64,000 bases of DNA from an uncultured Spirochaetota bacterium (GTDB lineage: Bacteria; Spirochaetota; UBA4802; UBA5550), in NCBI GenBank assembly GCA_963827275.1, contig CAWHAA010000004.1, positions 256,001-320,000 of the forward strand, written 5' to 3'. The notes beneath the pieces are model-generated. The model did no database searches. It was not told the DNA's origin and worked only from the letters and a program-made list of their open reading frames with translations. Below are positions 1 through 64,000 of this stretch, in pieces. Position numbers and translations under genes: made by a program. Numbering within the stretch: the stretch's first letter is position 1; each line of letters opens with the position of its first letter.

Positions 1-378
1 CCTGACGGCGTGGACGTCGACACCGAAAAACGCGGACTGGTGATCCGGCTGGGCGACGTCCTCTTCGATTTCGATTCCGCGGGACTGCGTCATGACAGCA
101 GGGCGAAGCTCGACCGGGTGGCGGACCTGTTAAAGAAGAAGTACCCTGACCGCGAGATCATCGTCGAGGGACACACGGACAGCATGGGCGGCACGGACTA
201 TAACCTGCGACTCTCGCGGGACCGGGCCAGGAGCGTGGCCGGGTATCTGAAAGAAAAGGCGGGCCCGGACAAGCTCTCTTTCCGCGGCCTCGGCGCGGAC
301 AGGCCGATCGCGGACAACGGCACGAAGGAGGGGCGGCAGAAGAACCGCCGTGTGGAGATCATCATCAAGCTGGAATAA
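1..378 (+). CDS. OmpA/MotB-type peptidoglycan-binding C-terminal domain protein (5' partial)
   Basis: VLFDFDS, VEGHTDSMG, YNLRLSRDRA and GRQKNRRVEI are OmpA_C motifs; the frame runs off the window start. Confidence 0.9.
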   Translation, partial: PDGVDVDTEKRGLVIRLGDVLFDFDSAGLRHDSRAKLDRVADLLKKKYPDREIIVEGHTDSMGGTDYNLRLSRDRARSVAGYLKEKAGPDKLSFRGLGADRPIADNGTKEGRQKNRRVEIIIKLE

Positions 379-472
379 GCGGGGCCGCCGCTTCGGCTTC
401 GTGTGAAAAATACAATCGCATATGTTATTACGTGAAGACGCAAAATTTGTCATACTGTCCCGGAGGCCTCTG

Positions 473-868
473 ATGAAACTACTGGTGATAACCGGCTCCT
501 TCCTGATCATCCTGTCGATTGCAACCGGCTGGCTGATCGTCGCAAAGCGGTACCTCGCACTGGTCCCCGCTGTCAGCATCATCAAGGATGATATCAGGCT
601 GGTGAAAGGACACATGGAGTATCCGGTCATGGCCCTGCTGCTCTTTTCATTTTATGCATTGAACCAGGAGATGCCGTACTGCCTTGTCGTGCCCGCCTGC
701 ATCGGAGCCTTCACCAACCCCTCACTGCAGCTGTTTCTCTCGATAAAGCCCGATGTCGAAAAGCGCGCTACCTCGTTATTCGGGATCATCAGCACCCTGA
801 GCTTCCTCGCGACATCGGTCGGCCTGGGCGGCCTGGCCGTGCTGACCATCTATGAAATCATGAAATAA
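473..868 (+). CDS. Small integral membrane protein (about 4 TM), function unknown
   Basis: GGAGG at 462-466 before ATG 473; four hydrophobic segments; KGHMEYPVM and IGAFTNP segments. Confidence 0.7.
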
Positions 869-999
869 ACCGCATGGCGGGAGCGGCGGGGAGGCCGCAC
901 GTTCATCGCGGAATATTTTTTTCCTTGCAATATAAACAAAATTCGATTGAATGTTTACGTCTGCGTCTGATTTTTAAAACCCGTCTTGGTCGCCGACCA

Positions 1000-2850
1000 A
1001 TGATTATGGAGTATTCCCGCATGGAAACTATCGAAGCGTTCCGCAAGGACATTAAAAATTTTACAAAAGTGTTCATCCTTTCAACCGAAACCGTCAGTTA
1101 CCTGGTGCTCATTCCCGCACTGGTGCTCTATGTGTGGACCAACTTCAACCTGAACCCGCCGCAGCTCGTAATATTTTTCAGGTGCGTGGGGATCGCGGTT
1201 GTCATTTCGCTGGTCTCGACGAACATAGCGGACCGTGTCATCGTCGCGCCGGTCGTGAAATATTTTGCCCTGCTGCTCAGGGACGAAGCGGTGCCGGAGG
1301 AGGTGTACGCCCGGGCGCAGCGGAGGTTCTTCTCCCTTCCCTATGTCCATGCCCTCAATTCGGCGCTCCAGTGGGTGTTCGGGCTTGCCGTGGCGATCAT
1401 CCCCTTCAGCATGCTGGCCGACCTGAGCCCGATGCAGAAGATCAATATCTATTTTATCATGATCGTCATACCGCCGCTCGGGGGGATGCTGTTCTTCCTC
1501 CTCACGGAGCTCTACTTTCAGAAATTGCTCAACAAGGGGCTGTTCCACCGCATCGTCTTGAAGAAATTCGGGTTTCGCATGAACCTGATGACGAGGATAT
1601 TTCTCTCCATCATACTCATACTGGTGATACCGGCCGTGGGCTTCAACGGCTACTACTCGGTGGTGCTGGAATCCGCCAAAATCGAGTCGCACGTCTCATA
1701 CCTGAAGCTGGGCGGCATCGTCCTTTTCGGCGTTATCGTCGCGTTCAGCCTCGTGACGGTCCTCTGGCGCTCCATAAGCGTGAAGATGGGGCTCATCTCC
1801 GGCTTCCTCGACAGCATCGGCCGCGGCGACCTCGCGGTGCAGAAGAGCGTCTTCGCCGTCATAGACGAGCTGACGGACATCAACCAGACCGTGTATATCA
1901 TGAAAAAAAACATTTCCTCGATGATGTCCGACATCAATTCGATCTCGACGAAGCTTGATGAATCCAGCCGCAACACCTCGGAGATCACCACCTCCTTTTC
2001 GGAGGTGACGCAGAACCAGGCCGCCACGGTCGAGGAGGTGACCGCCACCATCGAGGAGATATCGGCCGGCATGGACGGGATAGCCAGCGGCGCGCAGGGG
2101 CAGCTGGACAGCCTGATGTCCCTCATCGAGCGGATGGGCGAGATGACCGGCATTATCCGCGAGCTCTCGGAAAACATATCGAGCGCCTCGTCGCTTGCCT
2201 CCGGCATCACGGCAGAAGCGAAACGGGGCGAGGAATCGCTCCGGCAGATGAACCAGAGCATGCTTACCATCAACGCCGGTTCGCAGCAGATGACGAGTAT
2301 CGTGAACATAATCCAGGACATCTCGGATAAAATCAACCTCCTGTCGCTGAACGCTTCCATCGAGGCCGCGCGGGCGGGGGACGCGGGGCGGGGGTTCGCG
2401 GTCGTCGCCGACGAGATCTCGAAGCTGGCGGACAATACCGCCTCAAGCGTGAAGGACATCGACGGGCTCATCAAGACGACCGACGGCGAGATACGGAAGG
2501 GGCTTTCGGGCGTGACTGACGTGGTGGAACGGATCGGCAGGATCAGCGCCGGCATCGACGAAATGAACGGCATGGTGCAGAAGATAGCGGGCATCATGCA
2601 GAAGCAGGAGGAGATGAACGCCATGGTCGACCGGGAGGCCACCGAGGTCAAGGCAAAGTCGCAGGAGATCGAGAGCGCCACCATGGAGCAGAAGACCGCC
2701 ATCACCGAGGTCGTGCATTCGGTGACGAGGATCAACGAGCTGACCCAGACCATAAGCGCCGGTTCTGAGGAGATCACCGCGAACACCGACGAAAACGCGA
2801 AAATCGCCGATATACTCAAGAACAAGATGGACCAGTTCAAGATTGCGTAG
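1000..2850 (+). CDS. Methyl-accepting chemotaxis protein with multi-TM N-terminus
   Basis: Signalling-tip motif [33 protein letters not shown]; about 6 TM helices then a HAMP-like segment; start uncertain (1000-1021). Confidence 0.95.
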
Positions 2851-2888
2851 CGCGGCGGCTTCGCGGGGGCGCCGTCACCGGCAATGCG

Positions 2889-4544
2889 TCACGGCTTCAC
2901 CTCGTCGATGAATGTCAGGTCGTCCCTGTTCAGGACGATGATCTTTTTGTCCTGGCGGTTGATGTAGATGTAGTTGTCCCAGAAGCTGATGAAGGTGTTC
3001 TCGCTCAGCTCCTCCTTCGACTTCGCCACGAGCTTCAGGCTCCCGTCGAAGCGGCCCAGGTGGTACACGCCGCTGTCGTAGGTAATCGCGTAGATGAAGC
3101 CGTCCCGGATCTCGATGAAGCTCCGCCAGAAGATGTTGTCGTCGCCGTAGATCTTCGCCTGCAGGGTGTCCTTGTCGACCAGGGTGAGCCGGTGCCCGGA
3201 GGTGTGGCTCCCCCGGTGCGTAATGATGACGATCCCGCCGGAATAGACGTCGTACCTGTTCCCGCAGATGTTCTCCACCGGCGACTTGAACATGATCTTG
3301 CGGGTTGAGGCGTTGATCATGTACAGGTTGTTGTTGTAATGCCCGCCGTCGAGGTATTCCTGGATCTTCAGGTAATAGAGCTTGCCCGCGTAGATGTTCT
3401 TGTCCAGCTCCTTCTCGCGGAGCTTGTCCTCCCGCTTGTCGAGCTCCTTCTCCTTTTCCTCGAGCTTCTTCTTCGCCCCTGCCGGGTCCTTTTTGATGTC
3501 GCGGCTGATCTCGTCCTTCTTTATCTGCTTCTTCTCGTCGTCAATGCTCTTCTTGCGCTCTTCGAGCTTTTTCTTCTCATCGGCGACCGTCTTTTCCTTT
3601 TTCTTTGACGTTTCTTCCTGCTTCTGCGTCTCTTTCTTTTCTGCCGCGAGCTCCTTTTCCTTTTTCTCGATCTCCTTCTCTTTTTCCCTGCGTTTTTCAG
3701 GCTCGATTATTTTTTTTGTCTCTTCTTTTTCCTTTTTCAGGTCCTCTTCCTTTTTCTTGACCTGCTTCTTTTTCCTGTCCAGCGCTTCCTTCTCCTGCTC
3801 CAGCTGCTTCTGCTTTTTTTTCAGCTCGTCCGTATCCTTCTCCAGCGTGCGCTCCCGCAGGTCGGCCATGTTCTTGCGGTCGGGTATGTTTTTGTCGCTT
3901 TTGCGGAGCTGGTCGATGGTCTTCCTGTCGGAAAGGACGTCCGGCTGTATGGCGTCAAGCTTCCCCTTCTGCGCCTCTTCCGTGAGGGGGATCAGCATCT
4001 TCGTCGCGCCGGGCCACTCCCAGTATTTCGTGGAGATGCCCGCGTTCCGCGCCGCTATGTGCTTCATGACGACGCCCTTGTACTTTGATCCGAAGTAGGC
4101 GATGTCGCCGCGGTGCACCGCGTTGTAGTAAGAAAGGAACAGTGCCAGCGTGCGGCCGTCCTTCCGCGAATAGCCGTAGCGCGACGACAGGTACGCCATC
4201 GCGATGCGCCGCACCGTGTCGATGTGCCCGACCTTCGCGTCCCTGTCGATGGAGAAGATGTCGGCGGAGTACTTGTCCGGCTCCTCTTTGGAGACGGCGC
4301 GGATGATGGAATATTTCATGTGGAAGCGGACGGTGCCGGCGTCGCTTCCCTTCGAGAGCTGTCTGCCGATCGCCTCGACCTCGCTGAGCGGGTCGGCCTT
4401 TTTCGGGTCGCCCTTGTAGTTGATGAACTCGACCCGCCTGGTGCGGATTTCGTCCACGTCAACCTCGAGGGCGGCCGCGCCGGCGAGGGGGATGATCGTC
4501 AAAAGGGCTGCAAGGACGGTGCGTGTGATATTGTTTGTTTTCAT
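2889..4544 (-). CDS. P83/100-family spirochaete antigen-like exported protein
   Basis: Signal peptide; VEFINYKG, SADIFSI, LSYYNAVHRGD and WEWPGATKMLIPL segments typical of the P83/100 N-terminus; long K/E-rich coiled coil; C-terminal beta-rich domain. Confidence 0.8.
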   Translation of the reverse strand: MKTNNITRTVLAALLTIIPLAGAAALEVDVDEIRTRRVEFINYKGDPKKADPLSEVEAIGRQLSKGSDAGTVRFHMKYSIIRAVSKEEPDKYSADIFSIDRDAKVGHIDTVRRIAMAYLSSRYGYSRKDGRTLALFLSYYNAVHRGDIAYFGSKYKGVVMKHIAARNAGISTKYWEWPGATKMLIPLTEEAQKGKLDAIQPDVLSDRKTIDQLRKSDKNIPDRKNMADLRERTLEKDTDELKKKQKQLEQEKEALDRKKKQVKKKEEDLKKEKEETKKIIEPEKRREKEKEIEKKEKELAAEKKETQKQEETSKKKEKTVADEKKKLEERKKSIDDEKKQIKKDEISRDIKKDPAGAKKKLEEKEKELDKREDKLREKELDKNIYAGKLYYLKIQEYLDGGHYNNNLYMINASTRKIMFKSPVENICGNRYDVYSGGIVIITHRGSHTSGHRLTLVDKDTLQAKIYGDDNIFWRSFIEIRDGFIYAITYDSGVYHLGRFDGSLKLVAKSKEELSENTFISFWDNYIYINRQDKKIIVLNRDDLTFIDEVKP

Positions 4545-4674
4545 TGTGTGTCTCCGGCATTCTTGTCAGCATGATGGCTGATTCTGGTGTCATGTCAAGA
4601 TACTTGCGGCGTGACGCCGCACCCCATGGCGGGCGTGTGAATTATCCGCCCGGTACCCCGGTATCCAGGCGTAT

Positions 4675-5151
4675 TTATTCTTTGTTCAGGTCGTCCAGTA
4701 CCGCAAGCAGATCGCCGTTTTCGGGAATATCGGACATTGAATTTCCGTAATGCTTGTAGCGTATCATCCCCTTTTTGTCAACGATCAGCTGCGCGGGCAT
4801 CCGGCCGAGTTTGAGGATTTTGACCTGCTGTCCGTAGAGCCTTGATATGCTGTGGTCCGGGTCCGCGAGGCCCACAAAAGGCATCCGGTGTTCATGCCAC
4901 CATTCAGAGAAGGCCTGTGCGCTTTCCGGACCTATGGCGATGACCTCGGCCCCCCGCTTCACGAATTCATCATATTCCTGGCGCAACTGTGCCATGTGCC
5001 TCCGGCAGTATGGTCAGGCAAAACCCCGGTTGAACACAAGGACGACGATTTTTTTCCCTTTATAATCCGAAAGTTGTACCGGCTGTCCGTTGCTGTCCGC
5101 CAGCTGAAAATCCGGCGCAGGGTTCGGCTCTGTTTTTTCGATGTTACTCAC
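4675..5151 (-). CDS. AhpC/TSA peroxiredoxin-like selenoprotein (UxxC; in-frame TGA at 5016-5014)
   Basis: ORFs 5014..5238 and 4675..4995 are in one frame and read APDFQLADSNGQPVQLSDYKGKKIVVLVFNRGFA*PYCRRHMAQLRQ; GTG 5151 preceded by AGGAG. Confidence 0.88.
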
Positions 5152-5387
5152 CAGTGCATCTCCTGACAATTCGTATAATGAAGGAACATTTATCCGGCAG
5201 CTGGCTGGTATGCTATAACGTTCCTTACGAAAAGTCAAGAAGTAATACTGCCCGCGGATCAGGAAGGTTCGACCTGTTCCATGTCGTACCTCAGGAGACG
5301 ACGCCTTGTTCCTGCGCCATTATAACACTTGACTTTTATAAAATAATACGATAAAAGCGTAACTGAAAAAAAACAGGAAGTGCCTCC

Positions 5388-5822
5388 ATGAATAATCCCG
5401 ACAAAGCAGTTGCATATTTCGAAAAAGGTATGAACTGCGCCCAATCGGTGCTCAGCGTGTACGGCCCCCTGTGCGGCCTTGACGCCGGGACCTGCGTCCG
5501 CATCGCGTCGCCCTTCGGCGGCGGCATCGGCCATACCCAGGGGATATGCGGGGCGCTGACCGGCGCGGTCATGGCGATCGGGCTGAAGCACGGCGAGGGG
5601 ACCGCGGAGCGCGACAGGCGGGACCGCATCAACGAGCTGGCGCGCGATTTTATCGATGAATTCAGGAAGCGCAACGGAGACATCATGTGCCGCAGGCTCC
5701 TCGACTTCGACATCACCACCGAGAGCGGCCTGCTCGAGGCGCGGCGCCTTGGAAAATTCGGGGCCTGCGCCGGATATATCCGCTCCGCGGCGGAACTGCT
5801 GGATACGATGCTGCAAGTATGA
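5388..5822 (+). CDS. C_GCAxxG_C_C family putative redox protein
   Basis: NCAQSV, FGGGIG, ICGALTG, MCRRLL and ACAGY cysteine pattern. Confidence 0.9.
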   Translation: MNNPDKAVAYFEKGMNCAQSVLSVYGPLCGLDAGTCVRIASPFGGGIGHTQGICGALTGAVMAIGLKHGEGTAERDRRDRINELARDFIDEFRKRNGDIMCRRLLDFDITTESGLLEARRLGKFGACAGYIRSAAELLDTMLQV

Positions 5823-6679
5823 AACGTGCCACCGACCACCCCGGCCGCGGCGCCGCGTTCTTCGCCGGGTTCACGCCCGCGGCGCACCGCGGGGCGTCCC
5901 GCGAGTTCCCGGAAAACACCCTCGAGGCCTTCCGGCGCGCCCGCGAGATACTGCCCGGCTGCCTGCTCGAGACCGACGTGCGCCAGACCGGCGACGGCGG
6001 CATCGTCATCATCCACGATGAATTCCTTGACGCCGGGACGAACGGCGCCGGCCGGGTGCGCGACTGGTCCACCGCCGACGTCCTCTCGCTTGACGCCGGG
6101 TACAACATCTCCTTCGACGGCGGCGCGACCTATCCCTTCCGGGGCGCGGGGCACCGCGTCCCCCTCCTTTCAGAGGCCCTGTCGGCGTTTCCCGGCGCCA
6201 GGTTCTCAATCGACATCAAGGACCGGGACACCGGCGCGGCGCGGGAGGCCGTCATGATCATCGCGAAGCACCGGGCGTCGGGGCGGGTGGTCATCGGATC
6301 GTTTTACGATGATATCATCCGGTATGTCCGGAAGAACTTCCCGCACATCATCACCGCCTATTCGCGGAACGAGACGCTCCGGCTCCTCGCGGCGCAGAAG
6401 CTCGGCATGCCGGTCCGACGGCGGGGTGACGCGCTCCTTGTCCCCGAGGTCATCGGGGGAGGGAGCTACGAGTGGGAGGGGGAGCGCCCGGGCCGGACCT
6501 TCAGGGTCGTCACGCAGCGCCTTATCACCGCGGCGCACCGGCGCGGCATCCCGGTGCTCGCCTGGACCATCAACCGGCCCGGGAACATGCGCCGGCTTAT
6601 TGACTGGGGGATCGACGGCATCGTCACGGACCGCATCGACCTGCTGAAAGAGGTGATGGCGGAAAAAGGGATCGCGTAA
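5819..6679 (+). CDS. Glycerophosphodiester phosphodiesterase (GDPD family)
   Basis: AHRGASREFPENT, ETDV, IHD and WTIN...GIDGIVTDR; ATGA overlap with the upstream gene. Confidence 0.92.
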   Translation: MKRATDHPGRGAAFFAGFTPAAHRGASREFPENTLEAFRRAREILPGCLLETDVRQTGDGGIVIIHDEFLDAGTNGAGRVRDWSTADVLSLDAGYNISFDGGATYPFRGAGHRVPLLSEALSAFPGARFSIDIKDRDTGAAREAVMIIAKHRASGRVVIGSFYDDIIRYVRKNFPHIITAYSRNETLRLLAAQKLGMPVRRRGDALLVPEVIGGGSYEWEGERPGRTFRVVTQRLITAAHRRGIPVLAWTINRPGNMRRLIDWGIDGIVTDRIDLLKEVMAEKGIA

Positions 6680-6758
6680 TCACGTCAAATATTTCATTGA
6701 CAGAAAAATATACGGCGCGACGATAGGCGCATCGCGACTGGCGATTCCGAGGTGCCCC

Positions 6759-8054
6759 ATGTTCTGGAACAAAGAGATAGAGACCATAGACCGGAAAGCG
6801 CTGGAGTCCCTGCAGTTTAAAAAGCTCTCGAAGGCCCTCAGCGACGCCGCTTCCACCCCCTTTTATCGAAAAGTTTTCAAAGAACATAACATCAACGTAC
6901 AGAACATTTCGTCGCTCGATCACCTGAAAGACCTCCCGTTCACCACCAAGGCCGACCTGCGCCTGAGCTATCCTGACGGCATGGTGGCGGTCCCCCGGAG
7001 CGAGATCGTGCGCATGCACGCCTCCTCGGGCACCACGGGCAAATCGACGGTCATCTTCTACACCGCGCAGGACATCTCTGACTGGGCCGACCTGATCGCC
7101 CGCAGCATGATGGCCTCCGGCACCACCCGCGACGACGTGTTCCAGAACATGATGGGATACGGCCTCTTCACCGGCGGGCTGGGCCTCCACTACGGAGCGG
7201 AACGCCTCGGCTGCATGGTGATCCCGGCGTCCTCGGGGAACAGCCTGAAGCAGATCCAGCTCATGCAGGACTTTCACACGACGACGATCCACATCACCCC
7301 GAGCTACGCCCTCCACCTGGGGGACGTGGTCGCCGAACAGGGGATCCGCCCGCCTGACCTGGGCGTGAAGCGCGCCTACCTGGGCGCCGAGCCCTATTCC
7401 GAGGAGACGCGGAACAAGCTCCAGGAGCAGTGGGGGCTCACCGCGTACAACTCGTACGGGCTGTCGGAGATGAACGGCCCCGGCGTCTCCTTCGAGTGCG
7501 AGGAGCAGTGCGGCATGCACATCTGGGAGGACTTCTACATCCCTGAAATTATAGACCCGGACACCGGGGAGCGCCTGCCGGACGGCGAGGCGGGCGAGCT
7601 GGTGCTCACCCACATCAACCGCGCCGCGATGCCCATCATCCGCTACCGCACCCGCGACCTGACGCGGATCATCCCCGAGCGGTGCGCGTGCGGCAGGACG
7701 CACCGGCGCATGGAGCGGATCAAGGGGCGCACCGACGACATGCTCATCGTGGGCGGCGTGAACGTGTTCCCGTCGCAGATAGAGTCGGTGCTGATGAAGA
7801 TACCGGAGGTGGGGAACAACTACCAGATCGTCCTCGACCGCCACGAGAACCTGGACCGGCTGCACATCCGGGTCGAGATATACTCCAAGATGTTCCAGGG
7901 CGACCTGAAGGCGCTGGAGCGGCTCAAGAAGAAGGTCGTGGAAGAGCTCAAGGCCCTCATCACCGTGAACCCGCGCATCGAGTTTCTGGAGCCGGGATCG
8001 CTGCCGCCGAGCACGGGCAAGGCGGTCCGGGTCATCGACAACAGGAAGATATAG
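6759..8054 (+). CDS. paaK: Phenylacetate-CoA ligase family
   Basis: RMHASSGTTGK, YGLFTGGLG, YGLSEMNGPG, RYRTRD and GRTDDMLIV. Confidence 0.92.
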   Translation: MFWNKEIETIDRKALESLQFKKLSKALSDAASTPFYRKVFKEHNINVQNISSLDHLKDLPFTTKADLRLSYPDGMVAVPRSEIVRMHASSGTTGKSTVIFYTAQDISDWADLIARSMMASGTTRDDVFQNMMGYGLFTGGLGLHYGAERLGCMVIPASSGNSLKQIQLMQDFHTTTIHITPSYALHLGDVVAEQGIRPPDLGVKRAYLGAEPYSEETRNKLQEQWGLTAYNSYGLSEMNGPGVSFECEEQCGMHIWEDFYIPEIIDPDTGERLPDGEAGELVLTHINRAAMPIIRYRTRDLTRIIPERCACGRTHRRMERIKGRTDDMLIVGGVNVFPSQIESVLMKIPEVGNNYQIVLDRHENLDRLHIRVEIYSKMFQGDLKALERLKKKVVEELKALITVNPRIEFLEPGSLPPSTGKAVRVIDNRKI

Positions 8055-8064
8055 GGAGGTCCAT

Positions 8065-8493
8065 ATGCCGCAGCAGATATCCATCTTCGCAGAAAACAAG
8101 CCGGGAAAGATAGAGCGCATCTCCGGCATCCTCGGCAGGAGCGGCGTCAACATGAGGGCCATCACCATCGCCGATTCCGGCGATTACGGCATCATCAAGA
8201 TACTGGCGGACCGGCCGGTTGACGGGTGCAACGCCCTCAAGGCCGACGGCATCGCCGCGACCCTGAAGGAGATCGTGGCGGTGAAGATCGACGACAGCCC
8301 GGGCGGCCTCCACAAGGCGTCGTCGGTCCTGTCGAAAAACAACATCAACGTCGATGACGCCTACGGCTTCACGATCCGCGGGAGCAACGAGGCGGTGTTC
8401 GTGTTCCAGGTGAGCGACACGAAAAAGACCGAGAAGGCCCTGCGGGACGCCGGCTTCACGGTCCTCGGCGACAAGGAGCTCTATTTCCTCTGA
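8065..8493 (+). CDS. Tandem ACT-domain protein (usual paaK partner)
   Basis: QISIFAENKPG and DSPGGL...NINVDDAY; directly downstream of paaK. Confidence 0.9.
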   Translation: MPQQISIFAENKPGKIERISGILGRSGVNMRAITIADSGDYGIIKILADRPVDGCNALKADGIAATLKEIVAVKIDDSPGGLHKASSVLSKNNINVDDAYGFTIRGSNEAVFVFQVSDTKKTEKALRDAGFTVLGDKELYFL

Positions 8494-8536
8494 TGGCGGC
8501 CGGCGCGCGGCACCGCGCCCCGTCGCCGTCCGCCGT

Positions 8537-9958
8537 TCATATCCGCGCCCCGAACCCCGCGTTAAAAGCGATGAAATCCATGAGCGTGCGCTTCTCTATG
8601 ACCATGCCGTAATCCGCGCCCAGGGAGAACGAGTACCTGCCCTGCACCGTGTATGAGAGCGTGAGCCCGGCCATGACAAACGGCTCGTACCCCTGCCGCG
8701 ACGGGTAGACCAGCCCGTGCACCCCGGCGTTTCTTTTTGAATAGCCGATTTTTATGAATGCGCACCCGCCGAAGAGTTCCGGGGCGATAGAGAAGGCGTC
8801 GGTGATCATGAAGCGGTAGCTCGCGGCGGCGACCATCGGGACGATGTACGATTCGCCCACCGACCTTCCCCAGCCGGTGAAATAGAAGCAGCCGCTTCCC
8901 AGCCCGATATTCAGGCACCAGGCCGGGAAGTTCGCGGCAGAGAAGAGCGCCATGCCGCCGTACCCCGGGTGGAGCATCACGCCCAGGTCGCGCACCGGCA
9001 TGAGGAAGCTCCCCCGCACGGCAATGTCGAACTCTATCACCCGGGTGTTCACCAGCGCGTCGCCGGATTCATCGCCGTCGTTGTCAACGGCGCGCAGCGC
9101 GAACCGGTGGGTGACGCCGGGATCGAGGCCCGCCACGCTGAAGGCGGTGCCGGCCGTCTCCCCCGCCGGTACGGGCGCCGTGCCGCCCAGGGCGAGGACG
9201 CGGTAGTTCACGACCGCGCCGTCAGGGTCCACGGCCGGCCGCCAGGTGATGCTCACCGGGAGCTTCCCGCTGTCAAGGGGCAGGCGCGCGAGCCGGGCGC
9301 CCCGGGGCGGGCCGGGCGGCGTGTTGGTCATGACCACGATTTCATCGGTGGGGAGGGACTCGCCGCCCTCCCCGTCGAGGGCGGTCACCTTGAGCGCGTA
9401 GGCGCTCTTTTTCTTCAGGCCGCGCACGGTGTACGAACGCCGCCGGGTGCTCCCCGCGGTCTCCCACCGGGCGCTCCCCGTTTCCCTGAAATAGACGCGG
9501 TAGGAATGCGGCGGCTTGTAGGGAGGGAACCAGGCCACCCCTATCGACGTCGTGTCGGCCTTCCCGCGGAGGTCCGTGGGGTTGGTCCGCGCGATGAAGA
9601 GCACCTTCTTCCGGGGCAGGGCGTACTCCTCGACCCGGTCAAGCCGGTCGCGGAAGATGTAGGCATCGGCGTTCTCGTCAACCATGTACGCTTCCCGGGA
9701 GGAGCCGTCGGTGAGCCGGACCACCACCCTGCCGAGATAGATATCGGTGTACAGTATGCGGAGCACCTGCCCCCGGCCGATGGCGCGCGCCGCGCCGTCA
9801 GGGGGCTTCACGGTGATGGAGGTGCCGGTTTCGCTGAGGATGCGGCCCCGCACGATGTCCCCGTTTTTCAGGAACACGCACTCGGCCGAAGTCCGCGGGG
9901 CCGGCAGCAGGGTGACGAGCGCCGCTGCGGCAAGGGAGTAGATCAGTCCGCGCGCCAT
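8537..9958 (-). CDS. Exported protein: two small N-terminal beta domains, two fibronectin type III domains, C-terminal putative outer-membrane beta-barrel
   Basis: Signal peptide ending SA; FN3 signatures (W...Y.V; L......Y.L.V.A.D..G.ES) twice; alternating aromatic/Gly strands ending FNAGFGARI. Confidence 0.8.
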   Translation of the reverse strand: MARGLIYSLAAAALVTLLPAPRTSAECVFLKNGDIVRGRILSETGTSITVKPPDGAARAIGRGQVLRILYTDIYLGRVVVRLTDGSSREAYMVDENADAYIFRDRLDRVEEYALPRKKVLFIARTNPTDLRGKADTTSIGVAWFPPYKPPHSYRVYFRETGSARWETAGSTRRRSYTVRGLKKKSAYALKVTALDGEGGESLPTDEIVVMTNTPPGPPRGARLARLPLDSGKLPVSITWRPAVDPDGAVVNYRVLALGGTAPVPAGETAGTAFSVAGLDPGVTHRFALRAVDNDGDESGDALVNTRVIEFDIAVRGSFLMPVRDLGVMLHPGYGGMALFSAANFPAWCLNIGLGSGCFYFTGWGRSVGESYIVPMVAAASYRFMITDAFSIAPELFGGCAFIKIGYSKRNAGVHGLVYPSRQGYEPFVMAGLTLSYTVQGRYSFSLGADYGMVIEKRTLMDFIAFNAGFGARI

Positions 9959-9965
9959 GCGCCTG

Positions 9966-10529
9966 TCACTCGCCGCCCGATCTTTCCGGGGCACGGGCGC
10001 CGCCGTCCGGGCCCTGCTCCTGGGGCGGCATGTTCAGCGGCCGCACGGTCTTAATCTGGTTCCGCGGTATGCGCATGATGCCGCCGGTCGTGAGCACGGT
10101 GTAGGTCTCCCCGCGCGAGGTGATGGCCCCCTCCACGGTTTTCCCGTTGTAGAGAGTGATACGGTCGACCCATTCATAGTTTGAGCGGATGTCGTCGAGG
10201 GAGAGCGGCGCTGCGGGCGGTGGGGCCGGGTCGGCGCCGCGCGAGGTGAGGGCGTAGTAGGCCCCGTACGAGACCGATGCGACGGCCGCGCAGGTTATCA
10301 GGATCTTTGCGATGAGGACGCCGGCCCCCGCCTTTTTGAGCGCGAAGTAGAGCGGGAGGAACGCGCCGTAGAGGGCGGTGAACGCGCCGGCCGTTTTCAG
10401 GACGCGGACAAAAATCCCCTTTTTCGATTCGAGGATAGAATCCTGGAGATCGGGCGGCACGGGCCTGGCGAAGCGGTACCTGTCCAGGAGCTTTTCAAGA
10501 AGCAATGTTTCCTGATCGCGCTTGTTCAT
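9966..10529 (-). CDS. Membrane-anchored putative anti-sigma factor
   Basis: ATGA overlap with the ECF sigma gene; short N-terminus, hydrophobic segments, Pro-rich linker, small C-terminal beta domain. Confidence 0.6.
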   Translation of the reverse strand: MNKRDQETLLLEKLLDRYRFARPVPPDLQDSILESKKGIFVRVLKTAGAFTALYGAFLPLYFALKKAGAGVLIAKILITCAAVASVSYGAYYALTSRGADPAPPPAAPLSLDDIRSNYEWVDRITLYNGKTVEGAITSRGETYTVLTTGGIMRIPRNQIKTVRPLNMPPQEQGPDGGARAPERSGGE

Positions 10530-11059
10530 AGCAGGTCCTCTATGCTCGTGATGCCCCTGGATTTCAGGCGCTCCAGTATCCTGCGCGTCACCTGCCGGTA
10601 CTTGTAGTGCGCCTGCCGCCTGGTCAGGCCGAGGTGCTTCGCCGCCCGGTCGTACGAATAATGATTTATCGCCACGAGATCGAACAGTATCCGCTCCTTT
10701 TCGTCCCGGTAATTCCGCGCATCCCCGATTGCCTCGTGTATGATGATCCGGAGGTCCCTGAACCCGTTCTCGAACGCGAGATAGACGTTGTCCTCCATGT
10801 TGTCGATGTCGATGCTGCCGGAGTCAGACCCCTCTCCCCTGCGGTAATAGTTCGAGATGCAGAACCTCATGGCGCCGAGGAGCCAGCTGCGCGGGTCGCG
10901 CACCTCGTCGAATTTGCGGTAGAAGCTCACGAATATCTCGTGGCAGATGTCTTCAGCGTCTTCCCGGTTCACCACCCGCGCGACAAGCGCGTTCAGTACC
11001 ATCGGGTAGTAGTCGCTGTAGAGTCTCCTGAATTCCCGTTCTTTCTTCGAGAGCAGCAT
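10526..11059 (-). CDS. ECF-type RNA polymerase sigma factor
   Basis: Region 2 (FRRLYSDYY...DAEDICHEIF...SWL) and region 4 HTH (YSYDRAAKHLGLT); 177 aa. Confidence 0.88.
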   Translation of the reverse strand: MLLSKKEREFRRLYSDYYPMVLNALVARVVNREDAEDICHEIFVSFYRKFDEVRDPRSWLLGAMRFCISNYYRRGEGSDSGSIDIDNMEDNVYLAFENGFRDLRIIIHEAIGDARNYRDEKERILFDLVAINHYSYDRAAKHLGLTRRQAHYKYRQVTRRILERLKSRGITSIEDLL

Positions 11060-11220
11060 CCTCCCCGATGCTCCTTACTGTAGTAGTGGTTTTTTGTCGG
11101 ATATTACAAAAAATTTTTCCGGCGGGCGAAAATTTCATAAATCCGGGCTTTAAATGAAATAGGGCAATAGTGAAGATGTGTCCAGTAAAATTTTGTGTGT
11201 TATACGAAAATTGCGAAACT

Positions 11221-11460
11221 CCCCCCTGTCCCCCGAAGGGGGCATGCGAGATCATGCTTTTTGTAATGATCTTATCATTATCTTGCCGATCACTGCATTA
11301 TTATAAAATAGTCACAGCATTATTTTTTTACGCGACGACCTTTTCATTTTAATCATATCCTTCATGTTTCTAATAATACACCCATTGATTCGTGCCCCCT
11401 ATGGGGGACAGGGGGTTTTTCAGCTCCTTCACCCGTGCCCCCTATGGGGGACAGGGGGTT
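11221..11460. repeat. Three copies of a GC-rich palindromic REP-like unit (one inverted, two direct)
   Basis: CGTGCCCCCTATGGGGGACAGGGGGTT identical at 11391-11417 and 11434-11460; near-identical reverse complement at 11221-11245. Confidence 0.85.
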
Positions 11461-11527
11461 CTACACCTTCCGGGGTGCAGGATCTCATGCAGGCATGCAT
11501 TTTTATTAAATTTTTTCATTCCACCAC

Positions 11528-11556
11528 TTGACGAAACGGTATATTTTATGTATTAT
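11528..11556 (+). promoter_or_regulatory. Sigma70-like promoter of trxA
   Basis: TTGACG-N17-TATTAT. Confidence 0.6.
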
Positions 11557-11617
11557 AGATATTGTTAAAATACTAAAATACATGACGCGCATGGTGCGCG
11601 ATACGGCGAGGATAATA

Positions 11618-11971
11618 ATGGAACAACTGACGAAGGACACCTTTAAGGAAAAAGTCTTTGATTTCGAAACGAACACGGAATGGAATTATAAGGGAGAGCT
11701 TCCCGCGATAATTGATTTTTACGCGGACTGGTGCGGGCCGTGCAAGATGGTGGCGCCCGTGCTGCAGGAGCTGTCGGACGAGTACGCGGGCAAGATCAAC
11801 GTTTACAAGATCAATACCGACAGCGAGCGGGAGGTGGCCGGGGCGTTCGGCGTGCAGAGCGTGCCGAGCCTCCTCTTTATACCGGTCGGCGACAAGCCGC
11901 AGATGGCGGCCGGCGCGCTCCCGAAGAGCGTTTTCAAGGAAATCATCAGGGACGTGCTGAAGGTTAACTGA
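11618..11971 (+). CDS. trxA: Thioredoxin
   Basis: IDFYADWCGPCKM, SVPSLLF. Confidence 0.95.
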   Translation: MEQLTKDTFKEKVFDFETNTEWNYKGELPAIIDFYADWCGPCKMVAPVLQELSDEYAGKINVYKINTDSEREVAGAFGVQSVPSLLFIPVGDKPQMAAGALPKSVFKEIIRDVLKVN

Positions 11972-12010
11972 TCGTTAGTTGCTCTGACCCTCCCATAATA
12001 TTATTGAAGC

Positions 12011-12045
12011 AGGGGCGGTAATGGGCAGATTACCGCCCCTTTTTA
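12011..12045 (+). terminator. Rho-independent terminator after trxA
   Basis: AGGGGCGGTAAT...ATTACCGCCCCT followed by TTTT. Confidence 0.85.
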
Positions 12046-12150
12046 TTAACACTCATCGAATAAATGATTAAATATTTTTACTCTGACCCCGTGTTTTTCA
12101 CCTTTAAACTCGAAAATGCGGCCTGTCCGGGCCGGAAAACATGAAAAAAT

Positions 12151-12179
12151 TTGACATTGCTCCACCGGTGGAGTATTTT
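12151..12179 (+). promoter_or_regulatory. Sigma70-like promoter with a perfect 14-bp palindrome in the spacer
   Basis: TTGACA 12151-12156, CTCCACCGGTGGAG 12160-12173, TATTTT 12174-12179. Confidence 0.6.
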
Positions 12180-12309
12180 CATATGGTGCGCATAAAGACG
12201 AGGGCGCACCGGCGAGGTCAAGGGTATGCCTGTCGTAATTGTATCCTGGCTGCTGAACTGTTGGCCGATCCATGTGTAAACTATATGATATGACGGGAGG
12301 TTGTTATCC

Positions 12310-12483
12310 ATGAGAGTAAAGCTGATTCTGGTCCTGCTGGTGTGCGCGCTGGGCCCGGGACTTGTTGCCCTGACCGGCTGTAAAGAAGAGAAGAAGTCGT
12401 TGAGTCCGGCATCCACCCTGCTGCTGCTGAACGCCGGCCAGCAGACGTTTTTTCCGGTGATTCCAAAAGGCGTGGCAGAGTAG
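12310..12483 (+). CDS. Small lipoprotein (57 aa)
   Basis: GGGAGG RBS; hydrophobic signal with lipobox LTG-C followed by KEEKK; ends IPKGVAE. Confidence 0.7.
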   Translation: MRVKLILVLLVCALGPGLVALTGCKEEKKSLSPASTLLLLNAGQQTFFPVIPKGVAE

Positions 12484-12493
12484 GGGGCGGGAC

Positions 12494-13598
12494 ATGAATA
12501 AAAGAAAAAAATGTAATTTTAAAATCATGAAGTTGGTGGCGGTCGCAACGATGGTTATTGCGATCTTTGTCGGCATTTCCCATGTGGGTTCCGATAAGGC
12601 CGATCCGTCCAAGCTTGTCATAAATTCGACAGGATTTAATAACGCCTTTGCTGATTCACTTGGCTGGCAGGGTGTCAGAAGCATTGCAACGCTATCCGGG
12701 CAGCATCGCAAACCTTTAATACGCTTTACAATTCTATACACAGATGGGGTTTGTTGCTGAATTATAGCATTGATTTAAATGGCCCAATTGTCGGAACGGA
12801 TCTATTGGTTTTATGTGAGCTATTAATCATGGATGTAAATCCGCGACAAGCTCAGTTGATATCGGTCCGGTTGATTATACGAACGTTATTCAAATCAAGC
12901 ATGGGACCACGAGCGACGCCGGCGGCACTGAGATATTCCAGTTGTTTTTTGACAATCTGAGCGATTCGTCAGGCGGCAATGGGTGTCTTCTTATCGTCAG
13001 GCCCTATTATTTTGAAACGCGGGGACGATGTTTGTCAGCGACGGAGTTTTTGAAGGCAAGAATACGAAACCGGCTGCTGAGACAATAATGCACATCTCAT
13101 TCCAGCGGGCATCCCTGGAAAACAACCACTCTGGCGGAACGGTCACTCATATCCAATAGCGGGCGCGGAAAAATGATTGATGACGGGACGAATTATAATG
13201 TCACCGGCCTGGTATATACGTCATGTCGATGGCTCTGATATTGCCCATATGTATACCTGTGCATGCCGGCTCCTGGAAATACATATTACACGCTGGCTTT
13301 TATAGCACAAAAAGCTTCCCCGAGTTACAGTACCGCGCTCTGGGGCTGGAGTGATAGTGCGAAAAATGACCGGGTTTGTCTTCCGCTTTTAACAATCCTT
13401 TGGTAATTATGGATATTTCAACTCTACTCAGGGATGTGTTTGTGATGGTATGCCTGCTGCTGCAGATTGCCCGGAAAATTCCAGTTATCCCTCCGGTGCT
13501 GCTGTGAGCACCCTCTATATAATATGGCGAATACAGCCCAGGAATTTTCTGCAGCGAGTATAGCCAGCCCTGGTGTTGCATTTGTAACTTTTGATTGA
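12494..13598 (+). pseudogene. Heavily frameshifted gene for an exported protein of about 360-370 aa (pseudogene or sequencing errors)
   Basis: Signal peptide at 12494, then protein-like segments in alternating frames (EIFQLFFDNLSDSSGGNGCLLIVRPYYF; GRGKMIDDGTNYNVTGLVY; GNTYYTLAFIAQK; NYGYFNSTQGCVCDG) ending VAFVTFD-TGA just before a terminator. Confidence 0.6.
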
Positions 13599-13615
13599 CC
13601 AATCGGAATGTTTTA

Positions 13616-13652
13616 ATAAAAAAAGGGTGGCATGTGCCTCCCTTTTTTTATT
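13616..13652. terminator. Bidirectional terminator
   Basis: A-run, GGGTGGCA-TG-TGCCTCCC, T-run between convergent genes. Confidence 0.7.
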
Positions 13653-13693
13653 TTGAACAATAATTGCGGTAATTATTTTACTTATCCTTCCGC

Positions 13694-14032
13694 CTATCCC
13701 CCGAATTCTTCCCTGAACCGCTCGCCGGTCATGATGGTGAAAAACTTGTTCAGGGTCATGAGCTCGAAGGTGTGCTGTATGCCGGGGCTCAGGTCGAAGA
13801 AGATGAGCTTGATGTCCGTCTCTTTTGATTTCCGCAATATTTTCACCAGCGTGGCGATGGCGGTTGAATCGACGCCGATCAGCTCGCTGCAGTCAATGGC
13901 GATGAGGCCCGGCTTCTTCGCCAGCATGTCGCTGAAGGCCTGCTCCATCTCCTTGATGTTCGCCAGGTTCCATTCGCCCCGGGCCGTGACGGTGATCCTG
14001 TTGCCCTTTTCCTGGTAGGATATATTTTCCAT
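13694..14032 (-). CDS. STAS-domain anti-sigma factor antagonist
   Basis: IAIDCSELIGVDSTAIATLV (conserved DS phosphosite), IQHTFELMTL. Confidence 0.9.
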   Translation of the reverse strand: MENISYQEKGNRITVTARGEWNLANIKEMEQAFSDMLAKKPGLIAIDCSELIGVDSTAIATLVKILRKSKETDIKLIFFDLSPGIQHTFELMTLNKFFTIMTGERFREEFGG

Positions 14033-14188
14033 GCCCCATACTCTGCACGGATAGAGGCAAATTGTCAAATACAATATTTTTATTGGTATGCCGGCCGGGG
14101 GGAAACATTTTAATAATACATGCGGGGTTGCATCCCGTATGTTGGTTAACTATAACAATTTTTTCAGTGATGCCTGAGCGTGAAAGGC

Positions 14189-14926
14189 TTACTTCTTGAT
14201 CTCGATCACCGAGCAGACCTCGCCCGTGTCATCGGAGGCGGACTTTTCATTATAGGTGTCGGGCGACCATTCCCCGTCGATTATGTACTTGTAGCGGTAC
14301 CCGATGCCGGGATAGAGTTTTTTCCTGAGGCGCCAGATGCCGTCCCGGCCCTTTGTGAGCAGGTCGTCCTCCGGGTTCCAGTGGTTGAAGTCGCCGACGA
14401 GGGACACGATGGAGGCGCCGGGCCGCCATACGCGGAACTCCACGGTGTTTTTACCGACGCTCCGCCAGGTGACCTGACGGCCCTCGGTCTTCACTGCCGG
14501 AACGGCCACCGACAGGTAGGAGCCCATGCCGTCATCGACCCGCTCCTGGTTCTGCGGGTCCGTGATCCAGGTGCCGTCCACCAGGTACTTGTAGGTGATC
14601 TCCCGGCCCCGTTCGCCCGCGGGCAGGAAATAGTACCACACGCCGCCGGCGGAGCGCTCCATGGGAACGGTCTTCCAGGCGCGGAAATTCCCCGCGATAT
14701 GGACCGACCGGGCGCCCCTGTTCCGGTAGGAGAAGAGCGTCCCCTCCGGGGCCAGCATGCTCTGCCCCGGCCTGCGGCCCGAGTATACCAGCCGTACCGC
14801 CTGCGGCGCGTCGCTCCGGCTGAGCGAGCGGAGCGAGCTCTGGTAGATGGTCCTCATTCCCGCGTCGTCATAGCTGAAGGAGAGGAACAGGAGCGGCAGT
14901 GCGGCAATCAGGGCTTTATATCTCAT
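14189..14926 (-). CDS. Exported protein with tandem glycogen-binding (CBM48/AMPK-beta-like) domains
   Basis: Signal peptide; two units of V.(I/L).G.F..W...G.W...Y.Y..DG.W..D. Confidence 0.88.
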   Translation of the reverse strand: MRYKALIAALPLLFLSFSYDDAGMRTIYQSSLRSLSRSDAPQAVRLVYSGRRPGQSMLAPEGTLFSYRNRGARSVHIAGNFRAWKTVPMERSAGGVWYYFLPAGERGREITYKYLVDGTWITDPQNQERVDDGMGSYLSVAVPAVKTEGRQVTWRSVGKNTVEFRVWRPGASIVSLVGDFNHWNPEDDLLTKGRDGIWRLRKKLYPGIGYRYKYIIDGEWSPDTYNEKSASDDTGEVCSVIEIKK

Positions 14927-15309
14927 ATACGCGGACCTCTGGAATCCCCACGGAACATTATTTTTTTTGCGGCATCTCTATATCAGGAAATCGACGCATT
15001 GTCGATTATTCATTACGATTAATTGTCGGCCCGTTCCGCTCTCCCGGGAAAATGGCCGCAGTGTAAAAATATTATATAGTGTATTCTTATGATAAATATG
15101 TCGATACTTGTAATGAAAATATTTATATTAATATCGGGAACATCGAAAATTAGCGGCCTGTTTTACGGCCGGCCCGGCGACACGGCGGAAGTTCACCGCG
15201 AGGGCCCCCTGCCCGGGCGATGGTAAAAATTGATTGATTTTTATTGAGTACGCGTGTATAGCTGATTATGTCGCGTCTTGAGGGCCAAATACCGGTACCG
15301 GGAACAAGA

Positions 15310-18300
15310 ATGGCTGAAGTCGAAGAGATATCATACACCTCCGAAGAGCTCGAGGAGATCGAGCGGATCGTTGACCTGGTCGCGCGGAGCGGGAGGAAGC
15401 CCGTCGCGGCGCGCGAGCCGGCGCCGGCGCATACCGAGGCGGCCGTCAGCGAGCGGGAGGAAGCGCCGCCGCGCGCCGTCGCGGAAGAAGACTATCACCC
15501 CGCGCCCGACTCCTTCAGCGAGCCGGAAGACCTCGCGCTGCCCTTAACCGATTTCGATCACCTTGCAGCGGGTAAAACACCGGCGGCCCCCGCAGGAGAG
15601 GGCGCCGTCCCCGTCGAGGACATAACCGGCCTGCTCCACGAGGTGGAGGAAAAATTCCCGGGGATCAAGGGAACGCCGGCGCCCGAACCGCTCGAAGACC
15701 TCTCGCTCGAAATGGAGGAAGTCCCGGAAAAGCCGTCACCCGGGCCCGCGCAGGCCGGGGAGGAGAGGCTTACGCCGCTTGACGAGCTGGACCGCCTCAC
15801 CAGGGACGAGCCGGAATCCCTCGACCGCGCGGACCGCGCGCCGGCCGATACCTTTGCCGGGGAGAAGGGCCCCGCGCGGCGCGAGACGCCGCGCTTCGAC
15901 ATGCCCCCGGCGATGAAGGGGGGCGCACCGGTCGCACCGGTCATCGAGGAAGAGGCACTGCCCGAAGAGATGGCGCTGCTGGATGATATTGAGACGGAGC
16001 CCGCCCCCGCCGCGCCGGCCCCGGATGCGGGTATCGGAAAAGAGATACCGACCGATATACCCGATCTTTCAGAAATATCGTTTGATGATAAAGTCGAGAT
16101 GCCCGAGACGCGCGCGGCTGACGTGCCCGCCATCAATATCGAAGACGAGCCTGGCCCCGCGGCGGGGCCGTCCATGGACGAGCTCACCGACGAAGACCTG
16201 GCATCGATCAAGGACATGGGGGAATTCCGCGAGGAGCCGCTTGTCAGGCCCACCAGGGACATACTGAGCCAGGTAAAGCAGAAGGAAGAGGCCCGGGTGA
16301 CGACAGCCGCGCAGGAGACGCCCGCGGCCGACGAAGAGCCGTTTGAGATAGAGATGCTCGAAGAAGAGGTCCGGCCGGAAAAACCCGCGCGGCCGGCCGC
16401 TGCCGCCGCGGGGGGAGACGGGATCGATCTCTCCGACCGGGACCTGAAGCGGCTGACGAAGTCGATCCTGCTCTTTTCACCGTCTGTCCGCCAGGCCGTG
16501 AAGGACACGGTGATAAATGATCTCATGTCACCCAGGGACACGCGGCAGCTCATCACCATGATCCTCTCCGGGGCGCCGGAAAGCGATGTCCGCCGTTTCC
16601 TCGAAAACAAGCTCAAGAAGGAGATCCCGGTCGGGCCGGGCCGGGCAGCCCCCGGGCGAAGGGTGATCACCGCCCGTCCCGAGTACACGGCGATGGGCAG
16701 GGACCGCCAGAGGCGCCTCTTCACCATGACCAAGATCGTCGGCGGGGCGGTGGCCACCGCCTGCATCCTGGCGATCGTCGGCTACCAGTTCATATACAAG
16801 CCCTTCATGGCGCGGCGCATGATACGCGAGGGCTCGGCCCTCATCCGCGAGAGCGGCGACTACATGAAAAAGCCGAAAGACTACGCGAAGGCGGAAAAGA
16901 TCTTCCGCGACGTGGACGAAAATTACATCAAGGACTTCGCCGAGGGGTACACCGCGTACTCCCGCGCCTATTTCGACAAGAAGGAATACCTGTTCTCCAT
17001 CCAGAAGCTGAACAGGCTGTATGCGATCCAGAGCGGCAAGGAACGGGCCCATGACCTCTCGCTGCTGAACGACCTCGGCTATTTTTACTCCAGGGTGCCG
17101 GCCGGAGTTCTACAGCGGCATCCGGCTCAACATCGACCGGTGGTATTATCCCGGCAGCGGGAAGAGGCGTGAGGAGTGGTCGCAGCTTGACGTGGCGATC
17201 GAGTTCTACCGCCGTGTCCTGACCCGGGACAAGGAGAACATAACCGCGCTCTTCGGCATCGGCAACGCCTATTTTTTCCAGCGCGACTACTTCAAGGCGA
17301 AGAAGTATTACGAGGATATCGTCCGGCTCGAGCCTGATTCCGAGGTGGGGTATTCGGGCCTGCTGAACCTTTACATCGAGCGCGACGTGTTTGAAAAGGT
17401 GGTCGATGTGCACGCGCAGCTCGCGGACAGGAACATGATGGAAAAGGCGCCGTCGGCGCTGCTGGCGAAGCTGGCGTCCTATTACCTCGATAAGCAGAAA
17501 TCGGCAGACGCCAACGTGCGGATCGATTACGGCGTCCAGTCAACGCGCTTCAAGGACGCCGATGACAACATCTTCCCCGCCGTGTACGGGGTGCTCGAAG
17601 CGCTGAACAAGCGCGATGAGAACTACCCGCCCCTGCACCTGCAGTACGCGCGCCTGAACAGGGCGCAGAACAACCTGAAGCTGATGAAGATACACCTCGA
17701 GAAGGCGATCAGGCTTTCGAAGGACAACTACAACGCCGATTATTTCGGCGCCCTGCACCTCATGGGCGAGTACTATTACCAGTCGCGCGAGCCGGTGAAG
17801 GCCTACGAGACGCTGAACCGCGCCATCACGGCGGCGGGCAACCCGCCGGATTTCACGCGCGAGGATTTTTACAGGGAGACCGAGAGCACCGGCAAGTCGT
17901 ACGCCCTTCTCGGTAACATCTTCTATTATTATTTTGACAAGGTGCGCATGCGCTACGGCGACCTGGAGGACGAGGAGACGGAACAGGAAACCGACCGGCT
18001 CGCCAATTTCCAGATCGCGCGTGACAAGTACGAGAAGGCCCTGCAGGAGGGATATGAATCGTCGGAGGTGCACTACAACCTCGGCCGGGTCTACTACCTG
18101 GGCAGGCTCTACCGGAAGGCCCTGGACCAGTGGCTCAATCTCTACGAGGACTTTGTGGAGAAGCCGGAGATCATGTTCGCCCTGGGGAACGCCTTCTACC
18201 ACATGGGCAGCTACGACGCGGCCAAGGGCGAGTACCTGAAGCTCATCTCGGCGTATGAATACGACATGGACAGGATGAAGATCGCGCGGCGTGACCTCGA

Positions 18301-18562
18301 GGGGCACGTGAAGATGATACTGTTCCTCTCGGCGGCGTACAACAACGTGGGCGCCGTGTACCAGGCCCTGAACAACGAGGCCAGGAGCGACATCAGCTAC
18401 TGGAAATCGATCGACTGGGCGCAGCAGATCAACACCGACAACGAGTTCGCCCGGGTGAACCTGGCCCGCTCCTTCAAACGGCCGGGAGAGGGCGGCGAGC
18501 CGGTCCTGGACGAATCCATCCCCTACAGCCTCGATTATTACCGCGAAGACCTGCGCAAGTAG
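15310..18562 (+). CDS. flcA: Periplasmic flagellar collar protein FlcA-like (acidic N-terminus, one TM, TPR C-terminus); frameshift near 17103
   Basis: ORFs 15268..17172 and 17192..18562 join via YSRVPA/EFYSGIRLNIDRWYY...LDVAIEFY; TM followed by YQFIYKP and multiple TPRs. Confidence 0.7.
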
Positions 18563-18569
18563 CGGGCGT

Positions 18570-19031
18570 TCACTTCTTTTTCCTGCCTTCGGCGTGCAGG
18601 AGGACCGCGTACTCGAAACCGTCGATCAGCACGTTGAATGACGCCGCGTTGATGTTCTCGGAGAGCGAGTGCACCTTCCACACGCTGATCCCGTCGGTGA
18701 AAAGGATCGTCACCTCAACGTCGGTGCTGGTGCCCCGCTTCGAATCCATGATGACCGCGCGGAAATCGACGAGCTTTACCCTGGCGAGTTCCGGGAAGAG
18801 CGGGGTGAGCCCCTTCTTGAGCACGTTGGCAAGGGCGTCTACCGGGCCGTTGCCGGTGGAGGCCTCGTGGATGACACGGCCCCGGGATTCGATCTGTACC
18901 GTCGCCTCCGGCTCTATGCCGTTGTCGATCAGGCGGTAGCCGCCGACGATCTGGAACGGGGCCCGGTATTTCTTGAGCGACCGGGCGATGGCCAGGTCCC
19001 TGGAAGCGTCTTTGATGTCGTAATTCAGCAT
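18570..19031 (-). CDS. Stand-alone LeuA/CimA allosteric (regulatory) domain protein
   Basis: EATVQI...HEASTGNGPVDAL...LVDFRAV...SENINAAS. Confidence 0.85.
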   Translation of the reverse strand: MLNYDIKDASRDLAIARSLKKYRAPFQIVGGYRLIDNGIEPEATVQIESRGRVIHEASTGNGPVDALANVLKKGLTPLFPELARVKLVDFRAVIMDSKRGTSTDVEVTILFTDGISVWKVHSLSENINAASFNVLIDGFEYAVLLHAEGRKKK

Positions 19032-19047
19032 GCGCGCACCCCCCGTG

Positions 19048-19536
19048 TCAGTGTATTGCGGTCCCGGTGAGAGGAGATATTGTTTCGCTCGCGCCCGAGC
19101 CGTATTTCAGGAGTATCCGGTCGGAGCGGAAGCTGTATTCGCACAGGTCGTCGTGTATGCGGTGGTACCAGATTTTCTTCCCGTCCGCACAGTCCACCTT
19201 GATTAAAAAAAATTCTTTGTTCCCGTCGGTGAAGATGAGGTACAGGTGTCCCTCGAAATGTATCTGGAAATACGCCTTCCCCGGTATGAACCATACGGTC
19301 GCCCCGGTTGACTGCGCCAGCGCAAGGAAATAGCCCCTGACGTCATCGGTTTCGCATGCGAGATAATACCTCGACGCGTCCTCGGTGACGGTGTCGATGA
19401 GGCTGATGTCGGTTATCTTCTTGATCCAGAGGTTCTTGCCGTTATTCGGCCCCCTGCACAACAGGACCGATTTGCCGCTGTCGTAGCAGAGGGTGCCGCT
19501 TTCCATCTCGAATATCTGGGAATAGGCCTGTTCCAT
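19048..19536 (-). CDS. Hypothetical protein with PQQ-like beta-propeller repeats
   Basis: Repeated GKNLW, GATVW and GKKIW motifs. Confidence 0.6.
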   Translation of the reverse strand: MEQAYSQIFEMESGTLCYDSGKSVLLCRGPNNGKNLWIKKITDISLIDTVTEDASRYYLACETDDVRGYFLALAQSTGATVWFIPGKAYFQIHFEGHLYLIFTDGNKEFFLIKVDCADGKKIWYHRIHDDLCEYSFRSDRILLKYGSGASETISPLTGTAIH

Positions 19537-19545
19537 CTATTCCGT

Positions 19546-20262
19546 TCAGCGCGAATGCTTTAACTTCATTCCTTGTATGATAAGATCGGCAACACCCTTG
19601 TTGGTGATGTTCGCGAGGTTGATCACCAGGTCGTAGTTGTGGGGGTCGGTCACGTCGAATTTGACGTATTCCCGGATATAGTTTTCGCGGCGCGCGGTGT
19701 TGTCGATTACCAGCTTTTCCGCCTCCTTCTTGGAGAGGCTCTTGGTTTTCATCACGTGGCTGACCTTGTATTCCATCGGTGCAACCAGGTGCACGTGAAA
19801 GCCGCCCGTCATCCCCCTCGTGATGACGTTGGAGGCGCGGCCCACCAGGACGACGTTGCCGTGAGCGGCGAGGATGCGGATGGTCTGCGCAAGCTTCTGG
19901 TACACCGCGACCTGGGGGGGAAGGTCGCTTAACATGCCTTTCAGGATATCGGTCAGGTCGCGGAGCGCATCGTCGGTAAGGGTCTTTACGAGCGAGGAGG
20001 AGATGTCCATCTCTTCCATGACGCGGTCGAGCACCTGGCGTTCGTACGCGGCCCAGAGCGGCTCCGGGGTCTTGTCCGCGTTGTTCATTATCGTGGCGAT
20101 CTCCTTCGCGATAGCATAGCCGGAGCAGCCGTATTCCCGCGAGATGGTGATAAATTGCCTGAGGCCTTTTTTTTCATCCGGCGCGGTGAGTGAATTTTTC
20201 TGCTGCTGCCAGTACTTTACCTGAGCGTTTATGTACTTGTCCATCGTAGAGCTGTTCATCAC
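19546..20262 (-). CDS. Cytidylate kinase-like family protein
   Basis: ITISREYGCSG, VVLVGRAS and DPHNYDLVIN. Confidence 0.9.
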   Translation of the reverse strand: MMNSSTMDKYINAQVKYWQQQKNSLTAPDEKKGLRQFITISREYGCSGYAIAKEIATIMNNADKTPEPLWAAYERQVLDRVMEEMDISSSLVKTLTDDALRDLTDILKGMLSDLPPQVAVYQKLAQTIRILAAHGNVVLVGRASNVITRGMTGGFHVHLVAPMEYKVSHVMKTKSLSKKEAEKLVIDNTARRENYIREYVKFDVTDPHNYDLVINLANITNKGVADLIIQGMKLKHSR

Positions 20263-20456
20263 GAAACTCCTTGTTCAGCGGCGCGTGTCCGCCACGGGTA
20301 TTGTATAATTGCGTTACAATTCAGCGCCAGAGGTTCACTTCGGGTGCTGGTGCCAGTTTCCGATAAGAATTGCCGTCGTCGACTCCTGTGTACGAAATTT
20401 ATACGGGTAGGCAAAATATCAAGAACTTTTCATCGATTTTTTTTCAAAAATGATCG

Positions 20457-21320
20457 CTATGTATCTTCAAATTTGCGCAGTGTTCCGATCCTGCTTCCCA
20501 TTCGCACCCGGTCCCCCGGCGTGAAGCTGTCGAATTCAATTGCGCCTTTCTGGAAGAGCAGTATCACGGTCGATCCGAGGTGGAATACGCCGATTTCATC
20601 CCCGGCCCTTACCGGGACCCGCTCGCCGGGCTGGAAGAGCACCTCCTTCCTTCTGCGAAACGTCCGGTTGGTCTGTAAATCGCAATAAGAGAGGCGTATC
20701 TTTCCGACGTTCAGGGCGCCGACCTTGCAGACCGCAACGGTGCCCGCCGGCGAATCGATATAGGTGATCACCCGCTCGTTTTTCACAAAGAGGCCGGAGA
20801 GCTTCCGCACCATCCAGTCCTGGACTGTATAGAGGGTCCCGGGGAGATTGTAATATCCGGCGACGGTGCCGCTGACCGGCGCGTGAATCCGGTGATAATC
20901 GGACGGCGAGAGATAGAGGGTCATGAAGCTGCCCCAGAGAAATTTTCTGAACATGTCGGACGGAACAAGGTTCTGGAGCGAATACCCGATTCCCTTTGCC
21001 TGCATGATGGTCATGTCGCGTATCTCTCCGTACTGGTCGACGCGGGCGTCGACAGGGGAGACGGCGAAGTCGCCGGAGCGGTCGACCGGGTGGGAGCCTT
21101 CAGCCATTTCCCTGGTGAAAAACTGGTCAAGGTTTCTGAATCCGCCGGCCGGGACGATGTATTCTTCCCGCACGGCGAAGGCGGCCTTGTACCAGCGTAT
21201 GATGCGCTGCAGCAACGGCTGCGGCAGGGGGACCCCGGCGATGTATCCGAAGAGGCGTGAGATCAGGCTCAGCGGCAGTAGCTTGTACAGAACGATGGTC
21301 AGTGCTGCGGGCAATTTCAT
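20457..21320 (-). CDS. psd: Phosphatidylserine decarboxylase proenzyme
   Basis: FFTR, SPVDA, YLSPSDYHRIHAP, NER and the LGST autocleavage motif. Confidence 0.95.
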   Translation of the reverse strand: MKLPAALTIVLYKLLPLSLISRLFGYIAGVPLPQPLLQRIIRWYKAAFAVREEYIVPAGGFRNLDQFFTREMAEGSHPVDRSGDFAVSPVDARVDQYGEIRDMTIMQAKGIGYSLQNLVPSDMFRKFLWGSFMTLYLSPSDYHRIHAPVSGTVAGYYNLPGTLYTVQDWMVRKLSGLFVKNERVITYIDSPAGTVAVCKVGALNVGKIRLSYCDLQTNRTFRRRKEVLFQPGERVPVRAGDEIGVFHLGSTVILLFQKGAIEFDSFTPGDRVRMGSRIGTLRKFEDT

Positions 21321-21555
21321 GGCGGTACTTCCGGTACGGGTATGTTTCGAATTTTCAGATAGTTTATCTGGTATGTTGCGCGTGGCGTTGTGTCAAGTAT
21401 AAAAGATAGTTGGAGCTTATTGCCGATACCTGCCGGTCCGGTAACTCCTGCCGAAAAATTACCTGCTGTCATTTGCCCCGTGATGGCCAACTATATCTTG
21501 ACATTAATGCGCGAATGAATAATTGTTTGATTTAATTGATATCAGGTTGCGCAGG

Positions 21556-21978
21556 ATGATGAAACGGGCATTCATCTTTATGTTGTTAATGGCAGCGTGC
21601 CGGTGCGGCTGGGCGCAGGAGCGGTTCGCGCCCTGGGACGCTGACGTCGCCGTCGGCGACGAGGCCCTGCGCGCGGCGGAGGCCTGCCCGGCTTCTGCGG
21701 CCCATTGCCGTGGAATGGCCGGAGAGCCGGCGGCGGGGATATATGATTCATTCAGGGGCGGCGCCAACCTGATGATCCGCGTCTTCCAGCTCTGGATCTC
21801 GCCGCTTGACGGGCCGAGCTGCCGCTTCAGCCCCACCTGCAGCGCGTACGGGATTGCCGCGGTGCGGAAGCACGGCGCCGTCCTCGGCGGGTTCCTGGCG
21901 GGGGACCGGATCCTTCGCTGTAACCCGTTCACAAAACCCGGCAGGGACCCGGTGCCGGACATCCTGTTTGACAGATAA
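21556..21978 (+). CDS. YidD-like (membrane protein insertion efficiency factor) domain with N-terminal signal-like extension
   Basis: ISPLDGPSCRFSPTCSAY...RILRCNPF...DPV. Confidence 0.88.
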   Translation: MMKRAFIFMLLMAACRCGWAQERFAPWDADVAVGDEALRAAEACPASAAHCRGMAGEPAAGIYDSFRGGANLMIRVFQLWISPLDGPSCRFSPTCSAYGIAAVRKHGAVLGGFLAGDRILRCNPFTKPGRDPVPDILFDR

Positions 21979-21985
21979 CCCCCGC

Positions 21986-22895
21986 ATGAAATATGTCATC
22001 ATAGCTTCGGTATTATTGCTCCTGGCCCTCCCGCCTGTCCGCCGCGGACGGAAGCGCCCTCGCCGGCAGGCAGAAAAGCTTTGTGATGGACCTCTTTTCG
22101 CAGAAACGATATTTCGACGCCATCGCCGAGACGCGGAGGCTCATGGCTTTTGATCCCCGGATCGGCCTCAACCCTGATTACGAATTCTTCATTAACGCGA
22201 ATTATTTCCTGGGCGGACAATACGGGACCGCGGTGAAAAACATCACGGCAAAGCCCGGGCCCCTGGATCCCCGCGAGGGGATACTCCTTTCGCAGTCGTA
22301 TCTGAAGCTGGGCATGAACGCCGATTCCCTTGCGGCCGCGTGTGCCATATCGTACAAACGGGCGGAGGCGTCGGCACGGTATGCGCTCCTTGCACGCAAG
22401 GCGGAAGCGTACCTCGAGTGCGGGAAGTACGGGGAGCTGCTCGATGAGATAACCGCGGCGGAGCGGTACGTCGGGGAGCGGGAGAAGATCGCGCGGCTGC
22501 GGGACGAGGTTGCGCGGTACGGGGGGCTCCGCCGCCGGTCGGTGCCGCTTGCGGTCGCGCTCTCGGTGTTCATCCCCGGCGCGGGCCAGATGTACGCGGG
22601 CAGGTACCTTGCGGGCGCCATGAGCTTTCTCGGCGTTGCCGCCGCGGCGGGCGGCGCCTGTTATTTTTACCGCCGCGAGATGAATGACCTCGCGTACGTG
22701 TTCATCTTTTTGTCGTCGCTGCTGTATGCCGGCAACATCTACGGCGCGTTCAACGCCGCCCAATCGGCGAACCTTGAAGCCGGCAGCGCCTACAGGGAGA
22801 CGGTACGGAAAAAATGCATTCCTGAATATGACCCGGCGGCCGACGCGCGGATCGACTCGCTCTTCCCCCGGGGGCAGGGAGGAGATGTGCCGTGA
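21986..22895 (+). CDS. Exported TPR-like protein with C-terminal TM2-like hairpin; frameshift near 22040
   Basis: MKYVIIASVLLLLALPPV joins the 22083 frame; SVFIPGAGQMYAG and YAGNIYGA. Confidence 0.7.
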
Positions 22896-23770
22896 TGAGC
22901 GGAAGGAGCAGGGCGGGGGCGGCGCTCGCGGCCGCCCTGTTGGTCGCGATATGCGGCAGTGCCGCGCGCGCCGGCGAGGCGGATATGCTGGACCTGGCGG
23001 AGCGGTATTATAAGAGCGGCGACTATTACTCGACGATCACCGAGATCATGCGGTACCGCTTCATCTATCCCTCGGGCAATCATACGCCGCGCGTAATGCT
23101 CCTGATGGGCAAGGCATACTGGAAAGGGAACAACATCAGGAAAGCGGCGGAACTCATGAATGCCTGCCACGCCGGCTTTCCCGGGTCTGCCGAAGGCGAG
23201 GAGGCGCTCTACCTGGCCGGTTTCATCCCGCTTACGGGCGGTATGCCGGTGGAGGCGATGCAGGCGCAGGACGCGTACCGCGCCGCCTACCGGCACGGCA
23301 GGTTCATGGAGGAACTGGCGCGCGACGCGTGCGCCGCGCCCGCGCTCGCCATGGACCTGCGCGGCGCCCTCAGCAACATCGGGGCCTACCGCTGGCGGTA
23401 CCCGGGCGGGAGATACGCCGGGGACATGGACCGCCTGGAGGGGGCGATCGCGGAGGAGACGCGCCGGCCGCGCCGGCACCTGTGGGCCTCGGTGCTCGGG
23501 TCGGTGTTCATCCCCGGCTTCGGGCATTTTTACACGGGGAATTACGCTACCGGGGTCCTTACCTTGTTCACCAACGCGCTGTGCGGGTTCATGATATACA
23601 ACGCGAGCCGGCGCCATGACACGTTCCAGACCGTCCTCTTCAGCGTCGCCGGCGCGGCGGTGTACCAGTACAACATCTTCAGCGCCATCAGGGTCGTGGA
23701 TGAATACAACGGGAAGCGGGACCGGGAATTTTTCAGGAAGGTGCGGCTGGGGATCAGCTCGGCGTTCTGA
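22892..23770 (+). CDS. Exported BamD-like TPR protein with C-terminal TM2-like hairpin
   Basis: Signal peptide; YPSG, FPGS and YPGG TPR turns; SVFIPGFGHFYTG and YQYNIFSA. Confidence 0.75.
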   Translation: MMSGRSRAGAALAAALLVAICGSAARAGEADMLDLAERYYKSGDYYSTITEIMRYRFIYPSGNHTPRVMLLMGKAYWKGNNIRKAAELMNACHAGFPGSAEGEEALYLAGFIPLTGGMPVEAMQAQDAYRAAYRHGRFMEELARDACAAPALAMDLRGALSNIGAYRWRYPGGRYAGDMDRLEGAIAEETRRPRRHLWASVLGSVFIPGFGHFYTGNYATGVLTLFTNALCGFMIYNASRRHDTFQTVLFSVAGAAVYQYNIFSAIRVVDEYNGKRDREFFRKVRLGISSAF

Positions 23771-23870
23771 GCGGTGCGCAATGGACAACGCAATATCTGG
23801 CAGGCGATTTTACAATAAATAGTTGATTCCCGCACTGCCCGGTCATCTACTGTCCGGCACGGAGGAAGCC

Positions 23871-24659
23871 ATGAATATGTTCGATGAAGATGTCGCGGTG
23901 GTGGAGACTGGCGCCGGCGTGTTCGAGGGAACGGTCTCCGGCAACTGGTCGGTGAACGGCAATCCCAACGGGGGCTACCTCATGGCGATCCTGGCCGGCG
24001 CGATGACGGCGCGCTCCGAAAAGAAATCGACGCCGATCGTGACGGCAAACTATATCGCGCGGTGCGTCCCGGGAAAGGTGGAGGTCCGCCTCGAGGAGGT
24101 CTCGCGCACGGCGCAGTTCAACCGCTACGACGCCAGGCTCCTCCAGGACGGGAAGGAGAAGATCCGCGCCCTGGGGACGTGGGCGGTTGAAAAAAACGAC
24201 TGCGCCATGGAGCGCTACGAGACCGGCGCGCCGGAACTCGCGCCCGTGGCATCCTGCGTGCAGATACCCGAGATACCGCTGTACACCCTCTTCCACAACC
24301 TTGACATGCGCCTGGACCCGGCAAGCGCGTTGTGGATCCAGGGGAAGACGGCGGAGAAATCAGAGCAGAAGGGCTGGGTGAAATTCAGGGACGGCCGCCG
24401 CTACGACCTCCTGTCCCTCTTCCTCATCGCGGACTCCATCCCGCCGGCGATCTTCGTGAGCCAGGGACCGGCGGCATGGGTGCCCACCATCGAGCTTTCC
24501 ACAAACATCAGGAACATGCCGCAGACCGAGTGGCTCAGGTTCAGCCTCCGGACCCGCTTTGTCACCTGCGGGCTCCTTGAAGCGGACGGCGAGGTGTGGG
24601 ACGACGCGGGTAACCTCGTTTCGATTTCACGGCAGATCGCGCAGATACGGAAGATCTGA
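23871..24659 (+). CDS. Double hot-dog acyl-CoA thioesterase family
   Basis: WSVNGNPNGGYL, ADSIPP, WVPTIELS and DGEVWDDAG. Confidence 0.9.
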   Translation: MNMFDEDVAVVETGAGVFEGTVSGNWSVNGNPNGGYLMAILAGAMTARSEKKSTPIVTANYIARCVPGKVEVRLEEVSRTAQFNRYDARLLQDGKEKIRALGTWAVEKNDCAMERYETGAPELAPVASCVQIPEIPLYTLFHNLDMRLDPASALWIQGKTAEKSEQKGWVKFRDGRRYDLLSLFLIADSIPPAIFVSQGPAAWVPTIELSTNIRNMPQTEWLRFSLRTRFVTCGLLEADGEVWDDAGNLVSISRQIAQIRKI

Positions 24660-24720
24660 GCGCCCCTGCGTCCTTTGTGATGAACAATGCAATCGGTTTG
24701 TATGCAGCATTGTCAAGATC

Positions 24721-24872
24721 AACCACGGAGGATACAGAGCGCCGGTCGTTTTGCTAAGGCTTGAGGATACAATCTCATATTAAGTCATACTATAAAAGTT
24801 ACAAGCGTAATTGAAAGAAATATCTGAAGAAAACAACCGATCCTCTGTGTCCTCTGTAAACTCTAAGGTGAA
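24721..24872. repeat. Degenerate inverted-repeat (MITE/REP-like) remnant
   Basis: GAGGATACAGAG near 24728 versus CTCTGTGTCCTC near 24843, flanking an AT-rich non-coding core. Confidence 0.4.
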
Positions 24873-24957
24873 TTATTGATGAGCATGTTGCGCGGGCTGA
24901 ATATTTTTATTGCAATCTGCGGCGCCGTATGCTATACTATTGATCGAGGTACGGGGA

Positions 24958-25614
24958 ATGGATGATCTTCTTGAAGAAAGCGGCGGCCTCGCCGACCCGG
25001 TTGAAGAGGAGAGCGCGGTCAGGCTCATAGATTTTGACGACCTCCTGAGGAACAATGACATCGAGACCGCGGCCCAGCGTCTTTCCGAGGGCGCCTTCGA
25101 GATCGCCGACTTCATGAAGAAGGACATTATCGACCGCTTTCTCGAATTCATATTTTTCAAGATATCCACCGGGAGCATGGACATCCCGAACATGGCGTAT
25201 CCCACAAAGCGCATGCTCGACAGGGAGCTGGAAAAAAAGATCATCGAGCTTATCAATAACCACCTCTACCCGGAAATAATATTCAGGCTCCTCAAGTTTT
25301 TTACCCGTAATGTCCATGACGCGGACACGAACCTGTATATGGCCAACCTGATTTATTCGGAAGATATCATCAAATCGATCTATGACACCTATGCTCTTTT
25401 CAAGAAGGATATTTTCAAGGATGACCGGGACCGCCGGACCCTGAACGTCAAGCGGATGCAGCAGTATTCGTCCCGCTCCGACAACAAGCTGTCGTCGCCG
25501 CTTGACGCGGCAGCGCGCCTGAAGTATATCCTCGAGTTTTTCCTGGTCAAATACGATGTGTCCCACCTGTATACGAAGGAAGACCTTCGCCTGTGGCGGC
25601 CGGGGCAGGTTTAG
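24958..25614 (+). CDS. Hypothetical protein
   Basis: 218-aa open frame with GAGG upstream and genome-typical codon use. Confidence 0.75.
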   Translation: MDDLLEESGGLADPVEEESAVRLIDFDDLLRNNDIETAAQRLSEGAFEIADFMKKDIIDRFLEFIFFKISTGSMDIPNMAYPTKRMLDRELEKKIIELINNHLYPEIIFRLLKFFTRNVHDADTNLYMANLIYSEDIIKSIYDTYALFKKDIFKDDRDRRTLNVKRMQQYSSRSDNKLSSPLDAAARLKYILEFFLVKYDVSHLYTKEDLRLWRPGQV

Positions 25615-26030
25615 TAGTTCCTGTGGCCGTGGATCTTCTCGACGACGTCGTCATTGCTCCGCTCCACCTCGTTGAGGTAGATGTTTTCAAAACGCTGTGA
25701 ATCCCTGAAGGTCGTCTCGTTATAGCGCGGCTCATAGGTGCGGATAAGCCAGTACATGATGTCCTGCACGTCCTTCACCGTGCCTTCGTCCACGATGGTG
25801 AACTTGAAATAGAGCTGTGTCAGGTCCAGCTCCTTGATGATCTCGGGATACTTGGTCGAATACGGGTCCATGAATTTCTTGAACCCGACCCTGCAGCCGT
25901 CGCGGTGGCAGCTGTAAAAGATGAGGTAGTCTGTCCGCGACTGGTTCATGTACAGGAGCGCGATGATGCCGCCGAGCTCCGGCATTTTCCTCATCGCGTC
26001 AAAGCGGTCGTAGGGATGGGGGGCGACCAT
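25611..26030 (-). CDS. Hypothetical protein
   Basis: 139-aa ORF, genome-typical codon use, stop overlaps the convergent gene. Confidence 0.7.
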   Translation of the reverse strand: MVAPHPYDRFDAMRKMPELGGIIALLYMNQSRTDYLIFYSCHRDGCRVGFKKFMDPYSTKYPEIIKELDLTQLYFKFTIVDEGTVKDVQDIMYWLIRTYEPRYNETTFRDSQRFENIYLNEVERSNDDVVEKIHGHRNY

Positions 26031-26158
26031 GCCAGCGTATAATACACTTCGTTGCCGATCACTGTTTTTTTCATAGCCATCCTTTCCTTCAGCGGTTATC
26101 TGTATTTGTTCCCGCGATATTTGTCAACCGGTATATGCGGCGGAAACGGCGTTCGGGC

Positions 26159-27507
26159 CTACTGCGCCTTGATGCTTCCGATCCTGGCAATAACCCGGAT
26201 GAAGTAAAATCCGAAATTGGACAGGTTCTCACCCTCGCGGAGGTATATCCGCTTGATGATGAAGGCGCAGGCAAACTTTTTCATGTCCATGCTTTTTATG
26301 ATCTTGAAAAGAGCGCTGAAGCTCTCCTCGAAGAATATGGTGAACATCATCGTGAGAAACTGCTCGATCTGTTCCTGGTTCTGGCCCGAGTAGAATTTCG
26401 AAAAGCTCTCCTTGCGGTCGAAGTAAAGAAATTTTTCCGCGAAGGTCTTCACCCCGTAGTCCTGGACCAGGAGATAGCTCACGACATATACGGCCTCCGC
26501 GGCGAACTTGGCCATGTCGGTCCTGAGCTTGAACGACTGGAAGAGCAGGGCCGTCTTTTCTTTATCGATTCTTCCGGGATGTCGCGCAGGGAGGCGTGCC
26601 CTTCGGGCTCGAATATGGCGCTGATGGTCCGGTCGATCATGCCGCCGTACTGCCTGCCGAACGGGGTCATCATCATGCGGTCGGTGAAGGATTCGGAACG
26701 CGGGTGGTGCGGGGCGAAGTCCGGGCCCGGTGCCGTTTCGGCCTGTACCGCTTCGCGCGCCGTTTCGCGCGTTGTCTGCATCTTGTTGTACATCACCGCG
26801 TGGAACCTGTCCAGCGTCTCACGGACCCTGACGCCGATCTCGTGGATCGAGAGGCGCGGGGCCCTTTTGAGGAGGAGGACTTTCTTCTTGGAGATGTCGT
26901 CCTCGTTGAAGAAAAATTTGATGTAGGTGCGGTCGTTGTAGAAGTCATGGCGGTTGAGCATGGTGCTGTAGGCGTCGTGCAGGGAGGCCGCAATGATGCC
27001 GTGCTGGGCCTTGGTCGATATGGCGAGCCCCATCTCGCTCAGGTCCATGAATGACTTCACGTGGCCCCTGAGCTCGTTCAGCGGTATGGCCAGGGTGGTG
27101 TTGTTCTTGCCCATGTTCACGTTGTACTGCTGGACCTGGTGCGTGAGGCGGTTTTCCAGCACGTTTTTCAGGTTGATGAATGACGAGATGCCTTCCGGGT
27201 TTTCAAAATCTGAAAAGATCAGGGATATGTATTCCACCTCGAGGTCCTTGGAGCCCTTGAGCGCCACGTTGTATATCCGCGTTATGGCCTGTATGTTCTC
27301 GAGGAGCTTGACGACCATGCTTGTCTGGTGGCTGTTGAGCCGGTAGTTGAAGTTGATGAGGCCGGAGATTTTTCCCTCGTTCAGGATTTCGGCGTAATCC
27401 GTCAGCTTGTTTATTATTTTGTTGAAGACGTTGTAGTCGATGAAATTTAAAATTTCATCCAGCAGCCCCTCGGGCTGAACGTCTTCCTGTCTTTTCTCAT
27501 CCGCCAT
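26159..27507 (-). CDS. Hypothetical protein split by a frameshift near 26557
   Basis: Adding one A in the A-run joins IPEESIKK to KTALLFQSFKLRTDMAKFAAE. Confidence 0.65.
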
Positions 27508-27663
27508 GTCGCCTTTCTCCATGCAGGTACACAGCATTATACACGGATCGGACTGTTATGTAAACAAAAAAATTGGGCGGCGACGGCGGGTAAAATCTTC
27601 TTGAATATGCGGACCGGGCATGTATGATGTCCCACGTAAATTTTTGTACCGGCGGAGTGCCGC

Positions 27664-28340
27664 ATGATCCTTCGCGTAGAAAATATCCGGAAAGAGTACC
27701 GGATTGCCGGCGTCAGAAAAAACGTCCTGTCCGGAATAGACCTTCTTCTCACCGCGGGCCAGATATGCGCGATAACCGGCGCATCCGGCTGCGGGAAGAC
27801 CACGCTCATGAACGTCATCGCCGGCATTACCGCGCCGGACGGCGGAACGGTTTCGATCAACGACCGGCGGATGCGCTATGCGCTGGACATGCTATCCTCG
27901 CGGCGCCGCAACCGGGAGATCGGTTTTATCTTCCAGACCTTCCGGCTCCTGAACGACGAGACGGTGCTCTCCAATGTCCTCCTGCCGGCGCGGATACGCG
28001 GCCGGGTCGGACGCTGAGACGAGGGAGCGCGCCGATGAAATGATCGGAGCGCCTCCGGATCTACAAGTTACCGGAAGACGAAGGCGGCCATCCTCTCCGG
28101 CGGGCAGAAGCAGCGGGTCGCGATCGCGCGCGCCCTGGTGAACCGGCCCGGCCCTGATCCTCGCCGACGAGCCCACCGCGAACCTCGACAAAAGGACCGC
28201 CCGGGAGATATTCGATATTCTGTTCGATTTGAAAAAGGAGGGGAAGGCGGTGCTTATCGTGACGCACGACGAGTATTGTTCATAGGAAGGCGGACCTGGT
28301 GTATGCCATGGAAGACGGGAGACTGAAGGCGGCCGTATGA
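27664..28340 (+). CDS. ABC transporter ATP-binding protein (LolD/MacB-like), multiple frameshifts
   Basis: [39 protein letters not shown] and VTHD spread across frames. Confidence 0.85.
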
Positions 28341-29647
28341 TACAGAAGCTCTACCTTCTCGGCAAGGAGCTGGCGGGCAACAGGTTTATCAGCGCCATCG
28401 TGCTCCTGTCGGTGTTCCTCTCGGTGTTCGCCGTCGGCCTCTACCGCGTCGCGGGCGACGGGCTGGCGCGCTACGTGCAGCGACCGTTTCGCCGCCTCGA
28501 TACCGCCGAACACCATCAGGGTGTCCACCCGGCAGCCGCGCTCGCTCTTCCTGTTCGAGCTGGAGCGGCCGAAGGCCGCGGGCATCGGCGACGGGACGCT
28601 GCGGGCGATCGTCCGCCTGGGCGGGGTCACTGAAATCAATCCCGTGGCCGCCCTGCGGATCCCGGTCCAGGCGCGGGTATCGTACATGGGCTACAATTAC
28701 CGGAGCGACATCCTTGCCTTCGGCGTGCCGTACCGTCTTGTCGCCGGCGACCTGGCCGGGACACGATATCGCAGGATGTGGAACGACCCCGCCCGGGAGA
28801 AGGTGATACCCGTCCTGGTGCCGCGCACCATACTGCGCTCGTTCAACGACGGCATGGCGGCGGCGAACGGCCTTCCCCGCGTATCGGAGCGGGGAACGGT
28901 CGGCTTCGGTTTCAGGCTCCTCGTGGGAAAGTCGAGCATCAGGGCCCTGGAGGGACACGAGGAATCGGACGCGGTCGTCGCGGGGTTCACGGACCAGGTC
29001 GATTCCTTCGCCCTGCATCCTTCCGCTGGACCTGGTTACCGCCTACAACGCCAGGTTCTTCCCGGGCCACCGCAACGAATACCAGTACGCGTATGTGAAG
29101 GTGAAGGATCACGCGGCGCTCGTGAGGGTCACGTCCCGGGATACAGAAGATGGGGCTGGTCGTCGAGTCGGAGAAGGCCGTTTCACGGCAGATACTGAAG
29201 CTCAGGGAGACCATCGCGCTGGTCATCGGCATGCTCCAGGCGGTGATCATCATCATCGCGGTCATCGCCATCTCCTTGGCGACGATGATTGCGACCATGT
29301 TCAACCGCATCGAGTATTACCGCATCCTGCGGGTCCTCGGCGCGTCGAGGACTCTTCCTGACAGCGACCATCGTGATAAAGTACGCCCTCCTCGGGCTTG
29401 CCGGCGCCTGGGGCGGGCTGCGCTCCTGCTGGCAGTATGTCACGGGGCAGGTTGCGGAGTATTTCAACCTCACCGGCATCATGGTGCCGGCGGCCGTGCC
29501 CGACGATACATTTCGCAGATCCTCTTCTACGGCACGCTGGTCCCGGTGCTCTCCGCGGTCCCGGCCCTGGTACGGCTCTATTTCAAGGGGTTGAGCGGGG
29601 ACTTAGCGCCTGCCATGTGTCACGGGGATCTTTTCTTGCGGCAGTAA
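28337..29647 (+). CDS. FtsX-like ABC transporter permease, multiple frameshifts
   Basis: N-terminal TM, periplasmic segment, and EYYRILRVLGAS motif with C-terminal TMs across frames; end approximate. Confidence 0.7.
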
Positions 29648-29730
29648 AAAATACATTGACGAAAATAATTGGCGGCGATGTAATAATTCTCGAATTCCAT
29701 CTATTGATAGTATTCAGGAGAGTATCATAT

Positions 29731-30491
29731 ATGTTTAACCGTATGGTTTCGTGGCTCTTTTTTGTCTTTCGTGGCAGTGACCTCGATATCTTTTCTATCT
29801 CATTGCCGCTGCTTATCAGGCTCGTTACCTATCCCTTTGACCGGCGGCTCCGGCTCCTCCATCTCTTCACCTGCTTCTGGGCGTCGCTCTATACCTGGAT
29901 CATGCCGTCCTGGCGGATCAAGGTCGAGGGGAGGGAGAAGGTCAGGAAGAACGCCACATACATGGTCGTGTCGAACCACCAGTCCCAGCTCGACATCCTG
30001 GTCGCCTTCAGGCTCTTCTTCCATTACAAGTGGGTGTCGAAGATCGAGATGTTCAAGGTGCCGCTCATCGGCTGGAACATGACCTGAACCGCTACGTCAA
30101 GCTGAAGCGGGGCGACAAGGAGAGCATCGAGCAGATGATGAGGGACTGCGAGGAGCGCCTCGCAGAGGGGAGCTCCGTGTTCTTCTTTCCCGAGGGGACC
30201 GGTCGCCGGACGGCGTCGTGAAGTCCTTCAAGATGGGCGCGTTTCAGCTCGCGAAGAAGATGAAGATCCCCATCCTTCCCATCGTGATCAGCGGCACGAA
30301 CAAGGCGCTCCCGAAATACAGCGTCAATTTCCACGGCGTGCAGAAGATCTATCTCAAGATATTTCGCCGAGATCTCCTACAAAACGTTTGAAAATCTGTC
30401 TGTTGAAGAGACCGCTGACATGGTGCGGAATTTTATCATCGAGAAACTGAAGATCATGGACCGGTATACCCTGGGGAGTGATCCCAAATGA
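29731..30491 (+). CDS. plsC: 1-acyl-sn-glycerol-3-phosphate acyltransferase, multiple frameshifts
   Basis: SNHQSQLD (HX4D), FFPEGT, FKMGAF and PILPIVI in successive frames. Confidence 0.85.
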
Positions 30492-31555
30492 AGGAGCGGG
30501 TGTATTTCCTTCCGGCCGATGGCCGGCCCGATGACGCGGCGGAGAGCGCCCGTCTTGCTGATGCCATCCGGTCCGGGGGACTGTTCGATTTCATCGCTGA
30601 AAGGGACATGGTCGCGGTCAAGACGCATTTCGGCGAGGGGCCGAAGACCGGCCATGTGCGGCCCGTCTATTTGAAAATGCTGGGCGAGGCCGTGCGTGAA
30701 AGAAAGGGCTGCCCCTTCCTCACCGAGACCCAGACCCTGTACAAGGGGAACCGGACCGACGCCGTGCTGCACCTGAACCACGCCCAGTCCCAGGGCTACG
30801 GGTACGAGCACACCGGGATGCCCATCATCATGGCGGACGGCCTTTTCGGCGATGAGGAAATTGAGGTCCCGGTGCCCGGCAGGCTCTACCGCTCGGTGAA
30901 GCTCGCCTCCGGCATCGTGAAGGCGAACGCGCTGGTGGTGGTCTCGCATTTCACCGGTCACCTCGGCACGGGGTTCGGCTGCGCCCTTAAGAACATGGGC
31001 ATGGGTTGCTCGAGCCGCAGGGGGAAGATGGCCCAGCATTCCACGGCGAAGCCGAAGATCAAGGCGAAGGCCTGCACCCGCTGCGGCGTGTGCGTCAAAT
31101 GGTGCCCGGCATCCGCGATCACCATGGAGGAAAAGAGCGCCGTGATACGGTCCGCCTCGTGCATCGGCTGCGGGCAGTGCCTGGCGGTGTGCCGCTTCGA
31201 CGCGGTCGCCTATAACTGGGGCGCGACCTATGAAGATCTCCAGAAGAAGGTTGCGGAGCATGCCTGGGGCGTTGCACTGGGGAAGAAGGACAAGATGGTC
31301 TGTATTAATTTTCTCACGCGGATATCAAAGGACTGCGACTGCATGACGGGCTTTGATCCCATCGCCCCGGACATCGGCGTTCTCGTTTCACGCGACCCGG
31401 TCGCGGTCGATGCCGCCTCCCTTGACCTGGTGGAGGAGCGCACCGGGAAAAAGCTTTCCGAGCTTGCCTACGACATCCCCTACCGGTTCCAGGTGGATTA
31501 TTCCCGTGAAATCGGCTTCGGGAACACGGAGTACGACCTGGTCACCCTGTCCTGA
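30488..31555 (+). CDS. DUF362-domain protein with 2x[4Fe-4S] ferredoxin insert
   Basis: VKTHFGE, MADGL, SHFTGH, KNMGMGC, two CxxCxxCxxxC-type motifs, CDC and DPVAVD. Confidence 0.92.
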   Translation: MKERVYFLPADGRPDDAAESARLADAIRSGGLFDFIAERDMVAVKTHFGEGPKTGHVRPVYLKMLGEAVRERKGCPFLTETQTLYKGNRTDAVLHLNHAQSQGYGYEHTGMPIIMADGLFGDEEIEVPVPGRLYRSVKLASGIVKANALVVVSHFTGHLGTGFGCALKNMGMGCSSRRGKMAQHSTAKPKIKAKACTRCGVCVKWCPASAITMEEKSAVIRSASCIGCGQCLAVCRFDAVAYNWGATYEDLQKKVAEHAWGVALGKKDKMVCINFLTRISKDCDCMTGFDPIAPDIGVLVSRDPVAVDAASLDLVEERTGKKLSELAYDIPYRFQVDYSREIGFGNTEYDLVTLS

Positions 31556-31603
31556 CGATACGGAAATACCGCATCCCGCATTAATTTCTTGACAATATTG
31601 ATG

Positions 31604-31641
31604 GTTTAAAGGATTTAACCATACGGTTAAATCCTTTAAAC
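31604..31641. promoter_or_regulatory. Perfect 17-bp-arm inverted repeat, probable TetR operator
   Basis: GTTTAAAGGATTTAACC-ATAC-GGTTAAATCCTTTAAAC between TTGACA (31589) and the tetR start. Confidence 0.8.
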
Positions 31642-31654
31642 ACGCGGTTAATCA

Positions 31655-32449
31655 ATGGAGAGGAAAGCAAAAAAACCCCGGTGCGCCGGAAAGGACCCGG
31701 AGCGGGCAAAAGACCGCATATTATCTGCGGCCAAGAAGGAATTCGCCGAGCAGGGTTTCAGCGGCGCCCGCATGTCCGCGATCGCGAAACGCGCATCGGT
31801 CAACAAGGCGTTGATCCATTACTATTTCAGGGACAAGGATTCCCTGTACGAGGAGGTCCTCCGGCGGATTTTCAGGGGCGATGACGCCTCCGCGTCCCTG
31901 CCGGAATACATAGGGAAATGGGACCTCACCCCCTCGCAGAATCTGTATGTGACCATATTTTTCATCGTGAATATCTTCACGAAAGCGATGGACCCGGAGG
32001 CGATGCGGATCATATTCTGGGAGGTCGCCGAGGGAAAGAGGTTCCTCGAAACGCTCACCATGGAGTACGATATCCCCCGCAAGAAGCTCCTCACCGCGGT
32101 GCTGGAGGAAGGGATAAAAACCGGCGAGTTCGAAACGGAATATCCGGCCCTGGCCGCGGCGAACATTACCTCGTTTATTTCGTTTTACTGCATCAACAAG
32201 GAATTCTACCAGGGCAAGCCGCTGTTCCGCGAAATGTACGGGGACGCGACAGATACCGACGCCTTCAACTATGTCCTTGAGCTGGTGTTCAAGTCCCTCA
32301 CGCCGCGCGGCAGCGAGTTCTCCATACCGAAGATCCCCGACGACCTGCAGCGGATACTGGATGAGGTGTTGAACTTTTTGATAGAAAAAAAGAACGGAAG
32401 CATCAACGAGGAAATCTTCCGGCGAATAGATTCCATTTTGCATGAGTGA
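31655..32449 (+). CDS. TetR/AcrR family transcriptional regulator
   Basis: ILSAAKKEFAEQGFSGARMSAIAKRASVNKALIHYYFRDKDSLY. Confidence 0.95.
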   Translation: MERKAKKPRCAGKDPERAKDRILSAAKKEFAEQGFSGARMSAIAKRASVNKALIHYYFRDKDSLYEEVLRRIFRGDDASASLPEYIGKWDLTPSQNLYVTIFFIVNIFTKAMDPEAMRIIFWEVAEGKRFLETLTMEYDIPRKKLLTAVLEEGIKTGEFETEYPALAAANITSFISFYCINKEFYQGKPLFREMYGDATDTDAFNYVLELVFKSLTPRGSEFSIPKIPDDLQRILDEVLNFLIEKKNGSINEEIFRRIDSILHE

Positions 32450-32459
32450 TGAGGTTACT

Positions 32460-34127
32460 ATGTTTCTGAAGAAGACGATGAAAGCGATTACTGTGCCGGC
32501 CATGGCGCTCTGCCTGGCCCTCGGGTTTCCGTCCTCGCCGGGCGCGCGGGCCGAGGAAAAGAAGGCCGCCCCGGCTTCGGGAGCCGCGGCGTCGGCCGAT
32601 AAGGGCGAGAACGACCGTGCGGCGCGGGAAAGCAGGCGGATAAAAATTGAATACGCTGACGAGCCCGCCATCGTGCTGGGGCCGATGAAGATCACCCTCG
32701 GACAGGCGATCGAGTGGGCGGTGCGGCAGAACTTCGACCTGCTGGCGGCCAGCTACGACGTGGCCATGGTGGACACGGCGTACAATTCCTTTCAGAAAAA
32801 GTTCGCGCCCGTGCTCTCGGCCGACGCCGGCGTTTCCTACGCCCAGCTTCCAGCCTCACAGCGCACGTTTGCCGGTAAGAGCGCCACACAGGCAGGGGCG
32901 GGCGTCGGGATATACAAGAACTTTTCAAGCGGGACCACGGTCGCGGCCGGGTACAAGCATGAATACCTCGCAAAGAAGATGAGCGGCGGCATCACGTCGC
33001 AGCTCTTTTCCGGGATGTCGGGGCCCACGAACCCGCACAAGCCGGAGATATTTTTCATGGTCCAGCAGGAGCTCCTGAATAACTCGTTCGGGATAAACGA
33101 CAGGAAAATTGAAAAGATACTGAAAAACGCGACGACGATGCAGAAGGAGGGGATGATCCTGATGCTGTCCGTGGTGGTCGTCCAGGTGGTCGGTGAGTAC
33201 TGGGAGACGGTGGTCGCGAAGGTGTCGCTCGAGAACGCGGAGCTGCAGGTGCGTGAAACGAAAAAGGTGAGGGACATCACGGCCAGGAACGCGGGATACG
33301 GCCTGGCGGACGACTTCCAGCTCAATTCGTACAACATGATGCTGGCCGTGGCGGAGGCGAAGCTTGCCATGGCGCGCCAGGCATACCGCGAATCGCTCAG
33401 GAGCTTTCTTTCAACCATCAACATGGATGAAAATCTTGACGTGACCGGGACCGCGGTCTTTTCTAATAACTACCGGGCCGTCAACGTAGAAGAGGCGCTG
33501 AAGACCGCGTATGAGAAGCGTGCCGATTACCGGGCAGCGGTCCTCTCCCTGGAAAACGCAAAAATGTCGCTTGAAATGGCGACGAACAATACGCTCCCGT
33601 CCCTCAACGCCATCGTACAGGGGAAGGTCTCGGGGGAGAACAATAATTTCGCCGGGTCCTATGGCGACATCGCGCAGTTCAAGTACCCCGCCATCGAGGG
33701 AAAGCTCAAGATGTCCTATCCCATCGGCGACAAGGAAGTGTACACCAGGCAGCGGAACGCGCGCTTCAAGGTGAAACAGAGCGAGATCGAGCTGGAAAAA
33801 TCAAAAAGAAAGATCAAAGATGACATCATGAACGCGAGCGACGGGATTGATACGAATTACCGCTTCTACCAGAAAGCGGTGGAGGCCCGGAAGCAGGCGG
33901 AGCTGGGCTACCAGGGGATGCTGCGCGACCTCAGGCTGGGGCGGTTGAATTCCGCGGTCGTCAAAAACATGCTCGACGGCCTCATCCAGACACGGGACAT
34001 GGAGCTTGGCGCCGTGGTGATGTACAATGTTTCCCTCCTCTCGCTGGATGTGGCCAGGAATAATTTATTTGAAAAATATAATATCGACGTTGACAAATAT
34101 ATCCCGAAGGATATAAAAAAGAAGTAA
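32460..34127 (+). CDS. TolC-family outer membrane efflux protein
   Basis: Signal peptide; ITLGQAIEWAVRQN; two OEP-like helical/beta repeats. Confidence 0.85.
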   Translation: MFLKKTMKAITVPAMALCLALGFPSSPGARAEEKKAAPASGAAASADKGENDRAARESRRIKIEYADEPAIVLGPMKITLGQAIEWAVRQNFDLLAASYDVAMVDTAYNSFQKKFAPVLSADAGVSYAQLPASQRTFAGKSATQAGAGVGIYKNFSSGTTVAAGYKHEYLAKKMSGGITSQLFSGMSGPTNPHKPEIFFMVQQELLNNSFGINDRKIEKILKNATTMQKEGMILMLSVVVVQVVGEYWETVVAKVSLENAELQVRETKKVRDITARNAGYGLADDFQLNSYNMMLAVAEAKLAMARQAYRESLRSFLSTINMDENLDVTGTAVFSNNYRAVNVEEALKTAYEKRADYRAAVLSLENAKMSLEMATNNTLPSLNAIVQGKVSGENNNFAGSYGDIAQFKYPAIEGKLKMSYPIGDKEVYTRQRNARFKVKQSEIELEKSKRKIKDDIMNASDGIDTNYRFYQKAVEARKQAELGYQGMLRDLRLGRLNSAVVKNMLDGLIQTRDMELGAVVMYNVSLLSLDVARNNLFEKYNIDVDKYIPKDIKKK

Positions 34128-34177
34128 TGCAATGGCCGGGGACCCCCACGGCGAAAAATCCGATCCGGAGGGACGTA

Positions 34178-35209
34178 ATGAAAAGTCCGGTTATTTCCCT
34201 GCTGCTGTCTTTTGCCTGCGCCGCGGCTGCGCTGCAGTGCACAAAAAAGGCCGCGCCGGTCGAGTACGTTGTTGATTTTCTCTCCGGAGAGGTGAGCCTC
34301 GCCGGCCCCGGTGAACCGGTGCGGGCGAATGTCGGCGACATCATCCGCGAGGGAATGACAATCTCGACGGGTGAAAGATCATTCGCGCGGGTCAGCTTCG
34401 GCGAGAACGTTTTGAAGATATACGAGATGACGGAGCTGGCCTTCCCCTCCCTGTCCCACGACCCGGCAAGCGGCGCGGAACAAACCGGGATGCGCATGGA
34501 GAAGGGAACGATTCTCTCCAGCGTGGCAGTGAAGCTCGCCAAGGGAGATTCACACAGCGTCTCCTCGGACACCATGATTGCCGCGGTCCGCGGCACGGAA
34601 TACCTCTATTCGGTCGATGGCATCCTTGGCGTTGTGGCCTGCTACCGGGGCGCCATGTCCGTGCTTCGCGCCGGGAGCGATGAAGAGATCATCCTCAATG
34701 CGGGGGAGATGGTGTACGTAAGGAAAGGGAAGAAGATGAAGGCGGAGACCATACCCGCGAATTTCCGGTACAAGGATTTTACATACGGCAGGGACCCGGC
34801 GTCGCCGGACGCGGCGGGCATTGGTAAAGGCCGGGAACGGGTAACCGCCGCGGCGCACAAGCGCAGCGGAGGCGCGGGAACAAGCGTGGCCGGGACGGAA
34901 ATGACCGGCAGCGCAAAAAATGCCGCCACCGCCCCTGCGGCTAAAAAGGCGGGCGCAGCAGCCGGCAGTACCGCGTTGATTGCAGCAAAAAAAGAGGCGC
35001 AGGGCGCCGGCGGGGAACGGGCAGTTGCATCGGAACGCACGGTGAGGAAAGAGACCGCGGCCGGGAAGGAGAAAGAAGCCGGTACGGATACCGCCGAGAA
35101 GAAACAGGCCTCCGTAGAGACGCAAAAAGCCGCGGCCGCGGCAGCGCGGCAACCGCAGCCGGGCGCGCTGCTCGAAAAGCCGAGGGTCGATGTGCCTGAA
35201 TTGAAGTAG
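34178..35209 (+). CDS. FecR-domain (LipL45-like) lipoprotein with Ala/Lys-rich tail
   Basis: Lipobox ALQ-C; ISTGERS and IAAVRGTEY FecR motifs. Confidence 0.8.
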   Translation: MKSPVISLLLSFACAAAALQCTKKAAPVEYVVDFLSGEVSLAGPGEPVRANVGDIIREGMTISTGERSFARVSFGENVLKIYEMTELAFPSLSHDPASGAEQTGMRMEKGTILSSVAVKLAKGDSHSVSSDTMIAAVRGTEYLYSVDGILGVVACYRGAMSVLRAGSDEEIILNAGEMVYVRKGKKMKAETIPANFRYKDFTYGRDPASPDAAGIGKGRERVTAAAHKRSGGAGTSVAGTEMTGSAKNAATAPAAKKAGAAAGSTALIAAKKEAQGAGGERAVASERTVRKETAAGKEKEAGTDTAEKKQASVETQKAAAAAARQPQPGALLEKPRVDVPELK

Positions 35210-35244
35210 GCTGTTGTGGAAAGCGCCGCCAAACGGCGCGTTCC

Positions 35245-37197
35245 TTATTTCCCGATCTGTTTCAGCCTCGTATCGCAGTTTGTTACGCCCATCTTCGATC
35301 CCGCGTCATTGTAGAGGGGGCGCGCTTTTTCATATCCTTCGCGCGCCGCCGGGAAACGCTTTGAATAATAATCGATATCGCCCAGGCTGTAGATGCAATT
35401 TGCCTCGCCGAGTACCGACCCCGCCTGCCGGTAGAGCTCCAGGGCCGTGGCGTAGAGCTTGCCCGCTTCGTCATACGCGGGCTTTCGGAACAGTATCTCC
35501 CCGTGCATGTAAAGAGAATTCGCTTCGCCCAGCGCTGACGCCGCTGTGCGGTAGAGGCCGAGGGCCGCGGCAAACCGTTCGTGCGCCTCGCCGTACTTCT
35601 TTCCATTAAATTTCATTTCGCCGAGCCGGTACAGGCAGTTTGCTTCCCCGACCGGGGAGCCTGCTTTGCGGTACCGGTCGATCGCGGCCCCGAACCTCAT
35701 TTCCGCATCCCCGTACTTTTTGCGGTTAACGTTGATTTCGCCGAGCCGGTACAGACAGTTTGCTTCGCCGATCAGGGAGCCGGATTTTTGGTAGAGGGGG
35801 ATCGCCGCCTTGAACCGCGCCGCCGCCTCATCGTACTTCTTCCCGGATAATTTGATCTCGCCGATGCGGTACACGCTGTTCGCTTCCCCGACCGCGGAGC
35901 TCGCCTCCCGGTAGCGCGCCGCCGACTCACGGTAGAGCTTTTCCGCTCTGTCCAGGCTCCCGTTGCCCCGCGCGATCTCTGCGAGGCCGTAGAGCGCGTC
36001 AGCCGATTTTTTGCCTGTCGCCGACCTGTCGAGCGAGCCGATTGCCGTATCGGCGAGGCGCTCGGCCTCCAGACGGTTTTTTTTCTCTGAGGCAAGCTCG
36101 GCGAGCCGTCGGATGCATTCCGCTTTTTCCGGGAACGCGCCCCCGGTTTCATACCGTCGCAGGGCCTTCCGGTAAAGGTCTTCGGCCTGGGCGATGTCGC
36201 CCTTTGCGCGCGCCAGGTCCCCGAGGCGCATCAGGCAGTATGCTTCGCCCTGTGCCGATTTCACCTTCCTGTACAGGGCGAGGGCGTTCCGGAAATGATC
36301 CCCCGCCCCGGCGGTATTATTCTCGGCGAGGGAGATATCGCCCAGCATCCTGACGCAGTTTGCCACGCCGAGGAGCGACCCGGATTTTTTATACAGCGCG
36401 AGGGCCTGCCCGTACCGTTCCCGGGCGGGGCCATGCGACGCGGCGTTGAACGAGATGTCCCCGAGCCGCTTGAGGCAGTTCGCCTCGCCTAGCGGGGACC
36501 CGAGCTTCCGGAAGAGGGGGAGCGCCTGCAGGTAGTTGGTCTCCGCCTGCGCGTAATCGCCCATGGTGAGGGCGATGTCGCCGAAGCGCTTTGTGCAGTT
36601 TGCTTCGCCGAAGGAAGACCCGGCGGAGCGGTAGAGGAGGAGCGCCTCCTGGAATTGTGCCCGCGCGCGGGGGTAGTCGAACGTGCGGAAGGCGATGTCG
36701 CCGAGCCTGCTGACACAGCGGGCCTGCCAGATGACGCTGCCCGATTCCCTGGAGACGGACAGGGCGTCGGCATACGCCGCCCGCGCATCCCCGTACTTGT
36801 ACTGGTAGTCAAGGAGAATGGTGCCCCGCTCATACAGGACCGCGGCGATGGCGTTCTTCATGTTGTTCCGGCGCGCGATCTCTTCGAGGGCGCGCGTCAT
36901 GCGGACGCCCCTGTCATCGGAATAATTGCCGTCAAGGGATGAGGCGCGGGCGGCGCCGCGGAGCAGCCACTGCTCGGTGTTGACCGCGCTGTTGGCCGCG
37001 GCGATCTCCCTGCGCCTGCCGGCATCGCTTTCATCAGCGAGCTGTTCAAGTAGCGCGGTGTCGGCGGCGCTCCATGACGGCATGTCCCCCGCGTATCCCT
37101 GCATCCAGAACGAGCAGAACATTGTTGCCAGGAGAACGAGGGCGTGCTTCCCGCACCAGCGCTTTTGTATGGGGATATCAGTCATTGATTGATGCAT
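35245..37197 (-). CDS. Exported tetratricopeptide-repeat protein with about 13 repeats of 40 aa
   Basis: Repeated GSxxGEANCxxRLGEI...A...Y; GAGGAG before ATG 37197; N-terminal hydrophobic segment. Confidence 0.9.
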   Translation of the reverse strand: MHQSMTDIPIQKRWCGKHALVLLATMFCSFWMQGYAGDMPSWSAADTALLEQLADESDAGRRREIAAANSAVNTEQWLLRGAARASSLDGNYSDDRGVRMTRALEEIARRNNMKNAIAAVLYERGTILLDYQYKYGDARAAYADALSVSRESGSVIWQARCVSRLGDIAFRTFDYPRARAQFQEALLLYRSAGSSFGEANCTKRFGDIALTMGDYAQAETNYLQALPLFRKLGSPLGEANCLKRLGDISFNAASHGPARERYGQALALYKKSGSLLGVANCVRMLGDISLAENNTAGAGDHFRNALALYRKVKSAQGEAYCLMRLGDLARAKGDIAQAEDLYRKALRRYETGGAFPEKAECIRRLAELASEKKNRLEAERLADTAIGSLDRSATGKKSADALYGLAEIARGNGSLDRAEKLYRESAARYREASSAVGEANSVYRIGEIKLSGKKYDEAAARFKAAIPLYQKSGSLIGEANCLYRLGEINVNRKKYGDAEMRFGAAIDRYRKAGSPVGEANCLYRLGEMKFNGKKYGEAHERFAAALGLYRTAASALGEANSLYMHGEILFRKPAYDEAGKLYATALELYRQAGSVLGEANCIYSLGDIDYYSKRFPAAREGYEKARPLYNDAGSKMGVTNCDTRLKQIGK

Positions 37198-37509
37198 GGT
37201 GTGGCTCCTCATAATAATATCAATGCGTACCTGCACGATAATAATTCTTTTTACTCTCTTCTTTCCCTGTTGTCCATTCATTTTTCATTATTGTCCGTGG
37301 CGCGGCCCTCCCGGTTTCCCCGCTGGAGGCGGTCTTTCGGGGGATGAATAAAATAATATTTTTATCGAAAAAAGTTGAAAAGATCCCCCCTGTTTTTCAT
37401 GAAGATGATTTTTTTCTTGCTTTTATCAGCGCCAATTAAGCTTTATATGAGTATACACGGTTTCCTCTGTGGTGAATCTTTTAATGCAATATTATAGAAG
37501 GCGGCAACC

Positions 37510-38010
37510 ATGAAACATATCTCTTTTTTATTGATGGGAATCATCGCCCTGTCAGGCTGCGGAAGGATGACCAGGGTCCCGGAAGAAAACCGGGCGGTCC
37601 GGAAGGTTTTCGAAGTCGCTCTTCCGAAAAAGGAGATATACAACCGGGCGCTGGAATGGTGCGCGAAACGGTTTGCCGACGTCAAGGAAGACGTTGTTGT
37701 AAAGGACGGCGAGAAAGGAACGATTATCGCGCGCGGGACCGGGAAATATTCGGAATATTTCGATTTCCTCGTGGACCGCGAATTCAGCTACAGCATGACT
37801 ATAGAAACTAAGGACAGCCGGTACCGCGTCACCTTTGACAACTTTACCGTGTACTATGATGAGCGGCAGATGAAGTCGGGCAAGGCCGAGTACCGGTTCG
37901 AGCTGGATAAGATCTCCAAAAAACTGGACAGGGACATGGAGGCCCTCCGCGAGTACGTCTCCCGCGGCGCCGCTGAAAAGGAAAAGGAAAAGAAAGAAGA
38001 GGAATGGTAG
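37510..38010 (+). CDS. DUF4468-like lipoprotein
   Basis: Lipobox LSG-C; KKEIYNRALEW, GTIIARG and KDSRYRVTF. Confidence 0.75.
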   Translation: MKHISFLLMGIIALSGCGRMTRVPEENRAVRKVFEVALPKKEIYNRALEWCAKRFADVKEDVVVKDGEKGTIIARGTGKYSEYFDFLVDREFSYSMTIETKDSRYRVTFDNFTVYYDERQMKSGKAEYRFELDKISKKLDRDMEALREYVSRGAAEKEKEKKEEEW

Positions 38011-38034
38011 GGCGGCGGCACCGCCGCGACCCTG

Positions 38035-38358
38035 TTACAGCTTCAGTGTCACAACACGGCGCCCTGCGTTCGTCCTGATCGCAACGCCGACGTTTCTTAA
38101 CAATGCCTGTTCAAGCTCGTATTCAAAGTCCGTGCCCCACGCTTCGAATTCTTTATCTGAAAAATACTCCGCGGCGCATGAGAGCTCAATATCCGGCCCA
38201 TTGATAACGACGCTGAATTTTTTTTCCTGCCTGGCGGGGGCGCCCATCGTTATTTCAAGTATATTCCCCGATGCGTCCGGACGCTGGATGTCCAGGGCGT
38301 CCATCTTCATCGTTTTCGTCAGCACCCCGATCACGTTCATGTAGTCATTGTTGGCCAT
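38035..38358 (-). CDS. Hypothetical protein
   Basis: 107-aa ORF, GGAG RBS, 15 bp downstream of the preceding gene. Confidence 0.7.
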   Translation of the reverse strand: MANNDYMNVIGVLTKTMKMDALDIQRPDASGNILEITMGAPARQEKKFSVVINGPDIELSCAAEYFSDKEFEAWGTDFEYELEQALLRNVGVAIRTNAGRRVVTLKL

Positions 38359-38373
38359 CAGGCGTCTCCGGCA

Positions 38374-39003
38374 TCACTTCCCCCCGGCCGCGCCCCGGGC
38401 GCCCCGCTTGTTCCCGCGCGATTTCGACCGTTCGCGTAACGCCCTGTCGAAACTGAGATACTTCGAATTGAGATGCAGCGGCTTGAATTCCTTCCTGTTG
38501 GCGAGTATTTCCCGCAGCAGGCGGCCGGGGCTCGTGGTTTCCGGGTCGAGACCGCTGACGGTTTCGTAGCGGGCGCTGCGCAGCAGCCTGATCACCGCTT
38601 CCGAGCAGGTGAGCTTCCAGGGGCTCTGGTTGATGTCGAGGGAGAAGCGGTTCCTGTGCCATGAAGAGAGCAGGCTTTTGATCCCGATGATGATGGCGCT
38701 GCGGTAATTGAACTTGGTCCCCAGGCGGTGCGCGATTGTCTGCAGCCCCCTCTCCAGCGGACGGGAGGCGGGCCTGAACTCTGCCACAAGAATGTTCTCC
38801 CTGGTCCAGCGGTTCCAGGGGCGGAGCTCAAAGCCCCAGGACTGGGCCTGCATCACCATGCGCATGTTCAGGTCCCTGTCGTAAAAGGCGATGAAGGCAT
38901 GGCTGCAGGATGAGCGCGTGGCCCAGCGGATGATCCCGGAGATCAGGAGCCGGGTTGTCGAGAAACCGACGGTGATGTGTTGCTGTCTGTATGAGTTGTT
39001 CAT
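38374..39003 (-). CDS. Permuted papain-like (YaeF/YiiX, C92-type) enzyme
   Basis: IIRWATRSSCSHAFI (His) precedes LGTKFNY and LTCSEAV (Cys), then TSPGRL. Confidence 0.75.
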   Translation of the reverse strand: MNNSYRQQHITVGFSTTRLLISGIIRWATRSSCSHAFIAFYDRDLNMRMVMQAQSWGFELRPWNRWTRENILVAEFRPASRPLERGLQTIAHRLGTKFNYRSAIIIGIKSLLSSWHRNRFSLDINQSPWKLTCSEAVIRLLRSARYETVSGLDPETTSPGRLLREILANRKEFKPLHLNSKYLSFDRALRERSKSRGNKRGARGAAGGK

Positions 39004-39166
39004 GGTGTATCCCGAGATTTTATGGCTTCCCGCAAACAATATCTTTATTATGCCATTCTTGCAAGTAAAAACTGATACATGGGTGACTGGGTGGCCTGTA
39101 AGAAGGGGGTCAGAGTAAGCCAATAGCATTTTTTTTAGCATAAATCTGAATTTTTTTCCTTGGCAC

Positions 39167-39195
39167 TTGACGTTTCTATGTAAGGCGAGTATATT
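39167..39195 (+). promoter_or_regulatory. Sigma70-like promoter of hsp20-dnaK
   Basis: TTGACG-N17-TATATT. Confidence 0.7.
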
Positions 39196-39209
39196 TTATA
39201 TAGAAATTG

Positions 39210-39236
39210 TTAGCACTCAATAAAGATGAGTGCTAA
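39210..39236 (+). promoter_or_regulatory. CIRCE element (HrcA operator)
   Basis: Perfect TTAGCACTC-N9-GAGTGCTAA. Confidence 0.97.
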
Positions 39237-39255
39237 CATAAAAAGGAGGAAGGCC

Positions 39256-39690
39256 ATGAAATGGGGAGTAGCAAATATAAATAATAGAGATGTAATGCAT
39301 CCAACTCTCTTTGATGATTTTTTCAAGCTTATGCCGGTTGATCTTTACGCGGAAGAGTTATATCCGAAAGTCGATGTCCATGAGGACGATAAAGCGGTAT
39401 ATGTTAAAGCTGAATTGCCGGGCATAGACGAGAAAGATCTGAACTTAACGCTGAAAGAAAACGTGCTTACCATCTCCGGAGAGAAAAAAGAAGAGAAAAC
39501 CGAAGGTGATAAAAGCAAAAGCTACTGGTATTGCGAGCGTTCGTTCGGGTCATTCACCAGGACCCTGGCGCTGCCCGATGGAATCAAGAGGGATGATGTC
39601 AACGCCACCTACAAGAATGGCGTGCTGGAGATAGTATTGCAGAAAGCTGAAGCCGAACAGCCGAAGAAGATCACCGTGAATGTGAACTGA
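39256..39690 (+). CDS. Small heat shock protein (Hsp20/alpha-crystallin)
   Basis: PKVDV, AELPG, ERSFGSFTR and ATYKNGVLEI; AGGAGG RBS. Confidence 0.95.
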   Translation: MKWGVANINNRDVMHPTLFDDFFKLMPVDLYAEELYPKVDVHEDDKAVYVKAELPGIDEKDLNLTLKENVLTISGEKKEEKTEGDKSKSYWYCERSFGSFTRTLALPDGIKRDDVNATYKNGVLEIVLQKAEAEQPKKITVNVN

Positions 39691-39819
39691 AAGCCCACGG
39701 TGGCAGGGAACAACGCGCAGCAAGGATAGCAAACAGGAAATAGAGCGACAGGAGCGGGCCCGGCCATGAGATAGATCGCCGGGCCCGTTCTTGGGCAGGA
39801 AGAAAAAAGGAGGAATACA

Positions 39820-41778
39820 ATGAGCAAGATTATAGGAATAGATTTAGGGACCACGAACTCGTGCGTGGCGATCATGTCGGGCGGCGATCCCGCGGTAATT
39901 CAGAACGCCGAGGGACAGCGGACGACCCCGTCAATCGTGGCGTATACCGACAAGGACGAGCGGCTGGTCGGACAGGTGGCAAAAAACCAGATTATCACGA
40001 ACCCGGTCAACACCATACGGTCCATCAAGCGGTTCATGGGCAGGAAATACAATGAGATCAGCGAAGAGATCCACACGGTACCCTACCAGGTCGTGGAAGA
40101 CGGGAAGGGCGTCAAGGTGCGGACGGCGGCGGGTGATTTCACCCCCCAGGAGATATCGGCCAGGATTCTTCAGAAGATGAAGCAGACCGCGGAGGATTTC
40201 CTCGGCGAGAAGGTCACGAAGGCCGTCATAACGGTGCCGGCGTATTTCAACGACGAGCAGCGCCAGGCGACCAAGGACGCGGGCCGCATCGCGGGCCTGG
40301 AGGTGGAGCGCATCATCAACGAGCCGACCGCAGCGGCGCTTGCCTACGGCCTTGACAAGAAGGGCAAGAAGAACGAAAAGGTGGCGGTGTACGACCTGGG
40401 CGGCGGCACCTTCGACATCTCCATCCTTGAGCTCGGGGACGGCGTATTCGAGGTGAAGTCGACCAACGGGAACACGCACCTTGGCGGCGATGACTTCGAC
40501 CAGCGCATCATCGAGTGGCTGATACTGGAATTCAAGAAGCAGACCGGCATCGACGTGTCGAACGACAAGATGGCGCTCCAGCGTCTCAAGGAGGCGGCCG
40601 AAAAGGCGAAGATCGAGCTGTCGGGCAAGTCGCAGACCGAGGTGAACATACCGTTCCTGACCGCGGACCAGAGCGGGCCGCGGCACCTGCTCGTCACCCT
40701 CACCAGGGCGAAGCTCGAGCAGCTTATCGGCGACCTGGTCGAATCCACGCAGGGGCCCTGCAGGCAGGCGCTCGAGGACGCGGGGCTCACGCCGGGCGAT
40801 ATCGACGAGGTGCTTCTCGTCGGCGGCTCGACGCGCATCCCGGCCGTGCAGGAGCTGGTGAAGAAGATATTCGGCAGGGAGCCGAACAGGAGCGTGAACC
40901 CGGACGAGGTGGTGGCCATCGGCGCCGCGATACAGGGCGGCGTGCTCGCGGGCGATGTGCATGACGTGCTTCTCCTCGACGTGACCCCGCTGTCACTCGG
41001 CATCGAGACCCTCGGCGGCGTCATGACCAGGCTGATCGAACGGAACACGACGATCCCCACGCGGAAGAGCCAGGTCTTCACGACCGCGGAGGACAGCCAG
41101 CCGGCCGTGTCGGTGCACGTGCTGCAGGGCGAGAGGGAGCTGGCGGTTCACAACAGGACCCTGGGGAGGTTCGAGCTTACGGGCATCGCGCCCGCGCCGC
41201 GCGGCGTTCCCCAGATCGAGGTCAGCTTCGACATCGACGCGAACGGCATCGTCCACGTCTCGGCGAAGGACCTGGGCACCGGCAAGGAGCAGAAGATACG
41301 CATCGAGTCTTCGGGCGGCGTCAGCGAGGATGAGATCAGGCGGATGGTGAAGGACGCGGAGTCGCACTCCGAGGAGGACCGGAAGGAGCGCGAGCTGATC
41401 GAGGCCCGCAACGAGGCGGATACGCTGGCCTACTCCACGGAGAGGATGCTCCGTGAAAACGGGGCGGCGCTCTCTCCGGAGGACCGCGGGAAGATCGAGT
41501 CCGCTGTTTCCGAACTGAAACGCGCGAAGGAAGGAAGCGACGTGAACGCGATCAGGACGGCGCGGGCCGGCCTGGAGCGGGCAGCGCAGGAGGCCGGAAG
41601 CAGGCTCTACAAGAACGCGGGCGGCCCGCAGGCGGGCGCACAGGGCCCGGGCCCGGAGCCCCGCCGCGCAGATCCGGAACAGGACGGCGGTTCGCCGCAC
41701 GCGGCCGGACAGGGCAGCGGCGAAAAAGTCTATGACGCCGAGTATGAGGTCATGGACGATGAGCGGAAAGCCGGATAA
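39820..41778 (+). CDS. dnaK: Molecular chaperone DnaK
   Basis: [25 protein letters not shown] and [11 protein letters not shown]. Confidence 0.98.
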
Positions 41779-41806
41779 TATAGATGTACGGGATCCTTTA
41801 ACCAGG

Positions 41807-41840
41807 GGCCCGCGGACCAGACCGCGGGCCTTTTTATTTT
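41807..41840 (+). terminator. Rho-independent terminator after dnaK
   Basis: GGCCCGCGG-ACCAGA-CCGCGGGCC-TTTTTATTTT. Confidence 0.85.
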
Positions 41841-41947
41841 CCCGGTTTTTTCTACTTGCCAAAATTACCCGCATTATGTCTAATAACATGGGGAAGCGTT
41901 TATTACAGAGCCTGTTTTCGCGGCTCTGTTTTTATGGGTGGACATAT

Positions 41948-42892
41948 ATGAGCATGAAAAAGTCACTACTGGCGCTGTTCATCATCCCGGCGCTCCTCGC
42001 ATGCCGCGAGGAGAAGCCGGGCGATCAGGACGGCCTGCGCGCGCTTTCGATCGAGCACGGCGGCAGGACGCGTGAATGCCTTCTCCACGTTCCCGCACGG
42101 GTCCCGTCGTCACCCGCACCGCTGCTCATCGTGCTTCACGGCGCTGGCGGCACCGCGAAGGGATTGGTCAAGCTCACGAAGAACAGGTTCAATGAGCTTT
42201 CTGACGCCGCGGGCTTTTACGCCGCATACCCGACAGGCCTCGGAAAAAGCTGGAACAACTTCGGGGGCAATGCGTCCGGGTATGCCCAGCGCGAGAACAT
42301 CGACGACTCGGGTTTTATCTCGGCGTTGATTGACCGGCTCGCCGCCTCGTATCCGATAGACAGGGGCCGCATATTCGCCGCCGGCCTCTCGAACGGCGGT
42401 TTTATGTGCTACCGTCTGGCCTGCGAGCTCTCCGGGAAGATCCGCGGCATTGCCGCAATCGCCGCCACGAATCCGGTTGGCCAAAAGGAGCGGTGCCGGC
42501 CGTCCCGGCCGGTGAGCGTGATGATTATCAACGGTACGGACGACCCGATCGTGCCCTACAACGGCGGCGAGGTTTCCCTCCTCGGCAGATCGCGCGGCCG
42601 TATAACATCGACCGACGACACGGTGACGGACTGGGCGGGGATAGACGCGTGCCCGGAGAGCAGAGAGCTGGTTGAGCTGCCGGACAGCGATACCGCGGAC
42701 GGCACCAGGGTAACGCGGCTATCCATCGGCCCCTGCGGCGGGGGATCGCGGGTGGTGCTGCTCAGGGTTGCCGGCGGCGGGCACACGTGGCCCGGCGGCG
42801 TGTCCTACCTGCCGAAAACGTTCATCGGCAGGACCTCGCGTGACATCAATGCCTGCGACGAGATATGGAATTTTTTCAGCACCGTGCGGTAA
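41948..42892 (+). CDS. PHB depolymerase/LpqC-family esterase lipoprotein
   Basis: Lipobox LLA-C; VLHGAGG, GLSNGG, GTDDPIVP and GGGHTWPG. Confidence 0.9.
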   Translation: MSMKKSLLALFIIPALLACREEKPGDQDGLRALSIEHGGRTRECLLHVPARVPSSPAPLLIVLHGAGGTAKGLVKLTKNRFNELSDAAGFYAAYPTGLGKSWNNFGGNASGYAQRENIDDSGFISALIDRLAASYPIDRGRIFAAGLSNGGFMCYRLACELSGKIRGIAAIAATNPVGQKERCRPSRPVSVMIINGTDDPIVPYNGGEVSLLGRSRGRITSTDDTVTDWAGIDACPESRELVELPDSDTADGTRVTRLSIGPCGGGSRVVLLRVAGGGHTWPGGVSYLPKTFIGRTSRDINACDEIWNFFSTVR

Positions 42893-42964
42893 GTCCGGCG
42901 GGGAAAACGGCGAAAAAGCGCAGCAGGTCGATACAGTGAAACTATAGGGGAAGGGGAGCTGTTT

Positions 42965-43411
42965 TTGATAGTACTATTTCTCTTGCTCGTGTTATGCATT
43001 TCCATCATCTTTCACATCTATTACCTGCTCCGGTATGTCAGGATCAGGACACAATCCTACCTGAGAAAATATATCAACACGGCGGTCGTCAACCTCGTGT
43101 CAGCGGGGATCTGCGTCATCATCGCCATATTCAGGCCCCAGGACATTGCGAAGATACGGGGCCCGCTGCTGATGTGGATGCTGTCCGGCGTCCTCATGAT
43201 CATGACCATTGCGCTCCAGGTGTCGATCTTCATCCGGTTGTACCGGAAGTCGAAGCTGCCCGAGCACTATCATTATAACTTTTTCGGGAAGAAGGTGCTC
43301 CACTCGTCAGTGGCGCACCCGATGGAGATAGCCCTCTTTTTTTCCTCGATCCCCATGTGTCTGGTCGCCGGCGCGTATTTCGTGGCCCGCTTTATCCGGT
43401 TTTTCCTCTGA
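42965..43411 (+). CDS. Hypothetical membrane protein (about 4 TM)
   Basis: Hydrophobic helices; GGGGAG before TTG start. Confidence 0.7.
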   Translation: MIVLFLLLVLCISIIFHIYYLLRYVRIRTQSYLRKYINTAVVNLVSAGICVIIAIFRPQDIAKIRGPLLMWMLSGVLMIMTIALQVSIFIRLYRKSKLPEHYHYNFFGKKVLHSSVAHPMEIALFFSSIPMCLVAGAYFVARFIRFFL

Positions 43412-43464
43412 GCCCGCGGCAAAAAATCATTGATCGCCCGGTCTTCCCGCGCTACGGTGGCGGC

Positions 43465-44349
43465 ATGTACGATGAGACCTACGATGATGCCGGCATTGTC
43501 AGCGACTTCAGGGCCCGGTACGACGCGCGCATCCCCATGGACCGGGGCGCCGCGGTGCGGCGATTCAGGTCGATCATTTACGGATACTACCGGAAACACA
43601 GACGTGAGTTCCCCTGGCGGGACACGGACGATCCCTACCGGATACTTGTTTCCGAGATAATGCTCCAGCAGACGCAGACAGCGCGGGTCGCGGAAAAGTT
43701 CGTCGAGTTTGTCGATGCCTTCCCCACGGTAGAGGCGCTCGCCACCGCTCCGCTGCGCGAGGTGCTGACGGTCTGGCAGGGGATGGGGTACAACCGCCGC
43801 GCCCGCTATCTCCATGAGCTGGCGGGCAGGATCGTCGCCGCGTACGGCGGGGCGGTCCCTGATTCGCCCGAAGAGCTTTCCAAGCTCCCGGGCATCGGCA
43901 GCGCTACCGCCGCGTCCATCTGCGCCTTCGCCTTCAACCGGCCGGTGGTATTCATCGAGACCAACATACGCGCGGTATTTATTCATTTCTTTTTCCACGG
44001 CGAGGAGGGGGTCAGCGACCGGGATATCCTTCCCCTGGCCGAGGCGGCGCTTGACCGAAAGCATCCGCACCGCTGGTATTCGGCGCTCATGGATTATGGC
44101 GCGATGCTGAAGAAGCGGCACCCCAACCCGTCACGGAAAAGCGCGCACCATAAAAAACAGAAGCCGTTCACCGGGTCGCGGCGGGAGCTCCGCGGGGAAG
44201 CGCTCAGGGCCATCCTCGAACGGCCCGGGATCACGCTACTGCGTCTGGCATCGGCGGTCCGGAGGCCCGAAGGGGAGGTCGCCTCCGTGGTCGAAGAGCT
44301 GGTCCGCGAGGGGCTGATAAAAAAGGCGGGAAAGAAACTTTCTGTCTGA
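43465..44349 (+). CDS. mutY: MutY-like HhH-GPD adenine glycosylase lacking the Fe-S cysteines
   Basis: PWR, SEIMLQQT, WQGMGYNRRA, LPGIG and ALMDYG. Confidence 0.85.
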   Translation: MYDETYDDAGIVSDFRARYDARIPMDRGAAVRRFRSIIYGYYRKHRREFPWRDTDDPYRILVSEIMLQQTQTARVAEKFVEFVDAFPTVEALATAPLREVLTVWQGMGYNRRARYLHELAGRIVAAYGGAVPDSPEELSKLPGIGSATAASICAFAFNRPVVFIETNIRAVFIHFFFHGEEGVSDRDILPLAEAALDRKHPHRWYSALMDYGAMLKKRHPNPSRKSAHHKKQKPFTGSRRELRGEALRAILERPGITLLRLASAVRRPEGEVASVVEELVREGLIKKAGKKLSV

Positions 44350-44366
44350 CGGGAAGCGCGCGACCG

Positions 44367-44870
44367 TCACTTGTAGGTGACGGTGATGACCTCGTCGAGG
44401 CCCTCGCTCTTTTCCGGGAGCTCTATCCTGTGATGGAGCTTGTAGATGACTTCCTGGGGCGCGGGGTTCTCGTTTTTCGCGTTGCGCTCGAGGCACTCCT
44501 CGAGCGGCCGGTTCAGGAATATCGCCCCCACCGTCTTTTTCGACTGGCGCGCCATGTCAATGAACGGCTGGCGGGACCTTTTCGTGGCAAAGGTGTTGAT
44601 GATGAGGACCTTCTTCTTTGTATGGAGGAGCTGCTCCACCGTCTTCCGCTCAATATGCTTGACCAGTGCGTCGTCCTCCTCGGTGAAATTTTCCGCTCTC
44701 CAGCGGTCTCCGAAGTGGGTCATCTCATAGATGTATCTGCGTATATCGGAGCGGCTGACGCGGCTGCGCTCTTTTTCCTTGAAGTATTTGACGGCGAACT
44801 CCGACTTCCCGGAACCGTACAGGCCGCATACAAGGATAATGTCGAGATAATCTATCTTGGCAAGGTCCAT
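44367..44870 (-). CDS. P-loop kinase (AAA_33/PNK-like)
   Basis: LVCGLYGSGKS and PLEECLERN. Confidence 0.85.
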   Translation of the reverse strand: MDLAKIDYLDIILVCGLYGSGKSEFAVKYFKEKERSRVSRSDIRRYIYEMTHFGDRWRAENFTEEDDALVKHIERKTVEQLLHTKKKVLIINTFATKRSRQPFIDMARQSKKTVGAIFLNRPLEECLERNAKNENPAPQEVIYKLHHRIELPEKSEGLDEVITVTYK

Positions 44871-45036
44871 GGCAATCTCCTTTTGAAAAATATATGATAC
44901 TATTCCAATAATGTCAATAACTATAATCACCGGGCACCGCAGTAATGATCAGTAATCTTCGGTGCCGGCCCGTCGTCTTTTTTCATTGACTAAATTCATG
45001 CGATGGGGTATCTTTCGTTTGATACAGATACAGTCG

Positions 45037-47268
45037 ATGAAAAAGAGACGAACCCGCCATATTCTGAAGAAAGCATCGCGGATCGGGATATTTACGATAG
45101 CAGGCATCGTGCTTGGGCTGATCGTACATTATTCCCTCGTGCAGATGGAAAAAATTGCGCCGCATATCCCGGTGCGGGATGTGTCTGCCGTGGTAACGGA
45201 TGCCGCCGCAGACGTGGTCGCTCAGTTCCCGCCTTCCATGCCGGTCAATGTCAGGTCCTTTAAAGAAAGAACATCCCTTGAAGGACCGTGGAAAATATTT
45301 CTCGGCGATGACAGTGGATACGCGTCTCCCGGGTACGATGATTCCGCATGGGACACGGTACGGTTACCCGGCTCTTTGATGAGGTATATATTCAAAAAGA
45401 AGGGGTTCCTTACCGGCGAGGTGGACGGCGTTCTCTGGATCAGGAAAACGATCGCTATCGGCAGCGACCTTTCCCGCGAGGACATCGGCTTGATCCTGGG
45501 AAGGATCGCCAACGCGGACGAGACCTTTGTCAACGGGGTTAAGGTCGGCGGCATGGGCGCGTTCCCGCCGCGCGAATTTTCGATGTGGAACCATCCCCGG
45601 TACTACCAGGTTTCACGGTCATTGATACGCTATGGCGGGAACAATGTCATAGCGGTGCGGATATGGTACCACACCTTCGGGGAATTAATGGATGTCCCCG
45701 CCGTGACGGGCCTCAGCGACTGGCAGGTCAGCAGAACGCTGTCGAATTTTTTTATTATCACGCTCGACTATATCATTATCGCCATGGGCCTCCCGATCTT
45801 TCTCATTTTCCTGGTGTTCTATTTAAGAAGGAAAATCTCGAAGGAATACCTCGTTTACAGTTTTCAGCTCCTGTTTGGTCTCGTGATCATCATGGAATTA
45901 TGCAATTACTGGAACGTATATGGAGACAATCTTAACCGGGTAAAGGTGCTTATCTACTCCTGGGCCGCCATCAATGTCATGCACCCTGTTTTTCTCCACC
46001 GGTTTTACAATCTGGAAAGGAAAAAAACCGAAACTATGCTCTGGATCCTTTTTGCGATGGTCATTTTTCTCGGGATATTTTTCACGGATACGGCGTGGGT
46101 CCGGCCGCACGGGGGCTTTGGTATTTCAGCCCTGGTAATGGTAGGCTTTTATAACTTTTCATGCCATATTTCAGCCCTGTATAAAAAGAAGCCCTACGCG
46201 AAGCTTTTCGCTTTTTTCGGGAGCACCGTAGTGATCGGGGCGATACATGACGGGTTCTGCTACCTGTTCAAGATAATCGGCTATTATCCGGATTTCGGCG
46301 TACTGTTCAAGTTCATGATATTTCCCGCTACCGCGTTCGTCCTGTACATGGGAACGACCCTGGTAATGGTTTCGCGTATCATCAGCGGGATGGACGAGCT
46401 TAACGACTTGAACGAGAACCTCGAGGAAAAGGTGCGCAACCGTACGAATGAGCTCCATGCCGCTATGGAGGAGATGGAATCCATGAACGACCAGTTGACG
46501 AAAACGCGGGACGCTCTCTGGGGCGAGATGATGCTGGCGAAAAAAATCCAGACGATCCTCCTGCCGCAGAAGCCGGTAATAGAAGGATTCGAGATAACCG
46601 CGGTGATGCTCCCCGCTGAGAATGTGGGGGGCGACTATTACGACATTATCAATGCCGGCGGAAGGTCGTGGCTCGTTATCGGCGATGTGGCGGGCCACGG
46701 CGTTCCCGCGGGCATCATCATGATGATGGTGCAGACATCGATTCATACCGCCGTCATACAGAACCCCGACCTGTCGCCCGCGGAGCTGCTCTCGGTCATT
46801 AATCGCGCCATTACCGGGAACATACGGCAGCTCCATGAAGATACCTACGTCACCATAACCGTGTTTGCCGTGTTTGCCGGCGGGCAGCTCACTTTTTCCG
46901 GGCTCCACCAGGATATCATGGTGTACCGCGCCGGAAGCGGGACGGTGGAGGTCATTGAAACCGACGGCATCCTGATCGGCCTGAAATATGATATCGACGC
47001 CATGATCGGGAATTCGAATCTGGTGCTGGCCCCCGGGGATTGCCTGCTGGTATATACCGACGGTATCACGGAAGCCTGGAAGAAGGGATCGGTCAGTGGA
47101 ATGCGCAATCCCGAGACCGACATGTACGGGGAGGAGATGCTCCGCACGGTCTTCATGAAAACGGGCGGCCGTTCCACCGAAGAGATAAAGAAGGCGATTC
47201 TCGACTCCCTCTCTGGATATGACTGTACGGATGACGTGACCATGGTAGTCGTGAAACGACTTCCGTAA
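45037..47268 (+). CDS. SpoIIE/RsbU PP2C phosphatase with extracytoplasmic sugar-binding-like domain and multi-TM region
   Basis: SLEGPWK...DETFVNG...NVIAVRI domain; about 7 TM; coiled coil; VGGDYYD, GDVAGHG, YTDGITEA and DDVT. Confidence 0.92.
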   Translation: MKKRRTRHILKKASRIGIFTIAGIVLGLIVHYSLVQMEKIAPHIPVRDVSAVVTDAAADVVAQFPPSMPVNVRSFKERTSLEGPWKIFLGDDSGYASPGYDDSAWDTVRLPGSLMRYIFKKKGFLTGEVDGVLWIRKTIAIGSDLSREDIGLILGRIANADETFVNGVKVGGMGAFPPREFSMWNHPRYYQVSRSLIRYGGNNVIAVRIWYHTFGELMDVPAVTGLSDWQVSRTLSNFFIITLDYIIIAMGLPIFLIFLVFYLRRKISKEYLVYSFQLLFGLVIIMELCNYWNVYGDNLNRVKVLIYSWAAINVMHPVFLHRFYNLERKKTETMLWILFAMVIFLGIFFTDTAWVRPHGGFGISALVMVGFYNFSCHISALYKKKPYAKLFAFFGSTVVIGAIHDGFCYLFKIIGYYPDFGVLFKFMIFPATAFVLYMGTTLVMVSRIISGMDELNDLNENLEEKVRNRTNELHAAMEEMESMNDQLTKTRDALWGEMMLAKKIQTILLPQKPVIEGFEITAVMLPAENVGGDYYDIINAGGRSWLVIGDVAGHGVPAGIIMMMVQTSIHTAVIQNPDLSPAELLSVINRAITGNIRQLHEDTYVTITVFAVFAGGQLTFSGLHQDIMVYRAGSGTVEVIETDGILIGLKYDIDAMIGNSNLVLAPGDCLLVYTDGITEAWKKGSVSGMRNPETDMYGEEMLRTVFMKTGGRSTEEIKKAILDSLSGYDCTDDVTMVVVKRLP

Positions 47269-47418
47269 CGCGGGCGCCGGTGCATGACGTTTTCTGATTG
47301 ATCAGATTTTAGCAAGACAGAAGGCCCCGGATCTGTTATAAAACCATATCTCTGGCTCCATCTCGCAAGTGGTTCTGCCATTCAAACAGATAGAGAAAAT
47401 GGATGAGGGGAAAGGGAT

Positions 47419-47688
47419 ATGGAGAAATCGTCGGTGTGGAAATTCCCGCCTGTTGTCGATATCTGCCAGGTTTCGCTCTACCTGAGCGTCTTCAACAGGC
47501 TGTCTCACACGGAACAGATCGTCTTTGACATGAAGGAGATCGAAGAGATTCATTCGTCCTTCATCGGGTTCCTGGTCTTCTGCAAGGAGAGACTGGGAAC
47601 GGACGGCGGACAGCTTGTCCTGCAATTGTCTCCATACCTGGAGCAGACCCTCGGGTTTCTTGGAATGGGAGAATACCTGTCCGAATAG
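47419..47688 (+). CDS. Short STAS-domain protein
   Basis: IVFDMKEIEEIHSSFIGFL...GGQLVL. Confidence 0.75.
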   Translation: MEKSSVWKFPPVVDICQVSLYLSVFNRLSHTEQIVFDMKEIEEIHSSFIGFLVFCKERLGTDGGQLVLQLSPYLEQTLGFLGMGEYLSE

Positions 47689-47888
47689 TCCCTCCTGGCT
47701 CCGGTCAGCGAACCGGCGGTCCGTTCATGCGCGGCGTTGTATTGACCACAGGTGAATTTCCTTCAATTGACGCTTTGCGATGACAGCAGAAAAATGAGAA
47801 CGGCTGACCTGCTCCCGGTTATTCACTCGACGGATGCACGGCGGTTGCGTATAAACGGGAACCCATAGAACATAAAGGATGCTATCAG

Positions 47889-48830
47889 ATGATAATTAAA
47901 TGGATTAGGCGGTTCCTGGCCCTGCCGGCTTTCGGCATGCTGAATATACCCGTCGAAGAACTGAAAGAGCGGTATGGGACGGATGAAGACAGGTACCTCG
48001 AGTACAACGGGCTGCAGATACGGTACCGCGATGAGGGCAGGGGCCCGGCGCTGGTCTTGCTCCATGGCGTGTGCGCGTTCCTCGAGACCTGGGACGGCTG
48101 GGCCCGTGAACTGAAAAAGCATTTTCGGGTGATACGGCTCGATGTCCCGGGGTTCGGCCTGACCGGGCCCGCGCCGGACAGGAGCTACTATCAACGCGAG
48201 AACATGATCGCCGTCATGGATGGCCTTGTCTCGAAGCTGGGCCTGAAGACGTTCTCCATCATCGGCAATTCCCTGGGCGGTTATATCGGGTGGAACTACG
48301 CGCTCGAGCATCCTGACAAGGTGAATAAACTCATTCTCGTGGATCCGGTCGGATATTCCCAGAAATTGCCGTTTCTCCTTACGTTTGCCAGCAATCCGCT
48401 TGTACGCCCCTTTGCGCAAAGGGGCATGCCCCGTTTTTTTCTGTACAATGCGGTACAACAGGTGTATGGCGATACAACGAGGCTGACCCGCGAAGTCAAA
48501 AACCGTTATTTTGCGTATGCCATGCGGGCGGGAAATAAAAAATCATACGTGGACATTTTTCTGGAGATGAAAAAACAGAACAAGAACCCCTCCCTGTCGA
48601 AGGACATCCCCGGCATAACGGTCCCCACCCTTGTCATGTGGGGGAAAAAAGACCGGTGGATACCCTACAAGTATTTTGAAAGCTGGAAGAGGGACCTGCC
48701 GCAGGCACGGTTCATAGCCTATGAGGGCGCCGGTCATGTGCCGATGGAAGAGATCCCTGAAAAAACCGTGGCGGACGCAGTAGCGTTTCTTGCACACCAG
48801 TCACCGGGAAGGCCGGCCCCGGCCCGATGA
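47889..48830 (+). CDS. Alpha/beta hydrolase
   Basis: LLHG, DVPGFG, GNSLGG, WGKKD and GHVPMEE. Confidence 0.93.
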   Translation: MIIKWIRRFLALPAFGMLNIPVEELKERYGTDEDRYLEYNGLQIRYRDEGRGPALVLLHGVCAFLETWDGWARELKKHFRVIRLDVPGFGLTGPAPDRSYYQRENMIAVMDGLVSKLGLKTFSIIGNSLGGYIGWNYALEHPDKVNKLILVDPVGYSQKLPFLLTFASNPLVRPFAQRGMPRFFLYNAVQQVYGDTTRLTREVKNRYFAYAMRAGNKKSYVDIFLEMKKQNKNPSLSKDIPGITVPTLVMWGKKDRWIPYKYFESWKRDLPQARFIAYEGAGHVPMEEIPEKTVADAVAFLAHQSPGRPAPAR

Positions 48831-48856
48831 CAGGCAGGGGGCCGGAATCCGCCTGC

Positions 48857-49051
48857 CTATTGTTCTATTATGTCATATACCAGGTTGAAGCCGGCCATGC
48901 ACGCAAGGAGTGCCTTGAGCGGCATTCCCCTGGTCACGGAAATCATGTGATCGTTTTTTACTTCCCGGTATTCCCACGCGTTATTGTCAACCACGATGGA
49001 CCCTGAATATTCCATCGTGTCCATGTCGTAGAGTTTGATCTCCATATTCAT
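48857..49051 (-). CDS. Small hypothetical protein (64 aa)
   Basis: GAGGAA RBS before ATG; intact short ORF in otherwise non-coding space. Confidence 0.65.
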   Translation of the reverse strand: MNMEIKLYDMDTMEYSGSIVVDNNAWEYREVKNDHMISVTRGMPLKALLACMAGFNLVYDIIEQ

Positions 49052-49457
49052 TTATTCCTCGCTTGTATCATGCTGATGATCGCGCGGAGCGCCGGTTTGC
49101 GTCAATAAAAATATTTGTCGAACAGCCTCGTCCGGACCGCGGAGACCGGAACGATCCGTGGCCGCGTATTTTTATATACAAAATGTCTTTTTTATTAATT
49201 GGTATTTTACTTGACGCTTTGTATTTATCATAATAATTTACTAAAATATATGTTTTTATCCGTGGGGCGCGTGCCCCGCCGCGGTCTGCTGGTGATTGGT
49301 CGTATCGGAGATATGCGCGTCATGAACCGCTCACCGGGCCCCGATGTGCTGAGCGCCGGGCCGGAACGCGCAACAAAATGCGGTCAAATGCTAATTATTT
49401 GATTATCCGGCGTCGAAATTATAGTAATAGGAAAATTTATTACTGAAAGGTTCATGA

Positions 49458-50689
49458 ATGAAGAAATGGTCGATTACCGGCGGGACAGTACTAACACCAG
49501 AAAAAACCATAAAGAACGGCGTTATTCAGCTCGATAACGGAAAGTTCGGGAAGGTAGCCGCGGGGGCCGCCGGGGCGTACGGTGAACCTGGACGCGAAGA
49601 AATGCGTCATCGTCCCCGGGCTCATAAACGCGCACGACCATCTCCTTGGCACCTATCACCCGAAGATCGGGAACGGTCCCTATGTCAACTGGCTCCCCTG
49701 GGACAATGACCTGAAGAGCTCTCCCCTGTACGAGGAGCGGTGCCAGATAGAGAACCGCGATCTCTACCTCCTCGGCGCGTACCGCAACCTGGTCTCCGGG
49801 GTCACCCTTGTCTCCGACCACATGCCGCATTTTGTGGGAGACCCGTTCTATGACTCGCTTCCCACCAGGGCGGTCAGGAAGTTTGCCCTGGCGCATTCCG
49901 TAACCTCGTTCGCGCTGGCATGGGGCGACGGTATAACCGTTGAATACAAAAAGGCGGTCAAGGAGAACATCCCCTTCGTGACGCATATCGCCGAGGGCTT
50001 TGATGAAGAAACGAAGCAGGATATATCGGTCATCAACCGGCTCGGCGGTCTCGGCGACCATTCCGTGTTCGTGCACTGCATCGCATTTTCCGACGCAGAC
50101 CTGGACCTGGTGATAGAACGCGGCGCGTCCTGCGTCTGGTGCTGCGATTCCAACATGTTCATGTACGGCAAGACCCTTGACGCGAAGAAGTTCCTGAAAA
50201 AGGGCGTGAACCTCTGTATCGGCACCGACTCGTCCGCGACGGGGGGCGAAAACATCCTCTATGAAATGAAATATGACAAGATGATATACCACCGGCTGTA
50301 CGGCGATGAACTTTCAGACGAGATGATTTTGAAAATGGTCACGGTCAACCCGGCGAAGGCCTTCTGGAGGAAGGACCTTGGACGGATCGAGGAGGGCTGC
50401 ACCGCCGACCTCTGCGTCGTCAGGGACCGCGGCGGCTCGCCCGCGGGATCGGTGGTGAACGCGCACCTGCGCGACGTGATGCTGGTGGTCATCGACGGCA
50501 TGCCGGTGTACGGCGACGCCGCATACGCCGACGTATTCGATGAGCTCGGCGTCGCGTACCGCCGCGATTGAGATGGACGGGGTGAGCAAGGTGATCATCG
50601 GCGATCCGGAAGGGATGCTGAGGAGAATCAGCAGGGCGGTCGGGTTCAAAAAGGAATTCCCGTTCCTTCCGATCGATTTTGATATTTAG
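49458..50689 (+). CDS. Amidohydrolase superfamily (deaminase-like) protein; frameshifts near 49570 and 50565
   Basis: PGLINAHDH, HIAEG, VHC, GTDS and NPAKA; N-terminus MKKWSITGGTV and C-terminus KEFPFLPIDFDI lie in other frames. Confidence 0.85.
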
Positions 50690-50706
50690 TACACGGGGGT
50701 CGCGCG

Positions 50707-51928
50707 ATGTCTAACGGCGCCGGATCAGGGCCATCGGGGATAATAACCAGGACGTACAAGGCCGGGTCCATCATATATTTCGAGAACGACAAGAGCGAGT
50801 ATATATACATACTCAAGGCCGGCAAGGTCGTCCTCACCTCGATCAAGCTGGATACGGGGGAGGAAACAAAGGAAGAGGTCCGGCAGGGCGAGTTCTTCGG
50901 CGTCAAGTCCGCGCTGGGAAAATACCCGCGCGAGGAGACGGCCCAGACGATGGGAAACACCATTGTCCTGGTGCTCACGCCGGCGGACTTTGAGCGCCTT
51001 GTGCTCAAGAACGCCAACGTGGTCAAGAAGATGCTCCGGGTGTTCAGCAACCAGCTCCGGCGCATCGTCAAGATGGAGCGCTCGGTCCTCGGCGAGGCGG
51101 AGATCGTGAATCCCGATGCCGAGCTCTTTAAAATCGGCGAATATTATTACAAGGCCGGCGTGGTGAAGCACGCGCAGTACGCCTACAAGCGTTACATGGA
51201 ATATTACCCGGACGGGCCGAACGCGGCCCTCGCGATGAAGCGCATCCGCGGCATCGACGCGGGCGAGCCGGCGCCGTCCGACATCGGCGGCCCGGACCCG
51301 GGACCGGCGGAATCGCCGGCGCGGCCCGCCAGGGCCGGCAGCGATTTTTCCATCGATGAGCCGGGCGGCGAGAGCGACATGATCGATTTCGACGACGACC
51401 TCGCACGAGGACGATCCGTCGCGCGGGAACTCGGACAGCACGCTGGCGCTGTCCGACGAGATGGACGATTTTCTGTCGGACAAAAACGCGCCGAGCATGG
51501 ATGATTTCTCCCTCGATGACGCGGCCGCGGGCGATTCCCCCGCCGAACTGAACAAAGCGGCGGACGCATCCTTTTCCAGGGGGAATTACAGCACCGCGCT
51601 GGGGATCTACCAGAAGATCATCGCCCTCAACAGGACGGCAGGGAACGACGAGAAGAAACTGCTCGAGAAGGCCCACTTCGACGCCGGGCGGTGCCTCATC
51701 GAGATGGGGAAACCGAAGGAGGCCCTCGACATCCTTTCGAAAATCCTGCGCAGTTTCCCCGGCTCGCCGTACGTGAAGATGTCCATCTACCACATCGGAT
51801 TGATCTTTGAATCGGTGAACCAGAAGGACAAGGCGATCACCTATTACAACAAGGTGCTCAACATGTCGCCGAAGGACAGGCTCAACAGCGAAGCGCTCAA
51901 CAAGATAAAACTTCTGCAGGGTAAGTAA
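50707..51928 (+). CDS. Cyclic-nucleotide-binding domain plus TPR protein; frameshift near 51403
   Basis: YILKAGKV...GEFFG...PREETA cNMP domain, TPR, acidic linker and C-terminal TPRs (51461..51928). Confidence 0.82.
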
Positions 51929-51929
51929 C

Positions 51930-52584
51930 ATGACGGCACTGGCTCTTGATGAGAGATTTTTCGAGAAATTCGGCGTGGAGTATTCCCCGAACGAGATAAT
52001 ATTCTGCGAATGGGAGCCGGGCAACGAGTTTTATTTCATCCAGTCCGGCAACGTCCGGATCGTCAAGCTGATCCAGAACAGGGAGAAGAACCTGAGCGTC
52101 CTCACCGACGGCGACGTGTTCGGCGAGATGGCGATACTCGAGGAGCAGCCCCGCTCGGCGACGGCGATCGCCATCGACCACGTGAAGCTCCTCAAGTTCC
52201 ACCGTGACAATTTCGACACGCTGATGTCGGGAAATCCCGCAGCTGGCGTACAAGCTCCTGGTGATCTTCTCCAAGCGGATCTACGACGCGAAGCGGCGCC
52301 TCATGATCCTCCTGCTCGAGGAGCCCCAGCTCAAGGTCATGGACGTCATTGTCATGCTCGCCGAGCAGGACCCGCACCTCGACCTGCAGAACGAGATAGC
52401 CCTCCAGGTGACGGCCCAGGACGTCGCGCGGTGGGCCGGGCTTTCGGAGTCTGACGCGCAAAAAGAATTGACACATTTGAGCCGCACTGACAAGATTGAA
52501 TTGTTCGGCGACAAGATCGTTGTCAAAAAGATAAGGGAATTCCAGCGGCTTGTTGCTTCAAGACGGAAGAGCATGTACCAGTAA
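51930..52584 (+). CDS. Crp/Fnr-family protein; frameshift near 52237
   Basis: [19 protein letters not shown]; an extra C separates GNP from [14 protein letters not shown] and the HTH-like [13 protein letters not shown]. Confidence 0.85.
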
Positions 52585-52641
52585 CACCCTCAACGTATCG
52601 TTGCCGATCCAGACAGTATGCCAAGATAGCAATTCAACAGT

Positions 52642-52715
52642 GCTCCCGTAGCTCAGGCGGATAGAGCAGCGGTTTCCTAAACCGTGTGCCGGAGGTTCGA
52701 GTCCTCCCGGGAGCG
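52642..52715 (+). tRNA. tRNA-Arg (anticodon CCT)
   Basis: GCTCCCG acceptor stem, TAGCTCAG..GGATAGAGC D arm, loop TTCCTAA, GGTTCGAGTCC T arm; CCA not encoded. Confidence 0.95.
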
Positions 52716-52726
52716 CAGATAATACA

Positions 52727-52751
52727 AGCGGTGGCAACCGCTCTTTTTTTT
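52727..52751 (+). terminator. Terminator-like hairpin between tRNA-Arg and prfA
   Basis: AGCGGT-GGCA-ACCGCT-C-T8. Confidence 0.65.
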
Positions 52752-52752
52752 C

Positions 52753-53835
52753 ATGCGAGGATTATGGATAGACAAGCTGAATAAAATAACAGAACGGTTC
52801 CGCGACCTGGAGCTTGAAATGAGCAAGCCCGAGGTCATCACGGACCAGAACCGGTTCAAGGGGCTCACCCGCGAGCGCTCCCAGCTGGCGCCGATCGTCA
52901 ACGCCTTTGACGATCTGAAGAAATCCAAGCGCCAGTTCGAGGACTCCTCTGCGCTTCTCAAGGATGAAAAAGACCCCGGCATGAAGGAGCTGCTCCAGAC
53001 GGACGTGGATGAGCTCGGGAAAAAAATCAGCGATCTGGAGGGCAGGCTCCTTATCATGCTGCTCCCCCGCGACCCCCATTCGGGAAAGGACGTTATCCTG
53101 GAGATCCGGGCCGGCACCGGCGGCGAGGAGGCGGCCCTGTTCGCGGCGGACCTCCTGCGCATGTACAGCCGCTACGCCGACATCAAGGGATGGAAGATTG
53201 AATACCTGAGCGTGAGCGACACCGGGCTGGGCGGATACAAGGAGGTCGTCATATCCGTCAGGAACCCCGAGGCGTATGACCGCCTGAAGTTCGAATCCGG
53301 CGGGCACCGCGTTCAGCGGATCCCCACCACCGAGGCCGGCGGCCGGATACACACCTCCGCCGTGACCGTCGCGGTGCTCCCCGAGGCGGAAGAGGACGAG
53401 ATCGACATCAACCCGGACGAGCTCCGCATCGACGTGTACCGGTCGTCCGGGCACGGCGGCCAGTCCGTGAACACGACCGATTCCGCGGTCCGGATCACCC
53501 ACCTTCCCACCGGCATGGTGGTCACCTGCCAGGATGAGAAGTCACAGCTCAAGAACAAGACCAAGGCGCTCCGCGTCCTGCGCGCGCGCCTCCTCGAAAA
53601 GGCCACCAGGGAGCGGATGGAGCGCGAGGCCGCCATCCGGAAATCGCTGGTCGGTTCGGGCGACCGGAGCGAGCGCATCCGGACCTACAACTTCCCGCAG
53701 TCGCGGCTGACGGACCACCGCATCGGGCTCACCCTCTATTCGCTCGAAAAGATCATGGAGGGGGACCTTGACCCGGTCATCGACGCACTCAAAAAACATG
53801 AAGTTGAAGAGGAATTGCACAAGATTGATATATAG
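52753..53835 (+). CDS. prfA: Peptide chain release factor 1
   Basis: EIRAGTGGEEA, HRVQRIPTTE (PxT), GGQ and RIRTYNFPQ; the true start is probably ATG 52764 after GAGGA, displaced by one extra G. Confidence 0.97.
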   Translation: MRGLWIDKLNKITERFRDLELEMSKPEVITDQNRFKGLTRERSQLAPIVNAFDDLKKSKRQFEDSSALLKDEKDPGMKELLQTDVDELGKKISDLEGRLLIMLLPRDPHSGKDVILEIRAGTGGEEAALFAADLLRMYSRYADIKGWKIEYLSVSDTGLGGYKEVVISVRNPEAYDRLKFESGGHRVQRIPTTEAGGRIHTSAVTVAVLPEAEEDEIDINPDELRIDVYRSSGHGGQSVNTTDSAVRITHLPTGMVVTCQDEKSQLKNKTKALRVLRARLLEKATRERMEREAAIRKSLVGSGDRSERIRTYNFPQSRLTDHRIGLTLYSLEKIMEGDLDPVIDALKKHEVEEELHKIDI

Positions 53836-53850
53836 CGGCGAGGTACCCCT

Positions 53851-54681
53851 GTGCGCGTTTCCCAGTTGCTGGCGGAAGTCGCGGCGCGGCTGAAGGCCGG
53901 CGGCGTCCCCGGGCCGGTCCTGGACGCCGAGCTGCTGGTGGCCCATGCGCTCGGCACCGAGCGGTACCGCCTCCGTATCGATGACGACCGGGAGCTCTCC
54001 CCGGCCGAGGAGCGCCTGGCCAACCGGCTGGCGAAGCGGCGGCTCGGCTTCGAGCCGGTGGCCTACATCCTGGGAAAGAAAGAATTCTACTCGCTCGACT
54101 TCATCGTGGGCAGGAGCGTCCTCATCCCCCGGCCGGAAACGGAGCTTTTGGTGGACATGGTTGTTTACCACGCGCGGCAGAACGCGCGCGTGGTCGATAT
54201 CGGCACCGGCTCCGGCGCCATCGCGGTGTCCGTAAAGCACACCCGCGCCGACCTGGAGGTGCACGCAACGGACATTTCGGCAAAAGCCCTGGCCGTCGCG
54301 CGGAAAAATGCATCGCGTCTGCTCGGTACGAACGCCATCAGGTTCCACCGGGGGGACCTGTTCGCCCCGCTCCCGGCGGTGTCTTTCCAGGTGATAGCGG
54401 CGAACCCCCCGTACGTGGACCGGCGCGCTGCGGACTCGCTGCAGAAGGACCTTTCGTACGAGCCGGAGGAGGCTCTTTTTGCAGGCAGGGGCGGCAGGGA
54501 GACAATCGAGCGGCTGGTGACAGACGCGCCGCAACACCTCGCGGAGGACGGCGTGCTGATAATCGAAATCGGCGCTGATATGGGCGATTTTGTGAAGCGG
54601 GCCGGCGCTGAGAGCGGCTTCGCGGTGTCAGTGCTGAAGGACTATTCCGGGTTGCCCCGGATAGCGGTGATGAAAAAATAG
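53851..54681 (+). CDS. prmC: Release factor glutamine methyltransferase
   Basis: EPVAYILG, VLIPRPETE, DIGTGSG and NPPY; follows prfA. Confidence 0.96.
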   Translation: MRVSQLLAEVAARLKAGGVPGPVLDAELLVAHALGTERYRLRIDDDRELSPAEERLANRLAKRRLGFEPVAYILGKKEFYSLDFIVGRSVLIPRPETELLVDMVVYHARQNARVVDIGTGSGAIAVSVKHTRADLEVHATDISAKALAVARKNASRLLGTNAIRFHRGDLFAPLPAVSFQVIAANPPYVDRRAADSLQKDLSYEPEEALFAGRGGRETIERLVTDAPQHLAEDGVLIIEIGADMGDFVKRAGAESGFAVSVLKDYSGLPRIAVMKK

Positions 54682-54696
54682 CTCCGGCGGGAAACC

Positions 54697-56052
54697 ATGG
54701 CTGCGACACCCATCATACGGAACCAGTTAAAGAAGATTACCACCTTCGTGTATATCCTGATACTGCTGTATCTGGCCAACATCATCTCCATCCTGAAGTT
54801 CAAGTGGGACGTCATCCCCATCATCGTGAATGTGTACCTGTTCGTGTTCTCGTTCTATCTCATCTTCAACTTTTCCCTGATCGAAATACCTCCTCTCAAG
54901 GAAGAATACCGCAGGCTCTATCCGCGGCTGGGAGGGGGAGTGATTCTTTTCTTCAAGACCAGGGTCTTCCCCTTCATGGTCATTTATGCCGCCACGGTCA
55001 TCTATACCCTCATTAATTACCTTGATAAGGGGAACTGGCCCTGGTACCCGATTCTGGAACTGCTGGACGGCAGGTTTACCAACACCGTGTTCTATTCTCT
55101 CATTCTCCTCCTTATCCTTAAATTCAACCGCCGTCCCAGGCTGACCCTTCTCATCTTTGTGGCAGGGGCCGCCTTCTATTTCCTGATCTACCAGCTGGTG
55201 TTTTACCTGTCGCTCAGCGGGGCGGCAATGTCATTGATTAAATTTTTCCAGATAATGATAGCGGTCATGCTGATGGTATATGAATTCCTCGCCGACAAGA
55301 TCGTCCTGGACAGGGCCATCATAAAAAAGGCCGTTATCGGGGGCGTGGTCATCGGCGTCCTCATGTATTCCACCTTCGTCGGATCGCACATGCTCCTGTT
55401 CCGCTTCAGCAGCTTCGCGTCGTACCCGCAGACCCGGTCCGGCCAGATACTCCTGCGCCTCGGCTATTCGTTTCCCCTTGAAAAGTTCAAGTCGCTGGTC
55501 ACGGAAACCTCGGACCCCTACCTGCTGTATGATTACATATATTACTCGCGGGCCTACAACCGGCCCTACAAGATCACCCCCGCCGAATGGGAGAACCTTG
55601 TCCTCTCGGGCTCGATGGAAGTTTCGAACATCATCGCGTTTTACCTGGAGGTCCTGGACGTGACCGTATCGTACAACCAGGTCATATCGTACGCGGAACG
55701 CCGCTCCATCGATTCCGGCGAGGCCCTGCTCAATTCGGTGTATTACACCAGGTACATGTCCCGCTATTGCGAGGAGAACATCGACGACTTGATCGAGCGG
55801 TACCGGGGCGGCAACAAGTATTACAAGATATGGATCATCCGGGTCATTGCCGAGTCGAAGAGCATCGCCCCGGTCCCCTTCCTCATCACCCTCCTGACCG
55901 ATATCGACCCGAAGCTTTCGCAGGAGGCCTACGCGTCCCTCGCCGGGATAACCGGCATTGACCCGGCGAAGGACCTCCGGGACAGGGTCAACAGCCCGGC
56001 GGTCATCACGAGGTTCAATGCGTTTTATCGGGACTCGCGCAATAAGGATTGA
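54697..56052 (+). CDS. Multi-pass membrane protein with C-terminal HEAT-like repeat
   Basis: About 7 TM helices; VPFLITLLTD...EAYASLAGITG. Confidence 0.75.
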   Translation: MAATPIIRNQLKKITTFVYILILLYLANIISILKFKWDVIPIIVNVYLFVFSFYLIFNFSLIEIPPLKEEYRRLYPRLGGGVILFFKTRVFPFMVIYAATVIYTLINYLDKGNWPWYPILELLDGRFTNTVFYSLILLLILKFNRRPRLTLLIFVAGAAFYFLIYQLVFYLSLSGAAMSLIKFFQIMIAVMLMVYEFLADKIVLDRAIIKKAVIGGVVIGVLMYSTFVGSHMLLFRFSSFASYPQTRSGQILLRLGYSFPLEKFKSLVTETSDPYLLYDYIYYSRAYNRPYKITPAEWENLVLSGSMEVSNIIAFYLEVLDVTVSYNQVISYAERRSIDSGEALLNSVYYTRYMSRYCEENIDDLIERYRGGNKYYKIWIIRVIAESKSIAPVPFLITLLTDIDPKLSQEAYASLAGITGIDPAKDLRDRVNSPAVITRFNAFYRDSRNKD

Positions 56053-56671
56053 CCGGGCACCGGTCGCAGAGCGGCCGCCGGGCGTGGCAGACGGCCCTGC
56101 CGTGGCGGATCAGGAGCAGGTGGGCGAGCGTCCATTGCCGTTCCGGGATGCAGGAGGTGAGGGCGCGCTCAACGGCCAGGGGATTGTGCGAATCAACATA
56201 GGCAAGCCGGTTTGCGATCCGCATGACATGCGTGTCCACCGCAAGGGCCGGTACGCCGAAGCCCATCGAAAGGATGACGTTCGCCGATTTTCTGCCGATG
56301 CCCGGGAGCCGCTCGAGCTCCCCGCGCGACGCGGGGAGCCTGCCGCCGTGCTCTTCCACCACCGCCGCCGCCATCTCGATAATGTTTTTCGACTTGTTCC
56401 GGTAGAAGCCGGTGCTGCGGATGACCCGCCGCACGTCGGCGGGGCGGGCCCGCGCCAGGGACGGAAAATCGGGATAGGCGCGGAACAGCTCCCCGGTCAC
56501 GCCGTTGACCTGCCTGTCGGTGGTCTGGGCGGACAGGATGACCGCCACGGCAAGCTGGTAGCGGTTTGAATACATGAGATCGGGCTTGACGTCCGGGTAG
56601 TGCCGCTGCAGTGCGCGCATGATTTTTCGCGAGAGCTCTTTTGTCATGGTCATAGCGCCGGGCGCGGTCAC
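56015..56671 (-). CDS. nth: Endonuclease III
   Basis: LSAQTTD, LPGIGRKSAN, VDTHV and CHARRPLCDRCPVNPYC. Confidence 0.96.
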   Translation of the reverse strand: MTAPGAMTMTKELSRKIMRALQRHYPDVKPDLMYSNRYQLAVAVILSAQTTDRQVNGVTGELFRAYPDFPSLARARPADVRRVIRSTGFYRNKSKNIIEMAAAVVEEHGGRLPASRGELERLPGIGRKSANVILSMGFGVPALAVDTHVMRIANRLAYVDSHNPLAVERALTSCIPERQWTLAHLLLIRHGRAVCHARRPLCDRCPVNPYCASPDKTH

Positions 56672-57294
56672 GTGACCGCGCTTCCGCCTCCGTCTCCCTG
56701 GCTGCTCAACGATTCAAGTATCTCCCTCGCTTTTTCCAGCGCCTTCGCCCGGTGGCTGATCCTGTTTTTTTCATCAAGGGGCAGCTCGGCCATGGTCTTC
56801 CCGATGTCCGGAAGCAAGAAGATCGGGTCGTAGCCGAAGCCGTGTGCCCCGCTCATCGATTCGGCAATGGCCCCCTCGCATGAGGCTTCGGCGTGCCAGC
56901 TCCTGCCGTCAGGGAAGACGATCGCGATGACGCACACGAAGCGGGCGCTGCGCCTGCCCGCCGGCACGCCCTTCATTTCGCCGAGGATTTTTTGGTTGCG
57001 GTCGGTGTCGCTGGCACCCGGGCCGCCATAGCGCGCCGAGAATATCCCCGGCCGGCCGTCAAGGGCGTCCACGACCAGGCCGGAGTCGTCGGCCATGGAT
57101 GGATAACCGGTGAATCGGGCTATCTCCCGCGCCTTTTTGAACGCGTTCTCCCTGAAGCTTGTGCCGTCTTCAACGACATCAGGGGCGCCGGGGAACTCGT
57201 CCAGCGGCGCCAGCTCAAGGGAAGCGACGGAAGCGAACTTGCCGCGGATTTCCGTTATTTTATTCCGGTTGTTCGTGGCTATGACCAGCTTCAT
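56668..57294 (-). CDS. rdgB: XTP/dITP diphosphatase (HAM1)
   Basis: ATNNRNK, ENA, DDSGL, GFGYDPIF and KNRISHR. Confidence 0.96.
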   Translation of the reverse strand: MKLVIATNNRNKITEIRGKFASVASLELAPLDEFPGAPDVVEDGTSFRENAFKKAREIARFTGYPSMADDSGLVVDALDGRPGIFSARYGGPGASDTDRNQKILGEMKGVPAGRRSARFVCVIAIVFPDGRSWHAEASCEGAIAESMSGAHGFGYDPIFLLPDIGKTMAELPLDEKNRISHRAKALEKAREILESLSSQGDGGGSAVT

Positions 57295-57405
57295 ATCGCG
57301 GTAACGGGGATGAAAAAATTTTTGTATTTGTTCATAAAAACAGATTGAAATACCCGCTTAATTTTATCAAATATAATTTAAGATCACCGCACCGCGCAGG
57401 GGCAC

Positions 57406-59451
57406 ATGAAACTCTCAATTATCGAATTTGTCTTCCTCCTCTTCTCGGACACGGCGGTGGCCGCGATCCTGTTTTACCTCTATTCCCAGTACCATATCAT
57501 TCACAGCAGGATGGTTTACATCCTGATAGGGGTCATATTCCTGCTTATTATCGTCCGCGCCATGCTGTTTTTCATCGGGAACTGGTTTATCTACCGCCGG
57601 CGCATCAATATCATCAAGGAAGTGGTGGGCGACTTCAAGAAGGGGAAGTTCACCCACTCGCTCCCGGCCGCCAGGATCGGCAATGATCTTGACGAGATAT
57701 TGAACGAGCTGATGATCGCGGGCAGGCACCTGGACAGCATCATGACGGCCCAGAAGAAGGAGATCGATAATTTCATCGAGCTGTACAACAGCATCATTTT
57801 TTCCATAAGCTCGTACTTCATCGTCCTGGGCGACGACGACCGGGTGCTGTTCGCCAACGACGGGTTCTACAAGAAGTTCCAGTTCCAGCGCGACGAGATA
57901 TACAACAAGAGGATCGAGGACATCTTCTATTTCGTCAACGCGCGCCTCAAGGGGGGGGTCGCACAGGTGCGGCTGACCGGCAGGACCGAGGTGCTTGAAA
58001 AAACACACCTCCTCACCCTGAACAAGGTTTCCGTCATCGCCGACATCAAGATATCGAACATCGTCGTGAAGGATGCCAGCCAGATTATCATCATCATCGA
58101 TGACATCACCAGGAAGATCAGGAATGATTACCAGATATCGCTGATGAGCCAGATATCGGAGTCGATCCAGAAGGACGACGAGATCGACCGCGTCCTGTTC
58201 ACGATCCTGACGGGGGTCACCTCCGGCTCCGGCCTCGGGTTCAACCGCGCGATGCTGTTCCTGGTGGAGGAGGGTGTCCTCACCGGGAAGATGGCGGTGG
58301 GCCCCGATTCCTTCGAGGAGGCCATCGAGATATGGACAGCGGCTTCCACGGTCACCCCGGACGGGTCGATCAAGGAGATAACCTCCGCCGAGATGAAGGC
58401 GGGCCTGAACCTCCTGAACCGCGTCCTCGCGGTGCGGTTGCCGCTCAGGGGCGACGACGTGTTCATCAGCGCCCTGACGGGCATGGAGAGCATCCTGGTC
58501 GGCGACTCGTGGAACGACCCGCGGGTCACGGCGGAGATACGCGAGCTCATGGACGTCAAGGAGTTCATCGTTACGCCCCTGGTGGCGGTGAACAGGGGGA
58601 TCGGGCTCATCGTTGCGGACAACAAGTTCAATAATGCGCCGATACTCAAGGACAGCATCGAGCTCCTGTCAATCTTCGCCTCGCAGGCGGCGATGTCCAT
58701 TGAGAGCTATTCAAACCTGGACACGGTGCGCAGCGAGATGCAGAAGCTGTCCGAGAGGCAGAACGCCATCGTCGAGTCCGAAAAGCTCGCGGCCGTCGGC
58801 CGGATCGCCGCCCACATGGCCCACGAGATACGGAACCCCCTGGTGACCATGGGGGGGTACGCGCGCCGGATCATGCAGCTTCCAAAAGAGAGGTCGAAGA
58901 TCAGCAAAAAGATCGACGCCTCCGCGGAGATCATCCTCAAGGAGTGCGAGCGCCTGGAGAAGACCCTCTCTAACGTCATGGATTTCTCACGGCCGGCAAA
59001 ATTCATCAAGGAGTTCAACAACATCAATGACGTGATCACCGACACCGTGGCGCTGCTGAAAAACCTCTTCCAGGAGAAGAAGGTCGCCGTGGAGCTGCAC
59101 CTCGGAAGCGACCTGCCCCTGGTGAAGTCCGATTTCAACCAGATGAAGCAGGTCATGCTGAACCTGCTCCAGAATGCGCTCGATGCCACGCCGCCGGGGG
59201 GCACCATCACCATCAGGTCCGGCAGCGACGGCGAAGTGATCAATATCAATATCAGCGACAGCGGCGGGGGGATCGACGAGGAAGACCCGAACGTGGTGTT
59301 CGAGCCGTTCTACACCACCAAGGTCACGGGCGTGGGCCTGGGGCTCGCCATCGTAAAAAAAATCATAAAGGACCACAACGGGATGATCAAGGCCGCAAAC
59401 CGTGAGGAGGGAGGGGCTGAATTCGTCATCAGGCTGCCGGTCCCGGGGTAG
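57406..59451 (+). CDS. Membrane sensor histidine kinase (2 TM, HAMP-like, PAS-like, GAF, HisKA, HATPase)
   Basis: AHEIRNPL, QVMLNLLQNA, DSGGGI and FEPFYTTK..GVGLGL. Confidence 0.95.
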   Translation: MKLSIIEFVFLLFSDTAVAAILFYLYSQYHIIHSRMVYILIGVIFLLIIVRAMLFFIGNWFIYRRRINIIKEVVGDFKKGKFTHSLPAARIGNDLDEILNELMIAGRHLDSIMTAQKKEIDNFIELYNSIIFSISSYFIVLGDDDRVLFANDGFYKKFQFQRDEIYNKRIEDIFYFVNARLKGGVAQVRLTGRTEVLEKTHLLTLNKVSVIADIKISNIVVKDASQIIIIIDDITRKIRNDYQISLMSQISESIQKDDEIDRVLFTILTGVTSGSGLGFNRAMLFLVEEGVLTGKMAVGPDSFEEAIEIWTAASTVTPDGSIKEITSAEMKAGLNLLNRVLAVRLPLRGDDVFISALTGMESILVGDSWNDPRVTAEIRELMDVKEFIVTPLVAVNRGIGLIVADNKFNNAPILKDSIELLSIFASQAAMSIESYSNLDTVRSEMQKLSERQNAIVESEKLAAVGRIAAHMAHEIRNPLVTMGGYARRIMQLPKERSKISKKIDASAEIILKECERLEKTLSNVMDFSRPAKFIKEFNNINDVITDTVALLKNLFQEKKVAVELHLGSDLPLVKSDFNQMKQVMLNLLQNALDATPPGGTITIRSGSDGEVININISDSGGGIDEEDPNVVFEPFYTTKVTGVGLGLAIVKKIIKDHNGMIKAANREEGGAEFVIRLPVPG

Positions 59452-59604
59452 AAATATTACCCGGGATGGAACCCTGACCCCGAGATATAATAATTTCAAA
59501 CTTTGAACTCATAGTAGATATTCAAATTTATTTATTGAAAAAAATGGCGTGTTATTCTATATTATAAGAGTTGCAGGATGTATTACGAAGGGTGGAGGGT
59601 TGCC

Positions 59605-59964
59605 ATGGCGCGGTTATTGATTGTTGAGGACGAAAAACACCAGAGAGAGCTCTATGTCATGGAATTCGAGGACGAGGGCTATGAAGTCGACCAGGCATCA
59701 AACGGGAAAGAGGCGGTGGACCTGGTGAAGGCGAACAAGTACGACCTGGTCATCATGGATATCCGCATGCCGGAAATGGACGGCATTGAAGCGCTGGGGA
59801 AGATACTCTCGCGCGACAAGAAGATCCCGATCATCATCTATACCGCGTATTCCAATTACAAGAGCAATTTCATGACCTGGACGGCGGACGCCTATGTAAC
59901 GAAATCATCAAACCTTGATGAGATAAAGGGCAAAGTCCGGGAAGTGCTGGCGGCGCGCGCCTGA
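59605..59964 (+). CDS. Single-domain response regulator
   Basis: LIVEDE, DLVIMDIRMPEMDG, YTAY and TK. Confidence 0.95.
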   Translation: MARLLIVEDEKHQRELYVMEFEDEGYEVDQASNGKEAVDLVKANKYDLVIMDIRMPEMDGIEALGKILSRDKKIPIIIYTAYSNYKSNFMTWTADAYVTKSSNLDEIKGKVREVLAARA

Positions 59965-60003
59965 ATCCCGCGAAACTCCTGCGACCCTGATCGTTTTTTG
60001 GGC

Positions 60004-60035
60004 AAAAAAAAAGGATGCTTGGAAGCATCCTTTTT
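60004..60035. terminator. Bidirectional terminator
   Basis: A9-GGATGCTT-GG-AAGCATCC-T5 between convergent genes. Confidence 0.85.
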
Positions 60036-60055
60036 CCATTCACGTGTGAATTAAC

Positions 60056-60220
60056 TTACTTGGTTTCGGCCGGTTTGGCTTCTTCAGCAGCCGGAGCGGC
60101 TTCTTCAGTTTGTTCTACTGCAGGCTCTTCAGCAGGTTTGTCTTTCTTGCAAGCAACAAAGCCAGCGCTGAAAGCGAGGGCGAACATGGAAATGAAGATC
60201 ATAGTAAAAATTCTTTTCAT
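60056..60220 (-). CDS. Small acidic Ala/Glu/Pro-rich lipoprotein (54 aa)
   Basis: AAGGAG RBS; lipobox FVA-C followed by KKDKPAEEPAVEQTEEAAPAAEEAKPAETK. Confidence 0.85.
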   Translation of the reverse strand: MKRIFTMIFISMFALAFSAGFVACKKDKPAEEPAVEQTEEAAPAAEEAKPAETK

Positions 60221-60505
60221 ACTAAATACTCCTTCTATTTGTATTTTTAAATTTTTGTGCATCATTTGTATAATGCCATAAAAAAATCAATAAAAAAAAT
60301 AAAATGACGCCTTAAAAAAGATAAAATTTATTATGTCGTTAACATAATAAATTATGACATATAAGACAAAAAAAGGTTGGGACGTCAATATTTTTTATAA
60401 ATTTTTAATAATTTTTTCAAAATCTTTGAATAAATACGGCAATTCATACAGAGTTGCCTGAGGGTGCGCACGCTGCCTGTAACAGGCCGTGTGCGCGGCG
60501 GGAGC

Positions 60506-61540
60506 CTATATAAATCCCCCGATATGCTTGGAGATCTTTTCAATGTCGCGCCTGCTCAGTGTAGGATACAGCGGCACGGTGAACAATTTTTTCGATAAGC
60601 GCTCCGCATTCGGGAAGCCTGCGCCGCCCAGTTCAAGAAGGGCATGGAGCGGATATTCAATCGGCCTGATCACTTCGATCCGGCTTTTTCTCCAGTAGGC
60701 CTCGATTTTTTCGTTGGAAACGTTGAATAACACGGGAAACGACTGGTAGGCGAAGCGGTCGCCGAACTGGAACGGGGTCTTGTGAGAGGTTATCCTGACC
60801 GAATCGTGATAGATCCTGGCGATGTCCCTCCTGCGGCAGAGAAGATCGGGGAGCTTTGCCAGCTGTGACGAGCCCATTGCGCCCTGGAAGTCCGAGATGG
60901 CATAATCGTAATGCAGATGGTGTTCGCCGTTCCCGCGGAACTCCTTCATCACCGAATAGTGCTTTGAATTATTGGTCAGCAGCATGCCCCCGTTGCCGGT
61001 GGTGATAATGCCTGCGGGATCGAACGAAGCGACGGCAATGGCCGCATTCCTGCCCGCCGGCACCTCGTCTATTTCCGTCCCGATCGCGTGCGATATGTCC
61101 TCGATAACCGGCACCGCGATCTCCTCGAGCCCCTGGTACCGGGCATGAAATCCGAACAGGTGGCCGATCACGATGGCCTTTGTTTTTTCGGTTATTTTTC
61201 CCTTTATGTCCTCGAGGGAGGGAAAAAGCGAATCCTTCTCGTTGTCCACGAGGACGGCCTTCCCGCCCGTCATGGAGAGCGCGGAAAGCGGCGCCTGGGG
61301 AAAATAGGAGGGCATGATCACTTCGTCGTCGGCGCCGATTTCGAGCGCCTTGAACGCCAGGTGGTAGGCGGCGGTAAGCGAGCAGGTCGAGAGGGCGTAT
61401 TTGAGGCCGATCATCTTCGCGATGCCGTTCTCGAAATTCCGCACCGATTCGCCCGCCACCAGCTCATCATTGATGAGGCTGTCAAGGACCGCTTCAAGCT
61501 CTTTCCGGGTGATCGTGGGCCGGTTCGATACGATTTTCAT
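60506..61540 (-). CDS. DegT/DnrJ/EryC1/StrS family protein lacking the catalytic lysine
   Basis: ITEKTKAIVIGHLFG, VIEDISHAIG, SFDPAGIITTGNGG and TVPLYPTLS. Confidence 0.88.
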   Translation of the reverse strand: MKIVSNRPTITRKELEAVLDSLINDELVAGESVRNFENGIAKMIGLKYALSTCSLTAAYHLAFKALEIGADDEVIMPSYFPQAPLSALSMTGGKAVLVDNEKDSLFPSLEDIKGKITEKTKAIVIGHLFGFHARYQGLEEIAVPVIEDISHAIGTEIDEVPAGRNAAIAVASFDPAGIITTGNGGMLLTNNSKHYSVMKEFRGNGEHHLHYDYAISDFQGAMGSSQLAKLPDLLCRRRDIARIYHDSVRITSHKTPFQFGDRFAYQSFPVLFNVSNEKIEAYWRKSRIEVIRPIEYPLHALLELGGAGFPNAERLSKKLFTVPLYPTLSRRDIEKISKHIGGFI

Positions 61541-61799
61541 GCCCTTCCCCCTGGAATGTGTTTCGGGTAGTATGACTGCTGGATTATTCATGGCCTTTTC
61601 TATGTCACCACTATCTAAATTTATTCAAAATGGTCAAGAATGTTTTATGTCTCATTGATAAAATGATGAATTTTTAACGCCGCGGCTGGGCCGCGTGAAA
61701 ACGGGCTCCGCGCCGGATTTTTGTTGTTAAGCCAGGGTGTGTTATGTCCGATATTTTATAGAGAACCTTATATGGATTGCTGCAGGATGGAGGTATAGC

Positions 61800-62693
61800 A
61801 TGAAGTCAACAACCAGATGGACGGCCCCGGGCGCGGGCATGCTGGCATTATTATTTTTCGTGAGCTGCGCTGCTGAAAATTCCTTTGTAAAGACCCGCGA
61901 TTACCGCAAGGCGGAATACAGCGCCGCAGCGGATGAAGGCGGATATGACGAGGAGAGCAATGATTTCGGCGCTGCCGGAGACGGCACAAGAGCCGTCCCC
62001 GCGGATAAAAAGGCCCGCACCAGTGAAGTTTCAGACGACATGGGTGCCGGCGAGACTTCTTACAGGAAAGAGTCATTTTACCAGACGGGACTGGCGTCCT
62101 GGTACGGCCGCGAGTTCAACGGAAAGAAGACCGCGTCGGGCGAGAAGTTCGACATGAACGGGCTGACGGGAGCGCACAAGACACTCCCCTTTGGCACGGT
62201 ATTGAAGGTTAAAAATTTTGATAACGGAAAAATAGTCACCGTGCGCATCAATGATCGCGGTCCCTACAAGGGAAACAGGATAATCGACCTTTCCTACGGA
62301 GCGGCGAAAAAGATCGGCATGCTGCAGGAAGGCCAGGCCCAGGTGGGGATCAAGATCCTCAAAAAAGGTGGCGACAGCGGGGCATACGACGGCGACAATG
62401 AAAACACGGATGACGGCGATGTCGAAGCGGTAGCCGACGATTCAGACAGCGAAAATTCCCCGGGCAGCGGTTCCTACGCCATCCAGGCAGGGGCCTTTTA
62501 CTCGAAGCGGAACGCGGAGAATCTGAAAAGCAGGATCGAGGGAATGACGAATAATTCCGTGGTCATCAGGCAGGATGGTGACCTCTACAAGGTGCGCATC
62601 GAGGGCATTTCTTCGAAAAGGGAGATCGAGACGATGAAACAGGCGCTCTCGGAGGACAATATCCCTTCATACACGATACAGAAAGATGAATAA
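61800..62693 (+). CDS. rlpA: Septal ring lytic transglycosylase RlpA (lipoprotein, DPBB plus SPOR)
   Basis: GLASWYG, TASGE, AHKTLPFG, RINDRGP, IIDLS and IQAGAF SPOR domain. Confidence 0.95.
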   Translation: MKSTTRWTAPGAGMLALLFFVSCAAENSFVKTRDYRKAEYSAAADEGGYDEESNDFGAAGDGTRAVPADKKARTSEVSDDMGAGETSYRKESFYQTGLASWYGREFNGKKTASGEKFDMNGLTGAHKTLPFGTVLKVKNFDNGKIVTVRINDRGPYKGNRIIDLSYGAAKKIGMLQEGQAQVGIKILKKGGDSGAYDGDNENTDDGDVEAVADDSDSENSPGSGSYAIQAGAFYSKRNAENLKSRIEGMTNNSVVIRQDGDLYKVRIEGISSKREIETMKQALSEDNIPSYTIQKDE

Positions 62694-62695
62694 CG

Positions 62696-62729
62696 TGCGG
62701 GAACCGCCGGCCATCCGGCGGTTCCCGCA
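62696..62729. terminator. Perfect 15-bp stem-loop after rlpA (no U-tract)
   Basis: TGCGGGAACCGCCGG-CCAT-CCGGCGGTTCCCGCA. Confidence 0.55.
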
Positions 62730-62858
62730 TAGTAGTATATGCTGCCGATGGTAATCTGCCGCGGGCGCCGGGACCCTTTCAGGATTTCGCGCGCCTGCCC
62801 TGAATTTTCTTGAAGAATCCGTAAAAAATCCTTGAAATTAGAAAATATCAAAATTTTA

Positions 62859-62886
62859 TTGACAAAAAGAGGGTGGTTTCTATGAT
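62859..62886 (+). promoter_or_regulatory. Sigma70-like promoter of the tRNA-Thr-rpmG-secE-nusG unit
   Basis: TTGACA-N16-TATGAT, 14 bp before the tRNA. Confidence 0.75.
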
Positions 62887-62900
62887 TTCCACCTACCTCT

Positions 62901-62973
62901 GCCCACGTAGCTCAGTCGGTAGAGCATTTGCATGGTAAGCAAAAGGTCACCAGTTCAATTCTGGTCGTGGGCT
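62901..62973 (+). tRNA. tRNA-Thr (anticodon GGT)
   Basis: GCCCACG/CGTGGGC acceptor, TTTGC-ATGGTAA-GCAAA anticodon arm and GTTCAATTC T loop. Confidence 0.95.
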
Positions 62974-63103
62974 CATAGTATGCGATAAAAGACTGAGCTC
63001 ACAGTTCCGTATCCGCAAGGGGTAATTCCAATTTAAATTAAATTGGGCAACTGCAGGTTAACTGCAATTTTTATGTAATAATTTGTCATAATCAGAGGAG
63101 CAT

Positions 63104-63257
63104 ATGCGCGATATCATACTGTTGGCATGCCAGGAATGTAAAAGGCGGAATTATTCTCGTTACCAAGAATAAGAAGAACCAGACCGGCAAGCTCGAGGTG
63201 AAGAAGTTCTGCAAGTTCTGCAACAAGCACACTTCTCACAAGGAAACGAAGGCGTAG
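63104..63257 (+). CDS. rpmG: 50S ribosomal protein L33 (zinc-binding form); one extra base near 63158
   Basis: [27 protein letters not shown] then [32 protein letters not shown] in the +1 frame; absent from the ORF track. Confidence 0.93.
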
Positions 63258-63264
63258 GTTCATC

Positions 63265-63468
63265 GTGAAAAAAATTCTAGAGGCCATCCGCGGGGCAGTT
63301 ATATATGTCCGTGAGTCAAAAGATGAGCTGAAGAAAGTCACCTGGCCCACGAGGGACGAGGTCACCAGCTTCACTCTCGTTGTCATCGTGACGCTGCTCG
63401 TGATATCGTTTTTTCTCTGGTTTGTCGATCTGGGGCTTATGTCAATTACACAGAAGTTAGTGAAGTAA
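63265..63468 (+). CDS. secE: Preprotein translocase subunit SecE
   Basis: ELKKVTWPTR plus one TM; lies between rpmG and nusG. Confidence 0.96.
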   Translation: MKKILEAIRGAVIYVRESKDELKKVTWPTRDEVTSFTLVVIVTLLVISFFLWFVDLGLMSITQKLVK

Positions 63469-63471
63469 ACT

Positions 63472-64000
63472 ATGGCAAAAGAGTGGTATGTCGTACATAC
63501 ATATTCGGGCCACGAGAACAAGGTCAAACTTGCTATCGAGAAAGAAGCTGAAAAGCGCGGCCTGCAGGAAAAGCTGATCCAGGTCAAGATTCCGACCGTG
63601 GAGGTTCCTGAAGTCAAGGACGGGAAAAAACGGATCAGGTCGAAGAAGTTTTTCCCCGGCTATGTTCTCGTCGAGATGGAATTTGAGGATGAGACCTGGG
63701 GCCTGGTCAAAGGCATAACGGGCGTGACCAATTTTGTCGGCACGTACGGTTCAAACAAACCGAAGCCGCTGTCACGGGAAGAGGTAAGCTCCCTGTTCGA
63801 CCAGATGGGAGAGCAGAAGATAAAGGAAAAGATCTCGACCGTGGTCGATTTCACCGTTGGGGAGCATATCAAGGTTATCGACGGGCCTTTCAATAATTTC
63901 AGCGGCGTCGTCGAAGAAGTGTATCCTGAAAAAGGAAGGCTCCGGGTCAAGGTCGAGATTTTCGGCCGCGGCACGCCTGTTGAGCTTGACTTTTTACAGG
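63472..64000 (+). CDS. nusG: Transcription termination/antitermination factor NusG (3' end cut by window)
   Basis: WYVVHTYSGHENKV, FPGYVLVEM, VTNFVG, VIDGPFNNFSG and IFGRGTPVEL. Confidence 0.97.
   Translation, partial: MAKEWYVVHTYSGHENKVKLAIEKEAEKRGLQEKLIQVKIPTVEVPEVKDGKKRIRSKKFFPGYVLVEMEFEDETWGLVKGITGVTNFVGTYGSNKPKPLSREEVSSLFDQMGEQKIKEKISTVVDFTVGEHIKVIDGPFNNFSGVVEEVYPEKGRLRVKVEIFGRGTPVELDFLQ

Follow-up and report, generated by a model that had tools for sequence, protein, structure and literature searches.

A peroxiredoxin-like UxxC gene with a conserved in-frame UGA, predicted to encode a selenoprotein, in an uncultured Spirochaetota bacterium

Introduction

In bacteria, selenocysteine (Sec, U) is delivered by a dedicated route in which SelD supplies selenophosphate, SelA forms Sec-tRNA(Sec), and SelB recognises a hairpin and carries out delivery. 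One family of bacterial selenoproteins, 'predicted with high confidence' (PMC13188914), consists of peroxiredoxin (Prx)-like proteins of the Pfam family PF00578 that carry a UxxC or UxxU motif. A member from Syntrophus aciditrophicus (NRGFI-U-PYCRRHMAQLR) was entered under 'Prx-like thiol:disulfide oxidoreductase' in a list of selenoproteins (Zhang et al. 2006, PMC1794560, supplement file 4), and there are further records of 225 Prx-like 1 UxxC sequences in ocean data (PMC2398784) and of 32 Prx-like UxxC sequences in 28 organisms (PMC5029168). Sec-containing peroxiredoxins carry the motif TxxU, not UxxC (PMC13188914). In the PRX-like CxxC proteins it is the second Cys that corresponds to the peroxidatic Cys of Prx, the other members of the triad being absent (PMC3514251). 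Use of Sec in spirochaetes is on record for Treponema denticola (PMC1794560) and T. pedis (PMC12013277). Our search, which left subscription papers aside, found no report of an enzyme activity for the Prx-like UxxC family; nor did it find a report of Sec in the uncultured Spirochaetota lineage considered here, although the BSepDB data, also outside the search, may hold one.

Here we describe a gene of this family in a window of 64,000 nucleotides (the whole stretch of DNA that was analysed) from an uncultured Spirochaetota bacterium. It had been proposed, from the letters of the window, as a hidden selenoprotein of a known UxxC Prx-like family, and the 2006 list does contain an orthologue (PMC1794560). 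Compared by eye, the two proteins share NRGF-x-U-PYCRRHMAQLR and a GRLPAQ motif, and a Syntrophus buswellii homologue (L049) is 67% identical over residues 8-155, with a TGA at the same site. The published S. aciditrophicus member comes from a syntrophic deltaproteobacterium, whereas the host here is an uncultured spirochaete, and a mismatch in the stem of the bacterial Sec insertion hairpin (bSECIS) is found only here. Searches of the supplements of PMC11227280 and PMC2398784 did not turn up the MAQLR motif. The gene is a new member of a published selenoprotein family, from a phylum in which Sec use has already been recorded.

Results

A single reading frame is interrupted by one UGA

On reading of the open reading frames (ORFs) and their translations, positions 5151 to 4675 of the window form a single frame of 158 codons on the minus strand, whose sole interruption is the TGA at codon 46 (Table 1). 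As originally described, two ORF-track pieces (5014-5238 and 4675-4995) lie in one frame and are parted by this codon alone. The minus strand around it reads AAC CGG GGT TTT GCC TGA CCA TAC TGC, giving the peptide context NRGFA-*-PYCRRHMAQL. The read-through product matches PF00578 across the TGA (residues 10-132; 108.5 bits, cut-off 26), and the frame runs on to a normal TAA, as had been proposed. By eye, no signal peptide or membrane anchor is evident in the 158-residue product. Three sigma-70-like sites were seen against 1.2 ± 1.1 expected, so that the promoter candidate in Table 1 is a weak one.

Table 1. Features of the Prx-like UxxC gene and its upstream region, in window coordinates.
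Feature	Position	Strand	Basis or remark
CDS, 158-aa Prx-like (AhpC/TSA, PF00578) UxxC predicted selenoprotein	4675..5151	-	complete, GTG (5151) to TAA (4677-4675)
Predicted Sec46 codon, in-frame TGA, first residue of U-P-Y-C	5014..5016	-	homologue codon counts
Cys49, predicted resolving partner of Sec46	5005..5007	-	Cys in 176/176 loci; alignment to Bcp1 3drn
Predicted bSECIS hairpin inside the coding region	4979..4994, loop 4988-4985	-	comparison of homologues
Arg117-Met118-Pro119, Pro119 on the Prx catalytic Arg site	4795..4803	-	R117 and P119 in 176/176 loci; 2ywn profile alignment
Shine-Dalgarno-like AGGAG, 8 nt 5' of GTG	5160..5164	-	sequence reading
Weak sigma-70-like promoter candidate TTGACT-17-TAGCAT, 9/12	5210..5238	-	motif scan

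The UGA codon is conserved in homologous loci

We collected 176 homologous loci (16 from relatives, the window's own included, 80 genome contigs and 80 metagenome contigs), of which 2 are cut by contig ends, leaving 174 readable at codon 46; the set holds 157 distinct sequence contexts. The codon is TGA in 173 of the 174 and TGT in one, with TGG, TAA and TAG in none, which bears out the expectation that relatives conserve it. This count includes kin and duplicates, hence rows that are not independent, and it overstates how exclusive Sec is at the site, since the ranking of loci followed their similarity to the C-terminal 106 residues, which begin at the hairpin peptide. The peptide patterns that retrieved the 160 genome and metagenome loci were confined to the C-terminal half. 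Among 47 full-length database homologues, position 46 is Cys in 12, as it is in locus L041, in agreement with the proposal that the TGA occupies the place of the first Cys of a CxxC motif; it is Trp in the other 35.

An alternative would be that the TGA arose from faulty sequencing or from a simple nonsense mutation, with the 106-residue C-terminal ORF as sole product or as a pseudogene remnant. Such C-terminal fragments of about 106 residues do make up 73 of the 120 protein-database matches listed, and frames are broken elsewhere in this assembly. The same TGA is nevertheless present across many phyla and is never replaced by TAA or TAG; the upstream half of the gene is as conserved as the downstream half, with synonymous sites free outside the hairpin; and the C-terminal fragment would be without the entire active site. 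Public contigs cover the TGA site, and none of the 40 difference rows listed (of 113) touches 5014-5016. An error or nonsense mutation is thus extremely improbable.

We attach just as little weight to the decoding of UGA as Trp (genetic code 4) or Gly, which would give a WxxC protein and which could draw on the Trp of the 35 database homologues. TGG is absent from all 174 DNA loci (the DNA behind the Trp proteins lies outside that set), TGA terminates 723 of 1577 long coding-like frames in the genome, and the only tRNA with a UCA anticodon is tRNA-Sec, the tRNA-Trp having CCA. Given the lack of TGG, the Trp in these proteins is likely a gene-caller artefact, probably stemming from code-4 calls on short contigs, and we infer that the 106-residue fragments are artefacts of gene calling as well.

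A few loci depart from the common pattern. L155 and L062, which share one translated match, have a second TGA at query position 31 beside the Sec TGA, likely a nonsense change of an Arg codon. One family-level relative (G021) holds both the Cys copy L041 (on C109; TGT, with altered hairpin sequence) and a divergent TGA copy, L023 (on C33; with a different hairpin sequence). In relatives, L030 (in G025) and L036 (in G023) encode another selenoprotein, which is a true Prx (TxxU) with F-T-x-x-U-x-G-E-L; the PF00578 matches of the window's genome include no TGA form of this kind.

The genome encodes the Sec decoding machinery

The original prediction had named selA, selB, selC and selD as the genes to look for, and all four are present over curated cut-offs in the window's genome (4.13 Mb, 92% complete). 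The genes selC, selA and selB adjoin in this order on contig C8, with the tRNA-Sec scoring 73.2 bits against RF01852 (cut-off 47; ARAGORN anticodon TCA, that is, UCA in RNA) and open frames for selA (486.7 bits, cut-off 267.9) and selB (298.1 bits, cut-off 242.25). On C10, selD (373.9 bits, cut-off 125) has an in-frame TGA of its own, in SSG-U-AAK. Of the genus, family and order, 61 genomes were compared: 52 have selA and 57 have selD over the cut-off, and all 52 selA-positive genomes carry a TGA-bearing selD; the nine selA-negative genomes comprise four with a stop-free selD, four in which no selD was found and one (65% complete) with a TGA-bearing selD. This co-distribution is as Sec decoding predicts, though kin among the genomes are not independent.

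A near-invariant predicted bSECIS hairpin carries a mismatch in the window's strain

Comparison of the homologues places a predicted bSECIS hairpin just downstream of the UGA, with nucleotides 20-25 after the UGA paired to 30-35 (6 pairs) and an AGUU loop 25 nt downstream. The loop is AGUU in 155 of the 157 contexts and each stem pair is kept in 151-156; pair 22:33 is G-C in 135 and G-U in 21. With the stem so nearly invariant, two-sided compensatory changes are essentially absent. The constraint is visible in the codons, since codons 54-57 are GCG in 99%, CAG in 100%, TTG in 99% and CGC in 86% of contexts, against a family background of 26%, 75%, 17% and 37%, respectively; at codons 54-56 the synonymous entropy amounts to 0-3% of background, whereas other conserved residues mostly show free synonymous variation. 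The AQLR peptide encoded by the hairpin region persists in 169 of the 173 TGA loci versus 2 of the 12 Cys-form proteins, which fits a constraint driven by RNA structure. A 12-nt core, GCGCAGUUGCGY, recurs in 168 of the 173 TGA loci, which carry nine NCBI phylum labels between them, some perhaps through mis-binning.

The consensus bSECIS has a loop of 3-9 nt with a G in the first two loop positions, lies 16-37 nt after the UGA, and has a stem of 4-16 bp (PMC13188914). The window's hairpin agrees in loop size, loop G, spacing and stem length, with 5 pairs in this strain: its codon 54 is GCA, which puts an A.C mismatch at 4990 and is unique among the 157 contexts. As a 24-nt fold it reaches -5.4 kcal/mol (z -0.83), against -10.8 in two relatives and a limit of -7.5 or lower in the consensus model, whose folding window need not match ours (PMC13188914). 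Folds of 60-100 nt from the UGA contain neither the hairpin nor any significant structure (z 0.2-0.7), so that, with plain folding of the window's sequence negative, it is through comparison of homologues that the hairpin is detected.

The mismatch raises the question of whether, in a true selenoprotein family, this particular hairpin is so weak that UGA mostly acts as a stop, leaving a gene that is poorly expressed or in early decay. The unique GCG-to-GCA change disrupts a stem pair that 155 of the 157 contexts retain and halves hairpin stability, and at 4990 GCG prevails in the public contigs of close strains. On the other hand, the frame is otherwise intact, the protein is 89% identical to that of its nearest relative, loop sequence and spacing are unchanged, and about 13% of catalogued bacterial selenoprotein entries are without a canonical SECIS (PMC13326102). 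One near-identical public contig (X1 record 1, depth 5) also appears to share GCA, which bears on the reality of the allele and not on its function: in run X1, 5.0 of a depth of 85.6 keeps the window's base at 4990, which equals the depth of this contig, so that the allele is probably real (the sharing being deduced from depths). We consider it unlikely that UGA mostly terminates translation here, and prefer Sec insertion by read-through that, given the mismatch, may be weaker in this strain.

With the full decoding machinery in the genome and with the UGA and its hairpin kept in relatives, the UGA is very likely read as Sec, as had been proposed for this spirochaete from the sequence of the window; taken alone, the predicted recoding of codon 46 has a very high probability.

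Thioredoxin-type active site anatomy on a peroxiredoxin-like scaffold

An AlphaFold2 model of the product (pLDDT 90.3, pTM 0.88) has a BCP/AhpE-like thioredoxin fold, the best structural match being Bcp4 (3hjp; TM 0.86, 24% identity). With BCP/PrxQ and AhpE it has in common the fold (TM 0.83-0.86, about 25% identity), the Pfam family and the placing of Cys49 at the peroxidatic position. In a profile alignment to solved peroxiredoxins, U46 takes the place of the Thr in PxxxTxxC, R42 that of the Pro and C49 that of the peroxidatic Cys. P119 aligns with the catalytic Arg of 2ywn and would correspond to the cis-Pro position of thioredoxins; R117 lies two residues before the Prx Arg position and needs a gap to align with the Arg of 3drn. 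All 176 loci share C49, G116, R117 and P119. The Prx motif PxxxT/SxxC(U) is missing, R-G-F-A-U-P-Y-C standing against P-K-D-D-T-P-G-(C) of Bcp1, as is the catalytic Arg before a beta strand. Judged by these alignments, the active site is one of thioredoxin-type anatomy on a Prx-like scaffold, and the original term 'peroxiredoxin-like' holds for the fold but not for the catalysis.

Comparison with named families gave a similar placement. The best NCBIfam match is the SelL-related redox protein NF040769 (87.7 bits, E 6.5e-25, residues 11-107), below its cut-off of 120. Relative to the Sec-containing peroxiredoxins (TxxU, PrxU), Sec is here at the Thr site and not the peroxidatic site, and a Pro is at the catalytic Arg site; the PrxU model NF040737 gives 33.2 bits against a cut-off of 270. 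The likeness to PRX_like2-type CxxC proteins lies in the second Cys on the Prx peroxidatic Cys (PMC3514251). A CxxC-type site and a Pro before a beta strand are shared with ResA/TlpA proteins, for which NF002854 gives 57.4 bits (cut-off 170) and solved ResA chains match at E 1e-11; unlike these, the window's protein is without a visible membrane anchor or signal peptide, and Sec replaces the first Cys.

Selenols readily reduce peroxides, and it is conceivable that Sec is inserted into what is an atypical peroxidase, with Sec46 or Cys49 attacking H2O2 or organic peroxides and Arg117, kept in every locus, replacing the Prx Arg. The top matches in sequence and fold, BCP/PrxQ and AhpE (3drn E 2.4e-16; 3hjp TM 0.86), would suit such an enzyme. 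Its signature, however, is lost at several points (Arg for Pro, Sec for Thr, Pro119 on the Prx Arg), all NCBIfam Prx models are far below cut-off (for example PRK09437, 50.3 versus 140), and Sec-containing peroxiredoxins carry TxxU, not UxxC (PMC13188914). A peroxidase is therefore possible but rather improbable. With Sec at the Prx Thr and Pro119 at the Prx Arg, a thiol-disulfide oxidoreductase is, on these sequence comparisons, the likely function.

The genome contains further selenoprotein candidates

Three FdhA genes have an in-frame TGA in AR[I/L]-U-H (C5:386743, C5:371544 and C9:113417; L203-L205), and a HesB-like gene has one in GFG-U-GGP (C6:101741, L206; NF038090 60.2 bits, cut-off 85). 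In each of the four, the TGA lies within a family match, the scanned pieces being below whole-protein cut-offs. Together with selD and the Prx-like gene, this makes at least six predicted selenoprotein genes, and six is the threshold for 'selenoprotein-rich' in PMC1794560. The count is a minimum, as the Prx-like gene itself went undetected in two de novo scans that used coding potential to look for TGA read-through. A motif regex scan for Sec sites gave mostly noise, and a self-tblastn search for Cys/TGA pairs recovered the Prx-like gene as its only convincing case.

TGA candidates L207-L211, L213 and L214 were rejected or found unsupported, with no family match over the TGA, and most are adjacent genes sharing a frame. 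One of them, L207 (C6:93706, minus strand), is a long frame with a C-terminal rhodanese domain; the TGA after its closing GGCG is more probably an ordinary stop codon, ahead of a DnaJ-domain gene, than a terminal Sec. Near C5:414773, on the minus strand, a frame change apparently interrupts a fourth molybdopterin gene. In the same genome, none of the MvhD, NiFe hydrogenase and glutaredoxin matches contains a TGA, the only junction in HdrA is a TAA, the other PF00578 matches have no internal stop, and GrdB/PrdB gave no match, the control being equally silent.

The gene stands alone and was probably acquired horizontally

A P83/100-family gene (2889-4544; PF05262 E 2e-69) adjoins the Prx-like gene. 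On the other side, 5388-5822 (plus strand) holds a divergent C-GCAxxG-C-C redox gene (PF09719; TIGR01909 over cut-off), of a family that includes selenoproteins, and is followed by a glycerophosphodiester phosphodiesterase gene. We rejected the redox gene as a partner: it contains no internal stop, and apart from the window it adjoins the Prx-like gene at a single locus (L012) of those searched. The neighbours are likewise common to only one other locus searched, and the gene is a stand-alone unit. A G+C hairpin at 4571-4620 lies directly upstream of a sigma-70-like TTGACA-16-CATCAT (10/12), before the P83/100 gene. The RNA-labelled public run X19, probably DNA, covers only 4617-4821.

The GC3 of the gene (0.64) is within the lowest 1% of 1955 long genes, the comparison being with longer genes. 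The closest named loci, at 86-88% identity, are labelled Spirochaetota and Leptospirales; from the sequence, these loci and the P83/100 gene are the basis for assigning the DNA to a spirochaete. In a tree of 40 rows (of 93), seven same-genus copies, the window's included, group with Syntrophales and Dehalococcoidia, and five others fall among Chloroflexota; monophyly of the twelve, a group picked after a quick-mode 93-row tree, was rejected (p-AU 0.0007). Two horizontal gains within the genus are thus likely, with a Syntrophales/Dehalococcoidia gene pool as the likely candidate source of the window's copy and the direction of transfer a proposal. A plasmid search returned six distant records, with no informative annotation.

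Discussion

We put at roughly 0.9 the probability that 5151-4675 is one intact gene in which UGA is recoded to Sec, with a cytoplasmic thioredoxin-fold thiol-disulfide oxidoreductase acting through U46-x-x-C49 as the predicted product. SelD would make the selenophosphate and SelA the Sec-tRNA(Sec), and SelB would bind the AGUU-loop hairpin and bring Sec to the UGA. As the anatomy of the active site suggests, the Sec46 selenolate would be the nucleophile, Cys49 would resolve the intermediate to a selenenylsulfide, and a cellular thioredoxin-type system would re-reduce it. As a putative role, disulfide or oxidant repair in an oxygen-stressed anaerobe is the likeliest, and we hold a thiol-disulfide oxidoreductase to be probable over a peroxidase.

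The gene is not broken: it is ordinary biology that gene callers overlooked, in a family in print since 2006. Its significance is mainly one of annotation, as no NCBIfam model reaches its cut-off for this subfamily and databases hold fragments or Trp forms. More tentatively, the subfamily could be a portable selenium cassette, a stand-alone gene with a near-invariant bSECIS core readable by the SelB of distant phyla, the window's strain then carrying a natural weakened allele that lowers read-through. If true, this would explain the repeated horizontal spread of the gene, including two entries into one genus. The invariant core and the natural mismatch allele also form a simple test pair for cross-phylum recognition by SelB. 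For the organism, the finding means that an uncultured spirochaete lineage very likely uses Sec, with six or more predicted selenoprotein genes, where the cases that we found in the literature are from Treponema; and, as 52 of the 61 genomes have selA, decoding of Sec is the rule in this spirochaete order.
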